Shown here piece after piece: positions 1 through 64,000 of a stretch of 64,000 bases of DNA. The notes below the pieces were generated by a model. That model made no database searches and had not been told where the DNA came from. It saw only the letters and a list, made by a program, of their open reading frames with translations. Where the stretch lies: the NCBI GenBank assembly GCA_002011615.1, contig MTOH01000002.1, forward strand, positions 207,526-271,525, in the 5' to 3' direction. Position 1 is the stretch's first letter. The number at the start of each line of letters is the position of its first letter. The stretch comes from Candidatus Hydrothermus pacificus (lineage in GTDB: Bacteria > Hydrothermota > Hydrothermia > Hydrothermales > Hydrothermaceae). The translations under genes were made by a program, and so were the position numbers.

Positions 1-3
1 GAG

Positions 4-894
4 ATGCTCTTTGAGGTTATTGAAGAACACGGCAGGTCAGGGGTTGATTTTATAACGGTTCATGTGGGTATAACTCTTGAGTCTATAAAAAGACTCAGAA
101 ATCAGAGAAGAACCACAGGGATAGTTTCAAGAGGTGGAGGCCTTTTAGCAGTATGGATGCTTCATCATGGCAGGGAAAACCCTCTTTATGAAGAGTTTGA
201 TAGACTTCTTGAAATAGCAAGAGAATACGATATGACTCTGAGTCTTGGAGATGCATTGAGACCAGGAAGCATTCTTGATGCAACGGATAGACCACAGATA
301 GAGGAGTTAATTCTTCTCGGTGAACTTGTTGAAAGGGCGAGAAAAGCAGGGGTTCAGGTAATGGTGGAAGGTCCGGGACATATTCCAATAAATGAGATAA
401 AGACAAATGTGGAAATGGAGAAAAAATTCTGTAAGAATGCACCCTTTTATGTTCTGGGTCCTTTACCCTGTGATACAGGGGCGGGTTTTGACCATATTGT
501 CGGGGCAATAGGTGGTGCCCTTTCTGCAAGTTACGGGGTTGATTTTCTATGTTATGTGACGCCAGCAGAACATCTGGGACTTCCCACACCCGAACATGTT
601 AAACAGGGAGTTATTGTCTCAAAAATTGCAGGTCATATCGGAGACCTTGCAAAGGGAATAAAATCAGCATGGGAGCAGAACAGAAAAATTTCAGAGGCAA
701 GATACAGGCTCGATTGGGACGAGCAATTTAGACACATGCTTTTTCCTGAAGAGGCAAGAAAATTGTATGAACAGAGAAGGTCAGAAACGAGTGCATGTTC
801 AATGTGTGGTCCTTTCTGTCCTATGAATTTATTTGAAAAATATGTAGAAGAAAAACTTGATGAAGTTATAAAAGTTAAAAGGGAGGGTGTATGA
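4..894 (+). CDS. thiC: Phosphomethylpyrimidine synthase ThiC, C-terminal part (5' end lies outside the window)
   Basis: Translation matches the ThiC C-terminal half, including the C-terminal CX2CX4C cluster (CSMCGPFC). No start codon in window; frame is open to the left edge. Confidence 0.9.
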   Translation: MLFEVIEEHGRSGVDFITVHVGITLESIKRLRNQRRTTGIVSRGGGLLAVWMLHHGRENPLYEEFDRLLEIAREYDMTLSLGDALRPGSILDATDRPQIEELILLGELVERARKAGVQVMVEGPGHIPINEIKTNVEMEKKFCKNAPFYVLGPLPCDTGAGFDHIVGAIGGALSASYGVDFLCYVTPAEHLGLPTPEHVKQGVIVSKIAGHIGDLAKGIKSAWEQNRKISEARYRLDWDEQFRHMLFPEEARKLYEQRRSETSACSMCGPFCPMNLFEKYVEEKLDEVIKVKREGV

Positions 895-1487
895 AACAGG
901 TCGAGATGCCTGAGTATAAAGTTTATGACAGGGTGGTGCTAAAGAAACAAGAAACTGCCCTTGTGATAGTTGATATGCAGAACGACTTTGCCCATCCTGA
1001 TGGGAGACTTTTTGTTGCGGGTTCAAGAAAGACAATCCCCTTTATACAGGAACTCCTCAAAAAAGCGAGACAGAAGGATATGAAGGTGTTCTTTACACAG
1101 GACTGGCATACAAAATATGACCCTGAATTCAAAATATGGGGAGAACATGCGGTTGCAGGGACATGGGGTTCTGAAATAATTGAGGACCTGAAACCTCTTG
1201 AAAACGAGTTTTCAATCAGGAAACTGAGATACGACGCCTTTTTTGGAACGCCATTTGACCTGTATCTTAGAGCCTTTAATATAAAGAACCTCATAATTAC
1301 CGGTACAGTTGCGAATATATGTGTTCTTCACACAGCCGGAAGCGCGGTTCTTCTGGGGTATGAGATAGTTGTTCCTGTTGACGCTGTTTCTGCTCTTACA
1401 GTATTTGATTGTGAATCTGCATTCAGACAGATAGATTTTCTTTATAAGGGAAAACTTGTAAAGACAGAGGGAATAGAGATAGAGTGA
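891..1487 (+). CDS. Isochorismatase-family cysteine hydrolase, embedded in the thiamine operon
   Basis: 198 aa with isochorismatase/nicotinamidase-like motifs (VDMQNDF, conserved Cys in TGTVANICV). ATGA overlap with thiC stop and GTGA overlap with thiD start. Confidence 0.75.
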   Translation: MKQVEMPEYKVYDRVVLKKQETALVIVDMQNDFAHPDGRLFVAGSRKTIPFIQELLKKARQKDMKVFFTQDWHTKYDPEFKIWGEHAVAGTWGSEIIEDLKPLENEFSIRKLRYDAFFGTPFDLYLRAFNIKNLIITGTVANICVLHTAGSAVLLGYEIVVPVDAVSALTVFDCESAFRQIDFLYKGKLVKTEGIEIE

Positions 1488-2275
1488 GAGTTGCAAAGGT
1501 TCTGGTAATTGCTGGTTCTGATTCGGGTGGTGGTGCCGGAATACAGGCTGATATAAAAACCCTTAATTCAATCGGTGTTTTCGCAATGACAGCGATAACA
1601 TCATTGACCGCTCAGAATACGCAGGGGGTTTCTGGAATACTTGATGTTCCGGGCAAATTCTTAAAAAAACAGATTCAAACTGTCATGGAAGATATAGGTG
1701 CTGATGCAGTGAAAACAGGAATGCTTTCAAACAGGGATATAATAGAAGTTGTGGTGGAGGGAGTTAAGAAATACAGGATAAAAAATCTTGTTGTTGACCC
1801 TGTGATGAAATCACAAACCGGATATGATTTAATAAAAACTGATGCAAAAAGAGTTCTGGTTGAAAGACTTTTACCTTTTGCTCTCATTGTGACACCCAAC
1901 AGGCTTGAGGCAGAAGAACTTGCCAGTATGGAAATTAGAAATAAAAGGGATATAAAAAAGGCAATGAAGAGGATAAAAGAAAAAGGGCCCGAATGGGTTT
2001 TGATTAAAGGCGGACATTTTAAAGATGATTATGCTGTTGATTATCTTTACGATGGAGATAAAATTTATAAAATAAAGTCAGAGAGGGTGGATACAGAAAA
2101 TACTCACGGTTCAGGGTGCACATATGCATCCGCAATTGCAGGCTATCTTGCAAAGGGTTTTGATGTTCTGACAGCGGTCAGAAAAGCAAAAAGATTTATT
2201 TATGGTGCAATAAAAAATTCCCTTTCCATAGGGAAGAGAAAAGGACCGGTTAATCATTTCTGGAAAGTGAGGTAA
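1484..2275 (+). CDS. thiD: Hydroxymethylpyrimidine/phosphomethylpyrimidine kinase ThiD
   Basis: 263 aa; N-terminal VLVIAGSDSGGGAGIQADIKT and C-terminal HGSGCTYASAIA motifs typical of ThiD. GTG start overlapping the upstream stop. Confidence 0.9.
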   Translation: MRVAKVLVIAGSDSGGGAGIQADIKTLNSIGVFAMTAITSLTAQNTQGVSGILDVPGKFLKKQIQTVMEDIGADAVKTGMLSNRDIIEVVVEGVKKYRIKNLVVDPVMKSQTGYDLIKTDAKRVLVERLLPFALIVTPNRLEAEELASMEIRNKRDIKKAMKRIKEKGPEWVLIKGGHFKDDYAVDYLYDGDKIYKIKSERVDTENTHGSGCTYASAIAGYLAKGFDVLTAVRKAKRFIYGAIKNSLSIGKRKGPVNHFWKVR

Positions 2276-2365
2276 AAAGGTGAAAACAAGGAACATAAAC
2301 CTTAAATTTTTAAAATTTTATGCAGTAAAATATCCCGAAAAACTCGGGAGGAAAGGAGAGTTAAA

Positions 2366-3172
2366 ATGAAATTTGCAAAAAAAGGAGAAAGTGAAGTTAC
2401 AAGGGCAATTGTTAGGGGTTTTTTACAAACCCTTGAAGGTGTGATTAAATCAGATGTGATCATCATAGGTGGTGGACCTGCCGGACTTACCTGTGCAAGG
2501 GAGCTTGCCAGAAAAAATGTTAATGTGCTTGTGGTGGAGAGGAATAACTATCTCGGAGGCGGTTTCTGGCTTGGTGGGTATTTCATGAATAAAGTTACTT
2601 TCAGAGCACCCTCTCAGGAATATCTTGATGAGATAGGAGTGAAGTATGAGAAAGTAGATGAAGGACTCTTTGCCTGTGATGGTGCACAGGCATGCTCGAA
2701 ACTTATTGCAGCAGCATCTGATGCAGGTGCAAAGTTTCTTCAACTTACAGATTTTGATGATGTGGTTATAAGAGAGGAAAATGGAAACTTAAAAGTTGCA
2801 GGTGTTGTTGTAAACTGGTCTGCAATAAAAGGGCTTCCAAGACAGATCACCTGTGTTGACCCTGTTGCACTTGAATCAAATTTTGTTGTGGATGCTACAG
2901 GACATGATGCCTTTGTGGTGAAGTCTCTTGAAAAAAGAGGATACATAAAGACCAAGGGTATGGGAGCAATGTGGGTTGAAGCTTCAGAAGATGCTATAGT
3001 TGAACATACAGGAGAGGTGTTTCCCGGGCTGATTGTTACAGGGATGTCTGTCTCAGAAACCTTTGGACTTCCCAGAATGGGACCCACTTTCGGAGCAATG
3101 CTACTTTCAGGCAAAAAAGCAGCAGAGATTATATTAGATAAGTTGCAGGAGAAAGTGAAAAGTAAAAAGTAA
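2366..3172 (+). CDS. thi4: Thi4-family thiazole synthase, apparently sulfide-dependent type
   Basis: 268 aa; FAD-binding GGGPAG motif and active-site VVDATGHDA (Thr where yeast THI4 has the sacrificial Cys, as in archaeal Thi4). SD GGAGAG upstream. Confidence 0.85.
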   Translation: MKFAKKGESEVTRAIVRGFLQTLEGVIKSDVIIIGGGPAGLTCARELARKNVNVLVVERNNYLGGGFWLGGYFMNKVTFRAPSQEYLDEIGVKYEKVDEGLFACDGAQACSKLIAAASDAGAKFLQLTDFDDVVIREENGNLKVAGVVVNWSAIKGLPRQITCVDPVALESNFVVDATGHDAFVVKSLEKRGYIKTKGMGAMWVEASEDAIVEHTGEVFPGLIVTGMSVSETFGLPRMGPTFGAMLLSGKKAAEIILDKLQEKVKSKK

Positions 3173-3294
3173 GAGCAAAAAATTCAGATTTTAGAATGCA
3201 GAATTGTCTTGCCTCTGGCTTTTTTCTCACTTTTTCGTTTGCTTATATTTATAAACGCAATAAGCCATAATCCATACGCCATAAGCTATACGCC

Positions 3295-3312
3295 AAGTCC
3301 CGAAGGGACTTC
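3295..3312. terminator. Candidate bidirectional stem-loop between convergent genes
   Basis: aagtccc-gaag-gggactt: perfect 7-bp stem with a GAAG tetraloop in the thi4 / 3337-3948 convergent gap. U-tract is weak on both strands. Confidence 0.3.
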
Positions 3313-3336
3313 TGCAATAATTTTGAGTTCTGTGAT

Positions 3337-3948
3337 TTATTTTTTTCTCAACATAAAGCCGTCTTCTGTTACATAGAGATAAAAGGGTTTATTGTCCGGA
3401 TACTGGAATATACCCTGTCCAAAAACCGCATCCACAAAAAATATTTTCTGCCCGTGTTTCATAATAAGTTGCGTTAAGAAGTCTTCTTCTGCCAGTTGAT
3501 ACGAGGTGGGTGAAACATTTTCAACAGAGGAGTATCTTCCTTTTAATCTTGTAATTTTATAGGCTGTATGGATTCCAAGAAATTCAAGGTATGTTTTCCA
3601 TTTTACAACAACCCCCTGTATTTCCCAGTTCTCTCCTATTATTACATAAAAAAAATTTTTAGAAGGCTCTCTGCTGTATTCCAGCGTAACCATCATTGTA
3701 TCCTTTGTAATCTCCTTAGCGTATATTTTTGCAACAAGGTCCTCTCTTGTGAGAATCTGATATGTTTTAAGACTTTGAAAGAAGAATAAAAGCATAAATG
3801 CCAGCATCAGAGAAATCAGAGAACTTAAAGAAAGCAGTATCCCCTTTACTATTTTTAGTTTTCTGAATTCTAAAAAGGCATATATAAGAAGTAATAAAAA
3901 TAAAAGGAACAGAAAAACTGAAATAAAAAGCAAAGGGTATACATTCAC
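3337..3948 (-). CDS. Hypothetical membrane-anchored protein
   Basis: 203 aa; two strongly hydrophobic N-terminal segments then a soluble domain with no motif I recognise. Confidence 0.5.
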   Translation of the reverse strand: MNVYPLLFISVFLFLLFLLLLIYAFLEFRKLKIVKGILLSLSSLISLMLAFMLLFFFQSLKTYQILTREDLVAKIYAKEITKDTMMVTLEYSREPSKNFFYVIIGENWEIQGVVVKWKTYLEFLGIHTAYKITRLKGRYSSVENVSPTSYQLAEEDFLTQLIMKHGQKIFFVDAVFGQGIFQYPDNKPFYLYVTEDGFMLRKK

Positions 3949-4001
3949 TTTTAAATTTTAAAGTAAAATTATCATAAAGATAAAATCAACCAGGGGAATT
4001 A

Positions 4002-5492
4002 TCATATCTTAATTCTTATGCCGATGTTATATGCTGCAGTTTTTAATGGATTTAATGAAAGCTTACCCTCTCCTCCTATTTCTTTTATAGATGATAAAAC
4101 TCCTGCTAATGGAGTAGTCCTTGCTCCAAGATATAAATCCAGAGGTCCTGCGCTTATATTTCCACCCATACCGACCGTAATTGTTGGTGGGGTGAATAAG
4201 AAAAAGTCTTCGTATTTTAAATATCTCCATGAGAATACGCTTCCTGTTCTTAAACCAACAGGTCCGAATCCAAATCCCATCATTGTTACAAAATAGGCTT
4301 TACCGAACGCGTATTTACCCGAGGGGATATCAATACCTCCCGAAAGGTTCAGGTTCATAAGCATGAGATTCAGGTTAACACCTGCTTTTAATCCTATGAT
4401 TCCGGGTAAGTTCAATGAACTTTTAAGTATTTCATGTTCTCTTTGAGAATAGACGAATTTAAGTGTATCTATGATTATATTTCCATCTATGGTTCTTAAA
4501 GATGTATCAACCGAAATTTGAGTTGTATCAAGCACATAATCTGAAACCCCTTCTATAAATCTATATGTTCCTGTTATTCCGCCACTTAATTTAAAGGGAA
4601 AAGAGTATTCAAGGGAAACTCCTGCTTTTAAAAGAGGTGTCTTTGCAAGAAAACCTGTTATAAACCCTATCTGTGTTCCTGAGAAGTTTCCCCTTATTAC
4701 ATCAGAAAATATCTCATTGTCAAAATTGCCGTTTGCATTAAGATTTATGCTCCAGTCTCTGCCCTGATTATCCTGTGCTGTTGTATCAAATTCAAGACTT
4801 AAATTATCGGTTCTGCCATTTATTGAGTATCTCAGATTTACATCACCACTGTATCTTTTTATGTTAAATCCAAATCCCAGTGCAACAGGCCCCAGACCTT
4901 TTGCAAGTCCAAAGAAAACAGGATAGGTTTTAGCATTTAATCCACCTGTCCCATCTACAGGGAAATCAATATTCCCGTTTAATTTAAAAGTTACAGGAAT
5001 GTATGTTCCTGCAGGAATATCAGGAATATCATCATGAGAAAGTGTATCTTTTACTTCAAAGGATATGTTCTGGTTTATTATTTCTGAAACCAGAAGGTCT
5101 GCCCCATATTCGTCGTCCCTTGAATAAGAAATTCCAGCATCAAAAACATATAGTTTTGCTTTTGCACCAATAAAATCAAAACCGCCTCTGTCTTCAAGGT
5201 TTAACTCAAAAGGAATTTTTATTTCAGGAATTTCTGTCCCTGCAATTGAGTCTATTCCAAAGGGTAAATCAAAATCTATTTTTGATCTGCCTGTTGTGCT
5301 ATAAAAACTCGCAAATTCGTATTTTGAACCAAAATGAAGTGCTGCAGGATTATAACTTGCTCCTATTATTCCATCTCCTTTTGAAACATCAAGAAACCCG
5401 GGATGGAGAAAGTAAAGAGCATTTAAAGGATTGGAATAATAAAAGGTGAAATTGGTCTGAGAAAAAAAATAAAGCATTAAAATTTTTACCAC
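4002..5492 (-). CDS. Putative outer-membrane beta-barrel protein
   Basis: 496 aa; N-terminal signal-like segment, Gly/aromatic-rich alternating beta-strand pattern throughout, no catalytic motif recognised. Confidence 0.5.
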   Translation of the reverse strand: MVKILMLYFFSQTNFTFYYSNPLNALYFLHPGFLDVSKGDGIIGASYNPAALHFGSKYEFASFYSTTGRSKIDFDLPFGIDSIAGTEIPEIKIPFELNLEDRGGFDFIGAKAKLYVFDAGISYSRDDEYGADLLVSEIINQNISFEVKDTLSHDDIPDIPAGTYIPVTFKLNGNIDFPVDGTGGLNAKTYPVFFGLAKGLGPVALGFGFNIKRYSGDVNLRYSINGRTDNLSLEFDTTAQDNQGRDWSINLNANGNFDNEIFSDVIRGNFSGTQIGFITGFLAKTPLLKAGVSLEYSFPFKLSGGITGTYRFIEGVSDYVLDTTQISVDTSLRTIDGNIIIDTLKFVYSQREHEILKSSLNLPGIIGLKAGVNLNLMLMNLNLSGGIDIPSGKYAFGKAYFVTMMGFGFGPVGLRTGSVFSWRYLKYEDFFLFTPPTITVGMGGNISAGPLDLYLGARTTPLAGVLSSIKEIGGEGKLSLNPLKTAAYNIGIRIKI

Positions 5493-5524
5493 CTTGGCCT
5501 CCTTTTTTGTTATTAATTATAAGG

Positions 5525-5989
5525 TTAAACGATTTCAGGGGTGAAAAACCACTTTATTTTGAAATTTACTTTTTCTTTTGAAATCGCAATACAGCATGAG
5601 TATCTGAATTTTGCGATTTCTATTTCAGGATTTTCTGTTAAAAGTAAAGATAAAAGTTTTGAAAGGTGAGGAAGGTGACCCACAAGCATCACGGATGTGT
5701 CTTCTTTTTTTAATTTATCTGCCCAGATTGTTGGGTTATCAAGAGGAGCAAGATTATCACCCTGTAGAACTCCTTTTTCTGGTTTTAAATATTCAGCATA
5801 TATTTCAGCAGTCTGTTTTGCCCTTGTTTTTCCGCTGTGAATTATTACATCGGGTTTTACCCCTTTTTCTGAAAGGTGATGGGCAACTTTTTTGCTTTCT
5901 TCTATCCCTTTTTCTGTAAGAGGCCTTTCAGGGTGTTCTTCTTTACTCTTTGCCTCTCCATGCTGGACAAGATAAAAGATTGTTTGCAT
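5525..5989 (-). CDS. sixA: Histidine phosphatase superfamily protein, SixA-like
   Basis: 154 aa; N-terminal LVQHGEA (RHG-type motif with Gln in place of Arg), conserved Arg in SGKTRAKQT and His in VGHLPH. Confidence 0.65.
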   Translation of the reverse strand: MQTIFYLVQHGEAKSKEEHPERPLTEKGIEESKKVAHHLSEKGVKPDVIIHSGKTRAKQTAEIYAEYLKPEKGVLQGDNLAPLDNPTIWADKLKKEDTSVMLVGHLPHLSKLLSLLLTENPEIEIAKFRYSCCIAISKEKVNFKIKWFFTPEIV

Positions 5990-6064
5990 AATTCACCTTT
6001 CTTTTAAAGTTTTAAAATTATCAAGAAATTGATTTTTAAATTCGTTTATTAGATGGTTTTATTT

Positions 6065-6529
6065 TTAAAACTCAAAGGTCATTCCACCTGAAACTGTTCC
6101 TCCGTATACCCATGCACCCTTTCCTTCGCCCATATCAGGAACAACATATTTGATTTCAAACCCGGCAGAGGCTTTCTCAAGGTCAAGTTTGAAACCTGCA
6201 AATACCTGATAACCAAGTGAAGATTTATTTACTCCACCACCTGTTAAAAGGTAATATCCAAGACCACCTCCGAGATAAGGAGCAAATTTACTTGTATATT
6301 TTAAGGGATAAAATAAAGCCTCAAAAGGAATATCAAACTGATTGACACCTCCATCCAGCCCTACCCACTCAATTCCTGTTCTTGCACCGAAGTATTCAAG
6401 ATAGTCATAATTAACATATACACCAGCAGATGGATAATTTTTCCCATTTGAGTGGTATAGCGAACCTTTTATCTCTACCCTCATTTTACCGGGACCCAGT
6501 GTCAGTAAAAGTGTTAAAATTACACTCAT
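6065..6529 (-). CDS. Small outer-membrane beta-barrel protein
   Basis: 154 aa; signal peptide, Gly/Tyr-rich beta-strand pattern, C-terminal aromatic (..MTFEF). Confidence 0.5.
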   Translation of the reverse strand: MSVILTLLLTLGPGKMRVEIKGSLYHSNGKNYPSAGVYVNYDYLEYFGARTGIEWVGLDGGVNQFDIPFEALFYPLKYTSKFAPYLGGGLGYYLLTGGGVNKSSLGYQVFAGFKLDLEKASAGFEIKYVVPDMGEGKGAWVYGGTVSGGMTFEF

Positions 6530-6560
6530 CTTTTAACCTCCCTTTTAAGTGTTATAGTAA

Positions 6561-7814
6561 TTATTCCCAGCGTTCTTTTTTATACTTTTCCAGAACATCT
6601 AAAACATAATCAATGTCATCAGGTGTATGGTCTGCATTCACCTGAAATCTTATTGTTTCATCTCCTTTTGGAACAACAGGGTAGTTTAACCCTGTTGCAA
6701 GAACACCGTTTTCTATTAAATACTCTACCAAATCTTTTGTCCTTTTTGTATCCCTTACAAGAACAGGGACAATGGGATGTTCGCTCACAATCGTTTCATA
6801 GCCAAGTTTTATAAGTCCATCCTTGAATCTCTTTGTTAAATTTCTTAAGTAATCAAGTCTTTTTCTGCCTTCATCAGAATTCAGAAACTCAACCACTTTT
6901 AGAGCACATGCTGCCTCCGCAGGTGTGATGGGATTTGAATAAACATAGGTAATCGCTGTTTCCCTTAAATATGTGGTAACTGTTCTGTCTGATACAACAT
7001 AACCTCCGTTCACACCAAATGCTTTTCCAAGTGTTCCTATGAGCAGGTCAACCTTTGTGCCTGTGTATTCTTCTGTTCCTCTTCCTGTTTTTCCAAATGC
7101 ACCTACCCCATGAGAATCATCCACAATGGTAACTATATTTTCTTCAAAATTTTCATCGTATTTATCTGCTATTTCCTGTATTTCCTTTAAAGGAGCATAA
7201 TCCCCTCTCATACTAAAAATACCGTCCGTGACTATTATAGCCCTTTTGCCTTTTCCGATTGAAATTTTTATTTTTTCTTCAAGGTCATTCATATCAAGAT
7301 GTTTGAATATGTGTTTTTCTTTTGGTCTTGAGAGTCTTATTGCGTTTATTATACAGTTGTGGTTAAGTTCGTCACTTATGACAATAGTGTCTTTTGTAAT
7401 AAGGGATGCAAGCACACCTATCACAGTGACATAGGCAGCACTGTAAATCATCGCATCTTCTCTTTCGTGAAATTCTGCAAGTTTTTTTTCAAGCTGGCGA
7501 TGAGGGTCAAAAGTTCCGCTTATAAACCTAACTGCACCGGGTCCAACACCAAACTTTCTTGCTGTTTCCTCTTCAATCTTTATTATGTCTTCCACAAGGG
7601 ACATTCCGAGATAGGAGTTTGAGTTCATTCTTACAAATTCTTTGCCTTCAAAACCTTTGAGGAAATATCTTGGACCTTTTCCATTGGTTGATTTTTTAAT
7701 TCCTGTTATTATGAATTCCTTTCCTTTGGCACGACCTTCATTCCTTAAATTTTCAAGTTCTCTATCAAGAGATTGAACAAGTTTTTTAAGACCCATTTTT
7801 AAACCTCCTTTCAA
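6561..7814 (-). CDS. PLP-dependent glycine C-acetyltransferase / 8-amino-7-oxononanoate synthase family enzyme (Kbl-like)
   Basis: 417 aa; motif-level similarity to E. coli Kbl (VRFISGT, DGIFSMRGD, DDSHGVG, GTLGKAFG with PLP lysine, YPVVPKG). Confidence 0.75.
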   Translation of the reverse strand: MKGGLKMGLKKLVQSLDRELENLRNEGRAKGKEFIITGIKKSTNGKGPRYFLKGFEGKEFVRMNSNSYLGMSLVEDIIKIEEETARKFGVGPGAVRFISGTFDPHRQLEKKLAEFHEREDAMIYSAAYVTVIGVLASLITKDTIVISDELNHNCIINAIRLSRPKEKHIFKHLDMNDLEEKIKISIGKGKRAIIVTDGIFSMRGDYAPLKEIQEIADKYDENFEENIVTIVDDSHGVGAFGKTGRGTEEYTGTKVDLLIGTLGKAFGVNGGYVVSDRTVTTYLRETAITYVYSNPITPAEAACALKVVEFLNSDEGRKRLDYLRNLTKRFKDGLIKLGYETIVSEHPIVPVLVRDTKRTKDLVEYLIENGVLATGLNYPVVPKGDETIRFQVNADHTPDDIDYVLDVLEKYKKERWE

Positions 7815-7832
7815 ATAAAAATGAGAAAAATT

Positions 7833-8120
7833 TTATTCTTTACATTCACAGGGAGATGCCCCGCATTTTGAGCATACACCGGGGTATTTCTTCAGGGTGC
7901 TTTTCTCAACATCTATGCCTGATAAATTTGCAATAGAACAGAGCCATGCAAATATGTCTGCTATCTCTTCCTCCATTTTCTTTCTATCTTCTTTCTTTAT
8001 TGCTCTTGCAAGTTCTCCGATTTCTTCAACCATCCACCTGAATGTGCCATCAATTCCTCTTTTCATATCTTTGTCATAAAAAACTTCTTTGATCATCTCC
8101 TGAAATTCTGAGATTTTCAT
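7833..8120 (-). CDS. MazG-like nucleotide pyrophosphohydrolase domain protein
   Basis: 95 aa; EEIGELA...EEIADIFAWL helical MazG-type motif plus a C-terminal Cys cluster (CSKCGASPCEC). Confidence 0.55.
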   Translation of the reverse strand: MKISEFQEMIKEVFYDKDMKRGIDGTFRWMVEEIGELARAIKKEDRKKMEEEIADIFAWLCSIANLSGIDVEKSTLKKYPGVCSKCGASPCECKE

Positions 8121-9388
8121 TCTATTATTTCTATTCCATTCATATAGGGTTTTAAGACATCGGGTATGTGAATTCTTCCCTTTTCATCCTGATAATTTTC
8201 AATAATTGCTATAAAGGTTCTGGGGAGAGCAAGCCCGGAACCATTCAGTGTGTGAACAAACTCAACTTTTTTGCCTTTTTTTCTTCTGAATCTTGTCATT
8301 GTTCTTCTTGCCTGAAAATCCTCGCAGTTAGAGACAGATGATACCTCAAGCCATCTTTTTACCCCGGGTGCCCATGCCTCTATGTCATATGTTTTAGAGG
8401 CAGCGAATCCCAGGTCCCCTGTGCAAAGGGCTATTATTCTGTATGGAATGTTTAATAGCTGAAGTGCCTTTTCGGCGTCGTTTAGCATTTTTTCAAGTTC
8501 TTCATAGGATTCTTCGGGTTTTGTGAATTTGAAAAGTTCCACCTTGTTGAACTGATGAATCCGTATCATTCCCCGCACGTCCTTACCATAACTTCCTGCT
8601 TCTCTTCTAAAACAGGGTGTCCAGGACACATATTTCAGAGGTAAAATGTCTTCCTCAAGTATTTCATTTCTATGCAGGTTGGCAAGTGCCATCTCAGCGG
8701 TTGGCAGCAAGTATAGATTTTCATCTTTTGTCTTATACATTTCTATGTCAAATTTTGGAAGATGACCGCTCCCAAAAGCACCTTCGGGCTTTAAAAGAAA
8801 AGGTGGTATTACTTCCCTGTAACCATGTTTCTCTGTATGCAGATTAAGAAAAAAATTGATTAATGCTCTTTCTAAAAGAGCTCCTTTTTCTTTATAGAGC
8901 AGAAATCTTGAGCCTGAAATTTCAGAGGCTTTTTTGAATTCAAGAATCCCGAGTTTTTCTCCCAGTTCCCAGTGGGGCTTTGGCTCAAAATCAAACTCTT
9001 TTTTATCTCCCCATTCTCTTATCAGGGTATTCTCGGTCTCATCTTTTCCATAAGGCACTGATTTATGAGGAATGTTCGGGAGTTCAAGAAGTTTTTGTTC
9101 AAGTAGCCTGTCCTTTTCAGAGTGTTCTTTTTCAAATTTTTCAATTTCCTGACTTATTTTTTTTCCCTGTTCAATTAAATCCTTTGCGTCTTCCCCCTTC
9201 CTTTTTCTTTCGCCCACCTCTTTTGCAATTTCATTTTTCCTGGACCTCAAATCATCAAGTTTCTTTTTCAATATTCTTGTCTGTTCATCAAGCTGAAAAA
9301 GGCTTTCTATATCAAATTTATAATTTCTTTTTTTAAGAGTGGAAATTAATATTTCTTTTTTTTCCCTTAAATATTCCTTTGAAATCAT
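8117..9388 (-). CDS. serS: Seryl-tRNA synthetase
   Basis: 423 aa; N-terminal coiled-coil arm and class II aaRS core motifs typical of SerS. Confidence 0.9.
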   Translation of the reverse strand: MISKEYLREKKEILISTLKKRNYKFDIESLFQLDEQTRILKKKLDDLRSRKNEIAKEVGERKRKGEDAKDLIEQGKKISQEIEKFEKEHSEKDRLLEQKLLELPNIPHKSVPYGKDETENTLIREWGDKKEFDFEPKPHWELGEKLGILEFKKASEISGSRFLLYKEKGALLERALINFFLNLHTEKHGYREVIPPFLLKPEGAFGSGHLPKFDIEMYKTKDENLYLLPTAEMALANLHRNEILEEDILPLKYVSWTPCFRREAGSYGKDVRGMIRIHQFNKVELFKFTKPEESYEELEKMLNDAEKALQLLNIPYRIIALCTGDLGFAASKTYDIEAWAPGVKRWLEVSSVSNCEDFQARRTMTRFRRKKGKKVEFVHTLNGSGLALPRTFIAIIENYQDEKGRIHIPDVLKPYMNGIEIIE

Positions 9389-9441
9389 GTGTTTAATTAT
9401 AAGATAAAAAAAGGTATATTCTGAAATGAATGGTTTAAAAA

Positions 9442-11472
9442 TTATCTATTTTCAAGCATACCTAATTGCCACATCAGAAATATGTAGTGGTCAGTTATTG
9501 ATTTTACTGCTTTTTTTAAAGGTTTACCTGCTCCGTGTCCTGCTTTTGGTTCCACATAGAGCAGAACAGGGTTCTGTTCACCTGCAATTTTCTGCATTTT
9601 TGCAGCCATTTTCATAGCATGCATCGGATGAACCCTTCCATCAAACTCTGATGTTTTAAAAAATACCGCAGGATATTTTTTGTATTTATTAATATGATGA
9701 TAGGGTGAGTAAGCATATAAGTATTTAAAGTCATCCGGGTTATCAGGGTTACCGTATTCAGGAGTCCATATATGAGCAACACCGAATTTATGGTATCTGA
9801 GCATGTCAAGGAGTGGAACCGCACAGTAAACAGCCCTGAAAAGTTCGGGTCTCTGTGTCATAACAGCTCCTACAAGTAGTCCTCCATTACTTGCACCGCT
9901 TATTGCCAGCTTTTCCGGATTTGTATATCTTTTTTCTATTAAATACTCCGCCGCACTTATAAAGTCATCAAACACGTTTTGTTTTTTTTCTCTCATACCC
10001 TGTCTATGCCATTTTTCTCCGTATTCATCACCGCCCCTTATGCCCGCGGTTGCAAATACACCACCTCTTTTAAGGAAGGGAATAACACCCTCTATAAAGT
10101 AAGGGGAAATCCCGCCACCAAATCCTCCGTAGCCCGTGAGAATCGCAGGATTTTTACTGTTTAATTTTATATCTTTTCTGTAAAGTATGTACATTGGGAT
10201 TTTTGTTCCATCTTTTGAACTGTAAAAAACAAACTCCTGTTTGTATTTTTCAGGGTTAAAGCTCAGTTTCTGACTGAATAGCACAGAATCTTTTAATGTT
10301 TTTACATTGAACTTATATGTGGAATAAGGATAGAAAAAGGATGTAAATATATAAAAGAATTCAGGGTCATCGTATTCTTTACTCTGTATCCATATACTTC
10401 CCTTTACAGGAGTTTTAATCTCGTGTTCTATCTCTCCCTGTGTACTTGATATAAAAGCTCTGTAGTATGTGTCTTCCTTTATGGTGAATACCAGTTTACC
10501 ACCTGCAAAAGTAAAACTTTTCAAAACACCCTTTCCTTCTGGTATTACTATCTCTGCCTCTTTTAGAGAAGGTTTATCTATTCTTACTCGTATAATTTTA
10601 AAATTAGGAGCCTGATAATTGGTTCTTATATAGATATAATCTCTGTAAATTTCTGCCTGAAATATTGCATCAAATCCAACTGCAATTGGTATCCACTCTT
10701 CATCATCAATTTTTCTGAAATACAGGTCGTTTTTATCCCATCCTCTTGAAACATCCATAAAGATATACCTGTTGTCTCTGGAAGCATAGATACCCGGAAG
10801 CTCGGTTTCTTTTAGTTCCCTTCCATAAATGTAGGTATCGTTTTCCCATTTTTCACCTGTTTTATGGAGATAAACTCTCGGCAAAAATTTATCGCCCCCT
10901 TCATTTCTTGTGTAATAGAATCCGGAATTATCCGGTAACCAGACCACACTTGACCATTTTGTGTGTGGAATTGTATCAGAAAGAACTTTTTTAACTTTAA
11001 CATCAAGTATATAGAGAGTGCTGTTTTCGCTTCCTCCTTTTGATTTTCCAAAGGCAATAAAACTTCCATCAGGAGAAGGGAAAAACCAGTCCATTGCGAT
11101 TGTTCCATCTGTACTGAATTTATTGGGGTCTATGATGACTTCTGCCTTTCCAGGGTCAAATTTACCCTCACTCATATAAAGCACAGCGTGATTCTGTTCA
11201 GCTTTTCTTTTAAAGAAAAAATATTTCCCTTTATAAAAATGAGGTATACCCACCCATTCTTTTGAAAGTATTTCGGTGTATTCATCTTCAATATTCTTTC
11301 TCATGGGGAGACTGTCAAGAATACTTCTTGCAATCTTATTCTGCTTCTCCACCCATTCTTTAACTTCCTCGTTGTCAACATTTTCAAGCCACCGGTAGGG
11401 ATCTTCTATTATTCTGCCAAAAAGAGTGTCTTTCACAGGTTTTTCCTCTGTCTCGGGATAAATTATTTTCAT
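9442..11472 (-). CDS. Prolyl oligopeptidase (S9A family serine peptidase)
   Basis: N-terminal beta-propeller region and C-terminal hydrolase domain with GASNGGLL nucleophile motif. Start placed at the second ATG (11472), which has an AAAGGGG SD; the first ATG (11517) has none. Confidence 0.85.
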   Translation of the reverse strand: MKIIYPETEEKPVKDTLFGRIIEDPYRWLENVDNEEVKEWVEKQNKIARSILDSLPMRKNIEDEYTEILSKEWVGIPHFYKGKYFFFKRKAEQNHAVLYMSEGKFDPGKAEVIIDPNKFSTDGTIAMDWFFPSPDGSFIAFGKSKGGSENSTLYILDVKVKKVLSDTIPHTKWSSVVWLPDNSGFYYTRNEGGDKFLPRVYLHKTGEKWENDTYIYGRELKETELPGIYASRDNRYIFMDVSRGWDKNDLYFRKIDDEEWIPIAVGFDAIFQAEIYRDYIYIRTNYQAPNFKIIRVRIDKPSLKEAEIVIPEGKGVLKSFTFAGGKLVFTIKEDTYYRAFISSTQGEIEHEIKTPVKGSIWIQSKEYDDPEFFYIFTSFFYPYSTYKFNVKTLKDSVLFSQKLSFNPEKYKQEFVFYSSKDGTKIPMYILYRKDIKLNSKNPAILTGYGGFGGGISPYFIEGVIPFLKRGGVFATAGIRGGDEYGEKWHRQGMREKKQNVFDDFISAAEYLIEKRYTNPEKLAISGASNGGLLVGAVMTQRPELFRAVYCAVPLLDMLRYHKFGVAHIWTPEYGNPDNPDDFKYLYAYSPYHHINKYKKYPAVFFKTSEFDGRVHPMHAMKMAAKMQKIAGEQNPVLLYVEPKAGHGAGKPLKKAVKSITDHYIFLMWQLGMLENR

Positions 11473-11610
11473 TTCACTTAGCCCCTTTACAATTAAAAAT
11501 ACAATTAAAATTCTCATAATTTAAATTATAAGTATCTGATTTTTGAAAGTCAAATCGGATATATACAATAAAGTTGAACCCATAAAAACGTTTATAAAAT
11601 TTCAATTCAT

Positions 11611-11639
11611 TTGACAAAGAAATTATTTTTCAGTATAAT
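11611..11639 (+). promoter_or_regulatory. Sigma70-type promoter (TTGACA-N17-TATAAT) for the SPOR lipoprotein gene
   Basis: Perfect consensus -35 (11611-11616) and -10 (11634-11639) hexamers with 17-nt spacer, about 70 nt upstream of the ATG at 11709. Confidence 0.6.
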
Positions 11640-11708
11640 TAAAATGTGTTTTTAAAGATTTGATGTGTTGATAGGTTATTTTTGACTGAGAAAAAGGAGG
11701 TGTATTTT

Positions 11709-12230
11709 ATGAAAAAATATCCTGTAATAGTTGTGGGATTATTTATAATATGGGCTTGTGCGCCGAGACCTGCACAGGCACCTGCAGAAACCCCGGAAGA
11801 AGAGGTTGTAATAATAGGGGAGGAAACACCTGCACCTGAAACCACAGAGGAGACACCTGCCCCTGTAACAGAAGAAATTGAAGAGGCACCTGTTACAGAA
11901 GAGGGTGAACTCACCCTTGAAGAAGCCACACCTGCTCCTGAGACTCCCACCCCTTCAGAAGAGGTTACAACACCTTCTGGTCCTGTTTATGGATACAGAG
12001 TTCAGATACTTGCAGCTTCTATGAAAGAAAATGCTGATAAATTTGCTGCAGAGGCACAGGCCAGATTCCCTGACCAGAAGGTTTATGTTGAATTTATACC
12101 TCCATACTATAAGGTCAGAATAGGGGATTTTCTTACAAGAGAGGAAGCAGAATCTTTTAAGGCAAAGGTAAGAAGTCTGGGATATTTTGACGCTTTTATA
12201 GTTGAAAGTCAGGTAAATCCGCCCAGGTAA
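11709..12230 (+). CDS. SPOR-domain lipoprotein with Pro/Glu/Thr-rich linker
   Basis: Lipoprotein-type signal (VVGLFIIWAC), PAPE/TEE repeat linker, C-terminal SPOR-like domain. Start set at the ATG with AAGGAGG SD rather than ORF-track start 11682. Confidence 0.75.
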   Translation: MKKYPVIVVGLFIIWACAPRPAQAPAETPEEEVVIIGEETPAPETTEETPAPVTEEIEEAPVTEEGELTLEEATPAPETPTPSEEVTTPSGPVYGYRVQILAASMKENADKFAAEAQARFPDQKVYVEFIPPYYKVRIGDFLTREEAESFKAKVRSLGYFDAFIVESQVNPPR

Positions 12231-12239
12231 GCATAGTTT

Positions 12240-12824
12240 TTGAAAATTGTTCTTGCATCTAAAAATAAAGGTAAAAGGCGGGAATTTGAAAATTTTCTTA
12301 AGGCTCTAAATATTAAAGTCATTCCCTTTGAAAAAGATATAGAGGAGCGGGGTTTAACCTTTTTTGAAAATGCCTGTTTGAAGGCAAAGATCTCCTTTGA
12401 AGAGACTAAAATTCCAAGTGCAGGAGAAGATTCAGGATTGGTTGTGGACTGTCTTTATGGTATGCCAGGGGTTTTCTCAAACAGGTTTCACGAGAAGGGT
12501 AATGATAGGAAAAATAGAAAGAGACTTCTTGACATTCTAAAAGGTAGACCCTTTAATGAAAGAAAGGCAAGGTTTGTTTCCTGTATAGTCCTTTTTACAT
12601 CCTCTGATAAATACTTTGTGTTTAATGGAGAGGTTGAAGGCTTTATAGATTTTGAAGAAAAGGGAACACAGGGGTTTGGATATGACCCGATTTTTTTATA
12701 TCCCCAGCTCGGGAAAACTTTTGGTCAGCTGCCTCTTGAAATCAAAAACAGAATAAGCCACAGAGCAAAAGCATTAATGGAATTAAAAAAATTTCTTATT
12801 AAAAATGAAAGCAGTTTTTCTTGA
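12240..12824 (+). CDS. rdgB: Non-canonical purine NTP pyrophosphatase (RdgB/Ham1 family)
   Basis: 194 aa; MKIVLASKNKGKRREF N-terminus and FGYDPIF motif. TTG start. Confidence 0.85.
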   Translation: MKIVLASKNKGKRREFENFLKALNIKVIPFEKDIEERGLTFFENACLKAKISFEETKIPSAGEDSGLVVDCLYGMPGVFSNRFHEKGNDRKNRKRLLDILKGRPFNERKARFVSCIVLFTSSDKYFVFNGEVEGFIDFEEKGTQGFGYDPIFLYPQLGKTFGQLPLEIKNRISHRAKALMELKKFLIKNESSFS

Positions 12825-13320
12825 CAGGGATGGGACTATTATAAAGAATGTTCCCTATCTGAATAACCCTGATGAGATAGAGTTTTTAACGGGTGTGATT
12901 GAAGGTTTAAAAATCCTTGTTAATAATGGATTTAGTCTTTTTGTGGTTACAAATCAATCGGGTGTTTCAAGAGGTTTTATAAAAATTCAGAAACTTGAAG
13001 AAATTCATACCAAGATTAAAAATATTTTAAGAGAAAACGGGATTGATATCAAAGAGATAGTTTACTGTCCCCATCATCCAGATGACAACTGTAATTGCAG
13101 AAAACCAAAGACAGGGATGATAGATAATATTTTAAAAAAATACAAAATTGATTTAAGAAATTCATATCTCATAGGAGATAAAGATGAGGACATAATTCTT
13201 GCAAAGAATACAGGAATAAAAAGTATCTCTGTTTCAAATGAAATTAAAACCTCCCCTGATTTTAAAGCAAAAAATTTTAAAGAGGCTGTTTCATGGATAA
13301 TAAAAGATTCATCCTTTTAA
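12805..13320 (+). CDS. gmhB: HAD-IIIA phosphatase, GmhB-like (D,D-heptose 1,7-bisphosphate phosphatase family)
   Basis: 171 aa; FLDRDGT motif I, VVTNQSG motif II, GDK.D motif, CxHxxxxxCxC zinc site. Confidence 0.75.
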   Translation: MKAVFLDRDGTIIKNVPYLNNPDEIEFLTGVIEGLKILVNNGFSLFVVTNQSGVSRGFIKIQKLEEIHTKIKNILRENGIDIKEIVYCPHHPDDNCNCRKPKTGMIDNILKKYKIDLRNSYLIGDKDEDIILAKNTGIKSISVSNEIKTSPDFKAKNFKEAVSWIIKDSSF

Positions 13321-13922
13321 TATTTTTAATATTTCTGAATTTCAGGCTTGCAAGAGTTAAATATTCAGGTGGAGGGGACTGGTATAATGACCCTGAGATA
13401 TTACCAAATCTTGCAAAAGCGGTTTCAGAGCGCACAAACCTTAAAGTAGAGCCTGTTCAGGATATTGTTGAGCCGGGTGATAAAAAAATATTCAATTACC
13501 CCTTTTTATTTTTAACAGGTCATGGAAAGGTGGATTTCTCGCCTGCAGAAGTCCAGAATCTCAGAGAGTATTTAAAAAAAGGTGGATTTTTATACATAGA
13601 TGATGATTATGGAATGGATGAATACATAAGAAAGGAAATAAAAAAGATATTTCCTGAGAAAGAACTTAAAGGAGTTCCCTACGAACATCCGATTTATCAT
13701 ATATTATATGAGTTTAAAAAAGGACCTCCCAAGATTCACGAACACCATCCTGGTCCTCCTGAGGGACTGGGTATATTTCTTGAAGGAAGACTCGTTATCT
13801 TTTATACCTATAATTCAAACATTTCAGATGGCTGGACAGACGCATATAATGACCCTCCTGAAAAGCAGGAAGAAGCAATAAAGATGGGGGTCAACATTGT
13901 TCTTTATTCAGTGCTTTACTGA
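13293..13922 (+). CDS. Secreted/anchored conserved hypothetical protein (DUF4159-like)
   Basis: 209 aa; N-terminal hydrophobic segment, conserved-looking YSGGGDW and FLTGHG motifs. Family assignment is from memory and tentative. Confidence 0.45.
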   Translation: MDNKRFILLIFLIFLNFRLARVKYSGGGDWYNDPEILPNLAKAVSERTNLKVEPVQDIVEPGDKKIFNYPFLFLTGHGKVDFSPAEVQNLREYLKKGGFLYIDDDYGMDEYIRKEIKKIFPEKELKGVPYEHPIYHILYEFKKGPPKIHEHHPGPPEGLGIFLEGRLVIFYTYNSNISDGWTDAYNDPPEKQEEAIKMGVNIVLYSVLY

Positions 13923-13976
13923 GGGAACCCTTTTTAGTATTTTTGAGTCTAAATAATTAAAAAGGAGGTTTTAAAA

Positions 13977-14429
13977 ATGAACAAACTTATCAAAACTCTG
14001 ATAGTTATATTTATGGCAGGTTCATTAAGAACTCTACCTGCTCAGGACCCACTTTCTTTACCTTATCAGGCTTTTATAGGAGAAACAAGGCTTTCAAAGG
14101 AACTCGGACTCACCCAGGAACAGAGAGAAAAAATAAAAGACATTGTTTTTGATATGGAAAAACAGGCAGAGAATATAAGAAGTCAGGTCAGGATAAAGGA
14201 AATAGAACTTAGAGAACTTCTTCTGGAAGAAAACCCTGACCTTAAAAAGGTTGAAAATAAAATAAGAGAGATAGGCAATATCAGCATTGAATTGAGAATT
14301 TTAAAAATAAGAGAATTTTTTAAAGTTAAAGAAATCCTGACCGATGAACAGTGGGATAGATTAAAACAAATCCTTGAAAAAAGACCATTTATAAAAGAAA
14401 GACTCAAAAAGAGATTCCACAAAGATTAA
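13977..14429 (+). CDS. Periplasmic Spy/CpxP-like LTXXQ-motif protein
   Basis: 150 aa; signal peptide, two LTxxQ motifs (LTQEQREKI, LTDEQWDRL), helical K/E-rich composition. Stop overlaps the ECF sigma start (TAATG). Confidence 0.7.
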   Translation: MNKLIKTLIVIFMAGSLRTLPAQDPLSLPYQAFIGETRLSKELGLTQEQREKIKDIVFDMEKQAENIRSQVRIKEIELRELLLEENPDLKKVENKIREIGNISIELRILKIREFFKVKEILTDEQWDRLKQILEKRPFIKERLKKRFHKD

Positions 14430-14938
14430 TGGATGAGTCAAAGAGAAGGCAAAAACTGGAAGAGTTTATGAACCTTTATTCAAGAAAGATATTCAATCTC
14501 TTTTATTACTCACTCTTTGATAGGGAAGAGGCAAAGGATCTTGTTCAGGATGTGTTTTTTAAAGTCTACAAAGGTCTTCCTAAATTTAAAGAGGAGTCTT
14601 CCCCATATACATGGATTTATAAAATAGCAATAAATACTTTGAGGACCTATATGAGAAAGCAAAAGATTAGAAAAATTTTGTCCTTTGATAGGATACCCGA
14701 GGAAACTCATCCCGGATATGACCCACCCAAAAAAGTTCCTTCCCTTTTGTATGATGCATTAAAAAAAATCCCTTATGATTTTAAAGAAGTTATTCTTCTT
14801 TATTATTACGATGAATACGGGGTGAAGGAAATTTCTGAAATTCTGGGGATCCCTGAGGGAACAGTTAAATCAAGATTATCAAGAGGTAGAGGATTTATAA
14901 AAGCCTATCTTGAAAAAAGGGGGTTTTATGGAATGTGA
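14429..14938 (+). CDS. ECF-subfamily RNA polymerase sigma factor
   Basis: 169 aa; sigma-70 region 2 (DLVQDVFFKVYK) and region 4 HTH (EISEILGIPEGTVKSRLSRGR). Confidence 0.85.
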   Translation: MDESKRRQKLEEFMNLYSRKIFNLFYYSLFDREEAKDLVQDVFFKVYKGLPKFKEESSPYTWIYKIAINTLRTYMRKQKIRKILSFDRIPEETHPGYDPPKKVPSLLYDALKKIPYDFKEVILLYYYDEYGVKEISEILGIPEGTVKSRLSRGRGFIKAYLEKRGFYGM

Positions 14939-15542
14939 AAAATATAAGGATTCTTTATGGGATTATGCAGAGGGTAGAGCAGTTGACAGAAATATCTTAG
15001 AGCACATCCAGAAATGCGAAAAATGCAGAACAGAAATTGAAAAAATAAAAAAGACACTGGGAGTCCTTGACATTCTGAAAGACGATTTTCCAGAGCCAGT
15101 TCGGATGAAAGAAAATGTCTTTGCCAGAATAGAAAACAGAGAAAAGTTAAAGAAAAACATCAAGAAGGCTTCTTTTATTTTAAGTCCTGTATTTGTTACT
15201 GCTGTCCTGATTTTTGCTTTTATTTTTCTTTATAAAAGAGAAAGAATTCAGATTATTTATCCTGAACAGACCCAGATTTTGACCCCTGAGGAAGTTTATT
15301 TTGCCTTCAAGGTTCCTGAAAAAAGTATTTTTATAGCCATAATTGATACCCAGGACATAACCCCTGACCTTAAATTTGTTGAGAATATTGCCTTTTATGA
15401 TGCAAAAAACTTTGAAGCAGACCCGGGATTTCACAATCTGGTGATCAAACTGCTTAACAAAGATGGAGAGGTTGTAAAAGAGATTAAAAGAACCTTTTAC
15501 CTTACCGATTACAAAGTTGCAGAGCTGTCTTCAGGATGGTAA
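14928..15542 (+). CDS. Anti-sigma factor, zf-HC2 type with one transmembrane segment
   Basis: HX3CX2C motif (HIQKCEKC), single TM helix, extracytoplasmic C-terminal domain. Start set at the ATG with AAAAGGGGG SD (ORF-track TTG is at 14910). Confidence 0.7.
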   Translation: MECEKYKDSLWDYAEGRAVDRNILEHIQKCEKCRTEIEKIKKTLGVLDILKDDFPEPVRMKENVFARIENREKLKKNIKKASFILSPVFVTAVLIFAFIFLYKRERIQIIYPEQTQILTPEEVYFAFKVPEKSIFIAIIDTQDITPDLKFVENIAFYDAKNFEADPGFHNLVIKLLNKDGEVVKEIKRTFYLTDYKVAELSSGW

Positions 15543-15624
15543 AGAAAGGTTACAGGATGCAGCATATAAACGGTTGCCAGGAAAACATTTTATAAAATAA
15601 GTCCTGATTTAAAAACTGCTAAAA

Positions 15625-17145
15625 TTATTTCAATATTAAAGTTTTTATTTTTTTATTCAAGGGTTTTATGATAAAGTAGATTCCCTTTTTATGCATTCTA
15701 TTCTTTAAATCAGAGTAATTTCCAATAGTTCTTCCTGTAACATCATAAACTTTCCACTTATACCAGCCATTGTTCCCTGTATCCTTGTTTTGGTTATTTT
15801 CTTCCACTGCGACCTGATACACCCAGGAAAGGTCAAGTCTTCCCCAGCCGTAATTATTGTTGGGATAAGGCTGTCCCTGTGGAGGATGGTAGGCGTAATC
15901 AGTCAAAATTTGATAAACTTGGTAAAAATCAAGGTTTGGGTTTTTCTGGTAGAGTATTGCAATTGCACCTGTTAGATGTGATGTTGACATGCTCGTCCCT
16001 GACCATGTTTGATAGCCACCACCTGGCACAGAGGACCTTATAGAAACGCCGGGTGCGGAAATATCAGGTTTTGTTAAATTCCAGTCCGGTCTTGTCCAGT
16101 ATTGGGGGTCATTCCAGGGAGGTTGATTTGGTGCAGGACCTCTTGAAGAAAAATTAGCAATGTTATCATTTGCGTCGGTTGCTCCAGCTCCCGTAACAAT
16201 GGGAAAATTGCCCGGTGTCGCTGTTGTTCCGGGGCTGGGTCCACTGCTACCTATGGAAAAAACAGGGATTATCCTGAGATTTTTCAAGTTCATACAGTCA
16301 TCCCAGAACTCGAGAGAGGTTGTATTGGAGCTTCCCCATGAATTATTCACAGCTTTTATGTCAACACCCTGTCCTTTCCATTCAGCAATTTTTTGGAATC
16401 CTGCGTGTAACCATGAGACCTGAGCAGAACCGCTTTGGTTAAATACTTTACAGACTGTAAACTGTGCATCCGGTGCAACTCCTATATCTTCTGTAAAAGG
16501 ACCCAGTCCATCACCACCGAGTATTATTCCCATAACATGTGTTCCGTGTCCATGGTCATCATAAGGAACTGGTTGACCATTTACTGCATCATACCAGTGT
16601 CCTTCAAATTTCCCCTGCAATGCTGGATGTGAAGTGTCAACTCCTGTATCCATTTCACCTATTATTATACCTTCTCCTGTATATCCATATATCCAGCAGG
16701 AATCTGCCTTTATCCGGGAAATGTTCCATTCAGGTGTTCTTATCTCAAAAGAAATTTCAGGCTTTTCTATTTTAACAACAAAATCTTCAATTATATAATT
16801 AATCTCTTCACTTTTTGCAAGATTTTCTATAACTTCTTTTGTTGCCTTTAAATAAAAGCCATTGAATATCCAGTAGGGTTTTATTTCTTTTATCTGGTTT
16901 ATAAAATTTTCATAAAGATAATTTAAAATATTCCTCTGGGAATTCTCAGAGAAATTCTTTAAAAATTCAACATAATCTTCTGCAGAAAGGTTTTTAATAA
17001 GTTCATAATCCGGCTTTTCCTTTAAATGAACTAAAACTGCAATTTTTTCATCTGGTTTTGTATTTTTTAAAATTTCCTTTAAAGAAGGCGCTATTTTTGA
17101 TACATTAAAAATAATACACACAACCACTATAACATACATGCACAC
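15625..17145 (-). CDS. Subtilisin-like serine protease (S8) with propeptide and T9SS-type C-terminal sorting domain
   Basis: 506 aa; catalytic Asp (GEMDTGVD), His (HGHGTHVMG), Ser (GTSMSTSHLTG); N-terminal hydrophobic segment and propeptide-like region; C-terminal VYDVTGR...KGIYFIIKP resembles Por-secretion tail domains. Confidence 0.85.
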   Translation of the reverse strand: MCMYVIVVVCIIFNVSKIAPSLKEILKNTKPDEKIAVLVHLKEKPDYELIKNLSAEDYVEFLKNFSENSQRNILNYLYENFINQIKEIKPYWIFNGFYLKATKEVIENLAKSEEINYIIEDFVVKIEKPEISFEIRTPEWNISRIKADSCWIYGYTGEGIIIGEMDTGVDTSHPALQGKFEGHWYDAVNGQPVPYDDHGHGTHVMGIILGGDGLGPFTEDIGVAPDAQFTVCKVFNQSGSAQVSWLHAGFQKIAEWKGQGVDIKAVNNSWGSSNTTSLEFWDDCMNLKNLRIIPVFSIGSSGPSPGTTATPGNFPIVTGAGATDANDNIANFSSRGPAPNQPPWNDPQYWTRPDWNLTKPDISAPGVSIRSSVPGGGYQTWSGTSMSTSHLTGAIAILYQKNPNLDFYQVYQILTDYAYHPPQGQPYPNNNYGWGRLDLSWVYQVAVEENNQNKDTGNNGWYKWKVYDVTGRTIGNYSDLKNRMHKKGIYFIIKPLNKKIKTLILK

Positions 17146-17213
17146 CTCCTTTTAATTCATTGCTTTTATGTTTCCATTTTAAAGCATAATTAACATGGTT
17201 TTCAATTCGAATA

Positions 17214-17243
17214 TTGACCAAAATATTCTGAAATCTTTATACT
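17214..17243 (+). promoter_or_regulatory. Candidate sigma70-type promoter (TTGACC-N18-TATACT) upstream of queG
   Basis: -35 at 17214-17219, -10 at 17238-17243, about 115 nt upstream of the queG GTG start. Confidence 0.4.
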
Positions 17244-17360
17244 GAAAATATGAGTCCTTCGGCAATAACCTATCAGTCATCTTGATGAATTAGGAATTAA
17301 TGAAACCAGCAAGAATAGTTTTATTTTGAAAAGAGCTTTCCTATCTTTTAAAATAAATCA

Positions 17361-18335
17361 GTGAAATTCAGAGAGTTTAAAGATATTCTATATTCTTTCA
17401 CAGATATTTATCCGTTAAAAGAACACTATGATTTTTATGTTAAATGGCTTGAAAAAGGGTTTCACGGAAAAATGAAGTATATGGAAAGGCGAAAAAAAAG
17501 AAAAAGCCTTGAAAATCTTTTTCCAGAGGCAAAATCATGTTTATCTATCGGAATACCCTATTACAATGAATTTGAGTTCAAAGAATACAGAATCTCAAAG
17601 TATGCTTTTTTCATAGATTACCACTTAACGATTAAAGAAAAATTAAAAGAGTTCCTTAAAAAGTACAATATTCAGGGCAAAATATACATTGATACAGGAG
17701 CAATTCTTGAAAGGTCATTCGCACAGAAAACAGGAATTGGCTTTACAGGAAAAAACACCAATTTTATATTTTTTAAAAGAGGTTCTTATTTTTTTCTTGC
17801 AGAAATAATATTGCCCTTTGAACCAAGAGGTCTGAAGAATGAAGGGAATAAAAACTTTTGTGGCAAGTGTAGAAAATGTATTGATAAATGCCCTACAGGT
17901 GCAATTAGAGAAGACTTTACGCTCGACGCACGTAAATGTATTTCTTATTTAACGATTGAATATAAGGGTATTATACCAGAGGACTTAAGAGAAAAGATGG
18001 GAAACTGGATATTTGGATGCGATGTATGTCAGGAAGTATGCCCCTGGAACAAGAATCCTCAGAGATATGAACCTGAATTTCTGAAACCGAACTATGAAAT
18101 TTTTAATTTCTCTCTTGAGGATTTTCTAAAATTAAAAGAAAATGAATTTAAAAAAGTTTCAAAAAAAACACCCTTTGAAAGAACGGGTTATATTAATTTT
18201 ATTAGAAACTGTATAATATGTGCGGGAAATACAGACCCTGATAAATATAAAAAAATTTTAAAAGAATTTGAAAACTCAGAAAATAAGGTATTAAAGATTC
18301 ATTCAAAATGGGCATTAAAAAGAAGTTCTCGTTGA
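17361..18335 (+). CDS. queG: Epoxyqueuosine reductase QueG
   Basis: 324 aa; two 4Fe-4S ferredoxin-type motifs (CGKCRKCIDKCP, FGCDVCQEVCPWN) and conserved DARKCISYLTIE. GTG start; an in-frame TAA at 17349-17351 precludes a longer N-terminus. Confidence 0.85.
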   Translation: MKFREFKDILYSFTDIYPLKEHYDFYVKWLEKGFHGKMKYMERRKKRKSLENLFPEAKSCLSIGIPYYNEFEFKEYRISKYAFFIDYHLTIKEKLKEFLKKYNIQGKIYIDTGAILERSFAQKTGIGFTGKNTNFIFFKRGSYFFLAEIILPFEPRGLKNEGNKNFCGKCRKCIDKCPTGAIREDFTLDARKCISYLTIEYKGIIPEDLREKMGNWIFGCDVCQEVCPWNKNPQRYEPEFLKPNYEIFNFSLEDFLKLKENEFKKVSKKTPFERTGYINFIRNCIICAGNTDPDKYKKILKEFENSENKVLKIHSKWALKRSSR

Positions 18336-18497
18336 AATACTTAACTTTCAAAAATAGCAGAAAAGAACATACTCCTTTTTTATAAGAATTAAAGATTAAA
18401 ATGGAGAATATGTGTGGCTGGCTATCTCAACACTATGAGAATCTTATTTCACTTTTTTGAATTTTAAGTTTCTGTTGCAATAAACTAAATAAACTCA

Positions 18498-19241
18498 ATG
18501 AGCCCGAATAACGCAGATAGCATAATTGTTCTTTCAGGTCCTGAATTTGAAGATGTTGATTATAGTGAATTAATAAAGTTTATTAAGAATTATGGATTTT
18601 CAATTGAAAGAGAGGGGGATTTGCTTGCAAAGCTGGATGCAGATTTATTTGCAGAAAGAATGGCTAAGATAAGAATTCTGGAACCTGATAAAAAACATCT
18701 GAATGAAAACCCGTTTCCTGTTGAAGTTGATTATGAAAAACGTAATTTAAAATCAATACCACGAAAAAAAGGTATTATTTACTCTGGCAATCACTTTTTG
18801 AAAATTCTTCAAGAACAACTTGATGATATTTTTGACTTGAGAAAAAACTGGCCTGTGTATCTTTCAGACCAATTGCTGGCAACATTTGAAGCCAGGTGGC
18901 ATATAAGAGTGATGATTTTTGGATTTCCTGTTATTATTTCTGTGCCCGGGATTGTTTATGGACCTGCCAGGTCAAGGGAATATTATATTTCAGCGCAGAT
19001 GGGTATTCCAGAAGCAGATGAAGACTATATAAAAGAAAAGGATGAAAGAAAGACAGAGGTATTAAAGGGTTATCTCTTCCAGGCAATCTATTTCTACAAA
19101 TGTCTTCTTGAAGGGAAAGAATTTAGATTCTGTGAAGATAAAAATTGTTCTCTTTATAACTCGCACTGGCAGAGGGAGATTCTTGATGCACAGTTAAAGC
19201 ACAGTCTTTGCGAAAAACACTTAAAAGAAATTAAAATATAA
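18498..19241 (+). CDS. Conserved hypothetical protein with C-terminal CX4C...CXXH metal-site-like motif
   Basis: 247 aa; C-terminal FCEDKNCSLYNSHWQREILDAQLKHSLCEKH. Spacing resembles the archaemetzincin zinc site but there is no HEXXH. Sits between queG and thiE. Confidence 0.5.
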   Translation: MSPNNADSIIVLSGPEFEDVDYSELIKFIKNYGFSIEREGDLLAKLDADLFAERMAKIRILEPDKKHLNENPFPVEVDYEKRNLKSIPRKKGIIYSGNHFLKILQEQLDDIFDLRKNWPVYLSDQLLATFEARWHIRVMIFGFPVIISVPGIVYGPARSREYYISAQMGIPEADEDYIKEKDERKTEVLKGYLFQAIYFYKCLLEGKEFRFCEDKNCSLYNSHWQREILDAQLKHSLCEKHLKEIKI

Positions 19242-19254
19242 ATATTATAAATTT

Positions 19255-19896
19255 ATGAAAAAAAAATTGAGACCCCTTTACGGGATAGCAGGGACTGGCT
19301 CCATCCCCCGGGGCAAGTTTTTACATAGAGTTGAAAGGGCTATCCTGGGAGGGGTCTCTGTTTTTCAATTAAGGGAAAAAAATAAAAGTAAAAAAGAGAT
19401 TATTGAAATTGCGAAGGAAGTAAAAAAAATATGTTCTGCTTATAATACAGTTTTTATAATAAATGATAACCCTTATATTGCAAAGGAAGTTGATGCTGAT
19501 GGAGTTCATCTTGGAAGAGATGATTTTGATGTAAAAACAGCAAGAGAAGTTCTGGGAGAGGACAGTATAATAGGGGTTTCCTGTTATGACAGTTTTGAGA
19601 GGGCAGAGGATGCTCAAAAAAATGGTGCTGATTATGTGTCTTTTTCCTCTCCTTTTAAATCACCCACAAAACCTTATAAACCTTTAACACCCTGGGATGT
19701 AATTGAAAAGGCTGTTGAAGACCTGGAAATACCTGTTTATGTGATAGGTGGTATAAATAGAGATAATATTGATGAAGTTTTAAAAAGAAAAGCTTTTGGT
19801 GTATGTGTAATATCCTGTATCTTCAATTCAGAAGACCCTTTTTTCCCTGCTTTTGAGTTAAAAGAGAAGATTCTAAAAAATAAGGGTAAAAATTAA
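19255..19896 (+). CDS. thiE: Thiamine-phosphate synthase ThiE
   Basis: 213 aa; TIM-barrel ThiE motifs (VFQLREK, GADYVSF, VIGGI). Confidence 0.85.
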   Translation: MKKKLRPLYGIAGTGSIPRGKFLHRVERAILGGVSVFQLREKNKSKKEIIEIAKEVKKICSAYNTVFIINDNPYIAKEVDADGVHLGRDDFDVKTAREVLGEDSIIGVSCYDSFERAEDAQKNGADYVSFSSPFKSPTKPYKPLTPWDVIEKAVEDLEIPVYVIGGINRDNIDEVLKRKAFGVCVISCIFNSEDPFFPAFELKEKILKNKGKN

Positions 19897-20030
19897 AATT
19901 AAATTAAAGCCATTCAATCTTTTTTTGAAAACTTTTAAAGATGTCCTGCATTGTTCAAAGAGGAAAATTGCTTGGAATGTATTGAAATAATAAATTTAAG
20001 TCTAGAATGTTAATGTATTCTGAAGCTCTT

Positions 20031-20060
20031 TTGACATCTTTTCTGCTTAAATTTTATAAT
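20031..20060 (+). promoter_or_regulatory. Sigma70-type promoter (TTGACA-N18-TATAAT) giving a near-leaderless transcript for the antiporter gene
   Basis: -35 at 20031-20036, -10 at 20055-20060; the ATG at 20071 is only 10 nt downstream of the -10, leaving no room for an SD. Confidence 0.45.
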
Positions 20061-20070
20061 TTCAGGACTT

Positions 20071-21225
20071 ATGGAACTTGTTTTTTCTTTTTTTCTCACA
20101 TTACCCTGGATTTTTTTTAAATTTTCAGGTGTTCATATCCCGCCTTATATTGTCGCACTTATAAGTGGTTTGTGTATTGCAGGAGGGGCATATATTTTGA
20201 CAGTGGCAACAGAGGGCGCTCAGATTGATTTTCCCAAGGCACTTGCCTTTGCATTTCTGGCATTCTTTGCTGTTCTTCCTGAATATATTGTTGATTTTTA
20301 TTTTGCATGGATGGCTCCGAAAAAAGCAGGTTATTCTTCCTATGCTCTTGCAAATATGACAGGTGCAAACAGACTTTTGATAGGGATAGGGTGGTCCCTT
20401 GTTATGTTTCTTTTTGCAATAAAGTTTAAAAAGAAAACCCTTCATCTTGAAAAAAGTTTGAATCTTGAATTGAGAGCACTTTTACTCGCAACGATTTATG
20501 CATTCATATTGCCTCTGAAAAATACGCTTACACTGCTGGATTCTTTTGTATTTCTGACTATTTTCTTTGTTTATATATGGAATGCTTCAAAATCTTATAA
20601 AGCGGAAATTGAAGAAGTAGGGTTCTTAAAAAAACTTATTTCTATGAAAAAATCGCTAAGGCTGTCACTGGTTTTAGTTTTATTCTTATACGCGGGTTTT
20701 TGTATTGTTATATCAGGAGAACCCTTTGCAGAGTCTCTTGTTGAAACAGGCAAGATTTTTGAAATAGAGGAGTTTCTACTTGTCCAGTGGGTTGCCCCAC
20801 TGGCATCAGAGTCACCAGAAATAATTGCGATGAGTATTTTTGTTTTAAAGGGTAGACCCTCTGCGGGTTTTAATACCCTTGTTTCTTCAAAAGTGAATCA
20901 GTGGACACTACTTGTCGGGACTTTGCCAGTGGTCTACGCTATATCCTCTTTCTCCCTTCATGGATTGCATATAGATTTGAGACAGAAAGAAGAAATATTT
21001 TTAACCGCTGCCCAGAGTTTGCTGGCAATTGTAGCTCTTGCTGATTTTGATTTCAATATATACGAGGCATTTATGCTCATTTTCTTATTTTTAATTCAAT
21101 TTGCGATTCCCCACCCAAAAGCACGAGTACTTCTGGGAATTGCATATATTGTAATAACAATTTTTTTCCTCCTTTCAAAGGGTAAAAGAAGGGGAATAAA
21201 AGATAACTTTTTTAAATTAAAATGA
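20071..21225 (+). CDS. Ca2+/cation antiporter (CaCA family) membrane protein
   Basis: 384 aa polytopic membrane protein with two alpha-repeat-like motifs containing the conserved PE (AVLPEYIV and ASESPEIIAMS). Confidence 0.65.
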   Translation: MELVFSFFLTLPWIFFKFSGVHIPPYIVALISGLCIAGGAYILTVATEGAQIDFPKALAFAFLAFFAVLPEYIVDFYFAWMAPKKAGYSSYALANMTGANRLLIGIGWSLVMFLFAIKFKKKTLHLEKSLNLELRALLLATIYAFILPLKNTLTLLDSFVFLTIFFVYIWNASKSYKAEIEEVGFLKKLISMKKSLRLSLVLVLFLYAGFCIVISGEPFAESLVETGKIFEIEEFLLVQWVAPLASESPEIIAMSIFVLKGRPSAGFNTLVSSKVNQWTLLVGTLPVVYAISSFSLHGLHIDLRQKEEIFLTAAQSLLAIVALADFDFNIYEAFMLIFLFLIQFAIPHPKARVLLGIAYIVITIFFLLSKGKRRGIKDNFFKLK

Positions 21226-22193
21226 TTTCTCCTTATGGAATGGGGTTTTTAATTTATAGATTTTTTTATTCAAGAATTCAAAAGAAGTTTCCCTATGCTT
21301 CTATATGCACGGGGAGTCTGTTGATGGGTGGTGCAGGAAAAACACCGCTCACAATCAAGATTATTGAAGAACTTATTTCAGCAAGAAAAAGACCTGCACT
21401 TATCATAAGAGGTTATAAAAGGAAGCTTAAAAAAGATTTAATAATAAAAGGCGGGGATTATTCTCCTTTTGATACAGGTGATGAAGCATACCTTTATCTG
21501 AAAAAATTCGGGGATAAAGTGATAATAGGAATTTCAAAAAAAAGAGAGAGGATTGCAAAACTGATTAAAGAAAGGTATGACCCTGATGTGTTTGTTCTTG
21601 ATGATGCTTATCAGTATTTAAAATACAGATTCTGGTTGAATATTTTGATTATGCCTTATGGAGCTGTTTTTAGAAAGGAAAAAATTTTTCCTTTTGGTAA
21701 GTTGAGAGAGGATTATAAGGGAATAAAAAGAGCCGACCTGTTTGTGATTAATGAAAAATTTAACCGGTTGGATCAGGGAGAAAGAAAAAAGATAAGAAAA
21801 ATCTTGAAAAAGATGGGGTTTATAAAAGAAATCATTTTTATGAAATATGTTTTGAAGAATTTTAAAAATTATGCCGGTAAAAAAATTACACTGAAAGAGT
21901 TGAGAGGTAAAAAACTGTTTGCCTTTTGCGGGATAGGGGAGCCTGAGAGTTTTTTCAAGCTTTTTAACAGGATAAATTTAAGTCTGGAGGAAGGTTTAAG
22001 GTTTCCTGACCATCATTTTTACCAGGACAGGGATTTAAAAGGAATTTTTTCAAAGAAATACGACTATTTTATAACAACAGAGAAAGATTTAATTAAGATA
22101 AAGAATCCCCCGGATAATCTAATTTATCCTGAATTTGATATTGAAATTGATGAGGGGTTTACGAAAAAATTAATTAAAGTATTAGAATCTTAG
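21222..22193 (+). CDS. lpxK: Tetraacyldisaccharide 4'-kinase LpxK
   Basis: 323 aa; P-loop GSLLMGGAGKTP at the position typical of LpxK. Confidence 0.8.
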   Translation: MISPYGMGFLIYRFFYSRIQKKFPYASICTGSLLMGGAGKTPLTIKIIEELISARKRPALIIRGYKRKLKKDLIIKGGDYSPFDTGDEAYLYLKKFGDKVIIGISKKRERIAKLIKERYDPDVFVLDDAYQYLKYRFWLNILIMPYGAVFRKEKIFPFGKLREDYKGIKRADLFVINEKFNRLDQGERKKIRKILKKMGFIKEIIFMKYVLKNFKNYAGKKITLKELRGKKLFAFCGIGEPESFFKLFNRINLSLEEGLRFPDHHFYQDRDLKGIFSKKYDYFITTEKDLIKIKNPPDNLIYPEFDIEIDEGFTKKLIKVLES

Positions 22194-22391
22194 AATTTAT
22201 TTTTGCTTTTAAAAGCTTATTTTTTCTTATTCTGTTTTTAAGGTTCCCATCTACCCGATTTAGTATATATATATTGAATCTACTATTATTTAATCTACTG
22301 ATTATATTTCCCTGCAAATCCTGATTGAGTTTGACCGCTGTTAAATTTGTCTATTTAAAATTCAAGTATAATAATCTGGATGTTCAGCGAT

Positions 22392-24647
22392 TTATTTTAT
22401 ATTTTTTGCTCCTATTATTATCTGACCTGGAGAGATTCCATTATCATTGGGGGGGATTCTCTGGTGAGTATAAACATTGAATTCCTTTGAAAGTTTCTTA
22501 TAAGTTTTCTCAGTTAAGATTCTGTTCTGGAAAACCCCTCCTGATAAAAATATTTTTTTTATTTTTATTTTTTTGACAATTCTGTAAATTACTTCTACCA
22601 GTGTGTTATGAAACTTTGATGAAATTATTTCTTTTTTTACTCCTTTTTTTAAATCCTCTATTATTTCTTTTATCATCTGTTCCCAGTCAAATATTAAAAC
22701 TCCGTCTTTTTCTTTTATTTCAAAATCGTAGAATTCATCAATTTTTTCATCTGCAATCCATTCAAGAAGCATAGCAGCCTGACCCTCATAGCTTATCTTT
22801 TGTTTTATTCCAATAATTGATGAAACTCCATCAAATAATCTTCCTGAAGATGTTGTCCAGAAGGCGTTTATATTTTTTTTGAACATTATTTTGAAATTTC
22901 TACTTTCTTTTTCATTTAAAGATTTTACAGGCTCTAAATCCATTTTAAATGCTTTTTCACCAAATATTTCATATAGAATTCCCATTGCACTTCTTCTGGG
23001 TTCCTTTATTGCCATATCTCCACCTATTAGCCTGAATTCTCTGAAAGTTCCAGCTCTTTCAAACTCCTTGTAATCACACATTAAAAATTCTCCTCCCCAT
23101 ATTTTCCCATCTTTTCCATATCCTGTCCCGTCCCATGAAATTCCCAGAACTTTTTCATCTATCTCATTGTCAATCATACAGGATACAATGTGAGCATGAT
23201 GATGATATACAGGTATTAAAGGTTTATCCATCTGTTTTGCATGTTTTGTTGAAAGATATTCAGGATGGGCATCGTGAGCAATATATTCAGGTTCAAATTC
23301 AAAAAGTTTTTTAAAGTCTTCAATTGTTTTTATAAAACCTTTATAACTTTCTTCTTTTTCTAAATCGCCTATATGCTGGGATACAAATATTTTTTTACCT
23401 TTTGAAATTGCGATTGTGTTTTTTAAATGTGCTCCCAGAGCAAGTATTGGAGGTAGTTTTTCTTTGAATATTAAAGCAGAAGGAGCATATCCCCTTGCTC
23501 TTCTTATTATGTATTCTTTTCCAAGAACAACCCTTACAACAGAATCATCGACATACCTTTTTATGGGTCTTGTATGGGTTAAGAAGTAGTCTGCAATATC
23601 TTTTAATTTTCTAAAGGCGGTTTCATCTTCAAATGCTATGGGTTCATCAGTTATATTTCCTGAGGTGCAGACAACAGGTGTTTTTAATTCCATCATTAAA
23701 ATGTGATGGAGGGGAGTATAGGGTATCATAACTCCGAGAAATGGGTTCATAGGAGCAACATAATGGGAAACTTTTTTATTTTTCTTTTTTAAGAGCAGGA
23801 TTGGTGATGCCGGTGATTTTAAAATTATTTCAGAAATTTGATCAACATAAACGTATTCTTTTAAAGACTCTATATCCGGAAACATTAAAGCAAAAGGTTT
23901 TTCTTCTCTTTTTTTTCTTTTTCTCAAACTTTTTACAGCATTGTCGTCAAGAGCATTGCATAAAAGCTGGTAACCCCCAAGTCCTTTTAATGCGATTATG
24001 TGCCCTTTTTTAATGAATTCAGCAGACTTTTGAATGGCATTAAAACCTTTTGCTATTATATTTTTATTTTCATCCCTTAGATAAACTTCTGGTCCACATA
24101 AAGGACATGCATTTGGTTGTGCGTGAAATCTTCTGTCTTCGGGGTTCTTATATTCTTTTTCACAGTCTTTACACATTTTGAATATTTTCATGGTTGTGTT
24201 TTTTCTGTCATAGGGCACTTTTTCTATTATTGAGAATCTGGGACCACAGTTTGTGCAGTTTGTGAATGCATACAGATATCTTCTATCTTTTTTCTCAAAG
24301 ATTTCTCTTAGACAGTCATAACAGGTAGCAATATCGGGCAGAACAGATGATGCCATTTCTCCTTTTTCATCGGATTTTAAAATTTCAAATTTTTCAAAAC
24401 CCTCGGGGTCAAGAAAGTAAAAGTGGAGAAAGTGATAACTTGCTAAAGGAGGTTTTTGTTCCTTTAATTTTTTTAAAAAACTTTCCAGATTTTTTCTTTC
24501 ACCTTCAACCTCAATTAAAACACCTTTTGTTGTATTTCTTACAAATCCTTTGAGATTTAAAGATTTTGCAAGCCTGTAAACAAAAGGTCTGAAACCCACC
24601 CCCTGAACGTTTCCCTCTACTTCTACTTTAAGCTTTTGAATATTCAA
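22392..24647 (-). CDS. hypF: [NiFe]-hydrogenase maturation carbamoyltransferase HypF
   Basis: 751 aa; N-terminal acylphosphatase domain (VQGVGFRPFV), two CxxC...CxxC zinc-finger motifs, YrdC-like and Kae1/carbamoyltransferase-like C-terminal domains. Confidence 0.9.
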   Translation of the reverse strand: MNIQKLKVEVEGNVQGVGFRPFVYRLAKSLNLKGFVRNTTKGVLIEVEGERKNLESFLKKLKEQKPPLASYHFLHFYFLDPEGFEKFEILKSDEKGEMASSVLPDIATCYDCLREIFEKKDRRYLYAFTNCTNCGPRFSIIEKVPYDRKNTTMKIFKMCKDCEKEYKNPEDRRFHAQPNACPLCGPEVYLRDENKNIIAKGFNAIQKSAEFIKKGHIIALKGLGGYQLLCNALDDNAVKSLRKRKKREEKPFALMFPDIESLKEYVYVDQISEIILKSPASPILLLKKKNKKVSHYVAPMNPFLGVMIPYTPLHHILMMELKTPVVCTSGNITDEPIAFEDETAFRKLKDIADYFLTHTRPIKRYVDDSVVRVVLGKEYIIRRARGYAPSALIFKEKLPPILALGAHLKNTIAISKGKKIFVSQHIGDLEKEESYKGFIKTIEDFKKLFEFEPEYIAHDAHPEYLSTKHAKQMDKPLIPVYHHHAHIVSCMIDNEIDEKVLGISWDGTGYGKDGKIWGGEFLMCDYKEFERAGTFREFRLIGGDMAIKEPRRSAMGILYEIFGEKAFKMDLEPVKSLNEKESRNFKIMFKKNINAFWTTSSGRLFDGVSSIIGIKQKISYEGQAAMLLEWIADEKIDEFYDFEIKEKDGVLIFDWEQMIKEIIEDLKKGVKKEIISSKFHNTLVEVIYRIVKKIKIKKIFLSGGVFQNRILTEKTYKKLSKEFNVYTHQRIPPNDNGISPGQIIIGAKNIK

Positions 24648-24648
24648 G

Positions 24649-25314
24649 TTACTCTCTTATCCACTTCTCTCTTTCTTTTTTTACGAAGTCTGCAAGATGA
24701 CCTATCCCCTGATTTTTCAGGGCAGAAATCTCAAATATTCTAATCTCAGGGTTTATCTCCTTTGCTTCTTGTTTTACTTTTTCAATATCAAAAGGAAGAT
24801 GTGGGAGTAAATCTGTTTTTGTTATTATAAGAGCATGGGATGTTAAAAAAGTTTTTGGATATTTTTTGGGTTTGTCATCTCCTTCAGGGGTTGAAAGTAA
24901 TGTGAATCTTAAATTTTCTCCGAGATTGTAGACAGCAGGGCAGACAAGATTTCCGACATTTTCTATAAAAATTAAATCGTATCTTTCATTTAATTTATTT
25001 GTAATCTGTTCAATCATCACAGCTTCAAGATGGCAGGCACCACCGGTTATTATCTGAATTGAATCAAATCCCGCTTCTTTTATTCTCTTTGCATCTCTTT
25101 CTGTTTCAACATCACCCACAAGAACAATTGTTTTTAAATTTTCAATGCAGGGGAGTAATTTTTCCAGAAGAGTTGTTTTTCCTGCACCCGGTGAAGAGAG
25201 TATGTTTACAACAAATGTTTTTTGTTTATCCCACCTCTCGCGTAAATTCTTTGCAATTGCTTCATTTGCCTTTAAAAGAGGTATTGAGAAGTTTTCTGAT
25301 TTTATCTCGCCCAT
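24649..25314 (-). CDS. hypB: Hydrogenase nickel-incorporation GTPase HypB
   Basis: 221 aa; G3E-family P-loop (SSPGAGKTTLLEKL) and CH metal-binding motif (GGACHLE). Confidence 0.9.
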   Translation of the reverse strand: MGEIKSENFSIPLLKANEAIAKNLRERWDKQKTFVVNILSSPGAGKTTLLEKLLPCIENLKTIVLVGDVETERDAKRIKEAGFDSIQIITGGACHLEAVMIEQITNKLNERYDLIFIENVGNLVCPAVYNLGENLRFTLLSTPEGDDKPKKYPKTFLTSHALIITKTDLLPHLPFDIEKVKQEAKEINPEIRIFEISALKNQGIGHLADFVKKEREKWIRE

Positions 25315-25662
25315 TTAAATCTCCATTTCTATTTTTTCTATGACTATGTCCGAACCTTTTACCATATCGGTGAATGGGTTTCCACATTCAGGACATATAA
25401 ATGGAAAATCATCGGATTTAAAGATTCCATCACAGTTCCTGCATTTCATCTCCGGGTTTTCAATGTCTATTTCAAGAACCGTATTTTTAAACCACTCCTT
25501 TTCTTTTTTTAAAATTTCAAAAGAGTGAGAAAGTAAAATTGGCTCAACTCCTGAAAATTTCCCTACCTTTAAAACAATTCTCTCTATTTTGCTTGCATTT
25601 CTTTTTAATCCCTCCCCCTCCACAGTTTCAATAAGACTTAAAGCCAGAGAGTATTCATGCAT
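25315..25662 (-). CDS. hypA: Hydrogenase nickel-insertion protein HypA
   Basis: 115 aa; MHEYSLA N-terminus (Ni site) and CxxC...CxxC zinc site (CRNCDG...CPECG). Confidence 0.9.
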   Translation of the reverse strand: MHEYSLALSLIETVEGEGLKRNASKIERIVLKVGKFSGVEPILLSHSFEILKKEKEWFKNTVLEIDIENPEMKCRNCDGIFKSDDFPFICPECGNPFTDMVKGSDIVIEKIEMEI

Positions 25663-25663
25663 T

Positions 25664-27334
25664 TTAAAAGAGCCCCGTGATAGTTCCGTCCTCTTTTAAA
25701 TCAACTTTCAATGCAGCTGGTTCTTTTGGCAGTCCGGGCATCTCCATAATGTCTCCTGCGAGAGGGACGATGAAGTTTGCTCCTGCTTTCACTCTAACAT
25801 CGTCAATCTGGACTCTGAAACCTTTTGGTCTTCCTATAAGTTTTGAGTTATCTGAAAGTGAAGCCTGAGTCTTTGCAAGACATATAAAGGCATTCTTGAA
25901 TCCTATTTCTTCAAGTCTTTTAAGAATTCTGTTTGCTGAGGGTGAATAGTCCACTCCATCAGCTCCGTAAACTCTTGTTGCTACTTTTTCTATTTTTTCT
26001 TTCAAGGGGGTCTCAGGAGTGTAAAGAGGAGAATAATTTTTTGGCAGGTCAAACGCAGATACCGCTTTTTGAGCTAATTCTATTGCACCTTCTCCACCTT
26101 TTGACCATACCTCGCAAAAAGCATACTCAACACCTTCTGCTTCTAATAATTCTTTAACTTTTGCCTTTTCATTATCAGTGTCATGAGGGAAAACATTTAA
26201 TGCAACAACAGGAGGTATTCCAAAGTTATCCCTTATATTCTCTATATGTGCCTTCAGATTTTCAAAACCCTTTTCAATTGCAGATACATTCTCGTTTGTT
26301 AATTCTTTCTTTTTAACTCCTCCATGATATTTCATTGCTCTTATAGTGCCAACTATTACAGTAGCATCCGGAGAAAATCCTCCAATCTGACATACTATAT
26401 TCAGAAATTTTTCTGCTCCCAGGTCAGAACCAAACCCCGCCTCCACTACCGCAATTTCAGATAATTTTAAAGACAGAAGGATTGATGTTAGGGAACATGT
26501 TCCATGAGCTATGTTGCCGAAAGGTCCTGTATGAATTAATGCAGGTGTATTTTCAATAGTCTGGACAAGATTTGGCAACAATGCCTCTTTTAAAAGAGCG
26601 GCCATTGCTCCGTTTGCTCCAATATCTCTTGCAAATATGGGTTCTTTTGTTCTTTTAAATCCTATTAAGATATTTCCGAGTCTTTCCTTTAAGTCTTTAT
26701 AATCTCTTGATAGTCCAAGAATTGCCATTATCTCTGAGGCAGGAGTTATTACAAATCCATCCTCTCTGGGTGGACCGTTTGTCCTCCCCCCCAGACCTAC
26801 AACAACCTTTCTCAACGCTCTGTCATTCATATCCATTGACCTTGGCCACTGTATCTGTCTTGTGTCAAGTCCTACCGCATTTCCATGATGAACATGGGCG
26901 TCTATCATTGCTGATAAGAGATTATGGGCTGAGTCAACTGCATGGAAATCACCCGTGAAGTGGAGGTTAATATCTTCCATTGGAACCACCTGTGAGTAAC
27001 CTCCTCCTGTAGCGCCTCCTTTTATTCCGAATACAGGTCCCAGTGATGGTTCTCTCAGGGCAACCATTGATTTATGACCTATTCTCCAGAACGCCTGAGT
27101 GAGTCCTATACTTACAGTGGTTTTTCCTTCTCCATAGGGGGTTGGTGTCATTGCGGTCACCAGGACAAGTTTTCCATTTGTCCTGTCTTTTAATCTTTCC
27201 ATGAGACTCAATGAGACCTTGGCTTTATATTTACCATAGGGGATGAGCTCTTTTTCTTCTATACCTGCTTTTTCTGCGATTTTATATATTGACAACATTT
27301 TTGCTTTTTGAGCAATTTCAATATCTGTGAGCAT
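25664..27334 (-). CDS. fhs: Formate--tetrahydrofolate ligase (formyltetrahydrofolate synthetase)
   Basis: FTHFS motifs (PTPYGEGKTT, GGGYSQVVPME). Start set at the internal ATG (27334) with AAGGAGG SD, matching the usual ..SDIEIAQ N-terminus; ORF-track start is 27376. Confidence 0.9.
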   Translation of the reverse strand: MLTDIEIAQKAKMLSIYKIAEKAGIEEKELIPYGKYKAKVSLSLMERLKDRTNGKLVLVTAMTPTPYGEGKTTVSIGLTQAFWRIGHKSMVALREPSLGPVFGIKGGATGGGYSQVVPMEDINLHFTGDFHAVDSAHNLLSAMIDAHVHHGNAVGLDTRQIQWPRSMDMNDRALRKVVVGLGGRTNGPPREDGFVITPASEIMAILGLSRDYKDLKERLGNILIGFKRTKEPIFARDIGANGAMAALLKEALLPNLVQTIENTPALIHTGPFGNIAHGTCSLTSILLSLKLSEIAVVEAGFGSDLGAEKFLNIVCQIGGFSPDATVIVGTIRAMKYHGGVKKKELTNENVSAIEKGFENLKAHIENIRDNFGIPPVVALNVFPHDTDNEKAKVKELLEAEGVEYAFCEVWSKGGEGAIELAQKAVSAFDLPKNYSPLYTPETPLKEKIEKVATRVYGADGVDYSPSANRILKRLEEIGFKNAFICLAKTQASLSDNSKLIGRPKGFRVQIDDVRVKAGANFIVPLAGDIMEMPGLPKEPAALKVDLKEDGTITGLF

Positions 27335-27408
27335 GAAGACCTCCTTTTTTAAGAGTTTAATTATAAAGGGTTTCAAAAAATTTTAACAAAGAAATTATAA
27401 CAGGCTAT

Positions 27409-27687
27409 CTACCAGTTTATGACAAATTCGGTATATTCGTTGCCTTTTGAAATTCTTTTTGTGATTTCTATCTGAGTTTTGACATTAAATAATTTAAATG
27501 CCCCTTCTATCCATCCTGAGGCTCTTTCCTCAAAATACTCGTCAATATCTTTAATCTCTATTAATCTAACTATTGCTTTGCCAGGGGTATTTCTGACAAC
27601 AGTGAGCTTTCCAAAATTATAATAATATGAGTAAAAGAAATGGCCTTTACTGAGTAGCCAGTTTACATCTTTAATTTCATGAAACAT
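27409..27687 (-). CDS. Hypothetical protein, distal half of a frame interrupted by an in-frame TAA
   Basis: 92 aa; ATG immediately follows the TAA of the upstream ORF in the same frame, with no SD. Confidence 0.4.
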   Translation of the reverse strand: MFHEIKDVNWLLSKGHFFYSYYYNFGKLTVVRNTPGKAIVRLIEIKDIDEYFEERASGWIEGAFKLFNVKTQIEITKRISKGNEYTEFVINW

Positions 27688-27966
27688 TTAAAAAAAAGTT
27701 TTAAATCCATATTTTGCGCTATATTTTCCTATTTCCCTTGCAAAGACAGGGGCTTTCTGACCGAATAAATCACAGATTAATTTTGTAATTGTGAATAAAA
27801 TTTCATAATCATAGAAAGCCAATCCAATCATCTGTTTTAATAATTTAATTGTTCGCTCTGACAAATGCTTATAAAGATTCTCAAGTCCTTTTTTTCCGTA
27901 AGTTTCTTTAACAAAATTTAAAGTTGCCTCTATTGTTTCGCCTCTTACTTTTCCAGTTGTTTTCAT
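27688..27966 (-). CDS. Hypothetical protein, proximal half of the interrupted frame
   Basis: 92 aa; ends GFKTFF-TAA, then ATG in the same frame; the TAA sits inside an 8-nt homopolymer. Confidence 0.4.
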   Translation of the reverse strand: MKTTGKVRGETIEATLNFVKETYGKKGLENLYKHLSERTIKLLKQMIGLAFYDYEILFTITKLICDLFGQKAPVFAREIGKYSAKYGFKTFF

Positions 27967-28050
27967 TACTCCTTATATCAGTTTGAACTTGTTTTAAAAT
28001 TATAAAGGAATTTAAATTGATTGTCAATTAAATGATAACAGGAAGTTAAG

Positions 28051-29442
28051 TTAACTGTTTTTTTCCAGTTTTTTGAGTATTAATTTCCCCACTTGTTTGG
28101 GGTCAGCCCTGCCCTTTAATTTTTTCATTGTTTGACCTATTAAAAACCCCAGGACACCTTTTTTCCCCTTTATATATTTCTCAACAACATCTGGATTTTC
28201 TTCTATAACTTCTTTCACTGCGCTCTCAATTATATCATCGCCTTTTATTATGGATTTTTCTTCTTTTTTGATTAATTCCGAAATTGGTATTTTTTCTGAG
28301 ATGCTTCTTTTTAAAATTTCTTTTCCAATATTCCTGGTTATTTTATTTTCATTAACGCTTTTTACAAGTTGTGCAATTTCTGATGCTGAAAGCCCGAGTT
28401 TTCTTGTATTTTCAGGTTCTGTATAAGCAAGTAGTTCTGTTATGACCCAGCTGGAAACATCCTCTGGGTTTTTATAAAATTTAAGTATCTCTTCAAAGTA
28501 ATCTGCGAGTTCCTTTTCAGAAACGAGAATTTCTGCATCTTTCTCATCAAGAAAATATAGTTTGACAAATCTTTGTTTTTTCTGGTAAGGAAGTTCCGGT
28601 ATTTCCTTTTTTATTTTCTCAATTAGTTCAGTAGATAGTTCCAGAGGAGGCAAGTCGGGTTCAGGAAAATACCTGTAATCAAGTTCTTCTTCCTTTACCC
28701 TCATAACTCTTGTCTCTTTTTTAAACTCATCCCATAGTCTTGTTTCTCTTCTTATTTTCTCACCCTTTTCAATAACTTCTTTTTGCCTTTTTATCTCATA
28801 CAAAAGACCTTCATAAACAGCTTTTAAAGAGTTCAGGTTTTTAAGTTCTGCTCTGCCTTCTTTTGATACAGACACATTAGAATCAACTCTGAACATACCC
28901 TTTTCCATATCGCATTCAGATACACCAAGATATCTTATTATTCTTCTTAATTCTTTTAAAAATTCCACTGCCTCTTCAGGAGATTTTATACATGGGAGTG
29001 TTACTATTTCAAGTAGGGGTATTCCACATCTATTGAAATCAAGCAATACTTCACCGTTTTCTGTGTAGATTGATTTTGCGGTTTCCTCTTCAATGTTAAT
29101 TCTTTCGAGGTACACACTGCCACTTTTTATATTCACTGAACCGCCTTCTGCAATTGATGTTCCATATTGAGTTATCTGATAGCCTTTTGGTAAATCAGGA
29201 TAGAAATAATTTTTTCTTGTGAAGATTGAGAACCTGTTTATTTTTGAATTCAGGGCGATTCCCACTTTTACAGCTTTTTTAACAGCTTCAAAGTTGGGGG
29301 AGGGGAGTATTCCCGGTTCACCCATGCATACAGGGCAAATTCTCGTATTTGGTTCCCCTCCATACTCATTTTTACAGGGACAGAACATTTTAGTTTCTGT
29401 AGAAAGTTCCACATGTATTTCAAGACCTATCTTAGTTTCCAT
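28051..29442 (-). CDS. gatB: Asp-tRNA(Asn)/Glu-tRNA(Gln) amidotransferase subunit B
   Basis: GatB N-terminus METKIGLEIHVEL and C-terminal GatB/YqeY domain. Start set at the internal ATG (29442) by homology to known GatB N-termini; ORF-track start is 29499. Confidence 0.9.
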   Translation of the reverse strand: METKIGLEIHVELSTETKMFCPCKNEYGGEPNTRICPVCMGEPGILPSPNFEAVKKAVKVGIALNSKINRFSIFTRKNYFYPDLPKGYQITQYGTSIAEGGSVNIKSGSVYLERINIEEETAKSIYTENGEVLLDFNRCGIPLLEIVTLPCIKSPEEAVEFLKELRRIIRYLGVSECDMEKGMFRVDSNVSVSKEGRAELKNLNSLKAVYEGLLYEIKRQKEVIEKGEKIRRETRLWDEFKKETRVMRVKEEELDYRYFPEPDLPPLELSTELIEKIKKEIPELPYQKKQRFVKLYFLDEKDAEILVSEKELADYFEEILKFYKNPEDVSSWVITELLAYTEPENTRKLGLSASEIAQLVKSVNENKITRNIGKEILKRSISEKIPISELIKKEEKSIIKGDDIIESAVKEVIEENPDVVEKYIKGKKGVLGFLIGQTMKKLKGRADPKQVGKLILKKLEKNS

Positions 29443-30871
29443 ATCTCTGTTTGATGAAGTCTTCAAGTTGAAGAGAGAGTTTGAACAATCTTCCTTCATC
29501 CAGAGGTTTTGCCATAATCTGCATCCCTATGGGTAACCCTTCTCCTGTTTTTCCACAGGGTATTGAAATTGCAGGGATTCCTGAAAGATTTGCTGAAACT
29601 GTAAAAATATCGGATAGATAAAGTTTTATCGGGTCTTCTACTTTTTCGCCTATTTTAAAAGCAGGGAAGGGAGAAGTTGGAGTTATTATAAAATCCACTT
29701 TTTCAAAATTATCCATGAATTCTTCGAGAATCATTGACCTTGCTTTCTGTGCCTTAATGTAGTATTCTTCATAATATCCACTTCTCAAAGCAAACCCTCC
29801 CATTATTATTCTTCTCAGAACTTCTTCTCCAAAACCATATCCTCTTGTTTTTTTATAAACCTCTTCTAAATATTTTCCTTCAAGTCTTAAACCGTATCTT
29901 ATTCCATCAAATCTTGCAAGGTTTGAGGATGCTTCTGCTCCTGTTATTATATGATAAACGGGTATTGCATATCTGAAACTTCGCATCTCAATGTTTTTTA
30001 ATTCATAGTTTTTTGATTTTACAAACTCTCTCAAAATTTCATCGAGTCTTGCTTTTATCTCTTCTTCCACACCCTGTTCAAGAAGTTTCTCGGGGAAACC
30101 GATTCTAAATTTTATCTCTTCTTCAGGAATTTCAGGAGCAGGAACATCAAAAGTTGTTTTATCTTTTTCGTCAAAACCCGCTATTATTCTGAAGATTGTC
30201 CAGGAATCCATTACATTTATGGTTATTGGACCTATCTGGTCACAGGAAGATGCAAATGCAACAAGGCCGTATCTGGAAACTCTTCCATAGGTGGGTTTAA
30301 ATCCCACAACACCACAGAAAGCTGCTGGTTGTCTCACAGAACCGCCCGTGTCAGAACCAAGAGCACAGGTTGCGAAGCCTGCAGCAATCGCGGCAGCACT
30401 TCCTCCTGATGAACCTCCTGGAACGTATCCTTTCTTTAAAGGATTATGAACAGGACCAGAGGACGAAAATTCATTGCTCGAACCCATCCCGAATTCATCC
30501 ATGTTAGTTTTTCCTATTATTATTGCGTCCTCTAATAGTAGTTTTTCCACCACTGTTGCATTATAGGTTGCAATATAACCTTTCAGTATCTTTGAAGCAC
30601 ATGTTGTTTCAGCGTCTTTTACGAGTATGTTATCTTTGATAGCCACAGGAACCCCGAAGAGAGAGCCTGTTTTTTCTTTATTCTTGATTTTTTTATCAAG
30701 AATTTTTGCCCGTTCTATTGCCTGATTCTCAAATACTTTTATAAAGGAGTTTATGTGTTTATCCTTTTCTTTTATTTTTTTTATTAAACTTTCAATTAAT
30801 TGACTTGGAAGAAAATCGCCTTTTTTATATTTTTCTATGAGAAGATGAACCGGAAGATTCAGTTCTTTCAC
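29432..30871 (-). CDS. gatA: Glutamyl-tRNA(Gln) amidotransferase subunit A
   Basis: 479 aa; amidase signature GGSSGGSAAAIAAG and catalytic Ser/Lys context. Confidence 0.9.
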   Translation of the reverse strand: MKELNLPVHLLIEKYKKGDFLPSQLIESLIKKIKEKDKHINSFIKVFENQAIERAKILDKKIKNKEKTGSLFGVPVAIKDNILVKDAETTCASKILKGYIATYNATVVEKLLLEDAIIIGKTNMDEFGMGSSNEFSSSGPVHNPLKKGYVPGGSSGGSAAAIAAGFATCALGSDTGGSVRQPAAFCGVVGFKPTYGRVSRYGLVAFASSCDQIGPITINVMDSWTIFRIIAGFDEKDKTTFDVPAPEIPEEEIKFRIGFPEKLLEQGVEEEIKARLDEILREFVKSKNYELKNIEMRSFRYAIPVYHIITGAEASSNLARFDGIRYGLRLEGKYLEEVYKKTRGYGFGEEVLRRIIMGGFALRSGYYEEYYIKAQKARSMILEEFMDNFEKVDFIITPTSPFPAFKIGEKVEDPIKLYLSDIFTVSANLSGIPAISIPCGKTGEGLPIGMQIMAKPLDEGRLFKLSLQLEDFIKQRYGN

Positions 30872-31167
30872 CTTTTTTTGGATTCTTTAATTGGAGAAAA
30901 AGCCTTTAAGAACCTGTCTATTTTTTCAGGGAAATTTTTTATAATTTTATTCTCTTCTTTAAATTGTAATATTTTATCCTCTCTTAAAAGTAATTTATGA
31001 AAACCCGAGTGTATAAATGGTTTATAATCTTTAAGGTCAATCTCGTCCAGAACTTTAAACCAATCGAGCATTTTTTTTAAATGCTCTACATACTTTAATC
31101 TATCCTGCACTTCAATTCTCAGAAGAGAGCAGAGAGTATCTATCTCTTTTTTATAATCAAGTTTCAA
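30868..31167 (-). CDS. gatC: Glu-tRNA(Gln) amidotransferase subunit C
   Basis: 99 aa, directly upstream of and overlapping gatA in gatCAB order; size and position fit GatC. Confidence 0.7.
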   Translation of the reverse strand: MKLDYKKEIDTLCSLLRIEVQDRLKYVEHLKKMLDWFKVLDEIDLKDYKPFIHSGFHKLLLREDKILQFKEENKIIKNFPEKIDRFLKAFSPIKESKKR

Positions 31168-31483
31168 GAATTTCTTTGATTTTTTCTTCTATATGATGCT
31201 TGGGAACCGCCCCTATTATTCTACCTGCTTCTTTACCATTTTTAAAGAACAGAAGAGTGGGGATGCTCATTACAGAGAATCTGGAAGGCGTTTGTGGGTT
31301 TTCATCAACATTGAGTTTATATATTTTTATTTTATCGGAATATTTTTCTGCAAGTTCCTTTACATGAGGTTCTATCATTTTACAGGGATGACACCATTCT
31401 GCCCACAGATCTATAACTACCGGTGTGGTTGCTTTTACCACTTTTTCTTCAAATTCACCGTCTGTCAGACTTTCAAGAGCCAT
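31157..31483 (-). CDS. trx: Thioredoxin
   Basis: Thioredoxin fold with WCHPC active site. Start set at ATG 31483 (MALESL..) because the longer ORF would run into the tRNA. Confidence 0.85.
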   Translation of the reverse strand: MALESLTDGEFEEKVVKATTPVVIDLWAEWCHPCKMIEPHVKELAEKYSDKIKIYKLNVDENPQTPSRFSVMSIPTLLFFKNGKEAGRIIGAVPKHHIEEKIKEILET

Positions 31484-31498
31484 GGCTATTAATAAAAA

Positions 31499-31572
<74 letters not shown>

Positions 31573-31621
31573 ATAAATAAAAGTGTATAAATGATAAGGT
31601 AAGAGATAAAGCTATGTCAAG

Positions 31622-31651
31622 TTGACAAATCTGTGATAAATCGATTAAAAT
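31622..31651 (+). promoter_or_regulatory. Candidate sigma70-type promoter (TTGACA-N18-TAAAAT) for the rpsL-rpsG-fusA-tuf ribosomal operon
   Basis: -35 at 31622-31627 and -10-like TAAAAT at 31646-31651; strong SD AAAGGGGTGG precedes rpsL. Confidence 0.45.
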
Positions 31652-31713
31652 TAAAACACTTTAAAAATTTAAGAAGATAAAATTGAGTTTTTAAAAGATA
31701 AAAGGGGTGGATT

Positions 31714-32094
31714 ATGCCAACAATTAATCAATTAGTTAAACATGGCAGAAAGCCAAAGATAAAAAAGTCTAAATCACCTGCTCTGGATTCCTGCCCTCAG
31801 AAAAGAGGGGTTTGTATAAGAGTGTATACAACCACTCCGAAAAAACCTAACTCCGCTCTTAGAAAAGTTTCCAAAGTCAGACTATCCAATGGAAGAGAGG
31901 TTATTGCCTATATTCCTGGCGAAGGACACAATTTACAGGAACACTCTGTAGTTCTTGTCAGAGGAGGCAGGGTTAAGGACCTTCCTGGTGTTAAGTATCA
32001 TGTGGTTAGAGGTAAATTTGATTGTGCGGGTGTTGAAGGCAGAAAACAGAGCAGGAGCAAGTACGGAACAAAGAGGACAAAAAAGGGAGGTTGA
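31714..32094 (+). CDS. rpsL: 30S ribosomal protein S12
   Basis: 126 aa; MPTINQL N-terminus and conserved PKKPNSA region. Confidence 0.95.
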
Positions 32095-32564
32095 TAATGC
32101 GAAGAAGAAAGGCACCTGTTAGAACGGTTTCTCCTGACCCGAAATACAATTCCACTATAGCGATGAAGTTTATAAACGACCTCATGCAGGATGGAAAAAA
32201 AAGTCTTTCTATGACTATATTTTACGGGGCCCTTGATAAGATAAAAGAAATTACAGGTGAAGATGGTTTTAAAGTTTTTGAAAAGGCAATAGAAAATGTT
32301 AAACCAAAACTTGAAGTGCGTCCCAGAAGAGTAGGTGGTGCGACCTATCAGGTTCCTGTTGAGGTCAGGCCGAGAAGACAACTGTCCCTTGCTATAAAAT
32401 GGTTGATAAAAGCGGCAAGAGAAAGATCTGAGAAAACAATGGTGGAAAGACTCGCAAAAGAATTTATTGACGCCTCAAAAAATGAGGGTAAGGCTATAAA
32501 AATTAGAGAAAATACCCACAGAATGGCTGAAGCGAACAGGGCTTTTGCTCACTTTAGATGGTGA
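32091..32564 (+). CDS. rpsG: 30S ribosomal protein S7
   Basis: 157 aa; conserved S7 motifs ([31 protein letters not shown]). Confidence 0.95.
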
Positions 32565-32568
32565 TTAA

Positions 32569-34602
32569 ATGAATAAGGAGAAAATAAGAAATATAGGATT
32601 GGCAGCTCATATAGATGCAGGTAAAACTACAACGACAGAAAGGATACTTTTTTATACGGGTAGAATTCATAGAATAGGTGAGGTAGATGAGGGAACAGCG
32701 ACCATGGATTGGTTGCAGCAGGAAAAGGAACGAGGTATTACAATATGGTCTGCTGCAACTACCTGTTACTGGAAGGAATACAGGATAAATATAATAGATA
32801 CTCCTGGACATGTTGATTTTACTGCAGAAGTTGAGAGGTCTTTAAGAATTCTTGATGGGCTCGTGGTTATCTTTTGTGCAGTAGGTGGGGTTGAACCTCA
32901 GTCCGAAACAGTATGGAGACAGGCAGATAAATTTGATGTGCCGAGAATAGTATTTATAAATAAGATGGATAGAATAGGAGCCGACTGTTTCAGGGTTTTG
33001 AAGGAGATTGAGAAGAAATTTGCGGTTAATACTGTTCTAATGCAGTTGCCTCTCGGAGCCGAGGAAGAGTTTAAAGGGGTAATTGACCTTTTGAGAGGGA
33101 AGAAACTTATATGGGATGTAGACGAAATCGGGGAAAGATATAGAGAAGAGGAAGCCAGTGAAGAAGAGATGGGTAACTGGAGAGAAGAGCTTTTCCTTTG
33201 CCTGGGCGAGCTTGACGATGAACTTGCAGAGAGATATATTGAGAAAAAAGATATAGAGCTTAAAAAAGTTAAGAGTATAATAAGAAAAGGGGTTATTGAA
33301 GGCAGAATAGTTCCTGTTTTTATCGGATCTGCGTTAAAAAATAAGGGGATTCAATGTCTGATTGATGCGATATGTGACTATCTTCCCTCACCGCTTGATA
33401 AAAGAGGTGTAATGGGTAAGATTCCTGGCAAAGAGGAAATAATTGAAAGAAAGCCTTCAGATGAAGAACCTTTTAGTAGTGTTGTCTTTAAAATTCAAAT
33501 AGATAAAAAACTTGGCAAACTCTCCTATACAAGAGTTTATTCTGGTAAAATCAAACCGGGACAGAAGATAATGAATTCTGCAAATGGAGAAATATTCAGA
33601 ATCCAGAGACTTTATCTGTTGCATGCTAATAGAAGAAACTCTCTTCAAGAAGCTGCGGCAGGTGAGATAGTTGGAATAGTGGGCGCAAAAAGGGTTAAAA
33701 CAGGAGATACTTTTTGTGATATTGATAATCCTGTTATTTATGAGGAAATGCTTTTTCCAGAGCCTGTTGTATCAATTGCGATAGAACCAAAGAGTATAAG
33801 AGAACTCCCAAAACTTGAGGAGTGCCTTGCTTTCATGCTTGAGGAAGACCCGACATTCAGGGTGAAAAGGGATGAAGAAACAGGGCAGTTCGTGCTCAGC
33901 GGTATGGGAGAACTTCAGCTTGACATATTGCTCGACAGGCTTAAAAGGGACTTTGGTCTGGAAGTCAGGTCTGGTAAACCGCAGGTTGCTTATAGAGAAA
34001 CAATTTCTGTTTCAGCAAGTGGGTATCATAAGTTTTCAAAAACAATAGGAGATGCTCATCATTTTGGTGAAGCCAACCTGAGCGTGCATCCTAATCCTCA
34101 GAAAGGTAATTACATAGAAATACCTGTGGATATCCCGGATGACTTTAAAGAAGTGGTGCGTGAATCTGTAAATACGATTCTTCTATTTGGTCCTCTTGCT
34201 GGTTATCCGGTAACTGACGTAAAAGTTGAATTTCACAAACTCTCAAAAGGCAGTAATGTAACTCCCCTTGGTCTTGGTAACGCGATTCAGGAAGCTTTGA
34301 GAGAAGCTCTTATAAAGGGAGACCCTATTCTTCTTGAACCTGTGGTTAAAATAGAGATTACAGTTCCCTCAGAGTTTGTGGGTAATGTTGTTGGTGACCT
34401 TGGAACAAGGAATGCCTCTTTGAAAAAAATTACAAAGGTGTCGGACTTTATTCAGAGGGTTTCAGCAGAAATACCTCTGAGGGAAATTTTTGGTTATGCA
34501 ACTACTTTGAGGTCATTAACTCAGGGAAGGGGTAACTTCTGGATGGAAATATCCCACTTTGCTCCTGTCCCTGAAGAGATAAAGAAGAAAATAATGATTT
34601 AA
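32569..34602 (+). CDS. fusA: Elongation factor G
   Basis: 677 aa; GTPase G1-G4 motifs ([21 protein letters not shown]) and EF-G domains II-V. Confidence 0.95.
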
Positions 34603-34614
34603 GGAGGTGTAAAG

Positions 34615-35829
34615 ATGGCAAAACAAAAATTTGAAAGAACAAAACCCCATGTCAATGTGGGGACTATAGGACATATAGACCACGGGAAAACAACCCTCAC
34701 GTCTGCCATTACAAAGGTTCTTTCTACCAAAGGACTCGCACAGGAAAGATCCTATGATGAAGTTGCAAAAGCTGATGCAAAGCTCTTCAGAAGAGATGAA
34801 ACCAAAATTTTGACTGTTAACCTTGCGCATATTGAATATGAGACCGAAAAAAGGCATTACGCTCATATTGACTGCCCGGGACACCATGATTATGTTAAGA
34901 ATATGATTACAGGTGCCGCACAGATGGATGGCTCAATACTGGTAGTTGCTGCTACTGATAGTGTTATGCCCCAGACAAGAGAGCATACACTTCTCGCAAG
35001 ACAGGTTAATGTTCCTTATATACTTGTATTTGTTAACAAAACAGATGCAGTTGATGACCCTGAACTTGTTGAACTGGTTGAAATGGAAGTAAGAGACCTT
35101 TTGAATAAATATGAATTTCCCGGTGATGATGTCCCTGTTATAAAAGGTAGTGCTTTGAAAGCTCTTCAGTGTGGTTGTGGAAAGAAAGAATGTGAGAATT
35201 GTGGGTCTATATGGCAACTCCTTGATGCAATGGATAGTTATATTCCCGAACCAAAAAGAGAAATTGATAAGCCTTTCCTGCTTGCAATAGAAGATATTTT
35301 CTCAATAACCGGTAGAGGAACTGTAGTTACAGGTAGAGTGGAAAGGGGAAAGATTACTCCCGGTGCTGAAGTTGAGATAGTTGGTTTTGGACCCACAAGG
35401 AAAACAGTGGTTACAAGTCTTGAGATGTTTAGAAAAACACTTGATGAAGCTATTGCAGGAGACAATGTGGGGCTTCTTTTAAGAGGAATTGGCAAAGATG
35501 AGGTGGAAAGAGGAATGGTTATTTCTACACCCGGTTCAATCACACCCCATACTAAATTTAAAGCAGAAGTTTATGTTCTTACAAAAGAAGAAGGTGGAAG
35601 ACATACTCCCTTTTTCAATGGTTACAGACCACAGTTCTATTTCAGAACGACTGATGTTACGGGTTCTATTAAACTTCCTGAAGGTAGAGAAATGGTTATG
35701 CCTGGTGACCATGTGAATCTGGATGTAGAACTCATGTATCCTGTGGCTCTTGAAAAAGAATTGAGGTTTGCGATAAGAGAGGGTGGTAGGACTGTTGGTG
35801 CTGGTGTGGTTACTGAAATAGTGGAATAA
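34615..35829 (+). CDS. tuf: Elongation factor Tu, with a Cys4 insertion in domain I
   Basis: 404 aa; canonical EF-Tu motifs ([21 protein letters not shown]). Carries [13 protein letters not shown] where E. coli has the GDAEWEAKILE loop. Confidence 0.95.
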
Positions 35830-36138
35830 ATGGAACAGAAGATAAGAATAAAATTGCAGGCTTTTGATCCGAGACTCCTGGATAAATCTGCAAGAAGAGT
35901 GGCTATGACTGCCCGGATGACAGGAGCGAGAGTATCAGGACCCATTCCTCTGCCGACAAGAAGAACATTGATTACAGTGATCAGATCCCCACATATTGAC
36001 AAGAGGTCACGAGAGCAGTTTGAATTGAAAATTCACAAAAGGTTGATAGAGATAAAAAGTCCCACGCCTGACACAATTGATAAATTATCAAGAGTGGAAA
36101 TACCTGCAGGAGTTGATGTGGTTATAAAGGTGGTATAG
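35830..36138 (+). CDS. rpsJ: 30S ribosomal protein S10
   Basis: 102 aa; [11 protein letters not shown]-terminus and conserved S10 core. Confidence 0.95.
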
Positions 36139-36140
36139 AG

Positions 36141-36788
36141 ATGACAGGGTTGATTGCGAAAAAACTTGGGATGACACAGATTTTTGATGATAGAGGAAAT
36201 GTTGTGCCTGTTACAGTTCTGGATTTTTCAGAATGTTATGTTCTGGACCTCAGAGAAGAAGAAAATGATGGTTATAACGCTGTTAGACTCTGCTACGGAA
36301 ATGTAAAAGCAAAAAGATTGAACAGACCTATACTTGGAGTCTTCAAGAAGATTTTTGGAGATAAGGATTTTTATCCAGCAAGATTTGTCCTGGAATTAAG
36401 AACTAAGGGTTCTGTTGATTTTAAGCCCGGTGAAAAAGTTGATGCTGAAAAGCTTTTCCAGATAGGAGAGAAGGTTGATGTGATTGGTAAAACCAAAGGC
36501 AGAGGGTTTACTGGTGTTATGAAGAGATGGAATTTTTCGGGTGGACCTTCTTCTCATGGCTCAATGTTCAAAAGAAGACCCGGTTCAATAGGTCAGACCA
36601 CAGACCCTGGAAGAGTCTGGAAGGGCAAGAAAATGGCGGGACATTATGGTAACGAGAGGGTTACCATTCACAATCTGGAGGTGATGAAAATAGACAAAGA
36701 TAGAGAAGTTATTCTGCTCAAGGGGTCTGTCCCGGGACCTGCTGGTTCATTTGTTGTGATACGGAAAGCAAAAAGGAGGAAACTGTAA
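36141..36788 (+). CDS. rplC: 50S ribosomal protein L3
   Basis: 215 aa; GLIAKKLGMTQIF N-terminus and GKTKGRGFTGVMKRWNF motif. Confidence 0.95.
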   Translation: MTGLIAKKLGMTQIFDDRGNVVPVTVLDFSECYVLDLREEENDGYNAVRLCYGNVKAKRLNRPILGVFKKIFGDKDFYPARFVLELRTKGSVDFKPGEKVDAEKLFQIGEKVDVIGKTKGRGFTGVMKRWNFSGGPSSHGSMFKRRPGSIGQTTDPGRVWKGKKMAGHYGNERVTIHNLEVMKIDKDREVILLKGSVPGPAGSFVVIRKAKRRKL

Positions 36789-36791
36789 GAG

Positions 36792-37430
36792 ATGGCAATA
36801 AAGGCACCTTTATATAATTTACAGGGAGAAAAAATAGGAGAAATAGATTTGAAGGAAGATATTTTCGGTCACGAACCGAACGTGCATCTTTTATGGGAAT
36901 ATGTTAGAATGTATCTTGCGAATCAAAGAGCGGGCACAGCGTCCACCAAGACAAGGGCAGAAGTAAGAGGTGGTGGAAGAAAACCATGGCCTCAAAAACA
37001 TACCGGGAGAGCAAGACATGGGTCTATAAGGTCTCCGATATGGAGAAAAGGAGGAGTTGCTTTTGGTCCAAAACCCAGAAACCACCATTATCATATTCCC
37101 AGAAAGGCAAGAAGACTCGCAACAAAACAGGCAATTTCTGACAGGGCAAAGGAAGGCAGAATAATGGTTCTTGAGGACATTAAGTTTGAAAATGGAAAAA
37201 CAAAAGAAGCTATTAGTCTTTTTAAGAAAATAGGGATTTATGGCAAGAAGATTCTCATTGCCACTCATAGCATGGATAAATCTGCAATTTCACCCTTGAG
37301 AAATCTTGATAAGACAAGAATTATACTGGGTAAAGATTTAAATGCTTATGAAGTCTTGAATTCTCAATATGTTCTTTTTACAAAAGAAGGGCTTGAACAG
37401 TACATAAAAATTCAGGGGAGTAAAAAATGA
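36792..37430 (+). CDS. rplD: 50S ribosomal protein L4
   Basis: 212 aa; conserved L4 region (KPWPQKHTGRARHGSIRSPIWRKGG). Confidence 0.95.
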   Translation: MAIKAPLYNLQGEKIGEIDLKEDIFGHEPNVHLLWEYVRMYLANQRAGTASTKTRAEVRGGGRKPWPQKHTGRARHGSIRSPIWRKGGVAFGPKPRNHHYHIPRKARRLATKQAISDRAKEGRIMVLEDIKFENGKTKEAISLFKKIGIYGKKILIATHSMDKSAISPLRNLDKTRIILGKDLNAYEVLNSQYVLFTKEGLEQYIKIQGSKK

Positions 37431-37720
37431 AAGACCCCAGAGATATAATTATTGAACCAATAGTTACAGAAAAAAGTGTGCATCTTAGAGATACACATAA
37501 TCAGTATGCATTTAAAGTCGCCATAAATGCTACTAAACCTGAGATAAGGAAAGCTGTAGAAGACCTGTTTAAGGTTAAAGTAGCCGATGTTAAAGTTATA
37601 AATGTAAAACCAAAAAAGAGAAGGCTCAGAACAAGGAAGTTTGGTTATACTTCTTCATGGAAAAAAGCTTATGTAAGATTAAAAGAAGGTGATAGAATAC
37701 CAATCTTTGAAGGAGCGTAA
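37427..37720 (+). CDS. rplW: 50S ribosomal protein L23
   Basis: 97 aa; position between L4 and L2 and L23-like sequence. Confidence 0.9.
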
Positions 37721-37721
37721 A

Positions 37722-38540
37722 ATGGGAATTAAAAAGTACAAACCTGTTACACCATCAAGAAGGTTTATGAGTTCTATTGATTTTTCAGAGCTTACCAAAA
37801 AAGAACCCGAGAAATCACTTGTGGTTCCTCTTAAAAAAACAGGTGGTAGAAACAATCAGGGCAGGACTACAGTAAGATTCAGAGGAGGAGGGCACAAAAG
37901 ACTGTACAGAATAATAGACTTCAAGAGAAATAAGGATGGAATTCCTGCAAAGGTTGTGAGTATAGAGTATGACCCGAATAGAACTGCGTGGATTGCTTTG
38001 CTGCAATATCGTGATGGAGAAAAACGATATATAATTGCGCCTCATGGTTTAAAAGTTGGAGATGAAGTTCTTTCAGGATCAGGTGCTCCTTTAAAGACCG
38101 GTAACACATTAACTCTCGCAGATATTCCAGAAGGAATTGAAATCCATAATATAGAGTTGATTCCTGGGAGAGGCGGTCAGCTTGTCCGTGCTGCAGGTGC
38201 GTCAGCCCTTATACTTTCCAAAGAAGGTGGTTATGCTCATGTTCAGATGCCTTCAGGTGAAATAAGAATGATTAATGTGAAGTGTAAAGCAACTATTGGT
38301 AGAGTCAGCAATGTAGACAACGAAGTTGTTGTTACAGGTAAAGCGGGAAGAACACGGTGGCTCGGTAAAAAGCCCCATGTAAGAGGGGTTGCAATGAACC
38401 CTGTAGACCATCCTCATGGAGGAGGAGAAGGAAGAACAAAAGGCAAGATTCCCAAAAGTCCCTGGGGCTGGTACACAAGAGGGAGAAAAACCAGGAAGAA
38501 AAAATCATCAAACAGGTTTATAATCAAAAAGAGAAAATAA
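37722..38540 (+). CDS. rplB: 50S ribosomal protein L2
   Basis: L2 N-terminus [14 protein letters not shown] and C-terminal [10 protein letters not shown] motif. Start set at the internal ATG (ORF-track start 37689 overlaps rplW). Confidence 0.95.
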
Positions 38541-38638
38541 AACTTTCTACAAATTCTTTTAATTATCATCTGCCAAAAAGTTTAATTGCTCAATACCCTC
38601 TAAAAAAGAGAGATGAGGCAAAATTACTTGTTGCGAAT

Positions 38639-39553
38639 TTGTGTAACGATTCTGTAGAGCATACTAAATTTAAATTTATCTACAGGTACATGAAAAAAGG
38701 TGACGTGCTTATCTTGAATAATACAAAGGTCATACCTGCCAGAATAATTGCGAGAAAAGAGACAGGAGGTAAAGTTGAAATGCTATTTATTGAACAGCTG
38801 AACAAAAATAAATTCACAGCTCTTGTAAAGGGTAAAAACCCTGAGGGCAAAAAACTGTATGTTAAAGACTATATCTTAAAATGTTTTAAAGAAAAAGGAC
38901 AATATGTGTTTGAGATTCAGAATTCAGATTGTAAAAATTTTCTTGATACTGTGGGGTTACCCCCTTTACCTCCTTATATAAGGAGAGCACCCGATGATAT
39001 TGACAGATACTATTATCAGACTGTTTTTGCTCAGAAAGACGGTTCTATTGCGGCTCCTACCGCAAGTTTGCATTTTACAGAAGAGCTTTTAAAGAAAATA
39101 AAAAAAGAAGGTATCAAAATAAAATACATAAATTTAAAGGTGGGAGTGGGAACATTTAATCCTGTAAAAGAAAAATATATAAGTATGCATAAAATGGATG
39201 AGGAATATTATGAAATACCCGATGATACCATTTCTGAAATTATAAAAGCGAGAAAAGATAATAATAAAATTTTTGTTTGTGGAACTACATGCGTTAGAGC
39301 AATTGAATCATACGCTTTAACAGGTAAAAAATCAGGTTTTACAGATCTTTTTATTTATCCTCCTTTTGAATTTAAATTTGTAGATACTATTATTACAAAT
39401 TTTCATCTACCCAGATCTACACCACTTGCACTTGTCTGTGCTTTTGGAGGTAGAGAAAAAATTTTAAAACTTTATGAGCTTGCCAAGAGAACAGGATACA
39501 GGTTCCTAAGTTATGGTGATGCTATGATGCTTCTTAAAAATAATGAGAATTGA
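38639..39553 (+). CDS. queA: S-adenosylmethionine:tRNA ribosyltransferase-isomerase QueA (start uncertain; conserved N-terminus extends upstream to about 38540)
   Basis: QueA motifs (NNTKVIPAR, LPPLPPYI, APTASLHFT, GTTCVRAIES, HLPRSTPLALV). The in-frame region 38540-38638 encodes FNYHLPKSLIAQYP, matching the E. coli QueA N-terminus, but holds no ATG/GTG/TTG. Confidence 0.85.
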   Translation: MCNDSVEHTKFKFIYRYMKKGDVLILNNTKVIPARIIARKETGGKVEMLFIEQLNKNKFTALVKGKNPEGKKLYVKDYILKCFKEKGQYVFEIQNSDCKNFLDTVGLPPLPPYIRRAPDDIDRYYYQTVFAQKDGSIAAPTASLHFTEELLKKIKKEGIKIKYINLKVGVGTFNPVKEKYISMHKMDEEYYEIPDDTISEIIKARKDNNKIFVCGTTCVRAIESYALTGKKSGFTDLFIYPPFEFKFVDTIITNFHLPRSTPLALVCAFGGREKILKLYELAKRTGYRFLSYGDAMMLLKNNEN

Positions 39554-39578
39554 CTTATTTGTTTAAATCTCTTATAAT
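39550..39578 (+). promoter_or_regulatory. Sigma70-type promoter (TTGACT-N17-TATAAT) for the TrkA-like gene; -35 overlaps the queA stop
   Basis: -35 at 39550-39555, -10 at 39573-39578; ATG at 39594 leaves a leader of roughly 9 nt with no SD. Confidence 0.45.
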
Positions 39579-39593
39579 GAAAGTTCTTAAAAA

Positions 39594-40277
39594 ATGATTT
39601 TTTTTGTTATAGGATTGGGTAGATTTGGTAGCACGCTGGCAAGAAGTCTTCATGAAAAAGGTGTTGAAGTGATTGCAATAGATAAAGATAGCGCGAGAAT
39701 TGAGGAAATAGAGGATTTTGTGTCTAAAGCCTATGTGATGGATGCCACAAATGAAAAGGCTTTGAGTTCAGTCGGTGTTAAAGACGCGGATGGAATAGTG
39801 GTTTGCATTACAAGTGACATAGAGGCAAGTATTATGACATGTATGATATTAAAAGATAAGGGTGTAAGAAAGATTATGGCAAAAGCAGGAAGTGAATTGC
39901 ATGCAAAAATTCTTAGAAAAGTGGGAGTGGATAGGGTTATTTTCCCTGAACAGGAGATGGCACACAGGCTGGCAGAGAGTATATATTCACCTCATATATT
40001 TGAAGTGATAGACCTTTCACCCGAATATTCAATTCTTGAAAGGATTACCCCTAAATTTATGGAAGGTAAAGTCATAAGAGATACTAAATTAAGGACAAAA
40101 TATGGAGTTTATATAATTGCTATTAAAAGAAAATTTCCCATAGTGAAAGAAGATGGAAAAACCTCAGTAGAAGAGAAGATTTTTATTGCTCCTTCTGCTG
40201 ATGAGGAAATTTTAAAGGGTGATGTTCTTGTTCTTCTTGGCAAAAAAGAAAACATAGATAAATTTAGAGACCAATGA
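39594..40277 (+). CDS. TrkA/KtrA-type potassium transport regulatory protein (TrkA-N plus TrkA-C)
   Basis: 227 aa; Rossmann GxGxxG (VIGLGRFG) and a C-terminal TrkA-C-like domain. Confidence 0.8.
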   Translation: MIFFVIGLGRFGSTLARSLHEKGVEVIAIDKDSARIEEIEDFVSKAYVMDATNEKALSSVGVKDADGIVVCITSDIEASIMTCMILKDKGVRKIMAKAGSELHAKILRKVGVDRVIFPEQEMAHRLAESIYSPHIFEVIDLSPEYSILERITPKFMEGKVIRDTKLRTKYGVYIIAIKRKFPIVKEDGKTSVEEKIFIAPSADEEILKGDVLVLLGKKENIDKFRDQ

Positions 40278-40543
40278 ATGTGAAAGAAAACATAGAGGAG
40301 CTGATTGATCAGGCAAAGATTCTTTTGTTTTCCCAGAATTATAAAGAAGCAGAAAAAATTTTAAAAAAGATTTTAAAGTTGGATAAAGACAATGTGGATG
40401 CCCTTTATCATCTTGGAATTCTTTATGAGACAGTAAATGAGCATGAAAAAGCAGAGGAAATTTATTTGAAAATCCTTGAAAAAGACCCTGATAATAAAGA
40501 AACAAAAGAAAGGATGGAAAGGTTAAAAAATGAAAAATTTTAG
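40274..40543 (+). CDS. Small TPR-repeat protein
   Basis: 89 aa; two TPR-like helical repeats (AEKILKKILKLDKDNVDALYHLGILYE...AEEIYLKILEKDP). Overlaps neighbours at both ends. Confidence 0.55.
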   Translation: MNVKENIEELIDQAKILLFSQNYKEAEKILKKILKLDKDNVDALYHLGILYETVNEHEKAEEIYLKILEKDPDNKETKERMERLKNEKF

Positions 40544-43500
40544 TAACTTTCCTTTGCTTTTAATTGAAGGTATTCCCAGGCCACTTGTGATTTTCAACTC
40601 TGATGGTATGCTGATATATGCGAATGAAAAGGGTAACAATTTTATAAAGGAATTTTTTAGTGATAACGATGACAGGATTAAAGAATTTCTTACTTCTCTT
40701 TACCAGTCAGAAGAAACAACAGACATTAAAAATCTTAATAAAAGATTAGATTACAAAATTTTAAATCTTATGGATGATACCAAAGTTCTATTTATAGAAA
40801 GAGAAAAAAGTATTATCTCCCCTCATGACCTGATGCAATTCTTTGCTGAAATTTCTCAGATTTCAGATATAAATGCGATATTAAACAAAGTTTCAGATTT
40901 CATTTTACATCAGATGGGGGCAGGTAAAGTTACTATATTCCTCTATAGTGAGAGGGAAAGAGTTTACAGACGAATGGCACTCAGTGTGAGACCGCCTTTT
41001 CGCAAAGAAGATTTTAAAAAGGATATGTTTAACTCAGGGGAAGGTTTGACTGGTAAAGTGATACAGCTGGGGACAACCTTCTATGCCCCGGATGTAGAAA
41101 AAGCCGAACACTATTACAGGTCATCTCCCCATGAGAAATCCGAATTAGTAATTCCTATAAAGGATGACCGTATGGTTTACGGGACCATAGGCGTGGGGTC
41201 TGAAAAAGAGAATGCATTTAGTAAAGAAGACATAAAAACAGTTGAAAAGATAAGCAAGTGGCTGTTGTTTATAGTTAAAAACCTTTATGTTTATCAGGAC
41301 GTTTTGAGAGAGAAAAAGGCGATTGAAATTATTGGCAGGATTTCTGAGATATTTAAGAATAAAAATATCAAACAAGAATACAAAGAATTCATTAATCTCT
41401 TGATAAGAGAATATGGATTTTCCGGAGGCGGAATAGATTGTGAAAATATAAATTTCTGGGTAGGAGAAGGAGAACAGGATTTTGGAAATCTACTTAAAGA
41501 AAAATCTGAAAAGCTCTTAAGTGGTTGTTTTTCAACTGAAAAATTTAATTTTTATGTATTCCCCCTGGAGAACCTGGGAGGATTTTTTGCTTTTTCATCA
41601 AAGAGTTTTTATTCTAACCAGGAGATTGAACATATAGAGGATGTGCTGTCATTCTTGGAAAGTTTCCTCGTAAGGGAAATTAGAAAAGAGATTGGTTCAA
41701 TTCACAGGAAAATCTTTGGGACCTTTATAAAGGGAATTCACGATAACAGAAAAGCCAGCGAGATATACGAAGATTTGTGTAAAGTTTTAAATGAAATTTT
41801 TGATAGTGAAAAAAGTTTTATTATTTATGAAAAGGGTAAGAAATGGAATATGGTTGCTTCTTTTCCCAAGGAGATAGAAATTGATTATTCTTTTCTGGAC
41901 CTGAACATAAAGGATGAGTTTTCAGAAGAAAGGATTACAATGTTTTTTGAAAGAAAAGAAGGTTCTGTGGTTATATCTGTGCTCAAACCACGAAATCTCC
42001 ATTCCATTCGACTGGTTAAAGACACCCTTGGTGATTACCTGGACATGATTTTAAAACTTGAGAGATTCCAGAGAAATTCTGAATTACTTTCAACTTTGCA
42101 GAAACTACTGCAGGCTGAAGTGAGTTCTTTTTCCCTAGTAGAATATCTTGACGAAATATCTAAATTGATAAAAGAAAATCTTGGTTACGCCTTTGTGGGT
42201 ATACTCCTTAGAGAAGGCGACTATTTAAAATTGATTTCTGCATGGGGGTCAGAGAAATATAAAGATTTAAATGTAGACTTAAAAATAGGAGAAGAAGGAA
42301 TTTCAGGTGTTGCCTACAAAAAAGGAGAAACTGTTTACTCTCCTGATGTTAGCAAAGACCCATTTTATGTAAAGGTGTCCGATGAAATAAGTTCAGAAAT
42401 TTCTGTTCCCTTAAAGAGCCCAAAAGGACTTCTTGGAACACTCGTGATTTCATCGTCAAAACCTTATGCATTCTCTGATGAGGATATTGCTTTCCTTGAG
42501 ACTCTCGCTGAGCAGATTTCACTCTTTATCCAAGAAAGGCTTGATAAAGAGGAAAAAGAAGAAATTATCTCTTTTCTGGAAGAAGAATCAAAGTTTAACG
42601 AAATGATAATCAGAAATTTGCCTATAGGTATTGTCGTGATTGATAATGATTTAAAAATTAAAAGAGTTAATGAGGGAATGGTACTGCTTCTTAAAAGAAA
42701 TGTGAAGGAGATGTTAGGGAGTAAGATATGTGAGATTTTATGCAGTCATGAGGAAGAGGGTTATTGCAAAATAAAAGATTCCTTTCTTAATAGAAAAATC
42801 CTTTTTAAAGAAAAGTTTATTATTGATGTTGAAGGGGAAAGTGTGCCCATGGCTGTTACTTCCAGTTTTATTTATACATCTTATAATGTGATAAGTGGAA
42901 TCATACTCATGGTGGAAGATATAAGAGAGGTTGCCAAACTTGAGGAACAACTCAGAAGAAGTGAAAGACTTTCTGCAATAGGTAAAATCGCAGCCTACAT
43001 GGCTCACGAAATTAAGAACCCACTTGCAAGTATTTCCACGGGCATAGAATTCGTGAGTGAAAAATTACCACCTGATGAGAGTGTAAGGGGTTATATGAAT
43101 ATGATTTTAAAGGAGATATACAGGCTTGACAGACTTATAAAAAATCTTCTCAGCTTTGCAAGTAGAAAGCCTTTAAATAAAGTTTCTGTTAATGTTTTTG
43201 AAATACTTAATGAGTGCATAACTCTTTTAACTCCAGAGATAATAGGTAAGGATATAAAGTTAAAGACTGATTTTAAAGAAAAAGAATTGATGGTACACCT
43301 TGACCCTGATCAATTCAAAGAAGTTGTCCTGAATCTTGTTAGAAACGCGATAGATGCCATAGACAAAGATGGAGAGGTAGAACTTGGATTTGAAAAAGTG
43401 GGAAGCAGAGTTGTTTTCTGGTGTAAAGATAACGGTAAGGGAATAAGAGAGGAATATGTTCATAATATATTTGAGCCATTTTTCTCCACTAAAAAAGGTG

Positions 43501-43616
43501 GTTCGGGTCTGGGGCTTGCAATTGTTCATAAGATTGTTGAGGACCATGGTGGTAAGATAGAAGTTGAGTCTGATTATGGTAAAGGAACTATTTTTAAAGT
43601 TTACCTTCCTCTTTGA
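40530..43616 (+). CDS. Cytoplasmic multi-domain sensor histidine kinase (GAF and PAS domains, HisKA, HATPase_c)
   Basis: 1028 aa, no TM segment; GAF-like regions, a PAS-like region, H-box (AAYMAHEIKNPLASI), N box (NLVRNAIDA), G1 (DNGKGI), G2 (GGSGLGLAI). Confidence 0.85.
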   Translation: MKNFSNFPLLLIEGIPRPLVIFNSDGMLIYANEKGNNFIKEFFSDNDDRIKEFLTSLYQSEETTDIKNLNKRLDYKILNLMDDTKVLFIEREKSIISPHDLMQFFAEISQISDINAILNKVSDFILHQMGAGKVTIFLYSERERVYRRMALSVRPPFRKEDFKKDMFNSGEGLTGKVIQLGTTFYAPDVEKAEHYYRSSPHEKSELVIPIKDDRMVYGTIGVGSEKENAFSKEDIKTVEKISKWLLFIVKNLYVYQDVLREKKAIEIIGRISEIFKNKNIKQEYKEFINLLIREYGFSGGGIDCENINFWVGEGEQDFGNLLKEKSEKLLSGCFSTEKFNFYVFPLENLGGFFAFSSKSFYSNQEIEHIEDVLSFLESFLVREIRKEIGSIHRKIFGTFIKGIHDNRKASEIYEDLCKVLNEIFDSEKSFIIYEKGKKWNMVASFPKEIEIDYSFLDLNIKDEFSEERITMFFERKEGSVVISVLKPRNLHSIRLVKDTLGDYLDMILKLERFQRNSELLSTLQKLLQAEVSSFSLVEYLDEISKLIKENLGYAFVGILLREGDYLKLISAWGSEKYKDLNVDLKIGEEGISGVAYKKGETVYSPDVSKDPFYVKVSDEISSEISVPLKSPKGLLGTLVISSSKPYAFSDEDIAFLETLAEQISLFIQERLDKEEKEEIISFLEEESKFNEMIIRNLPIGIVVIDNDLKIKRVNEGMVLLLKRNVKEMLGSKICEILCSHEEEGYCKIKDSFLNRKILFKEKFIIDVEGESVPMAVTSSFIYTSYNVISGIILMVEDIREVAKLEEQLRRSERLSAIGKIAAYMAHEIKNPLASISTGIEFVSEKLPPDESVRGYMNMILKEIYRLDRLIKNLLSFASRKPLNKVSVNVFEILNECITLLTPEIIGKDIKLKTDFKEKELMVHLDPDQFKEVVLNLVRNAIDAIDKDGEVELGFEKVGSRVVFWCKDNGKGIREEYVHNIFEPFFSTKKGGSGLGLAIVHKIVEDHGGKIEVESDYGKGTIFKVYLPL

Positions 43617-43654
43617 GTTTTTTGAGTTGAAATTTTTATAATAAATATATAAAA

Positions 43655-45181
43655 ATGGAAGAAAAATATAAAATTTTAATAGTAGATGACGAGGAGGCGC
43701 TTGTTCTTTTCCTTGCCAAGCTCCTCTCGCAGGAATCTCCTGATTATGAAATAAGAACAGCTTATAATGGTGAAGATGCTATAAAGATGCTGGAAGGGTT
43801 TAGCCCGGATTGCATATTGCAGGATATAAAGCTTCCCGATATTTCAGGAATAGAAGTTCTTAAGGCAGCCAAAGCCCTTGATGAAGATGTTCAGGTGATT
43901 ATGATGACTGCATTTGCCTCTATTGAGACGTCTATAGATGCAGTGAAGATGGGAGCCTATGACTACATTCTCAAACCTTTTAAGGCAGAACAGATTAAAA
44001 TGGTGGTGAAAAATGCTCTGACAAAAAGGCGACTTCTAAGGGAAAACAAGAGATTACTTGAAGATTTAAAACGGGCAAATAAAGAATTACAAATTGCTCA
44101 TGAAAAACTTAAAATAGCTAAAGCCGAGGTTGATAAGGAACTTGAAGAAAAACTGAAGATACTCTCAGAGCTTCATAAAATTAGTGACTCCCTGAATGAA
44201 GAACTTGATTTTGAGAAAATCTGTGGAGGAGTTATTGAGGGTGCTCAAAAAATATTTTCTGTACAGGATGTTGCTCTTCTTTTTAATCAGGAAGAGTCGC
44301 CTGATAATCTGGTTGTGAAGTATCTAAATGGTTTTGATGGTCTTATGGAAAGTGGGATGAACCTGGATTTTTATCATCCCTTTTTCAACAAATTAAAGGA
44401 CCAGAGAACCCCTCAGATTATCGAGTATCAGGAGGGGGAGATTAAAGAAATATGTATCGGTCTTTTACAGACAAGTAAGATGGAACCCTTTGGGACATTT
44501 ATGATAGGGAACAGGAATAATACGGAATCTTTTGCAAAAAAAATGGAACTTTTTGATACCTATTTGAATACAATCTCAATTGCTCTCCAGAATTCCATAC
44601 TTTTAGATACTCTTGAAAGAAGCTATGTGGACAGCCTACTTGCCCTTGTAAAAGCCCAGGAGGCGAAAGACAGGAGTATAAAAGGACATTCATCAAGAAT
44701 CGCAAGAATGAGTCATGTTATGGGTAGAAGACTTGGACTTTCTGAAAAAGAATTGAAAATTCTGAGATATGCTGCACTTCTTCATGATATAGGTAAAATA
44801 GGAATAAGAGAGTATATTCTTGAAAAACCCGCTGAACTTAATAAGGAAGAATACGAAAAGATAAAAGAGCACATAGATATAGGTATAGAAATAATAAAAC
44901 CCTTAAAATTTTTACGGGAAGCCATCCCGATTATAAGACATCACCATGAGAATTATGATGGGACCGGATATCCTGATGGACTTTCAGGTGAAGATATACC
45001 TCTGGGTGCAAGGATTCTCGCAATATGTGATGTATATGATTCTATAACCAATGAAAGAGTTTATTCTAATAAACTCACAAAAGAAGAAGCAATAAATTTT
45101 CTAAAAAAATATTCAGGAACAAAATTTGACCCTTTTATTCTGGAAAAATTTATAAAGGTGATAGGTCATGAAGGAGCCTAA
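43655..45181 (+). CDS. Response regulator with receiver domain and HD-GYP phosphodiesterase domain
   Basis: 508 aa; receiver motifs (ILIVDDE, phospho-acceptor Asp in LQDIKLPD), coiled-coil linker, HD domain (LHDIGKIG) and GYP motif (HHENYDGTGYPDGL). Confidence 0.85.
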   Translation: MEEKYKILIVDDEEALVLFLAKLLSQESPDYEIRTAYNGEDAIKMLEGFSPDCILQDIKLPDISGIEVLKAAKALDEDVQVIMMTAFASIETSIDAVKMGAYDYILKPFKAEQIKMVVKNALTKRRLLRENKRLLEDLKRANKELQIAHEKLKIAKAEVDKELEEKLKILSELHKISDSLNEELDFEKICGGVIEGAQKIFSVQDVALLFNQEESPDNLVVKYLNGFDGLMESGMNLDFYHPFFNKLKDQRTPQIIEYQEGEIKEICIGLLQTSKMEPFGTFMIGNRNNTESFAKKMELFDTYLNTISIALQNSILLDTLERSYVDSLLALVKAQEAKDRSIKGHSSRIARMSHVMGRRLGLSEKELKILRYAALLHDIGKIGIREYILEKPAELNKEEYEKIKEHIDIGIEIIKPLKFLREAIPIIRHHHENYDGTGYPDGLSGEDIPLGARILAICDVYDSITNERVYSNKLTKEEAINFLKKYSGTKFDPFILEKFIKVIGHEGA

Positions 45182-45539
45182 AAAAAGAATTTTATTTGTT
45201 GAAGATGAGGCGCCTCTTGCTTTTTTTGTAAGTCAAATTCTCGGTAGTGATTATGAAGTTGAGAGTGTGAGAACAGCAGAAGACGCATTAGAAAAGTGGA
45301 AAGAAAATCCTTATGAACTCCTTGTAACAGATATAAGACTTCCTGGCATGTCGGGCCTTGAACTTGTTGCACATCTGCAAAGAGAATATCCTGATATTAA
45401 ATTTATAATTGTAACGGCTTATGACTCATTTGATATAAGAGATAAAGTGAAAAAACTGGATGGTCTAAAAGGCTTTTTCCCGAAGCCATTCTCTATAGAA
45501 GAGTTAAGGAATCGAATAAAAGAAATACTCGAGAAATAA
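45168..45539 (+). CDS. Stand-alone CheY-like response regulator receiver protein
   Basis: 123 aa; receiver motifs (ILFVEDE, LLVTDIRLPGMSG, conserved Lys in GFFPKP). Confidence 0.8.
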   Translation: MKEPKKRILFVEDEAPLAFFVSQILGSDYEVESVRTAEDALEKWKENPYELLVTDIRLPGMSGLELVAHLQREYPDIKFIIVTAYDSFDIRDKVKKLDGLKGFFPKPFSIEELRNRIKEILEK

Positions 45540-45543
45540 AAAA

Positions 45544-45616
45544 TGGGCCCGGCAGGACTCGAACCTGCAACCAACGGATTATGAGTCCGCTGCTCTGCCA
45601 GTTGAGCTACGGGCCC
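45544..45616 (-). tRNA. tRNA with CAT anticodon (elongator tRNA-Met, or tRNA-Ile2 if C34 is lysidinylated)
   Basis: Cloverleaf with CUCAUAA anticodon loop and TTCGAGT T-loop; lacks the initiator hallmarks seen in the 31499-31572 tRNA. Confidence 0.8.
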
Positions 45617-45663
45617 GATAAAAAGGTTTATAATTATACTCCAAACTTTTTTTAAAAGTCAAG

Positions 45664-46515
45664 ATGGCGAGGGTTAGAGTAAAAGATGGATATCTTTTAT
45701 TTAGAGAGACACCTCTTATAATGGGGATTCTGAATATAACTCCTGATTCTTTTTATGACGGTGGTAGATATATCAACTTTGAAAAGGCTTTTGCAAGGGC
45801 TTTTGAAATTATTGAACAGGGCGCTGATTTAATAGACATAGGTGGTGAATCTACCAGACCAGGAGCAGAACCTGTCACACTGGAGGAAGAAGAGAGGAGA
45901 GTTATTCCTGTGATAAAAGAAATAAGGAAAAAAAGTGATATACCGATATCCATAGATACATATAAGTCAGAAATTGCTGAGAAAGCTTTGATAGCAGGTG
46001 CAAATATTGTGAATGATATTTCAGGAATGAAATTTGATGAGAAGATGCCTTTTGTAATTAAAAGATATGTTTCCGGTGTTATACTGATGCATATAAGAGG
46101 AACTCCCAGAGATATGCAGAAAAATCCTTATTATGAAAATACTGTGCAGGAAATAAAAAATGAGATTCAAGAAAGAGTGGAGTATGCAAAAAGCTTTGAC
46201 ATAGAAGATGAACAGATAATAATTGACCCTGGAATAGGTTTTGCTAAAAGGGTTTATGACAATCTTATAATACTTAGAGATCTGGAAGAATTTAAGAAAA
46301 TAGGGTATCCTTTATTAATAGGTCATTCCAGAAAATCATTTATCGGGAAAGTGCTGGGTATAGAAGACCCTGAATACAGGAAAGAGGGAACACTTGCGGT
46401 TTCATCCTATTTAATTTTGAAAAAAGCTGATATACTTAGAGTTCACGATGTAAAAGAAACATTTGAATTAAGGAAAATGCTGAAAGCGATTGAAGACCCT
46501 CAAATTTATACCTGA
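45664..46515 (+). CDS. folP: Dihydropteroate synthase
   Basis: 283 aa; pterin-binding motifs (GILNITPDSFYDGG, DIGGESTRPG, DPGIGFAK). Confidence 0.85.
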   Translation: MARVRVKDGYLLFRETPLIMGILNITPDSFYDGGRYINFEKAFARAFEIIEQGADLIDIGGESTRPGAEPVTLEEEERRVIPVIKEIRKKSDIPISIDTYKSEIAEKALIAGANIVNDISGMKFDEKMPFVIKRYVSGVILMHIRGTPRDMQKNPYYENTVQEIKNEIQERVEYAKSFDIEDEQIIIDPGIGFAKRVYDNLIILRDLEEFKKIGYPLLIGHSRKSFIGKVLGIEDPEYRKEGTLAVSSYLILKKADILRVHDVKETFELRKMLKAIEDPQIYT

Positions 46516-47864
46516 ATATATCCTTTTAATATCTTTTCTACATAATCTGTTGTATATGTGGCATTTTTGAACTCTTCTTTTTCAATCAAGAACTTGTAAA
46601 AATCTAAGGTTGTCTCAATCCCCTCTATAATAAATTCATCAATACATCTTTTCAACCTTCTAAGTGTTTCATCTCTTGTTCTTGCATGAACAATAAGTTT
46701 TGCAATTAATGAGTCATAAAAAGATGGAACAGTGTAACCATGATAGATATAGGAGTCTATTCTCACTCCGGGACCGGTTGGGAAATGAAGTTTTTCTATT
46801 CTTCCAGGTGAGGGTAGAAATCCTTTCTTAGGGTCTTCTGCATTTATTCGTAGTTCTATTGAATGGCCATTGATTTTTATCTCATCCTGGTCTATGTTCA
46901 GAGGCTCATTTTCTGCAATCTTGATTTGAAGTTTAATAAGGTCAAAGCCAGTTATGAATTCTGTTACAGGATGTTCCACCTGGATTCGTGTGTTCATTTC
47001 TATAAAATAAAAATTTTTATCTTCGTCCATAATAAACTCCATTGTTCCCACACTGTTATAATTTAAAGCCTTTATCCCTCTTACTGCCATTTCGGTAAGC
47101 TTTTTCCTCTGTTCATCATTTATTGAAGGACTTGGTGCTTCCTCAATCAGTTTTTGATGTCTTCTCTGAGTTGAACATTCTCTCTCAAAAAAGTGGAGGT
47201 ATAAATCTTTTCCGTTTCCTGCAACCTGAACTTCTATGTGTTTTGGTTTTTTAATAAATTTTTCTATATAGACCCTATCATCTTTAAAAGCTGAAAGAGC
47301 CTCTGCTTTTGCAGTCCTGAAATTTATTTCAAAATCTTTTTCATTCCTTGCAACTCTCATACCTCTGCCTCCACCTCCACCTGCTGCCTTTATAAGCACG
47401 GGAAAACCTATCTCTTTTGCAATATCCATCCCATCTTTAAAATCATTTATGGGCTCATCACATCCAGGCACAACACTCACACCTGCCTTTTTCATAAAAT
47501 TTTTGGCATATATTTTATCTCCCATTTTCTGAATTATATCTGGTGATGGCCCAATAAATTTAAAGTCCGAGGTTTCCACTATTTCAGCAAAGTCAGGATT
47601 TTCAGCGAACATACCATACCCGGGATGTATCGCATCACAACCTGTTATTTCAGCTGCCCCGATTATTCTTGATGGATTCAGATAACTCTCCATAAGTGCC
47701 GGAGGACCGATACAAACTGCCTGGTCTGCAAGATATACATGTAAAGAATCTTTATCCGCTTCTGAGTATACAGCGACTGTCTCAATCCCCAGTTCTTTGC
47801 AGGCATTTATAATTCTTACAGCTATTTCTCCCCTGTTTGCGATTAGAATTCTTTTAAATCTCAT
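46506..47864 (-). CDS. accC: Biotin carboxylase (acetyl-CoA carboxylase or pyruvate carboxylase biotin carboxylase subunit)
   Basis: 452 aa; ATP-grasp biotin carboxylase motifs (ILIANRGEIAVRI, GGGGRGMRV, EMNTRIQVEHPVTE). Confidence 0.85.
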   Translation of the reverse strand: MRFKRILIANRGEIAVRIINACKELGIETVAVYSEADKDSLHVYLADQAVCIGPPALMESYLNPSRIIGAAEITGCDAIHPGYGMFAENPDFAEIVETSDFKFIGPSPDIIQKMGDKIYAKNFMKKAGVSVVPGCDEPINDFKDGMDIAKEIGFPVLIKAAGGGGGRGMRVARNEKDFEINFRTAKAEALSAFKDDRVYIEKFIKKPKHIEVQVAGNGKDLYLHFFERECSTQRRHQKLIEEAPSPSINDEQRKKLTEMAVRGIKALNYNSVGTMEFIMDEDKNFYFIEMNTRIQVEHPVTEFITGFDLIKLQIKIAENEPLNIDQDEIKINGHSIELRINAEDPKKGFLPSPGRIEKLHFPTGPGVRIDSYIYHGYTVPSFYDSLIAKLIVHARTRDETLRRLKRCIDEFIIEGIETTLDFYKFLIEKEEFKNATYTTDYVEKILKGYIQV

Positions 47865-47865
47865 T

Positions 47866-50466
47866 CTATTTTATAACTGAAAACTTATAATAGGATGTGT
47901 TAAAGGACGTTTTCATGACTGCTATGTAAGTTCCGGGGTCCACAGGTTTGCCATTTTTATCTTTCAAATCCCACTTGTATTCATATCTTCCCACAGGTTG
48001 AAAATTAAAATTCTTCTCAAATACAATTTTACCTGCCACGTTGTAAATTTTTAAATCCACCGGGGTTTCTCCCTCTGTAACAACATAAACTATTTTTACA
48101 TAACCGTATTTTGTTGGATTTGGATAAAGGAGTATAATCCTGTCTTCAAGTGGCTCAGGTTCAATCACTGGAATTTCAGGAGTTTCAATAAAAAGTAATT
48201 TTTCAGCATCAGGATATCCCCAGCCTGATATGTTATCCACGCTATCCCCGAGCAGATTTGAGGTTTCTTTTAAATACTGCATCAATTCTCTTGCACTCCA
48301 TGAAGGGTGTGCTGACCAGGCAAGTGCACATATACCTGTGACAATTGCACTTGAATAGGATGTGCCTTCGCTGTGAGCATATCCTATTATTGTATCACCA
48401 TTTTGATCAATATAAGTCATTGCAGTTTTTGCACTCCAGGGAGCTACAACATCTGGTTTTTTTCTGCCATCAGCAGAAGGACCGTAACAGGATTTTGGAT
48501 GGACCTCTATAACACTGTCAATAGTTATTCCGCCTACACTTATGATTGAATCTGCATCTGAAGGTGCATGGAGGGTTGTGTCAGGAACACCTATCTGCTG
48601 ATGGAACTCATTATCACCCAGATTACCTATGGCATTAACTAAAAGCACATCTTTTTTTATTGCCTTTGAGGCGGCAACAGAAGATGGAGCTGTCTTACCA
48701 TCAAGGTCATTTTTGTTCCACCATAGAATATAGCCGAGAGAACTATTTATTATTTTTGCACCCTTTGATATTGCCCATTCTAATCCTTCAACCCAGAAAT
48801 CTTCTTCTATTATGTTTTCAAAATCTTCTCCTGATAGATTGGTTGTTCTTTCTGTCCTTGCCAGTATAAATTTTGAACCCGGTGAGACACCTGTAAGTTC
48901 TCCTGGAGATACACCAGCTATTACACTCAAAACTCTTGCTCCGTGAGTGAAACTGTTGAAATCATAATCCTCCTGTTCTTCAAAAGTGACTGTCGTATCC
49001 CCTCTTCTTCTCAGAAGAATTGTTGCGCTATCAACACCAATAAGGTCTGTATAAAAATAGTCCACTGTATCAGGTGCAGGTGAGTTAACAGAAGATGCAA
49101 ATAAACTCCCATATTTTGAGTAGATGATTTTTAGTTCGTTACCTTCGTAATAGAATGCAGGCGAATAAATAAAAATTCCTGTATCAATTAATTGGGTTTG
49201 AATCTGGGTTAAAGAAGAATCAAATATAGAGAACCATAGATTTTGATAATCAAAGTAACAGATTTTTATTGTGTCGTTTTTTATTACCAGGTCTGCTGAT
49301 GGACTTTCTGATATGCTTTTAAGAGAAATAAGATTGTAGATAGAATCTACTCTGAATATCAAAAGACTTTCACTTTCCCATGGATTTCCTTTGATTAAAA
49401 ACCCTGAAAATCCATTTGATGATTTTTTTATCTCATAGTCACTGAAATTCCCCTGAACAATCAGACTTTCATTCCATGTGTTTCCTGAATCCTGAGAAAA
49501 TAGAACTTTAAGACCATTTGTATCCAGAAAAAAAACACCTAACCTGTTAAATATATTCAATATGCTGGGTTTTATTATTTTTGCTGAATAATAAATTACC
49601 GTGTCTTTTACAATGTTGAAGCTATCTGGATTTTCAAGTAATGAAAAATTCAATTCAAATAGAACCCTTTTTGTTTTATAAACAAGAAATATATTGTTGC
49701 CTGTGATTTCAAAGGATGGTTTTATGGCAAAGCTGTCTCTTTTTATCAATTTTGGTGAGAGTGTAAACTCACCCAGTTCATTGACCTTACACACAAATAT
49801 TTTCCAGAAATTTCTGGGTGATATCCCCTGGACTGCATACAGAATTGAGTCATGACTGTAACTATAAAATACAATTGTTTCGTTACCCATGTTTTTTAAA
49901 TCAAAGCTATTCACATATCCAGCACCTGTCTGATTGTAGCTTATTTCTCTGAAATTAGTTGTCGGGAACTTAATAAAAAGATGGTCTCCTGAATTAAAAT
50001 CATGGGTTGCAACTATCCTTTTATATTCGGGGTTTATAAGATGTTTAAGGGCAGGGTGATTAAAATCAAATCCTGCATCAAGAATCCCTATTCTTACATT
50101 ATCACCAAGAACACCTCTTTTATGAACTTCAGGAATTTTAAGGATTTCAAGATAACTTTCATAGGTGAATTCTGAAACATCAAAAGGTGTCAAATTTTTT
50201 GTAAATTTCGTAAACCTTGCAATTTCTCTTGTTTTCTTGCTCACAGAGTTTATTCTCATCATATCTTTTTCAGGCACAAAGGCTGAAAAGGAACCGAGTA
50301 ATTTTGATATTGTTCTTGCCCTTCCTCCTCTTTCTTCTACCCATTTTAACACTGATGATGATGTTTTTATGTCCTGTGGAAATATCCAGTAAGGTTTTAA
50401 GCTTGCGTACAGAGTTGAAAACATCCCGATTATCACCAAAATTTTTGCACATCTGCTCATATACAA
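47866..50466 (-). CDS. Large subtilisin-like protease (S8) with about 370-aa insertion carrying a BNR/Asp-box-like motif and a T9SS-type C-terminal sorting domain
   Basis: 866 aa; signal peptide; Asp (GILDAGFD), His (FTHGARV) and Ser (GTSYSSAIVTG) are separated by a long insertion containing SQDSGNTW; C-terminal LYPNPT...KIYNVAGKIV...GTYIAVMKT matches Por-secretion tail pattern. Confidence 0.85.
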   Translation of the reverse strand: MYMSRCAKILVIIGMFSTLYASLKPYWIFPQDIKTSSSVLKWVEERGGRARTISKLLGSFSAFVPEKDMMRINSVSKKTREIARFTKFTKNLTPFDVSEFTYESYLEILKIPEVHKRGVLGDNVRIGILDAGFDFNHPALKHLINPEYKRIVATHDFNSGDHLFIKFPTTNFREISYNQTGAGYVNSFDLKNMGNETIVFYSYSHDSILYAVQGISPRNFWKIFVCKVNELGEFTLSPKLIKRDSFAIKPSFEITGNNIFLVYKTKRVLFELNFSLLENPDSFNIVKDTVIYYSAKIIKPSILNIFNRLGVFFLDTNGLKVLFSQDSGNTWNESLIVQGNFSDYEIKKSSNGFSGFLIKGNPWESESLLIFRVDSIYNLISLKSISESPSADLVIKNDTIKICYFDYQNLWFSIFDSSLTQIQTQLIDTGIFIYSPAFYYEGNELKIIYSKYGSLFASSVNSPAPDTVDYFYTDLIGVDSATILLRRRGDTTVTFEEQEDYDFNSFTHGARVLSVIAGVSPGELTGVSPGSKFILARTERTTNLSGEDFENIIEEDFWVEGLEWAISKGAKIINSSLGYILWWNKNDLDGKTAPSSVAASKAIKKDVLLVNAIGNLGDNEFHQQIGVPDTTLHAPSDADSIISVGGITIDSVIEVHPKSCYGPSADGRKKPDVVAPWSAKTAMTYIDQNGDTIIGYAHSEGTSYSSAIVTGICALAWSAHPSWSARELMQYLKETSNLLGDSVDNISGWGYPDAEKLLFIETPEIPVIEPEPLEDRIILLYPNPTKYGYVKIVYVVTEGETPVDLKIYNVAGKIVFEKNFNFQPVGRYEYKWDLKDKNGKPVDPGTYIAVMKTSFNTSYYKFSVIK

Positions 50467-50497
50467 CCCCTTTAAAATTTATTTATTATTATAAGGT

Positions 50498-50527
50498 TTG
50501 ATAAATAAAAATTTCATTCTTTATAAT
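50498..50527 (+). promoter_or_regulatory. Sigma70-type promoter (TTGATA-N18-TATAAT) for the porGDAB operon
   Basis: -35 at 50498-50503, -10 at 50522-50527; SD AAAGGAG at about 50544-50550 before the ATG at 50559. Confidence 0.5.
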
Positions 50528-50558
50528 TAAAACCTCTTTTAAAAAAGGAGTTTTTATA

Positions 50559-51122
50559 ATGATTAAAAGAATTGATATCAGATGGCATGGTAGAGGAGGA
50601 ATGGGGGCAAAAACAGCGGCACTCCTTTTGGGTGAAGCGATGATGCATGAAGGTAAGTATGTTCAGGCTTTCCCTGAGTATGGTCCGGAAAGACGAGGAG
50701 CTCCGGTGGTTGCTTTTACCAGAATCAGTGATAGTGAAATAAGAGGACACTATGGAGTGACCTCTCCTGATGTGGTAGTCGTTCTTGACCCAACTCTCCT
50801 TGCATCTCCCAAGGTTAAGGAGGGAATCAAAAAAGATACTGTGGTAGTTGTGAATACTTCTTTATCTCCAGAAGAAGTTAGGAAAAAACTTGGTGTTGAT
50901 TGTGAAGTTAAAGTTGCTGATGCTTCAACAATTTCCAGAGAGATTCTTGGAAGGAATTTGCCAAATACCCCGATGCTCGGGGCTCTCATGAAGGCTATAA
51001 ATCTTCTTCCTTTTGAGAATTTCCTTAAAGCGGTGGAAGAAAGATTAAAAATGAAGTTCAAAGAAGATATTGTGAGAAAAAATATCTCAGCAATTAAAAA
51101 AGCATATGAGGAGGTAAAATGA
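50559..51122 (+). CDS. porG: Pyruvate (2-oxoacid):ferredoxin oxidoreductase, gamma subunit
   Basis: 187 aa; RWHGRGGMGAKTAA N-terminal motif; first gene of a four-gene POR-type operon with overlapping junctions. Confidence 0.85.
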   Translation: MIKRIDIRWHGRGGMGAKTAALLLGEAMMHEGKYVQAFPEYGPERRGAPVVAFTRISDSEIRGHYGVTSPDVVVVLDPTLLASPKVKEGIKKDTVVVVNTSLSPEEVRKKLGVDCEVKVADASTISREILGRNLPNTPMLGALMKAINLLPFENFLKAVEERLKMKFKEDIVRKNISAIKKAYEEVK

Positions 51123-51400
51123 AATTTAAATCATGGAAAGATTTGCCAGAAGGAGCCATTGTAAGAGATGTTCCCACATCTCCTGAGTTTAAAACTGGTG
51201 ACTGGAAATCAAGAACTCCCAAATATATACCTGAAAAATGCACTCATGACCTTTTGTGCTGGCTTTATTGCCCGGATTCTGCAATTCATGTTAAAGATGG
51301 TAAAATTGAAAAATTTGATCTTGATTACTGTAAAGGATGTGGTATATGTGCAAGTATATGTCCCCAGGATGCAATTGAAATGGTGGAGGAAGAGGTATGA
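51119..51400 (+). CDS. porD: Pyruvate:ferredoxin oxidoreductase, delta subunit (2x[4Fe-4S] ferredoxin)
   Basis: 93 aa; two Cys clusters (CTHDLLCWLYCP and CKGCGICASICP). Confidence 0.85.
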   Translation: MKFKSWKDLPEGAIVRDVPTSPEFKTGDWKSRTPKYIPEKCTHDLLCWLYCPDSAIHVKDGKIEKFDLDYCKGCGICASICPQDAIEMVEEEV

Positions 51401-52584
51401 AGACAAAAGCATTTATAAAACATGCTTTGACAGGGAATGAAGCAGCAGCCTATGCGATGAAGCAAATAAATCCTGATGTTGTTGCTGCATATCCCATTAC
51501 TCCTGCAACTGAGATTGTTCAGATATTCTCAAAGTATGTTTCCAATGGTGAGGTTACCACAGAATTTGTTCCTGTTGAATCTGAACACTCCGCGATGTCT
51601 GTGTGTGTGGGGGCTTCTGCGTCTGGTGCAAGGGTAATGACTGCAACCGCTTCTCAGGGACTTGCACTCATGCATGAAATCCTGTATATAGCTGCTTCAT
51701 TAAGATTGCCAATTGTTATGGTAGTGGGTAACAGAGCACTTTCAGGTCCTATAAATATACATTGCGACCATTCCGATGCAATGGGTTCAAGAGATTCAGG
51801 GTGGATACAGATGTTTTGTGAAAATGCAAATGAAGTTTATCATACGGTGATAATGGCAGTAAAGATAGCAGAAAAAGTGAATCTACCATGTATGGTTGGC
51901 ATGGACGGGTTTATAATCACGCATGGGATGGAAGTTATTGAGACTATTGACGATGAGGAAGTGAAAAGATTTATCAGTAAAAGGACTCCTCTTTATTCTG
52001 TTCTTGATATAGAAAAACCAATAACAATAGGACCTCTTGACCTTTTTGACTGGTATTTTGAGCACAAAAGATCTCAACTTGAAGGGATGCTTCAAGCAAA
52101 GAAAGTGATTCCAGAAGTTGTTGAGGAATACAATCAGAGATTTGGGACAAACTTTCCCGCTTTTCTGGAAACATACAGAATGGATGATGCAGAGTTTGCA
52201 ATAATATCAATGTCTTCTGCTGCAGGGACAATGAAAGAAGCTATTGACATAAAAAGAGAGGAAGGATTAAAGGTAGGGCTTCTCAGAATTAAGACCACAA
52301 GGCCATTTCCTTACGAAATTTTGAGAGAGAAAACTAAAGGACTCAAAGCAATAGGAATAATGGACAGAGCAGAATCATGGAGCACAATGGGTGGTCCTCT
52401 TTCTATTGAAGTTAAATCAGCTCTTTATCCTCTTGATAAAAGACCCTTTGCAATAGATTTTGTTTTTGGCCTGGGTGGAAGAGAATTCCCCATTGAGGAT
52501 GCCTTTAAAATAATTGATATAACAAGAAAATTATCAGAAGGGGAAGAATTCCCTGAATTTGTTCACATAGGCTTAAAAGAGTAA
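51397..52584 (+). CDS. porA: Pyruvate:ferredoxin oxidoreductase, alpha subunit
   Basis: 395 aa; N-terminal GNEAAAYAMKQINPDVVAAYPITPATEI typical of POR/KOR alpha subunits. Confidence 0.85.
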   Translation: MKTKAFIKHALTGNEAAAYAMKQINPDVVAAYPITPATEIVQIFSKYVSNGEVTTEFVPVESEHSAMSVCVGASASGARVMTATASQGLALMHEILYIAASLRLPIVMVVGNRALSGPINIHCDHSDAMGSRDSGWIQMFCENANEVYHTVIMAVKIAEKVNLPCMVGMDGFIITHGMEVIETIDDEEVKRFISKRTPLYSVLDIEKPITIGPLDLFDWYFEHKRSQLEGMLQAKKVIPEVVEEYNQRFGTNFPAFLETYRMDDAEFAIISMSSAAGTMKEAIDIKREEGLKVGLLRIKTTRPFPYEILREKTKGLKAIGIMDRAESWSTMGGPLSIEVKSALYPLDKRPFAIDFVFGLGGREFPIEDAFKIIDITRKLSEGEEFPEFVHIGLKE

Positions 52585-52596
52585 AGGAGAAAAAAA

Positions 52597-53541
52597 ATGA
52601 AAAAGAAAATTCTTTCCTTAAAGGAACTTTCTGAGAGAACTTATGGACTGGCATCAGGACACAGGGCCTGTGCAGGTTGTCCGTTTCCGTCAATTGTAAA
52701 AATGATTTTAGGGTCTTCTGATTATCCTGTTGTGGTTGCAAATGCAACCGGGTGCCTGGAAGTTGTAACCACAATTTTTCCCTATACCGCATGGCCTGTC
52801 CCATGGATTCATTCTGCCTTTGAAAATGTTGCAGCTACAATTTCAGGGGTTGAAACTGCTTTTAAAGCACTTCAGAATAAAGGAGTTATGCCCGCAGATA
52901 GGAAAGTCAATTTTGTGGCTTTTGGAGGTGATGGAGGAACATATGATATAGGTCTTCAATCTCTGTCCGGTGCTATGGAAAGAAGGCACAATTTTCTCTA
53001 TGTCCTTTATGATAATCAGGCTTACATGAATACAGGGATTCAAAGGTCCTCTGCAACTCCTTTTGGTGCTCACACCACAACTTCTCCTGCGGGCAAAGTT
53101 ATTCCAGGCAAAGTTCAGCACAGAAAAGATATAACAGAAATAGTGGCTGCCCATGATATTCCCTATGCAGCCCAGGCTTCACCTTCTCACTGGGGAGACC
53201 TGATAAGAAAGGCAAGAAGAGCTTTTGAAATTGAAGGACCCAAATTTATTGCTGTTATCTCACCCTGTGTTCCCGGATGGGGATATGATGAGAGCGAATC
53301 CATAGAACTTGCGAGACTTGCTGTTGAGACCTGTTTCTGGCCTCTTTATGAAATAGATAATGGAATTTATAAGCTAAATTATAAACCTAAGAATAAATTG
53401 CCCGTTAAAGTATGGCTTGAAAAACAGGCAAGATTTAAACATCTTTTAGATAAACCTGAACTGATAGATGAAATTCAAAACAAAATTGATGAGAAGTGGA
53501 AAAAACTTCTCTGGCTTGATGGTAAAAAAGTAGAGGATTAG
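52597..53541 (+). CDS. porB: Pyruvate:ferredoxin oxidoreductase, beta subunit (TPP-binding)
   Basis: 314 aa; Cys ligands (CAGCP...C) and TPP-binding GDGG motif (FGGDGGTYDIG). Confidence 0.85.
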   Translation: MKKKILSLKELSERTYGLASGHRACAGCPFPSIVKMILGSSDYPVVVANATGCLEVVTTIFPYTAWPVPWIHSAFENVAATISGVETAFKALQNKGVMPADRKVNFVAFGGDGGTYDIGLQSLSGAMERRHNFLYVLYDNQAYMNTGIQRSSATPFGAHTTTSPAGKVIPGKVQHRKDITEIVAAHDIPYAAQASPSHWGDLIRKARRAFEIEGPKFIAVISPCVPGWGYDESESIELARLAVETCFWPLYEIDNGIYKLNYKPKNKLPVKVWLEKQARFKHLLDKPELIDEIQNKIDEKWKKLLWLDGKKVED

Positions 53542-53658
53542 ACGCTATTTTTTCAACAGATGGAAAGTATAGTGTGAAAGGGGTAAACCCAGAGTAAATC
53601 TGTTCCTGCCTTTTTCATGCAGAACAAATGCTGAGAACCCGATTGTATTAAAAATGTT

Positions 53659-53687
53659 TTGTAATTTAAATTTTTCTACCTTATAAT
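53659..53687 (+). promoter_or_regulatory. Candidate sigma70-type promoter (TTGTAA-N17-TATAAT) for tRNA-Lys
   Basis: -35 at 53659-53664, -10 at 53682-53687; tRNA 5' end at 53707. Confidence 0.4.
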
Positions 53688-53706
53688 TATAATCTCATAT
53701 TTAAAC

Positions 53707-53779
53707 GGGCCGTTAGCTCAGGTGGCAGAGCACCGGATTTTTAATCCGGGGGTCGGAGGTTCAAATCCTCCACGGCCCA
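53707..53779 (+). tRNA. tRNA-Lys (anticodon TTT)
   Basis: 73-nt cloverleaf; anticodon loop TTTTTAA, T-loop TTCAAAT, 7-bp acceptor stem. Confidence 0.85.
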
Positions 53780-53816
53780 TTGTTTATATTTTTGAACCTG
53801 TGAACTTTTACAGCAA

Positions 53817-54923
53817 ATGTCTTTTAAAGTGAGATATCTGGATGTTATTCCTTATAAAGATAAATTTCTTGTTAAAGACCCTCTTGGTATTTCAAAAGAG
53901 ATGCTTCTCAATAGGGAGTCTCTTTTGCTTCTTTCTCTGCTCGATGGCGGGAATTCTATTCAGGATATAAAAACAATGTTTTTGAGAAACACCGGGATAA
54001 TTTTATCTGACTCAGAAATACTGAATTTTGTTCAGGAAATGGATAAAAATTATATTTTATACAACGATAATTTTATTAAAAGGATGGAATTTGAAAAAGA
54101 AAAAATTTTATCAGCTCCTTATAAAGAAATAAATTTTCAACTTGATTTTGAGAAATTAAAAAGAGAAATAGAAAAATATAAAGCTTTGAATGAACAGGAT
54201 ATAAAAGCCATTATTGTTCCCCATATTGATATAAATATCGGTTTAAAAACATATATGAAAACATTCTCCTGTGTTAAAAACCTGAATAAAAAAATATTCT
54301 TTATTTTTGGTGTGCCTCATTCTTATTCAGAAAGCTGTTTTTCTATATTCCCGAAGAACTATAAGATAGGAGAAAATATAGTAGAAATACAAAAGGAAAT
54401 AATAGAAGGAATAAAGAACAAAATTAATTTTGATATTTTCTCAGATGTGCTGGCTTATAAAAACGAGCATTCTGTTGAATTTCCCATAGTATTTTTAAGT
54501 TTAATAGAAAAGGATTTTTATGTGATTCCCTCTCTTGTTTCAAAATCAGATATTTCCTTGCTTAAAAGTCTGGCAGAAAATATATTTGAAGTTATAGCTC
54601 CTTTTAAAGATGAAATTTTACTAATATCAAGTATTGACTTAAGCCATGTGGGAAGAAAATTTGGAGATGAGAAGAGTTTTAATACTGAAGAGATAGACAG
54701 GAAATACATTGAATATCTAAAAAATATGGAAAATGAAATGGCTTTTGATTTTATTGAAAGTAAGAACAATTTCACCAGGATAGATGGACTTTATACAAAT
54801 TTTGTATTTCTTGAAATTCTTAGACTTATGAAAGCAGGTAAATCTGAAGTCCTTGACTATGAAGTGTATTACGAAGATATCACTGACTCGATTGTTAGTT
54901 ACGCTTCTTTAATCTTTAAATAG
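53817..54923 (+). CDS. Memo-family (AmmeMemoRadiSam protein B-like) protein with N-terminal PqqD-like RRE domain
   Basis: 368 aa; residues ~130-368 carry Memo motifs (IIVPHID, FGVPHSYSES, EHSVEFP, SSIDLSHVG); residues ~20-105 resemble PqqD/RRE (LLNRESLLLLSLLDGGNSIQDI ... SEILNFVQEMDKNYIL). Confidence 0.7.
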   Translation: MSFKVRYLDVIPYKDKFLVKDPLGISKEMLLNRESLLLLSLLDGGNSIQDIKTMFLRNTGIILSDSEILNFVQEMDKNYILYNDNFIKRMEFEKEKILSAPYKEINFQLDFEKLKREIEKYKALNEQDIKAIIVPHIDINIGLKTYMKTFSCVKNLNKKIFFIFGVPHSYSESCFSIFPKNYKIGENIVEIQKEIIEGIKNKINFDIFSDVLAYKNEHSVEFPIVFLSLIEKDFYVIPSLVSKSDISLLKSLAENIFEVIAPFKDEILLISSIDLSHVGRKFGDEKSFNTEEIDRKYIEYLKNMENEMAFDFIESKNNFTRIDGLYTNFVFLEILRLMKAGKSEVLDYEVYYEDITDSIVSYASLIFK

Positions 54924-54931
54924 GAGGGAAC

Positions 54932-55177
54932 ATGAAAGGCAGATTGTATGTTACCGAGTTGAAAAGGAGAAAACACAGGAGAAAAAAAATTAAAAAATTG
55001 AGAGAAAAATATCTCAAAGCAGAGACCGAAGAGGAGAAAAAACAAATAATTGAAAAGGCTTTGAGAGTCAATCCCTACCTCACAGAGGGGATGTTCCTTG
55101 AACCTATAAAGAGCAAACTTGGCAAAGCAGGCAAAAGGGAAGGTTTAAAGGAAGAGCAGAAAAAAGAGGAAGAATAG
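54932..55177 (+). CDS. Small lysine/glutamate-rich protein coupled to the Memo-RRE gene (possible partner or substrate)
   Basis: 81 aa; strong SD (AGGAGGG) 6 nt before the ATG, 8 nt after the upstream stop. Highly basic N-terminus, VNPYLTEGMFLEP core, acidic tail. Confidence 0.5.
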   Translation: MKGRLYVTELKRRKHRRKKIKKLREKYLKAETEEEKKQIIEKALRVNPYLTEGMFLEPIKSKLGKAGKREGLKEEQKKEEE

Positions 55178-55184
55178 ACTTTAA

Positions 55185-55472
55185 TTATTCAACCCAGATT
55201 CTTTTATAAAAATAAGATGTGGACTGTGAGCTTCTTTGATGATACACATGTTTTTTTAAACTGTAAATCTTTTCTACATCATTGGTTCTAAAAATCATCC
55301 CGGTCCCTTCAGGTATTCTGATTGTGACTCTGCATGAAGCAATAAGTGTTTTTGCACATGGTTTTCCTGTTAATACTTTTTTTGAAGAAATCCCTCTTCC
55401 CCCTCCCCAAAGGGGGGTGCTAAGAGATATTATAATGAAAGTAATAATTGTCTTTTTTATTAATTCTTTCAT
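55185..55472 (-). CDS. Small hypothetical secreted protein
   Basis: 95 aa; N-terminal hydrophobic signal-like segment, two Cys; no recognisable SD, so coding status is uncertain. Confidence 0.3.
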   Translation of the reverse strand: MKELIKKTIITFIIISLSTPLWGGGRGISSKKVLTGKPCAKTLIASCRVTIRIPEGTGMIFRTNDVEKIYSLKKHVYHQRSSQSTSYFYKRIWVE

Positions 55473-55588
55473 AGCGTCTAAAAAATAATAGCAGAGTGTT
55501 AATCAAAAATAAAGATTCTGTTAAGAAATAGTTAAGAAAATAACCGGGTGGATTTCTGTAATCATATATTAAGAGTTTCTCGTTTTGT

Positions 55589-55618
55589 TTGCTAAATGCT
55601 TTAGAAAAAGTTTATAAT
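55589..55618 (+). promoter_or_regulatory. Candidate sigma70-type promoter (TTGCTA-N18-TATAAT) for tRNA-Arg
   Basis: -35 at 55589-55594, -10 at 55613-55618; tRNA 5' end at 55629. Confidence 0.4.
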
Positions 55619-55628
55619 TTTAAAAATT

Positions 55629-55702
55629 GCGCCCGTAGCTCAACTGGAAAGAGTGCAGGGTTGCGGACCCTGAGGCTGTGGGTTCAAATCCCACCGGGCG
55701 CA
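55629..55702 (+). tRNA. tRNA-Arg with apparent GCG anticodon
   Basis: 74-nt cloverleaf; anticodon stem CAGGG/CCCTG with loop TTGCGGA (anticodon GCG), 5-nt variable loop, T-loop TTCAAAT, perfect 7-bp acceptor stem. Confidence 0.75.
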
Positions 55703-55806
55703 TTCCTGTTTATTCATTCCATTAATTTTGTTTGAAAAGGTGAGAGAAGATTTGCTTTTATTTATCGCTTATAAATTGCAATTTGCTAATTGTTCATTTT
55801 TACTCT

Positions 55807-56637
55807 TCATAATTTCTCATATACTTTTTTAATCAAAATGGCATCTTTTTCAAGAATCGGACTTTCACATATTAAAAAGCCCTGCACATTATAGTCTTTC
55901 AACGCCTTAATACAATCTCTGTATTTAAATTTACTTTCTTTAAATTCTAAATGTTTGATTTCTCCGTTCTCTCCATATTTCATACCCGAGATGTGAATCT
56001 GCATTCTTTCAAGTGCCTTTTTGCCCAGAGCTTGCTCATATTTTTCAATAATTTCGCAGAATCTGTCATAGTTGTTAATTTCTCCGAGACTCCTTGCATA
56101 AAGATGAGCAAAATCAACAGTGGGTTCAATTCCTTCAATTTCCTGAGAAAGTAAAATAAGCTCTTCAAAAGAACCAAACTGAGAATGTTTACCCATTGTT
56201 TCAGGTCTTAAAATAACATCAATCTGTAAGTTTTCAATCTCTTTTTTTATTGAGATAATCTCCTTTTTAACCTTTTTATATACCTTTTTAGGGTCATTTT
56301 TTTGATAATATGCAGGATGAAAGCATATATCTCTTGCCCCGCATATACTTCCTATGATTGCTGAATTTATTATGTACATTTTTGAATTTTTTAAAACCCT
56401 TTTGTCCTGTGAATTTAAATTTATCCAGTAAGGTGCATGAACGGTGAGTTTTACACTGTGTTTCTCTGCAATCTCTCTTACTTTTCTGGCGGTTTGCTCT
56501 GACATTTTAACTCCTTTTACAAATTCTATTTCCATGCAATCAAGCTTTAACTCACGGATTCTTTCAATTCCTGCCTCAGTGGTTTTTCTCTTTGCTGAAT
56601 CAGGAATTCCCGCTGTCCCGAATAAAAGTTTTTTCAT
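55807..56637 (-). CDS. Xylose-isomerase-like TIM-barrel protein (AP endonuclease family 2 / sugar-phosphate isomerase-like)
   Basis: 276 aa; LLFGTAGIP N-terminus and spaced His/Glu/Asp pattern (HAPYWINL, FHPA, DFAHL) resembling endonuclease IV-like TIM barrels. Exact function not resolved. Confidence 0.5.
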   Translation of the reverse strand: MKKLLFGTAGIPDSAKRKTTEAGIERIRELKLDCMEIEFVKGVKMSEQTARKVREIAEKHSVKLTVHAPYWINLNSQDKRVLKNSKMYIINSAIIGSICGARDICFHPAYYQKNDPKKVYKKVKKEIISIKKEIENLQIDVILRPETMGKHSQFGSFEELILLSQEIEGIEPTVDFAHLYARSLGEINNYDRFCEIIEKYEQALGKKALERMQIHISGMKYGENGEIKHLEFKESKFKYRDCIKALKDYNVQGFLICESPILEKDAILIKKVYEKL

Positions 56638-56726
56638 ATATATACCTAATTATAAATAAATTTTTGTGATATTTTCAATATCATTTGATATTTTGATTTT
56701 TTATTCTTTATAATTTTTTTCCTTTA

Positions 56727-58004
56727 ATGGAAAATAATATAGTTGAAATTGTTCTTCATCTTGTTCTCCAGCTTACTTTTATTTTATTTGTAGCAAAAAT
56801 ATTTGCGGAAGTATTTGAAAGGTATTTGAAGCAGCCACCTGTTCTTGGAGAATTAATAGCGGGAATAATAATAGGTCCTTATTTAATAGGTCAGTTTATA
56901 AGCATTCCCGGTTTTGGTCCTGTTTTCCCTCATATTCAGCATTCAAATATTCCTGTCTCTCCTGAGCTTTATTCTATTGCCCAGATTGCAGTAGTAATTC
57001 TTCTCTTTATTTCAGGTCTTGAGACTGACCTTTCTCTCTTCGTAAAGTTTGCAGGCCCTTCTTTTGTAGTAGCAATAGCAGGTATTGTTCTGCCTTTTGT
57101 TCTGGGAGACCTGTGCACAGTATGGTTTGGATTTGCTGATAGTTTTATGTCTCCGACCGCTCTTTTTATGGGAGCAGCATTAACTGCAACTTCCGTGGGT
57201 ATAACAGCGAGAATATTATCTGATATGAAAAGACTGAATACACCTGAGGGAATCACCATTTTAGCATCTGCTGTTGTTGATGATGTTCTTGGTATTCTTG
57301 TTCTGACAATAGTTATAGGTATCACAGAGGGAGGGAATTTAAACGCAGGGCAGATAGGAATTGTTGCCTTAAAAGCAATAGGGATATGGATAGCAATTCT
57401 GATGATAGGACTTTTGATATCAAAGCCTTTTACAAAACTTATTAAAAAGTTCAAAACCGATGGTGCCTGGATTGCCTTTTCCCTTTCTCTTTGTTTTCTC
57501 GGTTCTTTTATTGCAGAGTATTTTGGACTTGCAATGATTATAGGAGCATATGCCATAGGTCTTGCACTTTCAGGGACAGAAATAAAACACGAGCTTATGG
57601 AATCTCTTAGAGGAGTGTATCATTTCCTTGTCCCTGTATTTTTTGTTGTAATGGGTATGATGGTGGATTTAAAAAGCATGTTACCTGTGCTTGTGTTTGG
57701 AGGTGTTTTATCTGTTATTGCTATAATAACCAAGGTATTTGGATGTGGGTTTTCTGCGTTACCGGTGGGATTTAACTTTTTGGGTGGTATGAGAGTGGGT
57801 GTTGGCATGCTTCCGAGGGGAGAAGTCGCCCTTATAATAGCAGGTGTTGCAATAGCGAGAGGAGCGATAGAACCTGATATGTATGGTGTTGCGGTTATGA
57901 TGACCGCAATCACAACTTTGCTTGCACCTATTCTTTTGGTTCCTCTGTTAAAAATAAAAAAAGAAGGAGTTAGAAAAAAACATGGAACGGGAGATAAAGA
58001 TTGA
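56727..58004 (+). CDS. Monovalent cation:proton antiporter (CPA2 family, KefB/NapA-like) membrane domain
   Basis: 425 aa, about 12 TM segments; N-terminal PVLGELIAGIIIGPYLIGQ motif typical of CPA2 antiporters; no KTN domain. Confidence 0.8.
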   Translation: MENNIVEIVLHLVLQLTFILFVAKIFAEVFERYLKQPPVLGELIAGIIIGPYLIGQFISIPGFGPVFPHIQHSNIPVSPELYSIAQIAVVILLFISGLETDLSLFVKFAGPSFVVAIAGIVLPFVLGDLCTVWFGFADSFMSPTALFMGAALTATSVGITARILSDMKRLNTPEGITILASAVVDDVLGILVLTIVIGITEGGNLNAGQIGIVALKAIGIWIAILMIGLLISKPFTKLIKKFKTDGAWIAFSLSLCFLGSFIAEYFGLAMIIGAYAIGLALSGTEIKHELMESLRGVYHFLVPVFFVVMGMMVDLKSMLPVLVFGGVLSVIAIITKVFGCGFSALPVGFNFLGGMRVGVGMLPRGEVALIIAGVAIARGAIEPDMYGVAVMMTAITTLLAPILLVPLLKIKKEGVRKKHGTGDKD

Positions 58005-58347
58005 TTGGGAAACTTCTTTTCTTGAAAAGATAATAGAGAAAATTGAAGAAGTTTCCCAGAAGAAAGGGTTTGTTAAAAGGCTTGACATAGAGCCTCAGGC
58101 AGACAGAAGAATACTGGAATTTCAAAAAGGAAGGACCAACTTTTCTGTTTCACTGGACTTTTACGAGACCAACAGGTCTTATTTTGTTTTGAAAGGAAAG
58201 CCAGAATGTGTGGATATATTTTTCGAGGCTTTGCATCTTTTTATAAAGGAAATCCTGAAAACGATTAAAAAGTCTTTGAGGAGTAAAAAAGACCGCACCA
58301 GATTTAAAGAGATTTTAAAGATTTTGACAGATACTTTTATAAAATAA
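57982..58347 (+). CDS. Hypothetical protein
   Basis: 121 aa; overlaps the antiporter C-terminus by 23 nt; no recognisable motif. Confidence 0.4.
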   Translation: MEREIKIDWETSFLEKIIEKIEEVSQKKGFVKRLDIEPQADRRILEFQKGRTNFSVSLDFYETNRSYFVLKGKPECVDIFFEALHLFIKEILKTIKKSLRSKKDRTRFKEILKILTDTFIK

Positions 58348-58364
58348 AAAATAAAGGAGGCAAG

Positions 58365-59291
58365 ATGGCCAGGATTAAAGAAGGAAAATATATATGGATG
58401 AACGGGGAATTAATCCCCTGGCAGGATGCCAAAATTCATGTTCTTACTCATGCTTTGCATTACTCATCTGCTGTTTTTGAGGGTATAAGATGTTACAAAA
58501 CAGAAAAAGGACCAATGATTTTTAGATTGAAAGAACATATGGAAAGATTGCTTAACTCTGCCAAGATTTACAGAATGGATGTTCCTTATTCTATTGATGA
58601 CCTTATGAAGGCGAGTATAGAAATTATCAAGGCAAATGAGATTGAGGAATGCTACATAAGGCCTTTAATTTACAGAGGTTATTATAATCTGGGAGTGAAC
58701 CCCTTTGAATGCCCTGTTGAGGTCGCAATAGCAGTGTGGGAATGGGGTAAATACCTTGGAGCTGAGGCAATAGAAAAGGGTGTTGATGTTATGTTTTCAT
58801 CATGGACAAGGATTGCGCCCAATACCCTTCCTCCAATGGCAAAGGCTGCCGGTAATTATGCCAATTCCCAGTTAATAAAGATGGAAGCTGCGATGTATGG
58901 TTTTGTAGAAGGAATAGCACTTGATGCACAGGGTTTTGTTTCAGAAGGTTCAGGTGAGAATCTTTTTGCTGTGAAAGATGGAGTTATTTATACACCTTTT
59001 CTTGATGCCTGTATTCTTCCAGGAATTACAAGAGATACAGTTATAAAAATAGCAAAGGATGAGGGAATAGAAGTAAGAGAAGTTCTTATACCCAGGGAGT
59101 TTCTCTACATAGCTGATGAGGTCTTTTTTACAGGGACAGCCGCTGAAATAACTCCCATAAAAACCATTGATAAAATACCTGTAGGCAGGGGAGAGAGAGG
59201 ACCTGTAACAAAAAGATTGCAGGAAATCTTTTTTGGCTATGTGAAGGGGAAAATACCTGATAAGTATAACTGGCTTACTCCTGTTAAATGA
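58365..59291 (+). CDS. ilvE: Branched-chain amino acid aminotransferase
   Basis: 308 aa; fold-type IV PLP motifs (HALHYSSAVFEGIRCY, EGSGENLF, GITR). Confidence 0.85.
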   Translation: MARIKEGKYIWMNGELIPWQDAKIHVLTHALHYSSAVFEGIRCYKTEKGPMIFRLKEHMERLLNSAKIYRMDVPYSIDDLMKASIEIIKANEIEECYIRPLIYRGYYNLGVNPFECPVEVAIAVWEWGKYLGAEAIEKGVDVMFSSWTRIAPNTLPPMAKAAGNYANSQLIKMEAAMYGFVEGIALDAQGFVSEGSGENLFAVKDGVIYTPFLDACILPGITRDTVIKIAKDEGIEVREVLIPREFLYIADEVFFTGTAAEITPIKTIDKIPVGRGERGPVTKRLQEIFFGYVKGKIPDKYNWLTPVK

Positions 59292-59758
59292 AGGGAATGA
59301 GAATAGCATTAGGTGCTGACCATAGAGGTTTTAATTTAAAGATGTTTTTAAAAAACAGGCTGGAGGGGGAGGGTCTTATAATTCTGGATTTTGGATGTGA
59401 TACAGACAGGGAACCTTCTGATTACCCTGATTTTTCAATAAAAGTAGCAAATTCTGTTGCAAAAAAGGAAAGTGATTATGGAATACTCGTATGTATGACA
59501 GGAATAGGAATGACTATAGCAGCTAATAAGGTCAGAGGTGCGAGAGCAGCTTTATGTCGAAGCTCTGAAGATGCTTATTTTTCAAGAGCTCATAATAATG
59601 CAAATATCCTGTGTCTTGCAGCAAAAGATTTTGAAGATAGCCCTGAATATGCTTTTGAGATTGTTAAAAAGTTTATCAGCACGTCCTTTGAAGGAGGGAG
59701 ACACAAAAGAAGAGTGGATAAAGTTATTTTTTATGAAGATAAAAATTCTTGCGAGTGA
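59288..59758 (+). CDS. rpiB: Ribose-5-phosphate isomerase B (RpiB/LacAB family)
   Basis: 156 aa; MRIALGADHRGF N-terminus and GILVCMTGIGMTIAANK catalytic region. Confidence 0.85.
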   Translation: MKGMRIALGADHRGFNLKMFLKNRLEGEGLIILDFGCDTDREPSDYPDFSIKVANSVAKKESDYGILVCMTGIGMTIAANKVRGARAALCRSSEDAYFSRAHNNANILCLAAKDFEDSPEYAFEIVKKFISTSFEGGRHKRRVDKVIFYEDKNSCE

Positions 59759-60617
59759 TTCAATGGGGGTTCGTTCAATGTGCACATTAATTGAAACAGT
59801 TGACCTTTCTGTTCTGATTGACCCCTCATGTGCACTCGGTCCTCTGAGAAATAAACTTTACCCTCATTGTGTAGAAATAGAAAACCTGATCAGAAGATGG
59901 AATATCATAAAAAGTTATATAAAAAAAAGTGAAATCCTTATTTTCACCCATTATCATTATGACCATCACAATCCAAGAGAAGTTGAACTTTATGCGGGAA
60001 AGAATGTTTTTTTAAAAGCAAAAGAAGGCCTCAATAAAAGGCAGAGATTGAGAGCAGAAAGATTTTTTGAACTCTTATCAGAGAGAAATATAAATGTAAA
60101 AAATGCTGATGGAAGAGTTTTAAAAAATGGTGCTGTTGAGCTCTTTTTTTCTGAACCTTTACCACATGGTAAAGGTGGGAGACAGGGTAAAGTTATAGGA
60201 GTTGGTGTAAAGCATGGAAATGATGTTTTTCTTTATACTTCAGATGTGCAGGGTTTTATAAACGATGGTTTAAAAAATTTCATTTATAAAGTTCTTCCCC
60301 GTGTTATTTTTATGGATGGACCATGCTTTTATATGCTTTCAAAAGAGCAGAGTGAAGAATACATAGACAATATGGTTAAAGAAATTCTTGAGATTAAGAA
60401 GAGTACAGGGTATCCAGAAGTTCTTATACTTGACCACCATTCTATGCGGGGAAAGGACTGGGAAGATATATATCCACTTTTAAGGGGTAAGTTCAAAAAA
60501 ATGGAGATAGAATTTATGTGTTCTGCTGAATATGAGAATACTGATGTGTTTGATTATGAGGCAAAAAGGAGGAAAATTTATGAAAAAAATTCATTCTCTT
60601 GCAAAAAAATGTCTTGA
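59733..60617 (+). CDS. MBL-fold metallo-hydrolase-like protein (resembles the UPF0282 family)
   Basis: N-terminus MKIKILASDSMGVRS and HYHYDHH (HxHxDH) motif. Start set at internal ATG 59733 (alternative 59763); the ORF-track start 59538 would lie inside rpiB. Confidence 0.6.
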   Translation: MKIKILASDSMGVRSMCTLIETVDLSVLIDPSCALGPLRNKLYPHCVEIENLIRRWNIIKSYIKKSEILIFTHYHYDHHNPREVELYAGKNVFLKAKEGLNKRQRLRAERFFELLSERNINVKNADGRVLKNGAVELFFSEPLPHGKGGRQGKVIGVGVKHGNDVFLYTSDVQGFINDGLKNFIYKVLPRVIFMDGPCFYMLSKEQSEEYIDNMVKEILEIKKSTGYPEVLILDHHSMRGKDWEDIYPLLRGKFKKMEIEFMCSAEYENTDVFDYEAKRRKIYEKNSFSCKKMS

Positions 60618-61686
60618 AAAAGTTAGCCCTTATAAGCCTGGCAAACCCGTAGAGGAACTTGCCAGAGAGATGGGGATTGATTTTGAAATTATAAAGATGG
60701 CTTCCAATGAAAATGTTCTGGGACCGTCTAAAAGGGCTCTTAAGATTTTAAGAAAAAAGTTAAAGGATATAAATTTTTATCCTGATGATAACTGTTTTTA
60801 TCTTAGAAAAAAACTTGCCGAGATACACGGTGTATCAATGGACGAAATATTTATAGGGAATGGTTCTGTTGAAATTATTTATCTTCTCGGGTTTGCCTTT
60901 GTTTCTGAAAAGGATTCGGTTGCTTATTGCATCGGTTCTTTTCCAATGTATAAAATAATTACAGATATAATGGGCGCAGAAAGTGTGGCTCCACCTCTTA
61001 AAAAAGAAAATAAGGCAGTGGACCCTGTTGCACTTTTTAATTCTATTAAGAAAAACACCAAAATTGTTTATATGAGTAACCCAAACAACCCCACAGGCAC
61101 ACATTTTACTCATGAGGAGGCAAAATATCTCGTTGAAAATGCCCCTTCTGATGTTCTTCTCGTTTTTGATGAAGCTTACAATGATTTTGTTGATGCAGAA
61201 GACTTTCCTGATACCTTTTCTTTTTATAAAAAATATCCCAATGTATGTATCCTCAGAACTTTTTCCAAGGTTTTTGGCCTTGCAGGACTCAGAATAGGAT
61301 ATTTGATCGCAAGAGAAGATGTGGTTGCCACGCTCCATAGAGTGAGATACCCCTTTAATGTCAATTCCCTTGCCCAGTATGCTGCTTTTTACGCTCTTGA
61401 AGATAGAGAATTTATTGAAAAAACTGTTAAACTCATTAATAAAGAGAAAAAATTCCTTTACAGAGAGCTCAAAAAAATTGGACTGTTTTTCTTGCCTTCT
61501 CAGACAAACTTTATTTATGTAGAATTTCCCGAAGAATCAAAATTGATTTATGATAAGCTTTTAAGGAAAGGAATTATAACAAGACCCCTTGGAAATCTTT
61601 TCCCCAATGCTTTGAGAATTACAGTGGGCAACAGGAAACAAAATAAATATTTGATACAATGCCTAAGGGAAGTTCTAAAAATGTAA
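60580..61686 (+). CDS. hisC: Histidinol-phosphate aminotransferase family (class II aminotransferase)
   Basis: HisC-like motifs (MASNENVLGPS, YPD, SNPNNPTG, PLP-lysine context TFSKVFGLAGLRIGY). Start set at ATG 60580 with AAAGGAGG SD. Confidence 0.8.
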   Translation: MKKIHSLAKKCLEKVSPYKPGKPVEELAREMGIDFEIIKMASNENVLGPSKRALKILRKKLKDINFYPDDNCFYLRKKLAEIHGVSMDEIFIGNGSVEIIYLLGFAFVSEKDSVAYCIGSFPMYKIITDIMGAESVAPPLKKENKAVDPVALFNSIKKNTKIVYMSNPNNPTGTHFTHEEAKYLVENAPSDVLLVFDEAYNDFVDAEDFPDTFSFYKKYPNVCILRTFSKVFGLAGLRIGYLIAREDVVATLHRVRYPFNVNSLAQYAAFYALEDREFIEKTVKLINKEKKFLYRELKKIGLFFLPSQTNFIYVEFPEESKLIYDKLLRKGIITRPLGNLFPNALRITVGNRKQNKYLIQCLREVLKM

Positions 61687-62087
61687 AAATTCCAGATGAC
61701 TGGAAAATCCTTCTTGAAGTTTTTTATCGCTTTGAGCTGTTGGGTGATGAACCCCAGGATGTTTTCCAGGAAATAGTTAAAAGAAAAAAATTAAAAGAGA
61801 ATTTGATTAAAAATCTAAAAAAGTTTATAATTAAATTAAAAAATTCCATTTCCACTATTGACAAAATGATTGAGGAGAGTGTAATTAACTGGGATAAGGA
61901 GAGAATTTTGAAAATAGACCTTACACTTTTAAGAATAGGAATAGGTATGTTTATGTTCAATGAAGAAAATCCCAAGAAAATTATAAATGATATTCTTGAC
62001 ATATCCAGGGTTTATTCGGCTGAAGATTCCTATAGATTTTTGAATGGAATACTTGATAAGGTTGCAAAAAGGTTGGGTAAACTGTGA
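61659..62087 (+). CDS. nusB: Transcription antitermination factor NusB
   Basis: 142 aa; NusB-like helical motifs (ILRIGIGMFMF, INDILDISRVY, DSYRFLNGILDKVA). Confidence 0.7.
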   Translation: MPKGSSKNVKIPDDWKILLEVFYRFELLGDEPQDVFQEIVKRKKLKENLIKNLKKFIIKLKNSISTIDKMIEESVINWDKERILKIDLTLLRIGIGMFMFNEENPKKIINDILDISRVYSAEDSYRFLNGILDKVAKRLGKL

Positions 62088-62827
62088 AAATTCTGATTCT
62101 TTCGGATATTCATTCGAACTATGATGCTCTTAAGGAGCTGGAATTAAATCTTGTTAACATGGAATATGGCGAAATATGGTGTCTTGGAGATGTGGTTGGT
62201 TATGGAGCAGAACCTGAAAAATGTATAGAGTGGGTGAGAAATAACTGTAAATATGTTCTTATGGGTAATCATGATTATGCATCTTTCGAAGCCAGTCAGA
62301 AATTTTTATTTAATGAATATGCAAAAAGAGCGATAGAATGGACAGTGGAAAGACTGTCTGATGTGGATAAAGCATTTCTTGAAAATCTTAAAATGAGTTT
62401 GCATATAGAAGGGGTATGTCTTTTTCATTCTTCACCCTCTTCTCCTGAAAAATGGGAGTATATATTTTCAGCTGATGAAGCCCTTTTTAATTTGAAGTTT
62501 TTTGAAGAAAAAATATGTTTTATAGGACATACCCATATTCCTATCATATTTGAATTTAAGGAGGAGAAACTGAAAATAATTTCTCCGGAATACAGAATGG
62601 GTAAATTTGTTTACAGACTTGATAGAGGTGCAAAATATATAATAAATCCCGGAAGTGTAGGTCAACCAAGAGATGGAGACCCGAGACTTTCTTTTTGTAT
62701 TTTTGATATGGAATATTATATTATAGAATTTTTTAGAATGGAGTATCCTGTGGAAAAAGCTGCAGAGAAAATATTTAAAAGTGATTTGCCTGATTTTTTG
62801 GGTGACCGACTTTTCATAGGAAGATGA
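62084..62827 (+). CDS. Metallophosphoesterase (calcineurin-like, YfcE/MJ0936-type)
   Basis: 247 aa; motifs DIHSN, GDVVGYG, GNHD, GHTH. GTG start overlapping the nusB stop. Confidence 0.8.
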   Translation: MKILILSDIHSNYDALKELELNLVNMEYGEIWCLGDVVGYGAEPEKCIEWVRNNCKYVLMGNHDYASFEASQKFLFNEYAKRAIEWTVERLSDVDKAFLENLKMSLHIEGVCLFHSSPSSPEKWEYIFSADEALFNLKFFEEKICFIGHTHIPIIFEFKEEKLKIISPEYRMGKFVYRLDRGAKYIINPGSVGQPRDGDPRLSFCIFDMEYYIIEFFRMEYPVEKAAEKIFKSDLPDFLGDRLFIGR

Positions 62828-63336
62828 TAAAATTATTACTTATTGTCTGGTTTTCATATAATTTAGATTATAATATTAATTCATTTTTTGAGAAAAACAG
62901 AACTGAAAATGGTGAAAAGATAATGAATTATATATCAAAGAGTTCGGAGAAAGAAAGTTTTTTGCTTTCAATGAATCTCTATTTAGTGTTAAATGAAAAA
63001 CCAGAAGCTTTATATATTACAGGAACATCTCTTATTGCCACTCATGTAGTGGTATATCTTTTGAAAGGCACAACAGGTAGAGGTAGACCTTCAGGAAAAA
63101 CAAAGAGATGGAATTCTTCCTTTCCTTCGGGACATACAGCAGGGGCATTTGCATTTGCAAATTCTTTCTCAAAAATAGAAAAGAATTATAAGGTCCCACT
63201 TGTTTTATGGGCATTTTCAGTTGCTTTTTCAAGAATGTATCTGGGCAGACACTGGTTTACTGACTGTGTTGCAGGTGCAGGAATAGGTGTTTTAATTTCA
63301 GAATTAATTTGCAGAAAATTCTGGAGTAAAAAATGA
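62824..63336 (+). CDS. PAP2-family membrane phosphatase
   Basis: 170 aa; PAP2 motifs (KxxxxxxRP-like GRGRPSGK, PSGHTA, SRMYLGRHWFTD). Confidence 0.8.
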   Translation: MIKLLLIVWFSYNLDYNINSFFEKNRTENGEKIMNYISKSSEKESFLLSMNLYLVLNEKPEALYITGTSLIATHVVVYLLKGTTGRGRPSGKTKRWNSSFPSGHTAGAFAFANSFSKIEKNYKVPLVLWAFSVAFSRMYLGRHWFTDCVAGAGIGVLISELICRKFWSKK

Positions 63337-64000
63337 GTGTGCCTTTTGATTTCAGGATGCAACTGATACTTTCCCTTTCCAGGGAAATTTCTGCCAGCGT
63401 GGACCTTTCCAGAATTTTAAGGTTTTTAAGAGCTTCCATCTCAACATTTATGCCTCATGTGATATGGATGAACATCTTTGAAGTCCATGAGAGGGGTATA
63501 AAACCTGTGGATAGTATGAAAGAAGATTATATTGAGAGTAATAAAGAATTTCTTGAAGTAATAAAATCCAGAAAAGAATACACTTATATAGAAGATATAG
63601 AAGATAATGAACTCCATTATCATCCCTTTATTGAGGATGCAAAAAGTGTTTTGTGGATTCCTGTTAAAAAGTGGGACAGAGTCGAGGGATTATGGGTTAT
63701 AGAATCAAAAGTTTCACGAGGTTTTAAACTTGAGGATATAATATTTTCCCGGATAATTGCAGATTTTGTAGGAGTCTCCATTTCAAATATCCGATTGCTT
63801 AGAGAAAACGAGGAAAGAAAGAGGGACTTTCAGAGCGCTTATGAGATTTCCCTGCAGATTAATAGACCCCTGAAGAAAAGAGAACTTATAAAGCTATTCC
63901 TCAAACTCATCGCAGAAAGGCTGGAAAGTGTATATGCCTCATTCTTTGAAAAGAAAAAGGATGTGCTTTATTTAATTGAATATTATTCACCCTATGAAAA
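63333..64000 (+). CDS. GAF-domain-like protein, 3'-partial (runs off the window end)
   Basis: Open frame from ATG 63333 to position 64000 with no stop (absent from the ORF track for that reason). Mixed-charge helical profile; GAF assignment is tentative. Confidence 0.5.
   Translation, partial: MSVPFDFRMQLILSLSREISASVDLSRILRFLRASISTFMPHVIWMNIFEVHERGIKPVDSMKEDYIESNKEFLEVIKSRKEYTYIEDIEDNELHYHPFIEDAKSVLWIPVKKWDRVEGLWVIESKVSRGFKLEDIIFSRIIADFVGVSISNIRLLRENEERKRDFQSAYEISLQINRPLKKRELIKLFLKLIAERLESVYASFFEKKKDVLYLIEYYSPYE

Follow-up and report, generated by a model that had tools for sequence, protein, structure and literature searches.

The gene at 891-1487 of the window (the whole 64,000-nucleotide stretch of Candidatus Hydrothermus pacificus DNA that was analysed) lies between thiC and thiD and very probably encodes a metal-dependent nicotinamidase (PncA, EC 3.5.1.19) of the thermophile/archaeal type, as its sequence motifs and orthology indicate. 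The reading that we find best overall, and towards which we lean, is that this PncA is made together with an operon containing thi4 and is functionally tied to Thi4, an NAD-splitting enzyme. As an enzyme it is nothing unusual; the novelty lies in its location, a thiamine operon with the NAD-consuming Thi4 and, in the window's lineage, a TPP riboswitch.

A pncA-like gene within the thiC-thiD-thi4 operon

The features of the operon and of a second thiamine locus are as follows.

4-894, + strand: thiC (phosphomethylpyrimidine synthase), 3′ part; PF01964 442.8 bits, NF009895 447.8 bits
881-887, + strand: GGGAGGG, Shine-Dalgarno-like, 3-4 nt 5′ of the ATG of the pncA-like gene (read from the sequence)
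891-1487, + strand: pncA-like gene, 198 aa, present in the ORF list
891-894, + strand: ATGA junction, ATG 891-893 of the pncA-like gene overlapping the thiC TGA 892-894 (read from the sequence)
972-974, + strand: codon of D28
1101-1103, + strand: codon of D71
1107-1109, + strand: codon of H73
1119-1121, + strand: codon of D77
1125-1127, + strand: codon of E79
1146-1148, + strand: codon of H86
1221-1223, + strand: codon of K111
1320-1322, + strand: codon of C144
1484-1487, + strand: GTGA junction, thiD GTG 1484-1486 overlapping the TGA 1485-1487 of the pncA-like gene by 4 nt (read from the sequence)
1484-2275, + strand: thiD (HMP/HMP-P kinase), 263 aa; TIGR00097 339.2 bits (cut-off 205), PF08543 315 bits
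2366-3172, + strand: thi4 (NAD-dependent ADP-thiazole synthase), 268 aa; TIGR00292 250 bits, PF01946 232 bits
18498-19241, + strand: gene of DUF6775, a Thi4-associated family; PF20565 186 bits, 15 kb from the operon
19255-19896, + strand: thiE (thiamine-phosphate synthase), the remaining coupling step, at a second locus; PF02581 195.6 bits

The two stop/start overlaps that the earlier note had described, between thiC and the pncA-like gene and between the latter and thiD, were both confirmed. GTG 1484 is the first start codon that the ORF tool gives for the thiD ORF, and the sequence contains no ATG, GTG or TTG between this GTG and the conserved ThiD kinase core. Being translationally coupled on both sides, the pncA-like gene would be produced together with the thiamine enzymes. 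It is also predicted to share a transcription unit with the thi genes, which lie on the same strand, overlap it by 4 nt on either side and continue terminator-free up to thi4: no terminator-like site was found on the + strand from the pncA-like gene up to thi4, including the interval between thiD and thi4. The promoter scan gave sites no more numerous than in shuffled sequence. The GC content of the gene (41%) resembles that of thiC and thi4, with a GC3 of 0.39 versus 0.30, and composition is uninformative here as a test of transfer.

Two elements that were absent from the earlier note complete the picture of the operon. The complete thiC gene encodes 440 aa and starts 429 nt 5′ of the window, as could be read from contig L051 (thiC at 7069-8391), which corresponds to the window and is identical to it across 11,487 nt. 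On this contig a TPP riboswitch (RF00059, 64.4 bits with a gathering score of 54.3) occupies positions 6830-6950, which places it 119 nt 5′ of the first codon of thiC and thus outside the window. A second example precedes the operon of L061, a relative with 84% identity (73.4 bits), and none was detected, even at an E value of 0.01, in the relatives with 70-72% identity or in a second WOR-3 lineage, called B below. An aptamer before thiC, as in the window's lineage, is also what is found in TPP-riboswitch thi operons that contain Thi4.

The other element is thi4 itself, the next gene 3′ of thiD. NAD+, glycine and sulfur are what THI4 enzymes use to form ADP-thiazole (PMC8454699, PMC13325395, PMC7187267). 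In alignments with PDB entries, Cys163 of the window's Thi4 (codon 2852-2854, motif ITCVDP) falls at the sulfur-donor position, where Arabidopsis THI1 likewise has a C (SCMDP), unlike the methanococcal enzymes 4Y4N/4Y4M, with an H (LHIDP), and 7RK0, with an M (LMVDP). The DUF6775 protein encoded in the window is 63.5% identical to the one encoded directly 3′ of thi4 in L001-L004, L063 and L065, and the presence of DUF6775 with Thi4 in these relatives matches what has been reported for Cys-type Thi4s (PMC13325395). As in the bacterial and archaeal thiC/thiD/thi4/thiE clusters, thiC, thiD and thi4 of the window form a single unit read in one direction; it differs from thi operons with Thi4 in the extra, non-thiamine pncA-like gene, which is inserted between thiC and thiD with translational coupling.

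The product has the hallmarks of a nicotinamidase

The earlier assignment of the protein to the isochorismatase-family cysteine hydrolases is borne out by a match to PF00857, its sole Pfam match (151.8 bits for a cut-off of 27, E 2.6e-44), with residues 22-182 lying on profile positions 1-164 of 175. The catalytic cysteine had rightly been described as being in an intact context, C144 lying in the sequence TGTVANICV and being invariant in all relatives. Aligned with the PncA of P. horikoshii (1IM5), the triad D28/K111/C144 falls on D10/K94/C133, and D71/H73/H86 fall on the Zn ligands D52/H54/H71. The stretch from D71 to E79, DWHTKYDPE, exactly fits the metal motif given for nicotinamidases of the Archaea, DXHXXXDXE, and the Asp plus two His site has been described as invariant among nicotinamidases (PMC5531466). 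Two aromatic residues of the nicotinamide pocket are present as well: F33, which comes after the catalytic Asp, aligns with F15 and W83 with W68 of 1IM5. By its place before the last His ligand W83 also matches W83 of UbNic, a residue required for low Km (PMC5531466). The triad, the three ligands, D77, E79, F33, W83, Y114 and F117 do not vary among 54 sequences of the family, 7 of which are those linked to thi genes.

In the NCBIfam profile search no equivalog passed its cut-off. NF008623, the model for the E. coli-type bifunctional nicotinamidase/pyrazinamidase, reached 56.2 bits for a cut-off of 174, RutB 76.8 for 377.95 and BiuH 67.2 for 370. Since NF008623 is built on a proteobacterial subgroup, a score under its cut-off rules out membership of that subgroup but does not count against the enzyme class. 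For the HMM assignment to a subfamily that the earlier note had proposed, NCBIfam thus gave no equivalog, so that the subfamily was assigned by motifs and orthology. The AF2 model of the protein (pLDDT 96.1, pTM 0.92) is a three-layer alpha/beta fold, for which Foldseek returned the structures 3EEF, 3HB7, PncA, RutB and BiuH with TM scores of 0.8-0.92, the best being 3EEF (TM 0.92, rmsd 1.5). Because this search and the PDB profile search rank nicotinamidases, RutB and BiuH nearly equal, the fold does not discriminate between functions in this case.

Among known enzymes, the orthologs of Thermus (T. oshimai WP_413217183 and others) share 57-58% identity over their full length, bear the RefSeq name nicotinamidase and are identical to the window protein in all catalytic, metal and pocket residues. 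Unlike the window gene, that of T. oshimai has no thi gene or riboswitch nearby and lies between the genes for MTHFR and an HhH-GPD glycosylase. In T. thermophilus MTHFR is TTHA0327, and TTHA0328 is what we take to be the characterised nicotinamidase of that organism, consistent with the MTHFR synteny of the T. oshimai gene. The role of the Thermus enzyme is reportedly to salvage nicotinamide from heat-degraded NAD+. The NJ tree puts the thi-linked clade, which has no long branch, inside a group with the relatives named nicotinamidase.

The best match of solved structure is T. acidophilum Q9HKY9, which is PDB 3EEF (39% identity, E 2e-33; 109 bits alone and 154 with a profile). It shares with the window protein the D/K/C triad and the metal loop DxHxxxDPExxIWGxH, lacks the 20-residue N-terminal extension of the window protein and falls outside the tight family of 50-70% identity in the NJ tree. 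Classical PncA enzymes (P. horikoshii 1IM5, those of M. tuberculosis and S. pneumoniae, and yeast Pnc1) have the isochorismatase-like fold that is also seen in the window protein; 1IM5 is 37% identical in the alignment (68.6 bits). The metal loop of the window protein is four residues shorter than that of classical PncA and of the type DxHxxxDxE instead of DWHPxxH. After the conserved Gly138 the window protein has T139-V140, where classical PncA has the V-A cis-peptide pair that forms the oxyanion hole and the T. acidophilum nicotinamidase L-D. This replacement, the scores below the NCBIfam cut-offs and the undiscriminating fold are the points that speak against the identification as a nicotinamidase.

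The depositors of 3EEF named it an 'N-carbamoylsarcosine amidase related protein', and the top partial NCBIfam matches were those to RutB and BiuH, both far under their cut-offs as given above. One might accordingly look for an N-carbamoylsarcosine amidase or a ureidoacrylate/biuret-type hydrolase. We consider this highly improbable. In the family of the window protein the Asp/His/His metal site is complete and does not vary, and RutB, BiuH and CSHase are not known to have such a site. Authentic CSHase (1NBA) scores 53.6 bits, behind both 1IM5 and 3EEF. Moreover, published systems for NAD salvage rely on the 3EEF protein itself as a functioning, thermostable nicotinamidase (PMC6482498).

The link to thi genes is confined to certain lineages

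All homologs with at least 70% identity, which form one WOR-3 clade, occur in the order thiC, pncA-like gene, thiD, thi4, on at least nine further contigs. The 4-nt overlap with thiD recurs in all close relatives (L001-L004). The overlap with thiC is confined to the window's own lineage, and L001 has a 15-nt spacer at this junction. In the second WOR-3 lineage, B, the gene overlaps thiD by 8 nt in six assemblies (L059, L060, L107-L110), and this overlap persists down to identities of 58% for the pncA-like protein and 42% for ThiD. The order here is PBP, DUF6800, pncA-like gene, thiD, aminotransferase, RtcB, with no thi4 near the pair.

At approximately 90 other loci of the family, among them those of Thermus, Anaerolineae, many Thermoproteota and two further WOR-3 MAGs, we found no operonic thi gene; at one locus (L031) thiC and thiD lie on the opposite strand, ~4 kb from the homolog. 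A Pfam survey of 145 neighbours at 41 loci of this non-thi type revealed no recurrent partner, the best neighbours being histone-deacetylase-like proteins, thioredoxin, DHH, Nnr and Amidohydro_2, at 4-5 loci each. Nnr, an NAD(P)HX repair enzyme, adjoins the homolog at four archaeal loci. Homology searches for the NAD-salvage partners pncB, nadD and nadE, with the NaPRT and NaMAT of T. thermophilus and the NAD synthase of Bacillus as queries, gave no match in the window or at any of 106 loci.

The thi linkage of the gene is thus lineage-specific. The synteny with thi genes that the earlier note had proposed as a check is real within the WOR-3 clade of at least 70% identity, extends as the pair with thiD to the second WOR-3 lineage and is missing at the ~90 other loci. 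Of the two parts of the outcome that it had named as a refutation, one is borne out: the protein does belong to a characterised nicotinamidase clade. The other, a lack of thi synteny in relatives, is not, since the synteny persists, though in close relatives only.

Discussion

The position of the gene directly before thiD invites the idea, put forward in the earlier note, of an amidohydrolase for pyrimidine salvage in the role of YlmB or TenA. The enzyme would act on an amide from thiamine breakdown, for example N-formyl-4-amino-5-aminomethyl-2-methylpyrimidine, and yield HMP for ThiD, taking the place of YlmB without being homologous to it. In WOR-3 the adjacency with thiD, and not that with thi4, is indeed the one most conserved, with translational coupling in two lineages; thiamine being heat-labile, its salvage should matter in hot springs, and a pyrimidine might in principle fit a metal site to which a ring nitrogen binds. 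The protein argues against such a role. Across the 54 sequences the thi-linked members differ from the unlinked ones at eight peripheral positions, and no clade-specific change was found in the active site, the metal site or the aromatic pocket, which leaves a new role as pyrimidine-salvage amidase unsupported. The catalytic, metal and pocket residues of nicotinamidases are all retained, the protein groups with nicotinamidases, and the family includes enzymes named or employed as such. In addition, formylaminopyrimidine, an N-formyl amine, has its amide reversed when compared to nicotinamide, neither tenA nor a transporter of thiamine precursors was seen beside the gene, and genes for de novo synthesis (thiC, thi4 and thiE) are present in the organism. 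YlmB is an M20-type metallopeptidase and TenA a helical thiaminase II, with folds not known to be related to that of the window protein. No homology to either family was found, PF00857 being the only Pfam match, and the likeness is limited to the genomic logic of a hydrolase gene beside thiD. We therefore did not retain the salvage role, which we regard as very improbable. An equally improbable variant is a dual enzyme that acts as a nicotinamidase and also hydrolyses amides of the formylaminopyrimidine type, passing HMP directly to ThiD and replacing YlmB in thermophiles.

A more serious competitor accepts the nicotinamidase and dismisses its location. NAD+ breaks down to nicotinamide and ADP-ribose when heated, and the gene might encode a general NAD+ salvage enzyme of a thermophile, with no functional tie to thiamine, which came to lie between thiC and thiD neutrally and by accident, in one lineage with a compact genome. 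Members of the family occur widely among thermophiles and have highly variable neighbours, the ~90 loci without operonic thi linkage are in keeping with this, and the four archaeal loci beside Nnr point to NAD maintenance rather than thiamine. Unrelated genes are also tightly packed in these genomes, as seen in L001-L004, where thiC follows rpmC with 15 nt between them, and in the string of genes of lineage B. An accident would nevertheless have to account for the insertion of the gene between two thi genes with overlapping stop and start codons, kept down to 70% protein identity, and for the overlap with thiD maintained in the second lineage despite the divergence of both proteins. It sits uneasily with the TPP riboswitch ahead of the gene in the window's lineage, since under such control an always-needed NAD-salvage enzyme would be shut off when thiamine is plentiful, and with the presence in the operon of Thi4, a consumer of NAD. 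We regard an accidental position as possible, though rather unlikely.

The explanation that we prefer ties the nicotinamidase to Thi4. Promoter, TPP riboswitch, thiC, pncA, thiD and thi4 would form one transcription unit. Cys144 of the encoded enzyme would attack the amide of nicotinamide with the help of Asp28 and Lys111, while a divalent metal on Asp71, His73 and His86 (plus Glu79) would bind the pyridine nitrogen, and the products would be nicotinate and ammonia. As the substrate of Thi4 is NAD+, from which it would make the thiazole, the nicotinamide moiety is expected to be discarded; that Thi4 enzymes lose nicotinamide is well established and can be read from the structure of their product. 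The nicotinamidase would turn this by-product, along with the nicotinamide arising from thermal decay of NAD+, into nicotinate for the re-synthesis of NAD, and may thereby keep nicotinamide away from Thi4, a slow, NAD-cleaving enzyme. A thiazole enzyme that consumes NAD and releases nicotinamide would be the most likely reason why one hot-spring lineage has a nicotinamidase in its thiamine operon. The earlier note had offered a link between thiamine and nicotinamide as the second of its two readings, and with an NAD+-using Thi4 encoded downstream it is the better of the two; the functional coupling itself, as opposed to mere co-location, we infer tentatively and would put at slightly under even chances.

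Several observations weigh against a specific link to Thi4. The flux through thiamine, and hence the amount of nicotinamide that Thi4 can release, is small compared to thermal NAD decay. Most loci of the family have no operonic thi gene, the pair with thiD in lineage B has no thi4 nearby, unrelated genes are packed head-to-tail in these genomes and none of pncB, nadD and nadE lies beside the homologs. The text of a survey covering over 400 neighbourhoods of Thi4 contains neither nicotinamide nor pncA, nicotinamidase or isochorismatase (PMC13325395). Judged by titles and abstracts, none of the papers found to contain both nicotinamidase and THI4 deals with an operon of a prokaryote, and among the papers listed by a full-text search none combines the TPP riboswitch with a nicotinamidase term.

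Should the coupling be accidental, the result would amount to a routine annotation of a pncA gene. The label 'carbamoylsarcosine amidase' of PDB 3EEF is misleading for this thermophile family as a whole. With a functional coupling, nicotinamidase would join the genes that are able to fall under the control of a TPP riboswitch, and the gene order would hint that nicotinamide set free by Thi4 has consequences, whether through the NAD that is lost or through inhibition of a very slow enzyme, a question that bears on the current engineering of THI4 thiazole synthases for plants.

Organization of the operon

On the evidence of its layout, the 198-aa isochorismatase-family gene (here the pncA-like gene) belongs to a riboswitch-led unit of thiC, the pncA-like gene, thiD and thi4.

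Features of the operon and of other genes in the window
up to 894, + strand, thiC, 5′ neighbour of the pncA-like gene and first gene of the window, truncated 5′ by its edge (family profile, 442.8 bits)
881-887, + strand, GGGAGGG run, read from the sequence
891-1487, + strand, pncA-like gene, 198 aa
from 1484, + strand, thiD, 3′ neighbour of the pncA-like gene (TIGR00097, 339 bits)
2366-3172, + strand, thi4, after a 90-nt spacer following thiD (TIGR00292, 250 bits)
3337-3948, − strand, ORF of 203 aa with a long hydrophobic stretch at the protein start
4002-5492, − strand, ORF of 496 aa
6065-6529, − strand, ORF of 154 aa
18498-19241, + strand, DUF6775 gene, 15 kb from the operon
19255-19896, + strand, thiE, 13 nt after the DUF6775 gene

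The ATG of the pncA-like gene (891-893) shares bases with the thiC TGA (892-894), and its own TGA (1485-1487) with the opening GTG of thiD (1484-1486). No terminator-like site was found on the + strand ahead of thi4. The missing upstream region is provided by L051, a contig from a public run that matches the window at 100% over 11,487 nt; there, thiC is complete at 440 aa, and 119 nt ahead of it lies an aptamer of the TPP riboswitch family RF00059, scoring 64.4 bits where the gathering score is 54.3. The pncA-like gene matches Pfam Isochorismatase at 151.8 bits, and the layout bears out the earlier note, which had described an isochorismatase-family gene overlapping both the thiC stop and the thiD GTG. 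The operon is of the known TPP-riboswitch thi type plus one extra gene.

The three consecutive minus-strand ORFs just downstream matched nothing in Pfam at E 0.01. DUF6775 and thiE form a second thiamine locus of the window, with no TPP riboswitch detected ahead of it. Relatives L001-L004, L063 and L065 carry DUF6775 directly 3′ of thi4, in line with a recently reported DUF6775-Thi4 association (PMC13325395).

Identity of the enzyme

No NCBIfam equivalog model reaches its own cut-off for the protein and fold comparison does not separate the sub-functions of the family, so that identity had to be judged from residues and orthology. Aligned to P. horikoshii PncA, whose sequence was confirmed as that of 1ILW/1IM5, the protein has D28/K111/C144 at the positions of the catalytic triad and D71/H73/H86 at those of the zinc ligands D52/H54/H71. 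According to a study of nicotinamidase diversity, all nicotinamidases share the Asp+2His site, whose motif in archaea is DXHXXXDXE (PMC5531466); the metal loop here reads D71-W-H-T-K-Y-D77-P-E79. Triad, metal-site and motif residues are invariant across 54 family sequences, as are F33, W83, Y114, F117 and G138, and the catalytic Cys, earlier judged intact, is C144 of this triad. By alignment, the active site is of the nicotinamidase type.

The closest solved structure, 3EEF (109 bits alone, 154 bits with the family profile, TM 0.92), has the sequence of T. acidophilum Q9HKY9, 39% identical to our protein. PMC6482498 prints, in its supplement, a codon-optimised gene for Q9HKY9 that supplies the nicotinamidase for NAD+ salvage in vitro. 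Thermus proteins at 57-58% identity carry the RefSeq name nicotinamidase, and the T. oshimai homolog adjoins the gene for MTHFR (TTHA0327 in T. thermophilus HB8). A T. thermophilus nicotinamidase was reportedly characterised by Taniguchi et al. in 2017; we take it to be TTHA0328, an identity with which the MTHFR neighbourhood agrees. The pncA-like gene very probably encodes a nicotinamidase.

Comparing 7 thi-linked with 47 unlinked sequences, we found clade-specific residues at only 8 positions, all of them outside the triad, the metal site and the pocket. The branch of the linked clade in the NJ tree is not long and the base composition of the gene resembles that of its neighbours. Nothing here, then, points to a new substrate, and the earlier suggestion of a pyrimidine-salvage amidohydrolase is not supported.

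Conservation of the thiamine linkage

The ThiC, ThiD and Thi4 of the window served as queries against 106 loci, drawn from both genomes and metagenomes. Synteny with thi genes in relatives, which the earlier note had proposed as a check, holds among close ones: all homologs at 70% identity or above (L001-L004 and L061-L065, from hot-spring candidate division WOR-3) share the order thiC, pncA-like gene, thiD, thi4, and these linked homologs form one clade in the NJ tree. The order is absent from all homologs below 66% identity among these loci. Two other WOR-3 MAGs (L010, L021) are without any thi linkage; in one Pyrodictiaceae locus thiC/thiD lie 4 kb off on the opposite strand. Further proteins looked up in the 63-66% identity group also have contexts without thi linkage.

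A partial linkage recurs at 58% identity, in a second WOR-3 lineage comprising loci L059, L060 and L107-L110 (GCA_039803985.1, GCA_039803845.1, GCA_039804005.1, GCA_039804025.1, GCA_965648955.1, GCA_965649135.1). Here the homolog overlaps by 8 nt a following true thiD (TIGR00097, 318 bits), and an overlapping class IV aminotransferase gene comes next; thiC, thi4 and a TPP riboswitch were not found near the pair. The core kept across both lineages is the pair with thiD, not with thi4.

Within the linked clade, the TPP riboswitch is present in the lineage of the window and in the 84%-identity relative. It was not found in relatives at 70-72% identity, where thiC follows rpmC by 15 nt and DUF6775 is added after thi4. 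The ribosomal-protein genes preceding thiC in the latter are rplP and rpmC. Comparing the stretch from the ribosomal genes to thiC (L051 3411-7069; relative L001 4044-4693), the rpmC-thiC interval in the lineage of the window holds two genes (236 and 253 aa) without family assignment, a TTGAAA/TATAAT promoter-like pair and the riboswitch.

A Pfam survey of 145 neighbours at 41 unlinked loci revealed no constant partner. The NAD(P)HX repair enzyme Nnr adjoins the homolog in four Desulfurococcales/Acidilobaceae loci, and in four Thermoproteota loci (L005, L006, L007, L046) a 275-277 aa Amidohydro_2 (PF04909) gene lies directly 3′, abutting or overlapping by 1-4 nt. Both neighbours may represent further NAD-related pairings.

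A possible link to thiazole synthesis

THI4 enzymes convert NAD+, glycine and sulfur to ADP-thiazole (PMC8454699, PMC13325395, PMC7187267); since the product is built from NAD+, one nicotinamide is freed per thiazole. A nicotinamidase in the same operon could turn this by-product into nicotinate for NAD re-synthesis, would do likewise with nicotinamide from thermal NAD+ decay, and may also shield the slow NAD-cleaving Thi4 from its product. Cys163 of the window Thi4 (codon 2852-2854, motif ITCVDP) occupies the sulfur-donor position. In the alignment Arabidopsis THI1 has Cys there as well (SCMDP), whereas methanococcal Thi4 enzymes have His and that of T. ammonificans Met. With Cys at this position the enzyme is by sequence ‘suicide-type’, despite its NCBIfam family name, sulfide-dependent.

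The thiamine-nicotinamide link proposed in the earlier note is a plausible hypothesis with a chemical basis in Thi4. A TPP riboswitch over a constantly needed salvage enzyme is sensible only if demand tracks thiamine synthesis, which favours a specific link. However, thiamine flux is small, most of the family lacks thi linkage, the second WOR-3 lineage keeps the thiD pair without thi4, and these genomes habitually pack unrelated genes; nor were pncB, nadD or nadE found nearby in the window or the 106 loci. On balance we rate functional coupling to Thi4 and NAD at or somewhat below an even chance.

The text of a Thi4 neighbourhood survey of >400 genes (PMC13325395) mentions neither nicotinamide, pncA nor isochorismatase, the three papers containing both nicotinamidase and THI4 do not, by title and abstract, deal with a prokaryotic operon, and among the papers listed none combines a TPP riboswitch with a nicotinamidase term. 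The thiC-nicotinamidase-thiD-thi4 arrangement, restricted to one uncultured lineage, thus appears undescribed so far. The protein itself adds a new member to an established enzyme family that is widespread in thermophiles, at 48-66% identity in Thermoproteota, Desulfurococcales, Acidilobaceae, Sulfolobales, Anaerolineae, Thermus and WOR-3. Q9HKY9 has been used in print as a nicotinamidase and keeps the full Asp/His/His metal motif, neither of which fits the name under which 3EEF was deposited, ‘N-carbamoylsarcosine amidase related protein’; annotations propagated from 3EEF may be wrong.

What the first reader, a model, noticed from the sequence alone, without database searches (positions are those of the whole stretch)
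35164..35214. Cys4 (CxCx5CxxC) insertion in EF-Tu domain I
EF-Tu is otherwise canonical, but the loop that in E. coli reads GDAEWEAKILE is replaced by [17 protein letters not shown], four cysteines spaced like a zinc knuckle. Zinc-ribbon variants are well known for some ribosomal proteins, but I do not recall one in EF-Tu. It may be a lineage-specific metal-binding or redox-sensitive element in an essential translation factor.
Basis: seen in the sequence. Interest (0 to 1): 0.5.

Follow-up and report, generated by a model that had tools for sequence, protein, structure and literature searches.

The report
Four-cysteine metal loop in EF-Tu
The translation factor EF-Tu of this uncultured WOR-3 bacterium has a conserved four-cysteine loop that probably holds a zinc (or iron) ion; the loop is not specific to this lineage but occurs in many bacterial phyla, and I found no paper or solved structure that describes it.

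Summary
The tuf gene (34615-35829, +) encodes a complete EF-Tu whose residues 185-201 read [17 protein letters not shown], which is nt 35167-35217, 3 nt downstream of the reported span. The "lineage-specific" reading is wrong. These include Bacillota, Dehalococcoidia, Desulfobacterota, Thermodesulfobacteria, Aquificota, Nitrospirota, Patescibacteria, Planctomycetota and Thermoleophilia. In a sample chosen without reference to the motif, 4-5 of 106 metagenomic EF-Tus carry it. The four positions behave like metal ligands: they are all present or all absent (CCCC 102, HCCC 9, few partial forms), His can replace Cys1, the residues between them vary freely, and both Cys codons are used. AlphaFold2 models the loop with pLDDT 94-96. 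The ligand layout, CxC…CxxC(G), matches that of the Hsp33 zinc centre. No solved EF-Tu in the PDB has the loop, and eleven literature searches found no description. The best reading is a small structural Zn(Cys)4 loop, a "C+" form of EF-Tu comparable to the zinc-binding forms of some ribosomal proteins. Metal binding, the identity of the metal and any redox role remain untested, and the cysteine geometry could not be measured here.

The parts
34615..35829 (+). tuf gene, EF-Tu, 404 aa plus stop; sits in the str operon between fusA (32569-34602) and rpsJ (35830-36138)
   Evidence: ORF list. Pfam GTP_EFTU, D2 and D3 full length. NCBIfam TIGR00485 scores 675 bits against a cut-off of 522. PDB EF-Tus match at E=1e-194.
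35149..35157 (+). G5 motif S179-A180-L181 (the guanine-base contact in E. coli EF-Tu, established knowledge); the Cys loop starts 5 residues after it
   Evidence: Read directly from the sequence. G178, S179 and A180 are invariant in alignment A1.
35167..35217 (+). The loop [17 protein letters not shown] (aa 185-201) between helix 180-186 and helix 197-209 of the G domain
   Evidence: AF2 secondary structure, with pLDDT 94-96 for residues 181-200.
35170..35181 (+). First ligand pair C186-G187-C188-G189 (CxC half-site). C186 is His in one clade.
   Evidence: Column counts among 60 unique loops found by whole-protein similarity: C53/H7, G59, C60, G54.
35191..35205 (+). Second ligand pair C193-E-N-C196-G197, a CxxC(G/K) knuckle at the N-terminus of helix 197-209. 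It aligns with E. coli A182-E-W-E185-A.
   Evidence: Columns are C60 and C60. The residues between them vary freely (E/P/Q, then W/H/N/K). E. coli alignment.
34759..34839 (+). Not part of the Cys site. Long minority form of the switch-I/effector loop (aa 49-75, [26 protein letters not shown]), listed because it is the other non-canonical stretch of this EF-Tu.

Best explanation
The window's EF-Tu is a functional single-copy elongation factor of the 'C+' type. Between the G5 motif and the last helix of the GTPase domain it has a short loop whose four cysteines (C186, C188, C193, C196) most likely coordinate one metal ion, probably Zn2+. The CxC pair follows the short helix 180-186. The CxxC(G) pair caps the N-terminus of helix 197-209. 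Metal binding would pin this surface loop, which is hypervariable across EF-Tus, into a rigid knuckle and stabilise the end of the G domain, with no direct part in GTP hydrolysis. E. coli-type EF-Tus (…EGDAEWEAKILEL…) are the cysteine-free 'C-' counterpart of the same segment. Shown here: the motif itself, its position, its conservation pattern, its wide distribution and its confident modelling. Inferred: metal binding, zinc as the metal, and a structural rather than regulatory role.
For: (1) The ligand columns are all present or all absent. Among 270 database EF-Tus and fragments they read CCCC 102 and HCCC 9, partial patterns are rare, and the rest have no Cys. Among 209 full-length sequences they read CCCC 176 and HCCC 9. 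(2) A Cys-to-His swap at ligand 1 in a whole clade (HGCx5CxxC) is the classic metal-ligand substitution. (3) The Cys residues, and the Gly after C1 and C2, are nearly invariant, while the spacer residues vary freely. TGT and TGC are both used at all four codons in 119 genomes, which indicates selection on the amino acid. (4) The same loop sits at the same site in 119 of 120 pattern hits from about 20 phylum-level groups. The sequences cluster by taxon (Dehalococcoidia 14, Clostridia 10, and others), and 21 state changes are needed against about 52 for shuffled labels, which points to long vertical retention. (5) AF2 gives pLDDT 94-96 across residues 181-200 although the loop has no regular secondary structure. 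(6) The CxC…CxxCG ligand layout is the one in the Hsp33 zinc centre (KCTCS…HCDYCG; zinc coordination by four Cys, PMC8614738). (7) Another member of the EF-Tu superfamily, aIF2-gamma, has a Cys4 insertion in its G domain (the zinc in it is from my own knowledge). (8) All G motifs, the domain architecture and the operon position are intact, so the loop sits in a working EF-Tu. The model adopts the GTP form, with TM 0.9 to 1EFT and 1TTT.
Against: There are no metal data, and no solved structure of any Cys4 EF-Tu exists. The prediction tool gives no coordinates, so the S-S distances were never checked. High pLDDT may partly reflect the conserved alignment. The site is dispensable: close relatives lack it or keep only two Cys, and about 95% of sampled EF-Tus have other loops at this position. 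Any benefit must therefore be modest or depend on context. No residues elsewhere in EF-Tu covary strongly with the loop (largest frequency difference 0.5). Zinc versus iron cannot be decided from sequence, and many carriers are anaerobes.
Confidence: 0.55

Rival explanations
1. Redox- or metal-responsive switch. The Zn(Cys)4 site behaves like the Hsp33 zinc centre: oxidants or metal starvation release the metal, the loop next to the guanine-binding G5 motif unfolds, and EF-Tu activity or stability drops. This would couple elongation to oxidative stress or metal supply.
For: The ligand layout is the same as in Hsp33 (CxC…CxxCG), whose four Cys release zinc on oxidation (PMC8614738). The loop begins 5 residues after the G5 SAL motif. 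Many carriers are anaerobes, and the window itself encodes hypF, hypB and hypA, assigned from their sequences without a family search. From my own knowledge, EF-Tu is a known redox target through the DCPGH cysteine in cyanobacteria (PDB 8YLY and 8YM3 are titled 'regulating photoinhibition').
Against: No functional data exist. Carriers also include taxa I take to be aerobes (my own knowledge), such as Sulfobacillus, Thermoleophilia, Binatia and Gemmatimonadota. The loop lies at a hypervariable surface position that tolerates any sequence. Most Zn(Cys)4 sites are purely structural (established knowledge).
Confidence: 0.15
2. Iron rather than zinc. The site is a rubredoxin-like Fe(Cys)4 centre, or less likely a small Fe-S cluster, in organisms from iron-rich, zinc-poor sulfidic habitats. 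It could be redox-active.
For: Four Cys with a CxxCG knuckle can also bind Fe, as in rubredoxin (established knowledge). Carriers are enriched in anaerobes such as Desulfobacterota, Clostridia, Dehalococcoidia and Thermodesulfobacteria. From my own knowledge, adenylate kinase of Desulfovibrio gigas uses Co or Fe in a site that holds Zn in other species.
Against: The HCCC variant and the CxC spacing are not rubredoxin-like. An 11-residue span is too tight for the usual 4Fe-4S motifs. Taxa I take to be aerobic keep the motif (their lifestyle is my own knowledge). Stoichiometric redox-active iron on the most abundant cytosolic protein would be hazardous.
Confidence: 0.12
3. No metal. The cysteines form disulfides or are free, and the loop is just one of many neutral sequence solutions at a variable surface site.
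For: The loop region is hypervariable among EF-Tus. Two-Cys and zero-Cys derivatives exist in close relatives. From my own knowledge, Sulfolobus aIF2-gamma reportedly uses its knuckle cysteines without zinc.
Against: Neutral drift does not explain four invariant Cys plus invariant Gly across about 20 phyla alongside free variation of the spacers, the all-or-none pattern, or the His swap. Cytosolic disulfides are unlikely in anaerobes.
Confidence: 0.08

Closest known systems
aIF2-gamma / eIF2-gamma Cys4 'zinc knuckle' in the G domain (P. abyssi 1KK0 and others)
   Same: It is a translational GTPase of the EF-Tu superfamily (TIGR03680 hits the query at E=2e-33) with a four-cysteine insertion in domain I that includes CPxCG-type knuckles.
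   Different: The insertion site differs: in aIF2-gamma it lies between RGITI (switch I/beta2) and DAPGH (G3), while here it follows G5. The layout there is CxxC-x9-CxxC in a hairpin, while here it is CxC-x4-CxxC in a coil. It is a different protein family. That aIF2-gamma binds zinc is from my own knowledge.
C+ / C- forms of bacterial ribosomal proteins (L31, L33, L36, S14, S18…; Makarova et al. 2001, from my own knowledge; L31/L36 paralogues in PMC9825181 and PMC13343924, listed)
   Same: A component of the translation machinery exists in a Cys4 zinc-type form and a cysteine-free form. The distribution across bacteria is patchy, and loss of the cysteines has recurred.
   Different: Those sites are zinc ribbons. 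The C- forms are often Zur-regulated paralogues in the same genome. Here only one tuf is visible in the window and in each 8-kb locus, and no paralogue system or Zur link has been shown.
Hsp33 C-terminal zinc centre (redox switch)
   Same: The ligand pattern is the same, CxC … CxxCG, and all four ligands are Cys (PMC8614738).
   Different: The spacer is 30 residues in Hsp33 against 4 here. In Hsp33 it forms a separate folded domain, and the proteins are not homologous. Redox behaviour has not been tested for EF-Tu.
Thermus EF-Tu 10-residue insertion at the same site ([25 protein letters not shown])
   Same: The insertion point is the same, between the short helix after G5 and the last G-domain helix. 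It shows that this site accepts extra structure in a working EF-Tu, and solved structures exist (1EFT, 1TTT).
   Different: It has no cysteines, no metal and an unrelated sequence.
Adenylate kinase LID domain, Zn(Cys)4 in many Gram-positives and anaerobes versus a hydrogen-bond network in E. coli (from my own knowledge)
   Same: A housekeeping nucleotide-binding enzyme in which a structural Cys4 metal site and a metal-free sequence are interchangeable across bacteria. The metal can be Zn, Co or Fe in Desulfovibrio.
   Different: The protein and fold are different. I could not verify this from the papers I opened.

Membership tests
Bacterial EF-Tu (TIGR00485) | Full-length match above the curated cut-off, with the three-domain architecture | tested here: met
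   TIGR00485 scores 675.5 bits against a cut-off of 522.4. PF00009, PF03144 and PF03143 are all full length.
Bacterial EF-Tu (TIGR00485) | Intact G1-G5 motifs and catalytic His | tested here: met
   GHIDHGKT (G1), the Thr in KILTV (G2), DCPGH (G3 plus His90), NKTD (G4) and GSAL (G5) can all be read in the translation. Switch I is the long minority form.
Bacterial EF-Tu (TIGR00485) | Position in the str operon (rpsL-rpsG-fusA-tuf-rpsJ) | tested here: met
Bacterial EF-Tu (TIGR00485) | EF-Tu fold | tested here: met
   AF2 model has mean pLDDT 84. Foldseek gives TM 0.89-0.90 to 1EFT, 1TTT and 4V5L, the GTP form.
Structural Zn(Cys)4 short zinc-binding loop | Four potential ligands (Cys or His) within a short stretch, as two closely spaced pairs | tested here: met
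   C186-x-C188-x4-C193-x2-C196.
Structural Zn(Cys)4 short zinc-binding loop | Ligands conserved together in homologues while spacers vary; Cys/His exchange allowed | tested here: met
Structural Zn(Cys)4 short zinc-binding loop | Four sulfurs converge to tetrahedral geometry (S-S about 3.6-4 Å) | not testable with these tools
   Structure prediction returns pLDDT and DSSP only, and no coordinates appear in /data. The only indirect support is pLDDT 94-96.
Structural Zn(Cys)4 short zinc-binding loop | Stoichiometric metal in the protein | not testable with these tools
   This needs ICP-MS, a PAR assay or a structure. No PDB entry has the loop.
Zinc ribbon (as in C+ ribosomal proteins) | Two CxxC knuckles on beta hairpins forming a small sheet | tested here: not met
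   The first pair is CxC. Only 4 residues separate the pairs. DSSP on the model shows coil for 187-196 with no strands.
Hsp33-type redox-switch zinc centre | CxC … CxxC ligand arrangement | tested here: met
   Hsp33 has KCTCS…HCDYCG; here the sequence is QCGCG…ECENCG. The spacer is 30 residues in Hsp33 and 4 here.
Hsp33-type redox-switch zinc centre | Oxidation releases zinc and changes activity | not testable with these tools
   This is a biochemical test.
C+/C- paralogue system (Zur-regulated) | A second, cysteine-free paralogue in the same genome under zinc control | tested here: inconclusive
   tblastn finds one tuf in the 64-kb window and one in each 8-kb locus. Whole genomes were not available.

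The most novel reading that the evidence does not exclude
EF-Tu is one of the most abundant cytosolic proteins. A stoichiometric Cys4 metal site would make it the largest single zinc (or iron) pool in these cells, and it could serve as a metal- or oxidant-sensitive throttle on translation elongation. The site may be ancient and may have been lost repeatedly, as with the zinc-ribbon ribosomal proteins, in lineages facing zinc scarcity or oxygen.
Probability: 0.12. Interest if true: 0.75.

Novelty: new variant of a known kind. Interest (0 to 1): 0.45.

Why it matters
EF-Tu is essential, very abundant and one of the most studied proteins in biology, yet every solved structure is of a cysteine-free type. 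If about 1 in 20 bacterial EF-Tus carries a metal site, several things follow. The zinc or iron budget of those cells would be dominated by a translation factor. That would extend the link between zinc and translation beyond the ribosomal proteins; a review on zinc and translation does not mention EF-Tu as a zinc protein. Recombinant EF-Tus from Clostridia, Dehalococcoidia, Desulfobacterota and candidate phyla, used in cell-free translation or structural work, may need metal to fold. Ancestral EF-Tu reconstructions used as palaeothermometers lack the loop in the versions deposited in the PDB, although a crude tree suggests long vertical retention with many losses. If the site is only a structural staple, the result is a tidy but modest addition to the catalogue of interchangeable C+/C- protein forms.

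Tried and rejected
(1) I searched the 50%-identity representative library with the 64-aa loop fragment. EF-Tu is so conserved that the library holds mostly odd fragments. Only 15 of 150 hits carried Cys4, and the result says nothing about distribution.
(2) I could not measure Cys-Cys distances. The structure tool returns no coordinates, and nothing is written to /data.
(3) The Foldseek search against the PDB returned only EF-Tus and carries no information about the loop.
(4) Eleven literature searches, including raw sequence strings, found no description of a Cys4 or zinc EF-Tu. The library lacks most subscription-journal papers, so this is weak evidence of novelty.
(5) I opened papers to support the adenylate-kinase and aIF2-gamma analogies. 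They did not contain the relevant statements, so those points rest on my own knowledge, except the aIF2-gamma sequence, which was verified.
(6) I looked for residues elsewhere in EF-Tu that covary with the loop. There were only weak differences, clustered at residues 34-46 and probably phylogenetic, so I did not interpret them.
(7) I looked for a second, cysteine-free tuf copy. None was found in the DNA available, but whole genomes were not searched.
(8) Rejected readings: a zinc ribbon (no hairpins); a lineage-specific novelty; an assembly or frameshift artefact (the protein is 100% identical to a database cluster seen on 5 contigs).

Full report
OBSERVATION. The ORF at 34615-35829 (+) encodes a 404-aa protein. 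It lies between fusA (32569-34602) and rpsJ (35830-36138), downstream of rpsL and rpsG. It has full-length GTP_EFTU, D2 and D3 Pfam domains. It scores 675 bits on the TIGR00485 EF-Tu equivalog model against a cut-off of 522 and matches solved EF-Tus at E=1e-194. The string [17 protein letters not shown] is residues 185-201, nt 35167-35217, one codon downstream of the reported span. Cysteines are at 186, 188, 193 and 196. The only other Cys is the canonical C87 of DCPGH. The comparison with E. coli is correct. E. coli reads SALKALEGDAEWEAKILEL at residues 173-191 (verified against PDB chains). The window's loop is 5 residues longer, with Cys3 opposite A182 and Cys4 opposite E185. The common form xCEWCGKIWEL lines up with DAEWEAKILEL.

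SOURCE ORGANISM. The protein is identical to a database cluster seen on 5 contigs. Its closest named relatives (83-93% identity) are labelled candidate division WOR-3 or Candidatus Hydrothermales. The window has 36% G+C. By their sequences (no family search was run), its other ORFs look like hypF-hypB-hypA, formate-tetrahydrofolate ligase and gatCAB. That suggests an anaerobe that metabolises hydrogen.

THE LOOP IS NOT LINEAGE-SPECIFIC. Among the 120 best whole-protein homologues, all 21 close relatives at 83-100% identity whose sequences were resolved have the Cys4 loop. So do proteins labelled Thermodesulfobacteria and Thermosulfidibacteraceae. I then scanned one genome per species (185,579 species) with a degenerate DNA pattern for A-[L/M]-x-C-G-C-G-x3-C-x2-C-x2-[I/V]. 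By my arithmetic this pattern should match about 9 times by chance in the whole collection.
- On translation, 119 of the 120 hits lie at exactly this site of tuf. The one exception is a GC-rich Nocardioides sequence.
- The record titles name Bacillota (Moorella mulderi, Desulfitobacterium, Syntrophomonas, Sulfobacillus harzensis, Caloramator, Desulforudis, Negativicutes and others), Dehalococcoidia/Chloroflexota and many 'Deltaproteobacteria'/Desulfobacterota (Desulfocarbo, Pelobacter, Desulfobacteraceae).
- They also name Binatia, Thermodesulfobacteriales and Thermosulfurimonas, Aquificota, Nitrospirae, Omnitrophota, Saccharibacteria/Patescibacteria, Planctomycetota, Acidobacteriota, Gemmatimonadota, Thermoleophilia, Armatimonadota, Leptospiraceae, Coatesbacteria, Ratteibacteria and WOR-3.

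For a frequency estimate that does not depend on the motif, I sampled metagenomic tuf genes with a pattern for DCPGHADY. Of 106 loops recovered, 4 have the canonical motif. One more (L170) has a different four-Cys layout at the same place, ECTTCDVSGACEWCDAI. That gives about 4-5%. The same sample shows that this loop is the most variable part of the G domain in length and sequence.

THE FOUR CYSTEINES BEHAVE AS METAL LIGANDS.
- The ligand columns are all present or all absent. In 270 database proteins and fragments they read CCCC 102 and HCCC 9. Partial patterns are few (CGCY 5, CDCC 1, C-CF 1), and the rest have no Cys. In 209 full-length sequences they read CCCC 176 and HCCC 9.
- A whole clade has His in place of Cys1 (HGC-x5-C-x2-C), the classic ligand exchange.
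- In the 60 unique loops found by whole-protein similarity, and so independently of the motif, the Cys columns are invariant and Gly follows Cys1 (59/60) and Cys2 (54/60). The spacer positions vary freely (K/D/E, R/E/K/D, E/D/S, E/P/Q, W/H/N/K). The last Cys is followed by G or K, giving a CPxCG-like knuckle.
- Both TGT and TGC are used at each of the four codons across the 119 genomes.
- AlphaFold2, run with a 48-sequence alignment, gives mean pLDDT 84 and pTM 0.76. Residues 181-200 score 94-96 although 187-196 are coil between helices 180-186 and 197-209. The CxxC pair therefore caps a helix N-terminus, a common zinc-site geometry.
- The CxC…CxxCG arrangement is the one found in the Hsp33 zinc centre (KCTCS…HCDYCG), where four Cys coordinate zinc (PMC8614738).

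WHAT IS NOT SHOWN. There are no metal data. No PDB EF-Tu has the loop. The best matches to the loop fragment are ancestral reconstructions, Thermus and E. coli, all without the cysteines.

EVOLUTION. I built a crude neighbour-joining tree of 157 non-redundant sequences with the loop columns removed: 84 with the site and 73 without, the latter mostly from the unbiased metagenome sample. The site needs 21 state changes on this tree, against about 52 for shuffled labels. Carriers group by taxon, for example 14 Dehalococcoidia and 10 Clostridia. This fits long vertical retention with many losses or gains better than recent transfer of a single gene, but the tree is rough and the carrier set was selected by motif. 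In the neighbourhood of the query, which was not selected by motif, cysteine-free or decayed forms are nested among carriers at least three times. They include plausible intermediates: ECG-DNIDCEWYKPI, GC---DSECDDWKPIW and EA---DSDGEAWKPIW. The site can therefore be lost without losing EF-Tu function.

MECHANISM. The loop starts 5 residues after the G5 SAL motif and ends at the start of the last G-domain helix. This is the position where Thermus carries an unrelated 10-residue insertion and where EF-Tus in general vary most. It is therefore a permissive surface site, not part of the catalytic or switch machinery. My best reading (confidence 0.55) is a structural Zn(Cys)4 short zinc-binding loop that rigidifies this junction, making this a 'C+' form of EF-Tu. 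The rivals are a redox- or metal-responsive switch of the Hsp33 type (0.15), iron instead of zinc in anaerobes (0.12), and no metal at all (0.08). I found no strong covariation with other EF-Tu residues that would indicate a docking surface.

COMPARISON WITH KNOWN SYSTEMS. The protein is a true EF-Tu; every defining feature I tested was met. The loop is not a zinc ribbon, because the model has no hairpins and the first pair is CxC. The nearest precedent inside the superfamily is the Cys4 knuckle of aIF2-gamma. That one is inserted at a different place, between RGITI and DAPGH. The nearest conceptual precedent is the C+/C- dichotomy of ribosomal proteins, but no cysteine-free paralogue or Zur link was seen. 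There is one tuf in the window and one in each locus.

NOVELTY. Thousands of such sequences are already in public databases, so the protein is not new. I found no paper describing a cysteine or zinc site in EF-Tu. A review devoted to zinc and translation mentions EF-Tu only for lysine methylation. The paper library omits most subscription journals, so an older report cannot be ruled out. I rate the finding a new variant of a known kind, with interest 0.45: real, conserved, widespread and cheap to test, but most likely a structural staple.

Noticed in passing
window 34759-34839 (EF-Tu aa 49-75): The switch-I/effector loop is a long minority form, [26 protein letters not shown]. It is 5 aa longer than the canonical [21 protein letters not shown], and RGIT becomes KILT with the Thr kept. 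The same type (…RRDxTKILTI…) occurs in 5 of 109 sampled metagenomic EF-Tus and in WOR-3 and Omnitrophota loci. A shorter AKGGTVRDxTKxVTI form also exists. It is independent of the Cys loop. AF2 pLDDT is below 50 here.
   Followed up: partly
window 34885-34887 (H91) and 34960-34962 (S116): Two near-universal EF-Tu residues are replaced in this lineage. DCPGHADY becomes DCPGHHDY, which puts a second His next to the catalytic His. DGPMPQT becomes DSVMPQT. Both changes are fixed in all 21 close WOR-3 relatives and rare elsewhere.
   Followed up: partly
L170 (metagenome contig Ga0074195_1027413), tuf loop: A different four-cysteine layout occurs at the same EF-Tu site: ECTTCDVSGACEWCDAI (CxxC-x6-CxxC). 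This suggests a second version of the site.
   Followed up: no
P0052, P0094, P0100, P0115, P0116 (WOR-3-related EF-Tus): Decayed versions of the loop keep only Cys1 and Cys3 (ECGDNIDCEWYKPI, GCDSECDDWKPIW) or no Cys at all (EADSDGEAWKPIW). They look like intermediates between the Cys4 type and the E. coli type.
   Followed up: partly
window 35830-39553: The S10 ribosomal-protein operon appears to stop after rplB (ends 38540). It is followed by a queA-like gene, a trkA-like gene, a large GAF/PAS-type sensor kinase and response regulators, instead of rpsS-rplV-rpsC. These gene identities were judged by eye from the translations; no family search was run.
   Followed up: no
L028 and L039 (long-read MAG contigs): In these two assemblies tuf is frameshifted just after the Cys loop. 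These are probably homopolymer errors in the assemblies rather than pseudogenes.
   Followed up: no

Follow-up and report, generated by a model that had tools for sequence, protein, structure and literature searches.

In Candidatus Hydrothermus pacificus, the gene queA lies directly downstream of rplB, encoding ribosomal protein L2, and lacks a canonical start codon at the natural N-terminus of its product. This is a real arrangement shared across a whole clade of related bacteria, not an error. Weak non-canonical initiation inside rplB, producing QueA with an N-terminal extension, is in our judgment the probable if by no means certain explanation. The feature thus combines two known phenomena, an out-of-frame overlapping start and a near-cognate start codon. 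The locus was analysed in a stretch of 64,000 nucleotides (hereafter the window), and the coordinates of its features are collected in Table 1.

Table 1. Features at the rplB-queA junction, in positions counted from the first nucleotide of the window.
Feature	Position	Strand	Evidence or remark
rplB (ribosomal protein L2, 272 aa)	37722..38540	+	Pfam Ribosomal_L2_N and Ribosomal_L2_C, full-length matches
Candidate near-cognate starts CTG-GGG-CTG	38462..38470	+	Overlie rplB codons CCC-TGG-GGC-TGG (PWGW motif)
Proposed queA coding region	38468..39553	+	CTG 38468 (or CTG 38462) to TGA 39551-39553, ~361 aa
Dual-coding stretch	38471..38536	+	rplB C-terminal tail; -1 frame stop-free, peptide sequence not conserved
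Candidate slip sites	G AAA AAA 38498-38504; C AAA AAG 38525-38531; A AAA TAA 38534-38540	+	Within the Lys-rich rplB tail
ATC-ATC in queA frame, minor alternative start	38504..38509	+	AGGAAG 38493-38498 upstream; subclade A only
ATA codon over the rplB stop (ATAA), rival start	38537..38539	+	Clade-invariant; 2 codons before the family Met position
Conserved QueA N-terminal 33 codons	38540..38638	+	dN/dS, invariant residues, structure alignment; all upstream of the first canonical start
TTG, first canonical start codon in frame	38639..38641	+	No Shine-Dalgarno (SD) sequence upstream; a start here loses 35 model positions

In the window, rplB closes a truncated S10 operon (the gene order ahead of queA is rpsL-rpsG-fusA-tuf-rpsJ-rplC-rplD-rplW-rplB) and ends at TAA 38538-38540. 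Its coordinates were called identically in a JGI metagenome contig, L001, and its C-terminus, FIIKKRK*, is kept across the clade. The queA gene follows directly in the -1 frame relative to rplB, and the first 73 nt of its proposed coding region overlap rplB. A first-pass annotation had described the queA frame as open from 38369 and as devoid of canonical starts before TTG 38639. Both statements hold, as TAA 38366-38368 precedes the open frame and a sequence check of 38369-38638 found no in-frame ATG, GTG or TTG; the next in-frame ATG after the TTG is at 38690. The same annotation listed ATA 38537, ATC 38504, ATC 38507 and CTG 38570 as near-cognate candidates, all of which are genuine, but it overlooked CTG 38462, CTG 38468 and ATT 38585. 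The start-less open stretch exceeds chance, because 90 open codons precede the first canonical start of queA while each of the other 67 open reading frames (ORFs) in the window (68 in all) has at most 21.

The protein encoded by this frame matches QueA, the tRNA preQ1(34) S-adenosylmethionine ribosyltransferase-isomerase, in its full-length equivalog match and its N-terminal motif, and the corresponding activity is predicted. NCBIfam NF001140, the QueA equivalog model, reaches 382.7 bits against a cut-off of 324, the match covering model positions 2-345 of 346 and residues 27-358 of the proposed ~361-aa protein; TIGR00113 scores 358.1 bits (cut-off 267), and Pfam PF02547 is matched over positions 2-322 of 322. 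Position 2 of the NCBIfam QueA model aligns to the codon at 38546, which puts the family methionine near 38543, two codons downstream of ATA 38537. The QueA structures 1VKY (T. maritima), 1YY3 (B. subtilis) and 1WDI align at the N-terminus in the same way as the family models. An extension at this end of QueA is tolerated, since the crystallised T. maritima chain carries 12 extra N-terminal residues. The earlier proposal that a conserved QueA N-terminus lies ahead of TTG 38639 was confirmed, with SFNYHLPKSLIAQYPLKKRDEAKLLV encoded at 38555-38632, and so was the point that initiation at the TTG would cut into it, as it would remove the first 35 positions of the NCBIfam QueA model and the first 33 of the Pfam model. 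Within subclade A (the window, L002 and L003), the 33 codons before TTG 38639 have dN/dS of 0.09-0.19 at dS up to 0.68, and whole-gene omega is 0.10-0.16 (~0.10 at dS 0.5-0.8). Across the clade, S6, Y9, L11, A17, Y19, P20, L21, R24, D25, E26, L29, L30 and V31 are invariant. Because purifying selection acts on both the 33 codons and the whole gene, and because these family residues do not vary, comparison of the sequences indicates that queA is functional, that its N-terminus is translated, and that the start-less state is long-lived. CTG 38570 and ATT 38585 were rejected as start codons, the clade-invariant S6 and Y9 being encoded upstream of both.

Relatives were retrieved by a QueA protein search and a metagenome scan, yielding a clade set of 14 sequences from different samples with source names in candidate division WOR-3, of which 11 form subclade B. 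The metagenome scan supplied three more members of subclade B and no further members of subclade A; a scan of genome contigs gave no matches with QueA and, with RplB, only relatives of at most 67% identity, which were taken as controls. The closest QueA relatives (64-88% identity) had almost all been called too short (240-320 aa) or too long (358-362 aa). Synteny extends over tuf-rpsJ-rplC-rplD-rplW-rplB-queA-trkA-TPR-GAF/PAS kinase in the 14 clade sequences, and all 14 share the junction AAA-ATA-A/G, in which the rplB lysine codon AAA is followed by TAA or TAG. No canonical start occurs at the natural QueA N-terminus in any clade sequence, and none overlaps or adjoins the rplB stop, which reads ATAA in the window and ATAA or ATAG clade-wide, with no ATG, GTG or TTG within 100 nt downstream. 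In the ~70 outgroup queA loci examined (at most 51% identity), ATG, GTG or TTG invariably stands at the customary start position and rplB is never found upstream; the clade gene, unlike these, is fused onto the 3' end of the S10 operon and has or needs an N-terminal leader encoded in rplB. Another WOR-3 genome, L065, has a normal rplB-rpsS junction. Literature searches turned up no earlier account of queA overlapping rplB, nor any of queuosine genes in WOR-3. The codon following the ATA is ATT in the L005 group.

An indication of where translation of queA begins comes from the rplB tail. Counted back from the rplB stop, the queA frame runs 28-56 codons without a stop in every clade member, while the same frame over the remainder of rplB contains 18-32 stops. 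Controls were 80 genomes with a normal rplB-rpsS junction, 39 of them with GC content of at most 0.45; in these low-GC controls the stop-free run in the -1 frame has a median length of 2 codons and is 24 codons at its longest, and none reaches 28. When synonymous codons for the last 24 L2 residues were re-drawn from the ribosomal-protein codon usage of each lineage, the simulated probability of encountering no -1 stop was 0.01-0.09 per lineage. Codon choice at individual sites points the same way. At-risk sites were defined as codon pairs in which a T-ending first codon creates TAA, TAG or TGA in the -1 frame, and at such sites of the rplB tail T-ending codons number 0 of 88, compared with 36% in the remainder of these operons (3e-17 by Fisher's test, a value inflated by shared ancestry). 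Those T-ending codons that make no -1 stop (TAT, TTT, CCT-TC, GTT-TC) are present in the tail, and the -1 stop makers GGT-AAA and GGT-AGA are present directly ahead of the protected stretch. Between subclades, synonymous sites have reached saturation (pS 0.64-0.96), and the lineages are therefore close to independent at these sites. Subclade A taken alone, comprising three related genomes, is weakly suggestive of open-frame maintenance, with ~2.6 stop-creating changes expected and 0 observed (P ~0.07, our estimate from dS). Purine richness or general avoidance of T was considered as a cause of the open frame and rejected: the +1 frame is interrupted by stops as early as codons 4-5, the tail does use T-ending codons where they do no harm, and low-GC genomes of the control set lack such an open frame.

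No amino-acid constraint on the extension peptide was found, and synonymous divergence in the rplB tail equals that in the rest of the gene. As tail divergence is not reduced, the constraint is one of "no stop" and not one of a particular peptide. A stop-free but otherwise unconstrained stretch is what one expects of a leader that needs only to be read through. Across the clade, the sequence comparisons show that the -1 frame is maintained open into rplB, a feature newly found here.

The likely point of entry into this frame is suggested by the PWGW motif of L2. In subclade B the motif is encoded by CCA/CCT-TGG-GGA-TGG, which in the queA frame reads ATG (or TTG)-GGG-ATG. The ATG at -24, formed by GGA-TGG, is invariant in 11 of 11 subclade B sequences, although GGA makes up only ~45% of Gly codons, and the nearest -1 stops lie just upstream of it, at -29 to -36. 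NCBI annotation places the subclade B QueA starts at the PWGW ATGs, giving proteins of 360-362 aa. The simplest reading for subclade B would be a genuine start inside rplB and a QueA extended by 24-26 residues.

In subclade A the motif is encoded by CCC-TGG-GGC-TGG, so that the open frame lacks a canonical start at its 5' edge and carries CTG at both PWGW positions (38462 and 38468), homologous to the subclade B starts. With any third base other than C, a canonical NTG would arise at these sites, and in the ribosomal-protein genes of the window CCC accounts for 22% of Pro codons and GGC for 11% of Gly codons. The loss of both ancestral ATGs to CTG could mean that the sites have fallen into disuse in the window lineage. 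No SD sequence was found at a useful distance from either CTG, and both lie within a heavily translated ORF, where elongating ribosomes should hinder initiation. ATC 38504 has the sequence AGGAAG 5-7 nt upstream; the ATC-ATC pair is absent from subclade B. In E. coli, CUG, AUA, AUC and AUU initiate at 1-2% of the AUG level (bioRxiv 10.1101/063800). Entry in the window's subclade would most likely be at CTG 38468 or CTG 38462, because these codons are homologous to the subclade B ATG.

The mechanism proposed from these data is as follows. The queA frame, -1 relative to rplB, would be entered ~23-25 codons before the rplB stop. In the sister subclade B, translation from the conserved GGA-TGG ATG would yield a 360-aa QueA with a Lys/Glu-rich, unconstrained N-terminal extension. 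In the window's subclade, weak near-cognate initiation would take its place, most likely at CTG 38468, with CTG 38462 or ATC 38504 possibly contributing. An efficiency of ~1-2% of AUG on an abundant ribosomal-protein mRNA may be enough to supply a tRNA-modifying enzyme needed at a low level; we infer both this expression-level rationale and the use of CTG in the window. As for the history of the junction, queA may first have joined rplB by a standard overlap, ATGA or TAATG. A change in the rplB stop could then have destroyed the ATG, the in-frame NTG codons arising from the invariant PWGW Trp codons having taken over, and the window lineage may later have lost those starts or tuned them down to CTG.

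An alternative is that ribosomes ending rplB at its TAA restart on the overlapping ATA 38537, producing QueA of natural length. Termination-reinitiation has been studied at overlapping gene pairs of the ATGA and TAATG types (Huber/Soppa, 2023, PMC10666635; Inokuchi/Kaji, 2023, PMC9955659), and queA resembles such pairs in lying downstream in the same operon with the natural N-terminus of its product on the upstream stop. The ATA, two codons upstream of the family-model methionine, sits almost exactly at that N-terminus; ATAA is one base from an ATGA overlap, at least 12 of which occur in the window, so that coupling is normal here. GAGGAG is found 3 nt before the ATA in about half of the subclade B sequences, and AUA is among the codons cited above as initiating at 1-2% of AUG in E. 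coli. The ATA is itself invariant (14 of 14), the last rplB codon always being AAA and the stop always TAA or TAG, but this invariance is only weakly significant given that 67-76% of Lys codons are AAA and ~60% of stops are not TGA. Were the ATA the start and more QueA of use, a single change of A to G there would give ATGA with an rplB stop retained, yet it is never seen in the clade. The queA junction also differs from the coupled pairs in having ATA, in its open frame of ~70 nt into rplB where overlaps are usually of 1 or 4 nt, and in the absence of any canonical start in the window lineage. Initiation at the ATA would leave at least 24 stop-free upstream codons and the invariant subclade B ATG unexplained. 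The earlier suggestion of non-canonical initiation coupled to rplB termination therefore stands as regards non-canonical initiation in general; the ATA is not the best-supported site, because the frame stays free of stops for at least 28 further codons upstream, which an ATA start would not need, and because changing AUGA to AUAA abolished coupled expression in E. coli (PMC9955659). Restarting at the ATA is on balance unlikely, although it deserves more credit than the explanations that follow. Two codon reassignments were examined in connection with this junction and rejected. TGA reassignment does not lie behind the absence of ATGA, as TGA ends 27 of 68 ORFs (40% of stops) and ATGA overlaps are common, and ATA is not decoded as Met, since it constitutes ~50% of Ile codons, conserved L2 Ile positions included.

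Programmed -1 frameshifting, as at dnaX (A AAA AAG) and in IS transposases, would offer another route into the queA frame, in which a small fraction of ribosomes slips in the Lys-rich rplB tail to make an L2-QueA fusion. There are points of likeness: queA lies exactly in the -1 frame of rplB, after a Lys-rich tract and without a start of its own; this frame is maintained free of stops, and in subclade A it holds no canonical start at any point; AAA/AAG runs occur in the tail; and perfect A AAA AAG heptamers stand in the rplB frame of L013 and L010. However, no heptamer of the slippery form X XXY YYZ keeps its position or sequence among 12 aligned lineages, no stimulatory SD was found upstream, and no conserved or stable RNA structure was found downstream, where the consensus fold holds trivial hairpins only (RNAalifold consensus -2.26 kcal/mol; z = +0.59 for the fold of the window). 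Frameshifting also does not predict the invariant subclade B ATG, the sister lineages having an ATG of their own, and a slip late in the tail would need no 24 open codons. The product, a 600-aa L2-QueA fusion, is without precedent and might disturb ribosome assembly. Slippage is accordingly considered quite doubtful.

It is very improbable that queA simply starts at TTG 38639 or ATG 38690, with ~35-50 N-terminal residues missing, or that it is a pseudogene. Gene callers did pick ATG 38690 (287 aa) in the window and various downstream starts in relatives. Truncation is nevertheless at odds with the purifying selection on the 33 upstream codons and on the gene as a whole, and with the clade-invariant family residues encoded there; no SD precedes TTG 38639 or ATG 38690. 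The possibility raised in the first-pass annotation that TTG 38639 is the conserved start in relatives, and QueA truly truncated, finds no support, as the downstream starts are not conserved and the callers chose a different codon in each relative. That a sequencing or assembly error erased an ATG, for instance by turning a true ATGA junction into ATAA, one base away, is practically negligible, since the junction is identical in L001, a separate JGI assembly whose single mismatch to the window over 11.9 kb lies away from the junction, and the same ATA stands in the 13 further clade sequences from other samples and species.

Initiation inside rplB, the reading preferred here, invites comparison with E. 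coli infC and pcnB, both starting at AUU, a near-cognate codon that serves to hold their expression down. As in those cases, a conserved and functional gene lacks ATG, GTG and TTG, and expression at a level of ~1% from CTG, ATA or ATC is plausible. In contrast to infC and pcnB, no IF3-type autoregulatory logic is evident, and the candidate queA start lies within another coding sequence and has no SD. That a housekeeping enzyme is lastingly made without any canonical start, either through CTG within the L2 coding sequence or through -1 slippage to an L2-QueA fusion, is a proposition to be held with considerable doubt; if true, the output of a wobble-modifying enzyme would be fixed as a small share of ribosome production.

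The locus provides an overlap of ~70 nt, dual-coding and clade-conserved, between the gene of a universal ribosomal protein and a tRNA-modification gene, with one lineage appearing to depend on near-cognate codons only. It offers a natural system in which to study expression at very low levels tied to the ribosome, and the extent to which an important gene can be sustained by internal or non-canonical initiation. In terms of method, avoidance of stop-creating synonymous codons, measured against orthologous controls, can show where translation of a start-less gene begins. For annotation, gene callers leave off 35-50 residues of QueA in nine or more related assemblies (240-320 aa), and only the ATG-bearing relatives are called at full length. 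The S10 operon, otherwise highly conserved, is broken after rplB.

In the WOR-3 clade sharing the rplB-queA junction, the S10 ribosomal-protein operon ends early, after rplB, and the gene order 3′ of rplB is queA-trkA-TPR-GAF/PAS histidine kinase-response regulator, in place of rpsS. A tblastn search of the entire 64-kb window found no rpsS, rplV, or rpsC, and the rplB-rpsS junction is normal in L065, another WOR-3 genome. The true start of rplB is almost certainly ATG 37722 and not the GTG of the mechanical ORF list, since the ATG has GAAGGAG 6–7 nt 5′ of it, lies directly behind the rplW stop at 37720, and is the start on which gene callers concur.

Four-base start/stop overlaps of the form ATGA (or GTGA/TTGA) are very common, with at least 12 in the 64 kb of the window, and TGA is the stop codon in 27 of 68 window ORFs. 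Together, these sequence features suggest that translational coupling is one of the standard modes in this genome.

Coordinates of features (window numbering unless a locus is named)
Feature	Coordinates
S10 operon ending after rplB	31714-38540 and downstream
rplB start, mechanical ORF list	GTG 37689
Pro to Gly of L2 PWGW	38460-38468
GAF/PAS histidine kinase gene	40530-43616
ATGA (or GTGA/TTGA) overlaps, examples	891/894, 1484/1487, 21222/21225, 32091/32094, 37427/37430, 40274/40277, 51119/51122, 51397/51400, 59288/59291, 62084/62087, 62824/62827
Direct repeat, L006	3073-3100
Split GAF/PAS kinase gene, L006	5058-7083

The Pro and Gly of the L2 PWGW motif are both encoded in the window by rare C-ending codons (CCC, 22%; GGC, 11%; jointly about 2.4%), and any third base other than C at these codons would put a canonical NTG into the queA frame. 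Judged from codon choice, this could reflect selection weakening or removing an internal start in the window lineage, or chance.

In L006 and the other subclade B loci, a short direct repeat, ATAGATT-N7-ATAGATT, lies directly 3′ of the rplB stop and supplies a second rplB-frame stop four codons past the first; it is missing from the window lineage.

The window differs from the independent JGI contig at one position in 11.9 kb (A versus G at 42447, within the GAF/PAS histidine kinase gene), which marks the two as separate assemblies or strains. Downstream of queA-trkA-TPR in the L006 MAG, the GAF/PAS kinase gene is broken into ORFs of 114 and 954 aa, probably by a frameshift or assembly error; the near-identical assemblies L007-L009 carry a single 1026-aa ORF at the same place.

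What the first reader, a model, noticed from the sequence alone, without database searches (positions are those of the whole stretch)
47866..50466. Subtilase with a large BNR-motif insertion and a T9SS-type C-terminal sorting domain
The catalytic Asp (about residue 130) and His (about residue 507) are separated by roughly 370 residues, far more than in typical subtilisins, and the insertion contains an Asp-box/BNR-like SQDSGNTW motif. The last ~90 residues match the Por-secretion tail pattern (YPNP ... IYNVAGKIV ... GTYIAVMKT). The other S8 protease (15625-17145) has a shorter tail of the same kind (VYDVTGR...GIYFIIKP). Together they suggest surface-displayed proteases exported by a T9SS-like or related CTD-dependent route.
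Basis: partly seen in the sequence, partly recalled or inferred. Interest (0 to 1): 0.5.

Follow-up and report, generated by a model that had tools for sequence, protein, structure and literature searches.

The report
Secreted subtilase with inserted beta-propeller
This gene from an uncultured WOR-3 bacterium encodes an apparently active subtilisin-type protease that has a whole seven-bladed beta-propeller domain spliced into its catalytic domain and a C-terminal type IX secretion-style sorting tail; this domain arrangement matches no Pfam or NCBIfam model and turned up in no paper in my limited searches, but the protein is otherwise an ordinary secreted protease.

The parts
47866..50466 (-). 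Whole gene: pre-pro-subtilase with an inserted propeller and a C-terminal sorting domain. 866 aa from TTG at 50466; the database copy starts at the ATG at 50460. Stop codon 47866-47868.
50404..50466 (-). Putative Sec signal peptide, residues 1-21 (MYMSRCAK-ILVIIGMFSTLY-A).
   Evidence: Read from the sequence: charged n-region followed by a 12-residue hydrophobic core. Distant homologues also start with typical signal peptides. No predictor was run.
50167..50403 (-). N-terminal pro-region, residues about 22-100. Inferred to be an I9-like propeptide.
   Evidence: Conserved block W27, E44, G47, R49, R51, S54, S61, P65. Only 1 of 29 relatives gives a weak Inhibitor_I9 hit, so the assignment is an inference.
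49984..50166 (-). First part of the S8 catalytic domain, residues 101-161, including catalytic D130 (50077-50079).
49012..49983 (-). Inserted seven-bladed beta-propeller, residues 162-485. In the model, the S8 strand DFNSGD and the RRRGD segment contribute to the closing blade.
49474..49497 (-). Asp-box SQDSGNTW, residues 324-331, in the hairpin between strands C (318-324) and D (332-338) of one blade.
   Evidence: The only (sub-threshold) PDB sequence matches of the propeller profile are pneumococcal sialidase Asp-box blades.
48187..49011 (-). Second part of the S8 catalytic domain, residues 486-760. It holds the invariant RRRGD junction (486-490), H508 (48943-48945), N615 (48622-48624), S703 (48358-48360) and the subfamily motif FENIIEEDFWVEGLEW.
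47869..48129 (-). C-terminal beta-sandwich sorting domain, residues 780-866 (LYPNP...KIYNVAGKIV...GTYIAVMKT...KFSVIK).
   Evidence: TIGR04183 24.2 bits against cut-off 23. FlgD_ig 31.1 against 27; PF18962 20.0 against 27. 25 of 29 relatives hit TIGR04183 and 20 of 29 hit PF18962. pLDDT 77-88 in the full-length model. Translation checked.
46506..47864 (-). Biotin carboxylase (accC-like) gene starting 1 nt after the protease stop codon. It is a context feature and probably co-transcribed. It is not proposed to be functionally part of the protease.
   Evidence: The adjacency is conserved in L001, L002, L008, L010 and L011.

Best explanation
The gene encodes an active, exported subtilisin-family (S8) serine protease of a WOR-3 bacterium. 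The order of parts is: Sec signal peptide, N-terminal pro-region, S8 catalytic domain, short linker, and a C-terminal type-A CTD-like beta-sandwich. The catalytic domain is split by a complete seven-bladed beta-propeller of about 324 residues. The propeller is inserted in the surface loop between the strand that follows the catalytic Asp and the helix that carries the catalytic His, roughly residues 51-55 in subtilisin BPN' numbering.

Shown: the domain anatomy, the intact triad, the propeller fold, the exact insertion point, and the family-wide presence of the CTD.

Inferred: the protein crosses the inner membrane by Sec and the outer membrane by a T9SS-like, CTD-dependent route. A PorU-type sortase then removes the CTD or uses it for attachment. 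The protease acts outside the cell or on its surface to degrade proteins for a peptide-fermenting organism. Because the propeller emerges next to the loop that lines the S2/S1' side of the subtilisin cleft, it most likely acts as a substrate- or ligand-recognition module or as an access filter. That would make it a lectin-like anchor to glycans or polymers, or a gate of the kind seen in prolyl oligopeptidase. It is unlikely to be a second enzyme.
For: S8 domain and invariant D/H/S/N.

Insertion boundaries: nine relatives of 579-657 aa lack the insertion and define its edges.

Insertion point: the nearest solved S8 is Tk-SP (3AFG), E 2.8e-16. The alignment puts the insertion after its strand VIGWVDFVNG and before the ...DDNGHGTHV segment.

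Binding or structural module rather than enzyme: few invariant residues, mostly G, P, Y, W and D. Identity between clades is only 16-24% in the propeller against 44-49% in the catalytic parts.

CTD.

Export machinery: a 1252-aa Peptidase_C25 plus Por-tail protein lies 9 kb downstream of family member P0009. Its first 684 residues align colinearly with positions 4-482 of 1095 of the PorU sortase model NF033707 (173.5 bits, E 4.9e-51).

Commonness of the S8+CTD arrangement: serine endopeptidases are 12.2% of the GO-annotated TIGR04183 proteins (PMC11205867).

Peptide-catabolism context in the window: an S9 prolyl oligopeptidase, aminotransferases and a pyruvate:ferredoxin oxidoreductase operon.
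Against: The CTD call for this particular protein is marginal. TIGR04183 is 1.2 bits above its cut-off, Pfam PF18962 is below its gathering score, and the related FlgD_ig model scores higher.

No T9SS gene was found in the 64-kb window. The rest of this genome could not be reached. In my searches, no paper held both 'WOR-3' and a T9SS term.

The full-length AF2 model is poor (pLDDT 49.8). The position of the propeller relative to the active site is therefore inferred from the topology of the subtilisin fold and was not observed.

The signal peptide and the propeptide were read by eye only.

The tight, conserved coupling to a cytoplasmic housekeeping gene, accC, is not what one expects for a scavenging exoprotease operon.
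Confidence: 0.6

Rival explanations
1. The C-terminal domain is not a T9SS signal. It is a generic FlgD-Ig/FlgD-like beta-sandwich used for cell-surface or matrix attachment or for folding. The protease leaves the cell by another route, or stays in the periplasm, because WOR-3 bacteria may lack a complete T9SS.
For: Pfam FlgD_ig (31.1 bits, above its gathering score) beats Por_Secre_tail (20.0, below its gathering score) for this protein. No T9SS core gene lies in the window. My searches found no paper mentioning both WOR-3 and T9SS. Most reviews describe T9SS as confined to Bacteroidota or the FCB group (abstracts listed).
Against: TIGR04183 passes its cut-off here and hits 25 of 29 family members, best E 5.2e-08. 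The domain is strictly C-terminal and begins with the YPNP motif. A PorU-like sortase that carries its own Por tail exists in a WOR-3 genome that also encodes a family member.
Confidence: 0.2
2. The propeller is mainly an architectural or oligomerisation element. By analogy, the roughly 200-residue Asp-His insertion of tripeptidyl peptidase II participates in assembly of that complex. On this reading the propeller builds a multimeric or cell-surface lattice and does not recognise substrate.
For: The insertion occupies the same segment as in TPPII (my own knowledge of TPPII, not tested here). The propeller sequence evolves fast, and its few invariant residues are of the structural type. The invariant RRRGD junction and the acidic EEDFWVE motif could form interfaces.
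Against: The acidic motif is also present in the insertion-less relatives, so it is not specific to the propeller. There is no evidence of oligomerisation. The best structural neighbours are ligand-binding lectins and enzyme propellers.
Confidence: 0.13
3. The propeller is itself an enzyme of the sialidase, glycosidase or polysaccharide-lyase type, which would make the protein a bifunctional glycan- and protein-degrading enzyme.
Against: The fold has seven blades, not the six of sialidases. There is no Pfam BNR, BNR_2 or glycoside-hydrolase hit at threshold; the best E-values are 0.06-0.07, in 1 of 29 members. No invariant Arg, Glu or Tyr cluster was found. A YRIP-like string appears in one clade but its column is not conserved. 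One whole clade has lost the Asp-box.
Confidence: 0.05
4. The protein is a degenerate or inactive pseudo-protease, or the ORF is an annotation artefact.
For: The catalytic domain is interrupted by a large insertion. The ORF finder picks a TTG start.
Against: The triad and the oxyanion Asn are invariant across 29 sequences down to about 30% identity. Twenty full-length homologues were aligned, and further near-identical copies are in the clusters listed, from independent metagenomes. An ATG lies two codons downstream of the TTG.
Confidence: 0.02

Closest known systems
T9SS type-A CTD cargo subtilases of Bacteroidota (S8 + TIGR04183/PF18962)
   Same: Signal peptide, S8 catalytic domain and a terminal beta-sandwich sorting domain of about 80-90 aa that begins with YPNP. 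Serine endopeptidases are a major class of TIGR04183 proteins (PMC11205867).
   Different: The host phylum is WOR-3/Hydrothermae. The CTD score is marginal. The catalytic domain is interrupted by a propeller. T9SS machinery has not been shown in this genome.
Tripeptidyl peptidase II (S8, eukaryotic)
   Same: A large insertion in the segment between the catalytic Asp and His of a subtilase (my own knowledge, not tested here).
   Different: As far as I know, the TPPII insertion is about 200 aa and is not a beta-propeller. TPPII is a cytosolic giant complex with no signal peptide and no CTD.
PA-domain subtilases (pyrolysin group, C5a peptidase, plant SBT3, lactocepin)
   Same: A whole domain is inserted within the S8 catalytic domain and influences substrate access or dimerisation.
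   Different: The PA domain sits between His and Ser rather than between Asp and His, and it has a different fold (my own knowledge).
Prolyl oligopeptidase family (S9) and tricorn-type proteases
   Different: The catalytic fold is different (alpha/beta hydrolase). The S9 propeller is a separate lobe and is not spliced into the catalytic core. There is no sequence similarity.
Asp-box (BNR) propellers and Photorhabdus PLL/PHL seven-bladed lectins
   Different: Identity is only 5-16%. The protein has a single Asp-box. No BNR Pfam hit reaches threshold. Sialidases have six blades. No lectin binding-site motif was tested.
Tk-SP (Thermococcus kodakarensis subtilisin-like protease, PDB 3AFG)
   Same: It is the closest solved catalytic domain by sequence (E 2.8e-16) and is colinear across D, H and S once the insertion is removed.
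   Different: Tk-SP has no insertion. Its C-terminal beta-jelly-roll domain is unrelated to a T9SS CTD (my own knowledge).

Membership tests
Peptidase family S8 (subtilases) | Significant match to the S8 profile | tested here: met
   PF00082 at E 1.5e-34, 120 bits against a gathering score of 21.8. The N-terminal Asp segment is matched separately.
Peptidase family S8 (subtilases) | Catalytic triad in the order Asp-His-Ser, plus the oxyanion Asn | tested here: met
   D130, H508, S703 and N615 are invariant in 29 sequences.
T9SS type-A CTD cargo | TIGR04183 match at or above the curated cut-off, located at the extreme C-terminus | tested here: met
   24.2 bits against 23, residues 780-862 of 866. 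25 of 29 relatives hit the model. The margin is small.
T9SS type-A CTD cargo | Pfam PF18962 Por_Secre_tail at its gathering score | tested here: not met
   20.0 bits against 27 for this protein. 20 of 29 relatives match at E<=0.1, best 1.1e-08.
T9SS type-A CTD cargo | N-terminal Sec signal peptide | tested here: inconclusive
   A charged n-region followed by a 12-residue hydrophobic core was seen by inspection. No signal-peptide predictor was available.
T9SS type-A CTD cargo | T9SS machinery (SprA/Sov, PorV, PorU, PorK/L/M/N) encoded in the same genome | not testable with these tools
   None was found in the 64-kb window. The rest of the 410-kb contig and its genome was unreachable. A PorU-like gene is present in another WOR-3 genome.
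T9SS type-A CTD cargo | CTD-dependent secretion and CTD cleavage | not testable with these tools
   This needs an experiment.
BNR/Asp-box sialidase-like propellers (PF02012, PF13088) | Asp-box S-x-D-x-G-x-T-W in a blade hairpin | tested here: met
   There is one copy, residues 324-331, between strands C and D. The column is conserved in three clades, and some members have a second box two blades later.
BNR/Asp-box sialidase-like propellers (PF02012, PF13088) | Profile match at threshold | tested here: not met
   This protein has no hit. Across the family the best E-values are 0.064 (BNR) and 0.074 (BNR_2), each in 1 of 29 members. PDB sialidases match only at E 0.1-0.7.
BNR/Asp-box sialidase-like propellers (PF02012, PF13088) | Six-bladed fold with a conserved catalytic Arg triad, Tyr and Glu | tested here: not met
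   The model has seven blades (28 strands). No invariant Arg, Glu or Tyr cluster is present in the insertion.
PA-domain-containing subtilases | PA-domain fold inserted between His and Ser | tested here: not met
   The insertion lies between Asp and His and is a beta-propeller. No PA Pfam hit was found.

The most novel reading that the evidence does not exclude
A lineage-specific invention in WOR-3/Hydrothermae: a subtilase whose active-site access or targeting is controlled by a seven-bladed propeller spliced into the catalytic core. This would be a solution to substrate filtering or targeting that is convergent with prolyl oligopeptidases. The protease would be exported by a T9SS-like CTD and PorU system in a phylum for which my searches found no T9SS report.
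Probability: 0.25. Interest if true: 0.6.

Novelty: new variant of a known kind. Interest (0 to 1): 0.42.

Why it matters
Subtilases are among the best-studied and most heavily engineered proteases. Known domain insertions in the catalytic core are few; the PA domain and the TPPII insert are the main examples. A complete beta-propeller tolerated in the loop just before the catalytic His shows a further permissive site in the fold. It also offers a natural example of built-in substrate recognition or gating.

The CTD, together with a PorU-like sortase in WOR-3 genomes, also bears on how far T9SS-type secretion extends beyond Bacteroidota into uncultured FCB-related phyla. It also bears on how these organisms obtain peptides.

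The impact is moderate. The S8+CTD arrangement is common, and the function of the propeller is untested.

Tried and rejected
1. PA-domain reading of the insertion: rejected on fold and position.

2. Membership of the sialidase/BNR family: rejected (seven blades, no catalytic constellation).

3. Second S8 protease as CTD cargo: no support.

4. Full-length AF2 with 12 sequences: too poor to give the domain arrangement (pLDDT 49.8).

5. Widening the family with a profile query in the word-indexed search: nothing new.

6. Foldseek against afdb50: library unavailable.

7. Reaching the window's own contig through exact-protein look-ups, to search it for T9SS genes: not on record.

8. Extending the PorU-like gene with a metagenome DNA scan: only 684 of 1252 residues recovered.

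9. Scanning the GTDB representative genomes with the PorU-like fragment: returned only a distant Bacteroidales locus.

10. NCBIfam scan of the genes around the PorU-like gene for PorV, PorQ or PorW: none found.

11. Test of an I9 propeptide by hhalign against the second protease's I9 region: only a short KPYWIF match, uninformative.

12. Literature searches for WOR-3 plus T9SS, and for subtilase plus beta-propeller insertion: nothing relevant.
Full report
**Observation**

The ORF at 47866-50466 on the minus strand is 866 aa long. The public database holds an identical 864-aa copy that starts at an ATG two codons downstream. That copy is on record on a 410-kb contig.

Pfam finds Peptidase_S8 only over residues 498-750, profile positions 46-288. 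The missing N-terminal part of the profile, which carries the catalytic Asp, lies at about residues 98-162.

D130, H508, S703 and the oxyanion residue N615 are invariant in alignments of 12, 14 and 29 relatives. The Asp-to-His distance is 378 residues. In the other S8 gene of the window (15625-17145) it is 34.

SQDSGNTW lies at residues 324-331, window 49474-49497. It is the only strict Asp-box pattern in the 38,982 aa of six-frame ORFs of at least 60 aa in the window.

**The family and the exact insertion**

Homology searches found 12 full-length homologues at 35-100% identity. Those with names are annotated as S8 peptidases of candidate division WOR-3. A more distant clade of 876-893 aa proteins comes from WOR-3 and Candidatus Hydrothermae.

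Nine shorter relatives of 579-657 aa share the catalytic domain, its unusual acidic motif (FENxxEEDFWVEALEW) and the C-terminal domain. One of them is from Neomarinimicrobiota. In these proteins ...DF(V/I)x runs straight into (D/N)Dxxx...HGT. This delimits an insertion of 305-332 residues between DFNSGD (residue 161) and RRRGD (486-490).

Alignment to the nearest solved subtilase, Tk-SP (3AFG, E 2.8e-16), puts the insertion in the turn after the strand that follows the catalytic Asp. That corresponds to about residues 51-55 of subtilisin BPN' (the BPN' numbering is from my own knowledge).

A profile of the insertion alone was searched against 1.84 billion representative proteins. It found seven proteins. 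Six have this same architecture, and one is a weak hit to a 228-aa repeat protein. The domain therefore has no detectable sequence relatives outside this protease family.

**What the insertion is**

With a 19-sequence alignment, AlphaFold2 models residues 150-500 at mean pLDDT 88.9 and pTM 0.88. The model is all-beta with 28 strands, which is seven blades of four strands.

- Foldseek against the PDB gives the seven-bladed Photorhabdus lectins PLL and PHL as best matches (E about 2e-8, TM 0.62-0.67, 11-13% identity). The LGI1 EPTP domain and prolyl endopeptidase propellers follow.

The insertion is therefore a generic seven-bladed beta-propeller and not a PA domain.

Mapping the strands onto the sequence puts SQDSGNTW in the hairpin between strands C (318-324) and D (332-338) of one blade. 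From my own knowledge, this is where Asp-boxes sit in sialidases.

The same alignment column has an Asp-box in three clades. The Hydrothermae clade has a second one 91 residues, or two blades, later. The P0007-P0012 clade has lost the motif through a small deletion.

No Pfam BNR or propeller model reaches threshold. The only PDB sequence matches are pneumococcal sialidase Asp-box blades at a non-significant E of 0.1-0.7.

In the model, the closing blade appears to combine the two C-terminal strands (473-479 and 482-490, including RRRGD) with the two N-terminal strands (156-166, including DFNSGD, and 173-175). This would explain how a propeller fits into a loop.

**C-terminal domain**

- Residues 780-866 score 24.2 bits on TIGR04183, the T9SS type-A sorting domain, against a cut-off of 23.
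- They score 31.1 on Pfam FlgD_ig (gathering score 27), 20.0 on PF18962 (gathering score 27) and 15.4 on CHU_C.
- Across the family, 25 of 29 proteins hit TIGR04183, best E 5.2e-08. Twenty of 29 hit PF18962.
- The domain is well predicted as a beta-sandwich even in the poor full-length model (pLDDT 77-88).

At the family level the type-A CTD assignment is solid. For this single protein it is marginal.

The second S8 protease has an I9 propeptide and an S8 domain but no Por-tail hit. It scores 1.4 bits against a family-specific CTD HMM, and hhalign gives a probability of 2.3%.

**Secretion machinery**

All ORFs of at least 150 aa in the window, other than evidently spurious overlapping ones, were scanned with Pfam. 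Four without Pfam hits were also scanned with NCBIfam. No T9SS component was found.

The window's own contig could not be reached beyond the window.

In another WOR-3 contig, a 1252-aa gene with Peptidase_C25 and Por_Secre_tail hits lies about 9 kb downstream of family member P0009. I recovered 684 residues of a near-identical copy. They align colinearly to positions 4-482 of 1095 of the PorU sortase model NF033707, with 173.5 bits and E 4.9e-51. The full-length cut-off of 420 bits cannot be tested on a fragment.

This supports CTD processing in the phylum. It does not demonstrate a complete T9SS. No other T9SS gene was seen near the PorU-like gene. My searches found no paper mentioning both WOR-3 and T9SS.

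**Context**

The gene sits between a divergently transcribed pyruvate:ferredoxin oxidoreductase operon and a biotin carboxylase gene. The biotin carboxylase gene starts 1 nt after the protease stop codon.

The adjacency of protease and accC, with a 4-nt overlap or a gap of 1-3 nt, is kept in every WOR-3 locus examined, although the upstream neighbours differ (L001, L002, L008, L010, L011). It is absent in the Hydrothermae clade, where a cupin gene precedes the protease. No functional partner is conserved across the whole family.

**Mechanism**

Shown: the gene encodes an intact S8 enzyme with a propeller in the pre-His loop and a type-A-like CTD.

Inferred: export by Sec, followed by CTD-dependent passage through the outer membrane and processing by a PorU-type sortase, and then extracellular or surface proteolysis that feeds peptide fermentation.

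The role of the propeller is inferred from three observations.
- Its position: the loop leads into the His helix that lines the S2/S1' side (my own knowledge of the subtilisin fold).
- Its structural neighbours, which are lectins and prolyl oligopeptidase gating propellers.
- Its evolutionary behaviour. Identity between clades is 16-24% in the propeller against 44-49% in the catalytic parts, and the few invariant residues are mostly structural.

I favour a role in substrate or ligand recognition, or in filtering access to the active site. The rivals are an oligomerisation scaffold, a second enzymatic activity, and a CTD that is not a T9SS signal.

**Comparison and novelty**

An S8 domain with a T9SS CTD is a common arrangement (PMC11205867). 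A large Asp-His insertion has a precedent in TPPII, and domain insertion in S8 has a precedent in the PA domain (both from my own knowledge). I found no described subtilase with a beta-propeller spliced into the catalytic domain. No Pfam or NCBIfam model covers the insertion.

I rate it a new variant of a known kind, restricted to WOR-3/Hydrothermae, and of moderate interest.

Noticed in passing
window 46506-47868 (junction of the protease stop codon and the accC start); L001 12514, L008 12571, L010 12542, L011 12583: A biotin carboxylase (accC-like) gene follows the secreted protease gene immediately, with a 4-nt overlap or a gap of 1-3 nt, in every WOR-3 locus examined. This holds across about 36% protein identity and with different upstream neighbours. 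There is no accB next to it. Why a housekeeping carboxylase subunit is coupled to an exported protease is unexplained.
   Followed up: partly
L001 21515-22517 and L006 12004-14059: A PorU-like gene is present in WOR-3 metagenome contigs (Peptidase_C25 plus Por tail, 1252 aa; NF033707 173.5 bits on the first 684 aa). It suggests that CTD-sortase machinery exists outside Bacteroidota in this phylum.
   Followed up: partly
window 15625-17145 (-), with 14429-14938 (+) and 14910-15542 (+): A second S8 protease of 506 aa has an I9 propeptide and a short C-terminal extension of about 65 aa of unknown kind. It lies convergent to an ECF sigma factor and anti-sigma factor pair. Both proteases share the string KPYWIF in their N-terminal regions.
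   Followed up: partly
window 49003-49017 (residues 486-490, RRRGD): An RRRGD motif lies exactly at the C-terminal junction between the propeller and the catalytic domain; R486, R488 and G489 are invariant in all 20 propeller-bearing members and R487 and D490 are nearly so. It is absent from the insertion-less relatives. It could be a structural clasp or a processing site. This was not tested.
   Followed up: no
window 9442-11517 (-): A prolyl oligopeptidase (S9) with its own seven-bladed propeller is encoded in the same window. This fits a peptide-degrading lifestyle.
   Followed up: no
window 4002-5492 (-), 3337-3948 (-), 6065-6529 (-): Three consecutive ORFs of 496, 203 and 154 aa have no Pfam or NCBIfam match at the thresholds used.
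   Followed up: no
window 18498-19241 (+): A DUF6775/DUF7001 protein, annotated in Pfam as a probable metallopeptidase family, lies downstream of queG.
   Followed up: no
L001 5892-12517 and L010 5904-12538: In the second WOR-3 clade the protease gene overlaps an upstream TPR gene by 4 nt. It follows a run of a STAS gene, a SpoIIE-type phosphatase gene and an unknown gene. This suggests a different, partner-switching-type regulatory context from the one in the window.
   Followed up: no
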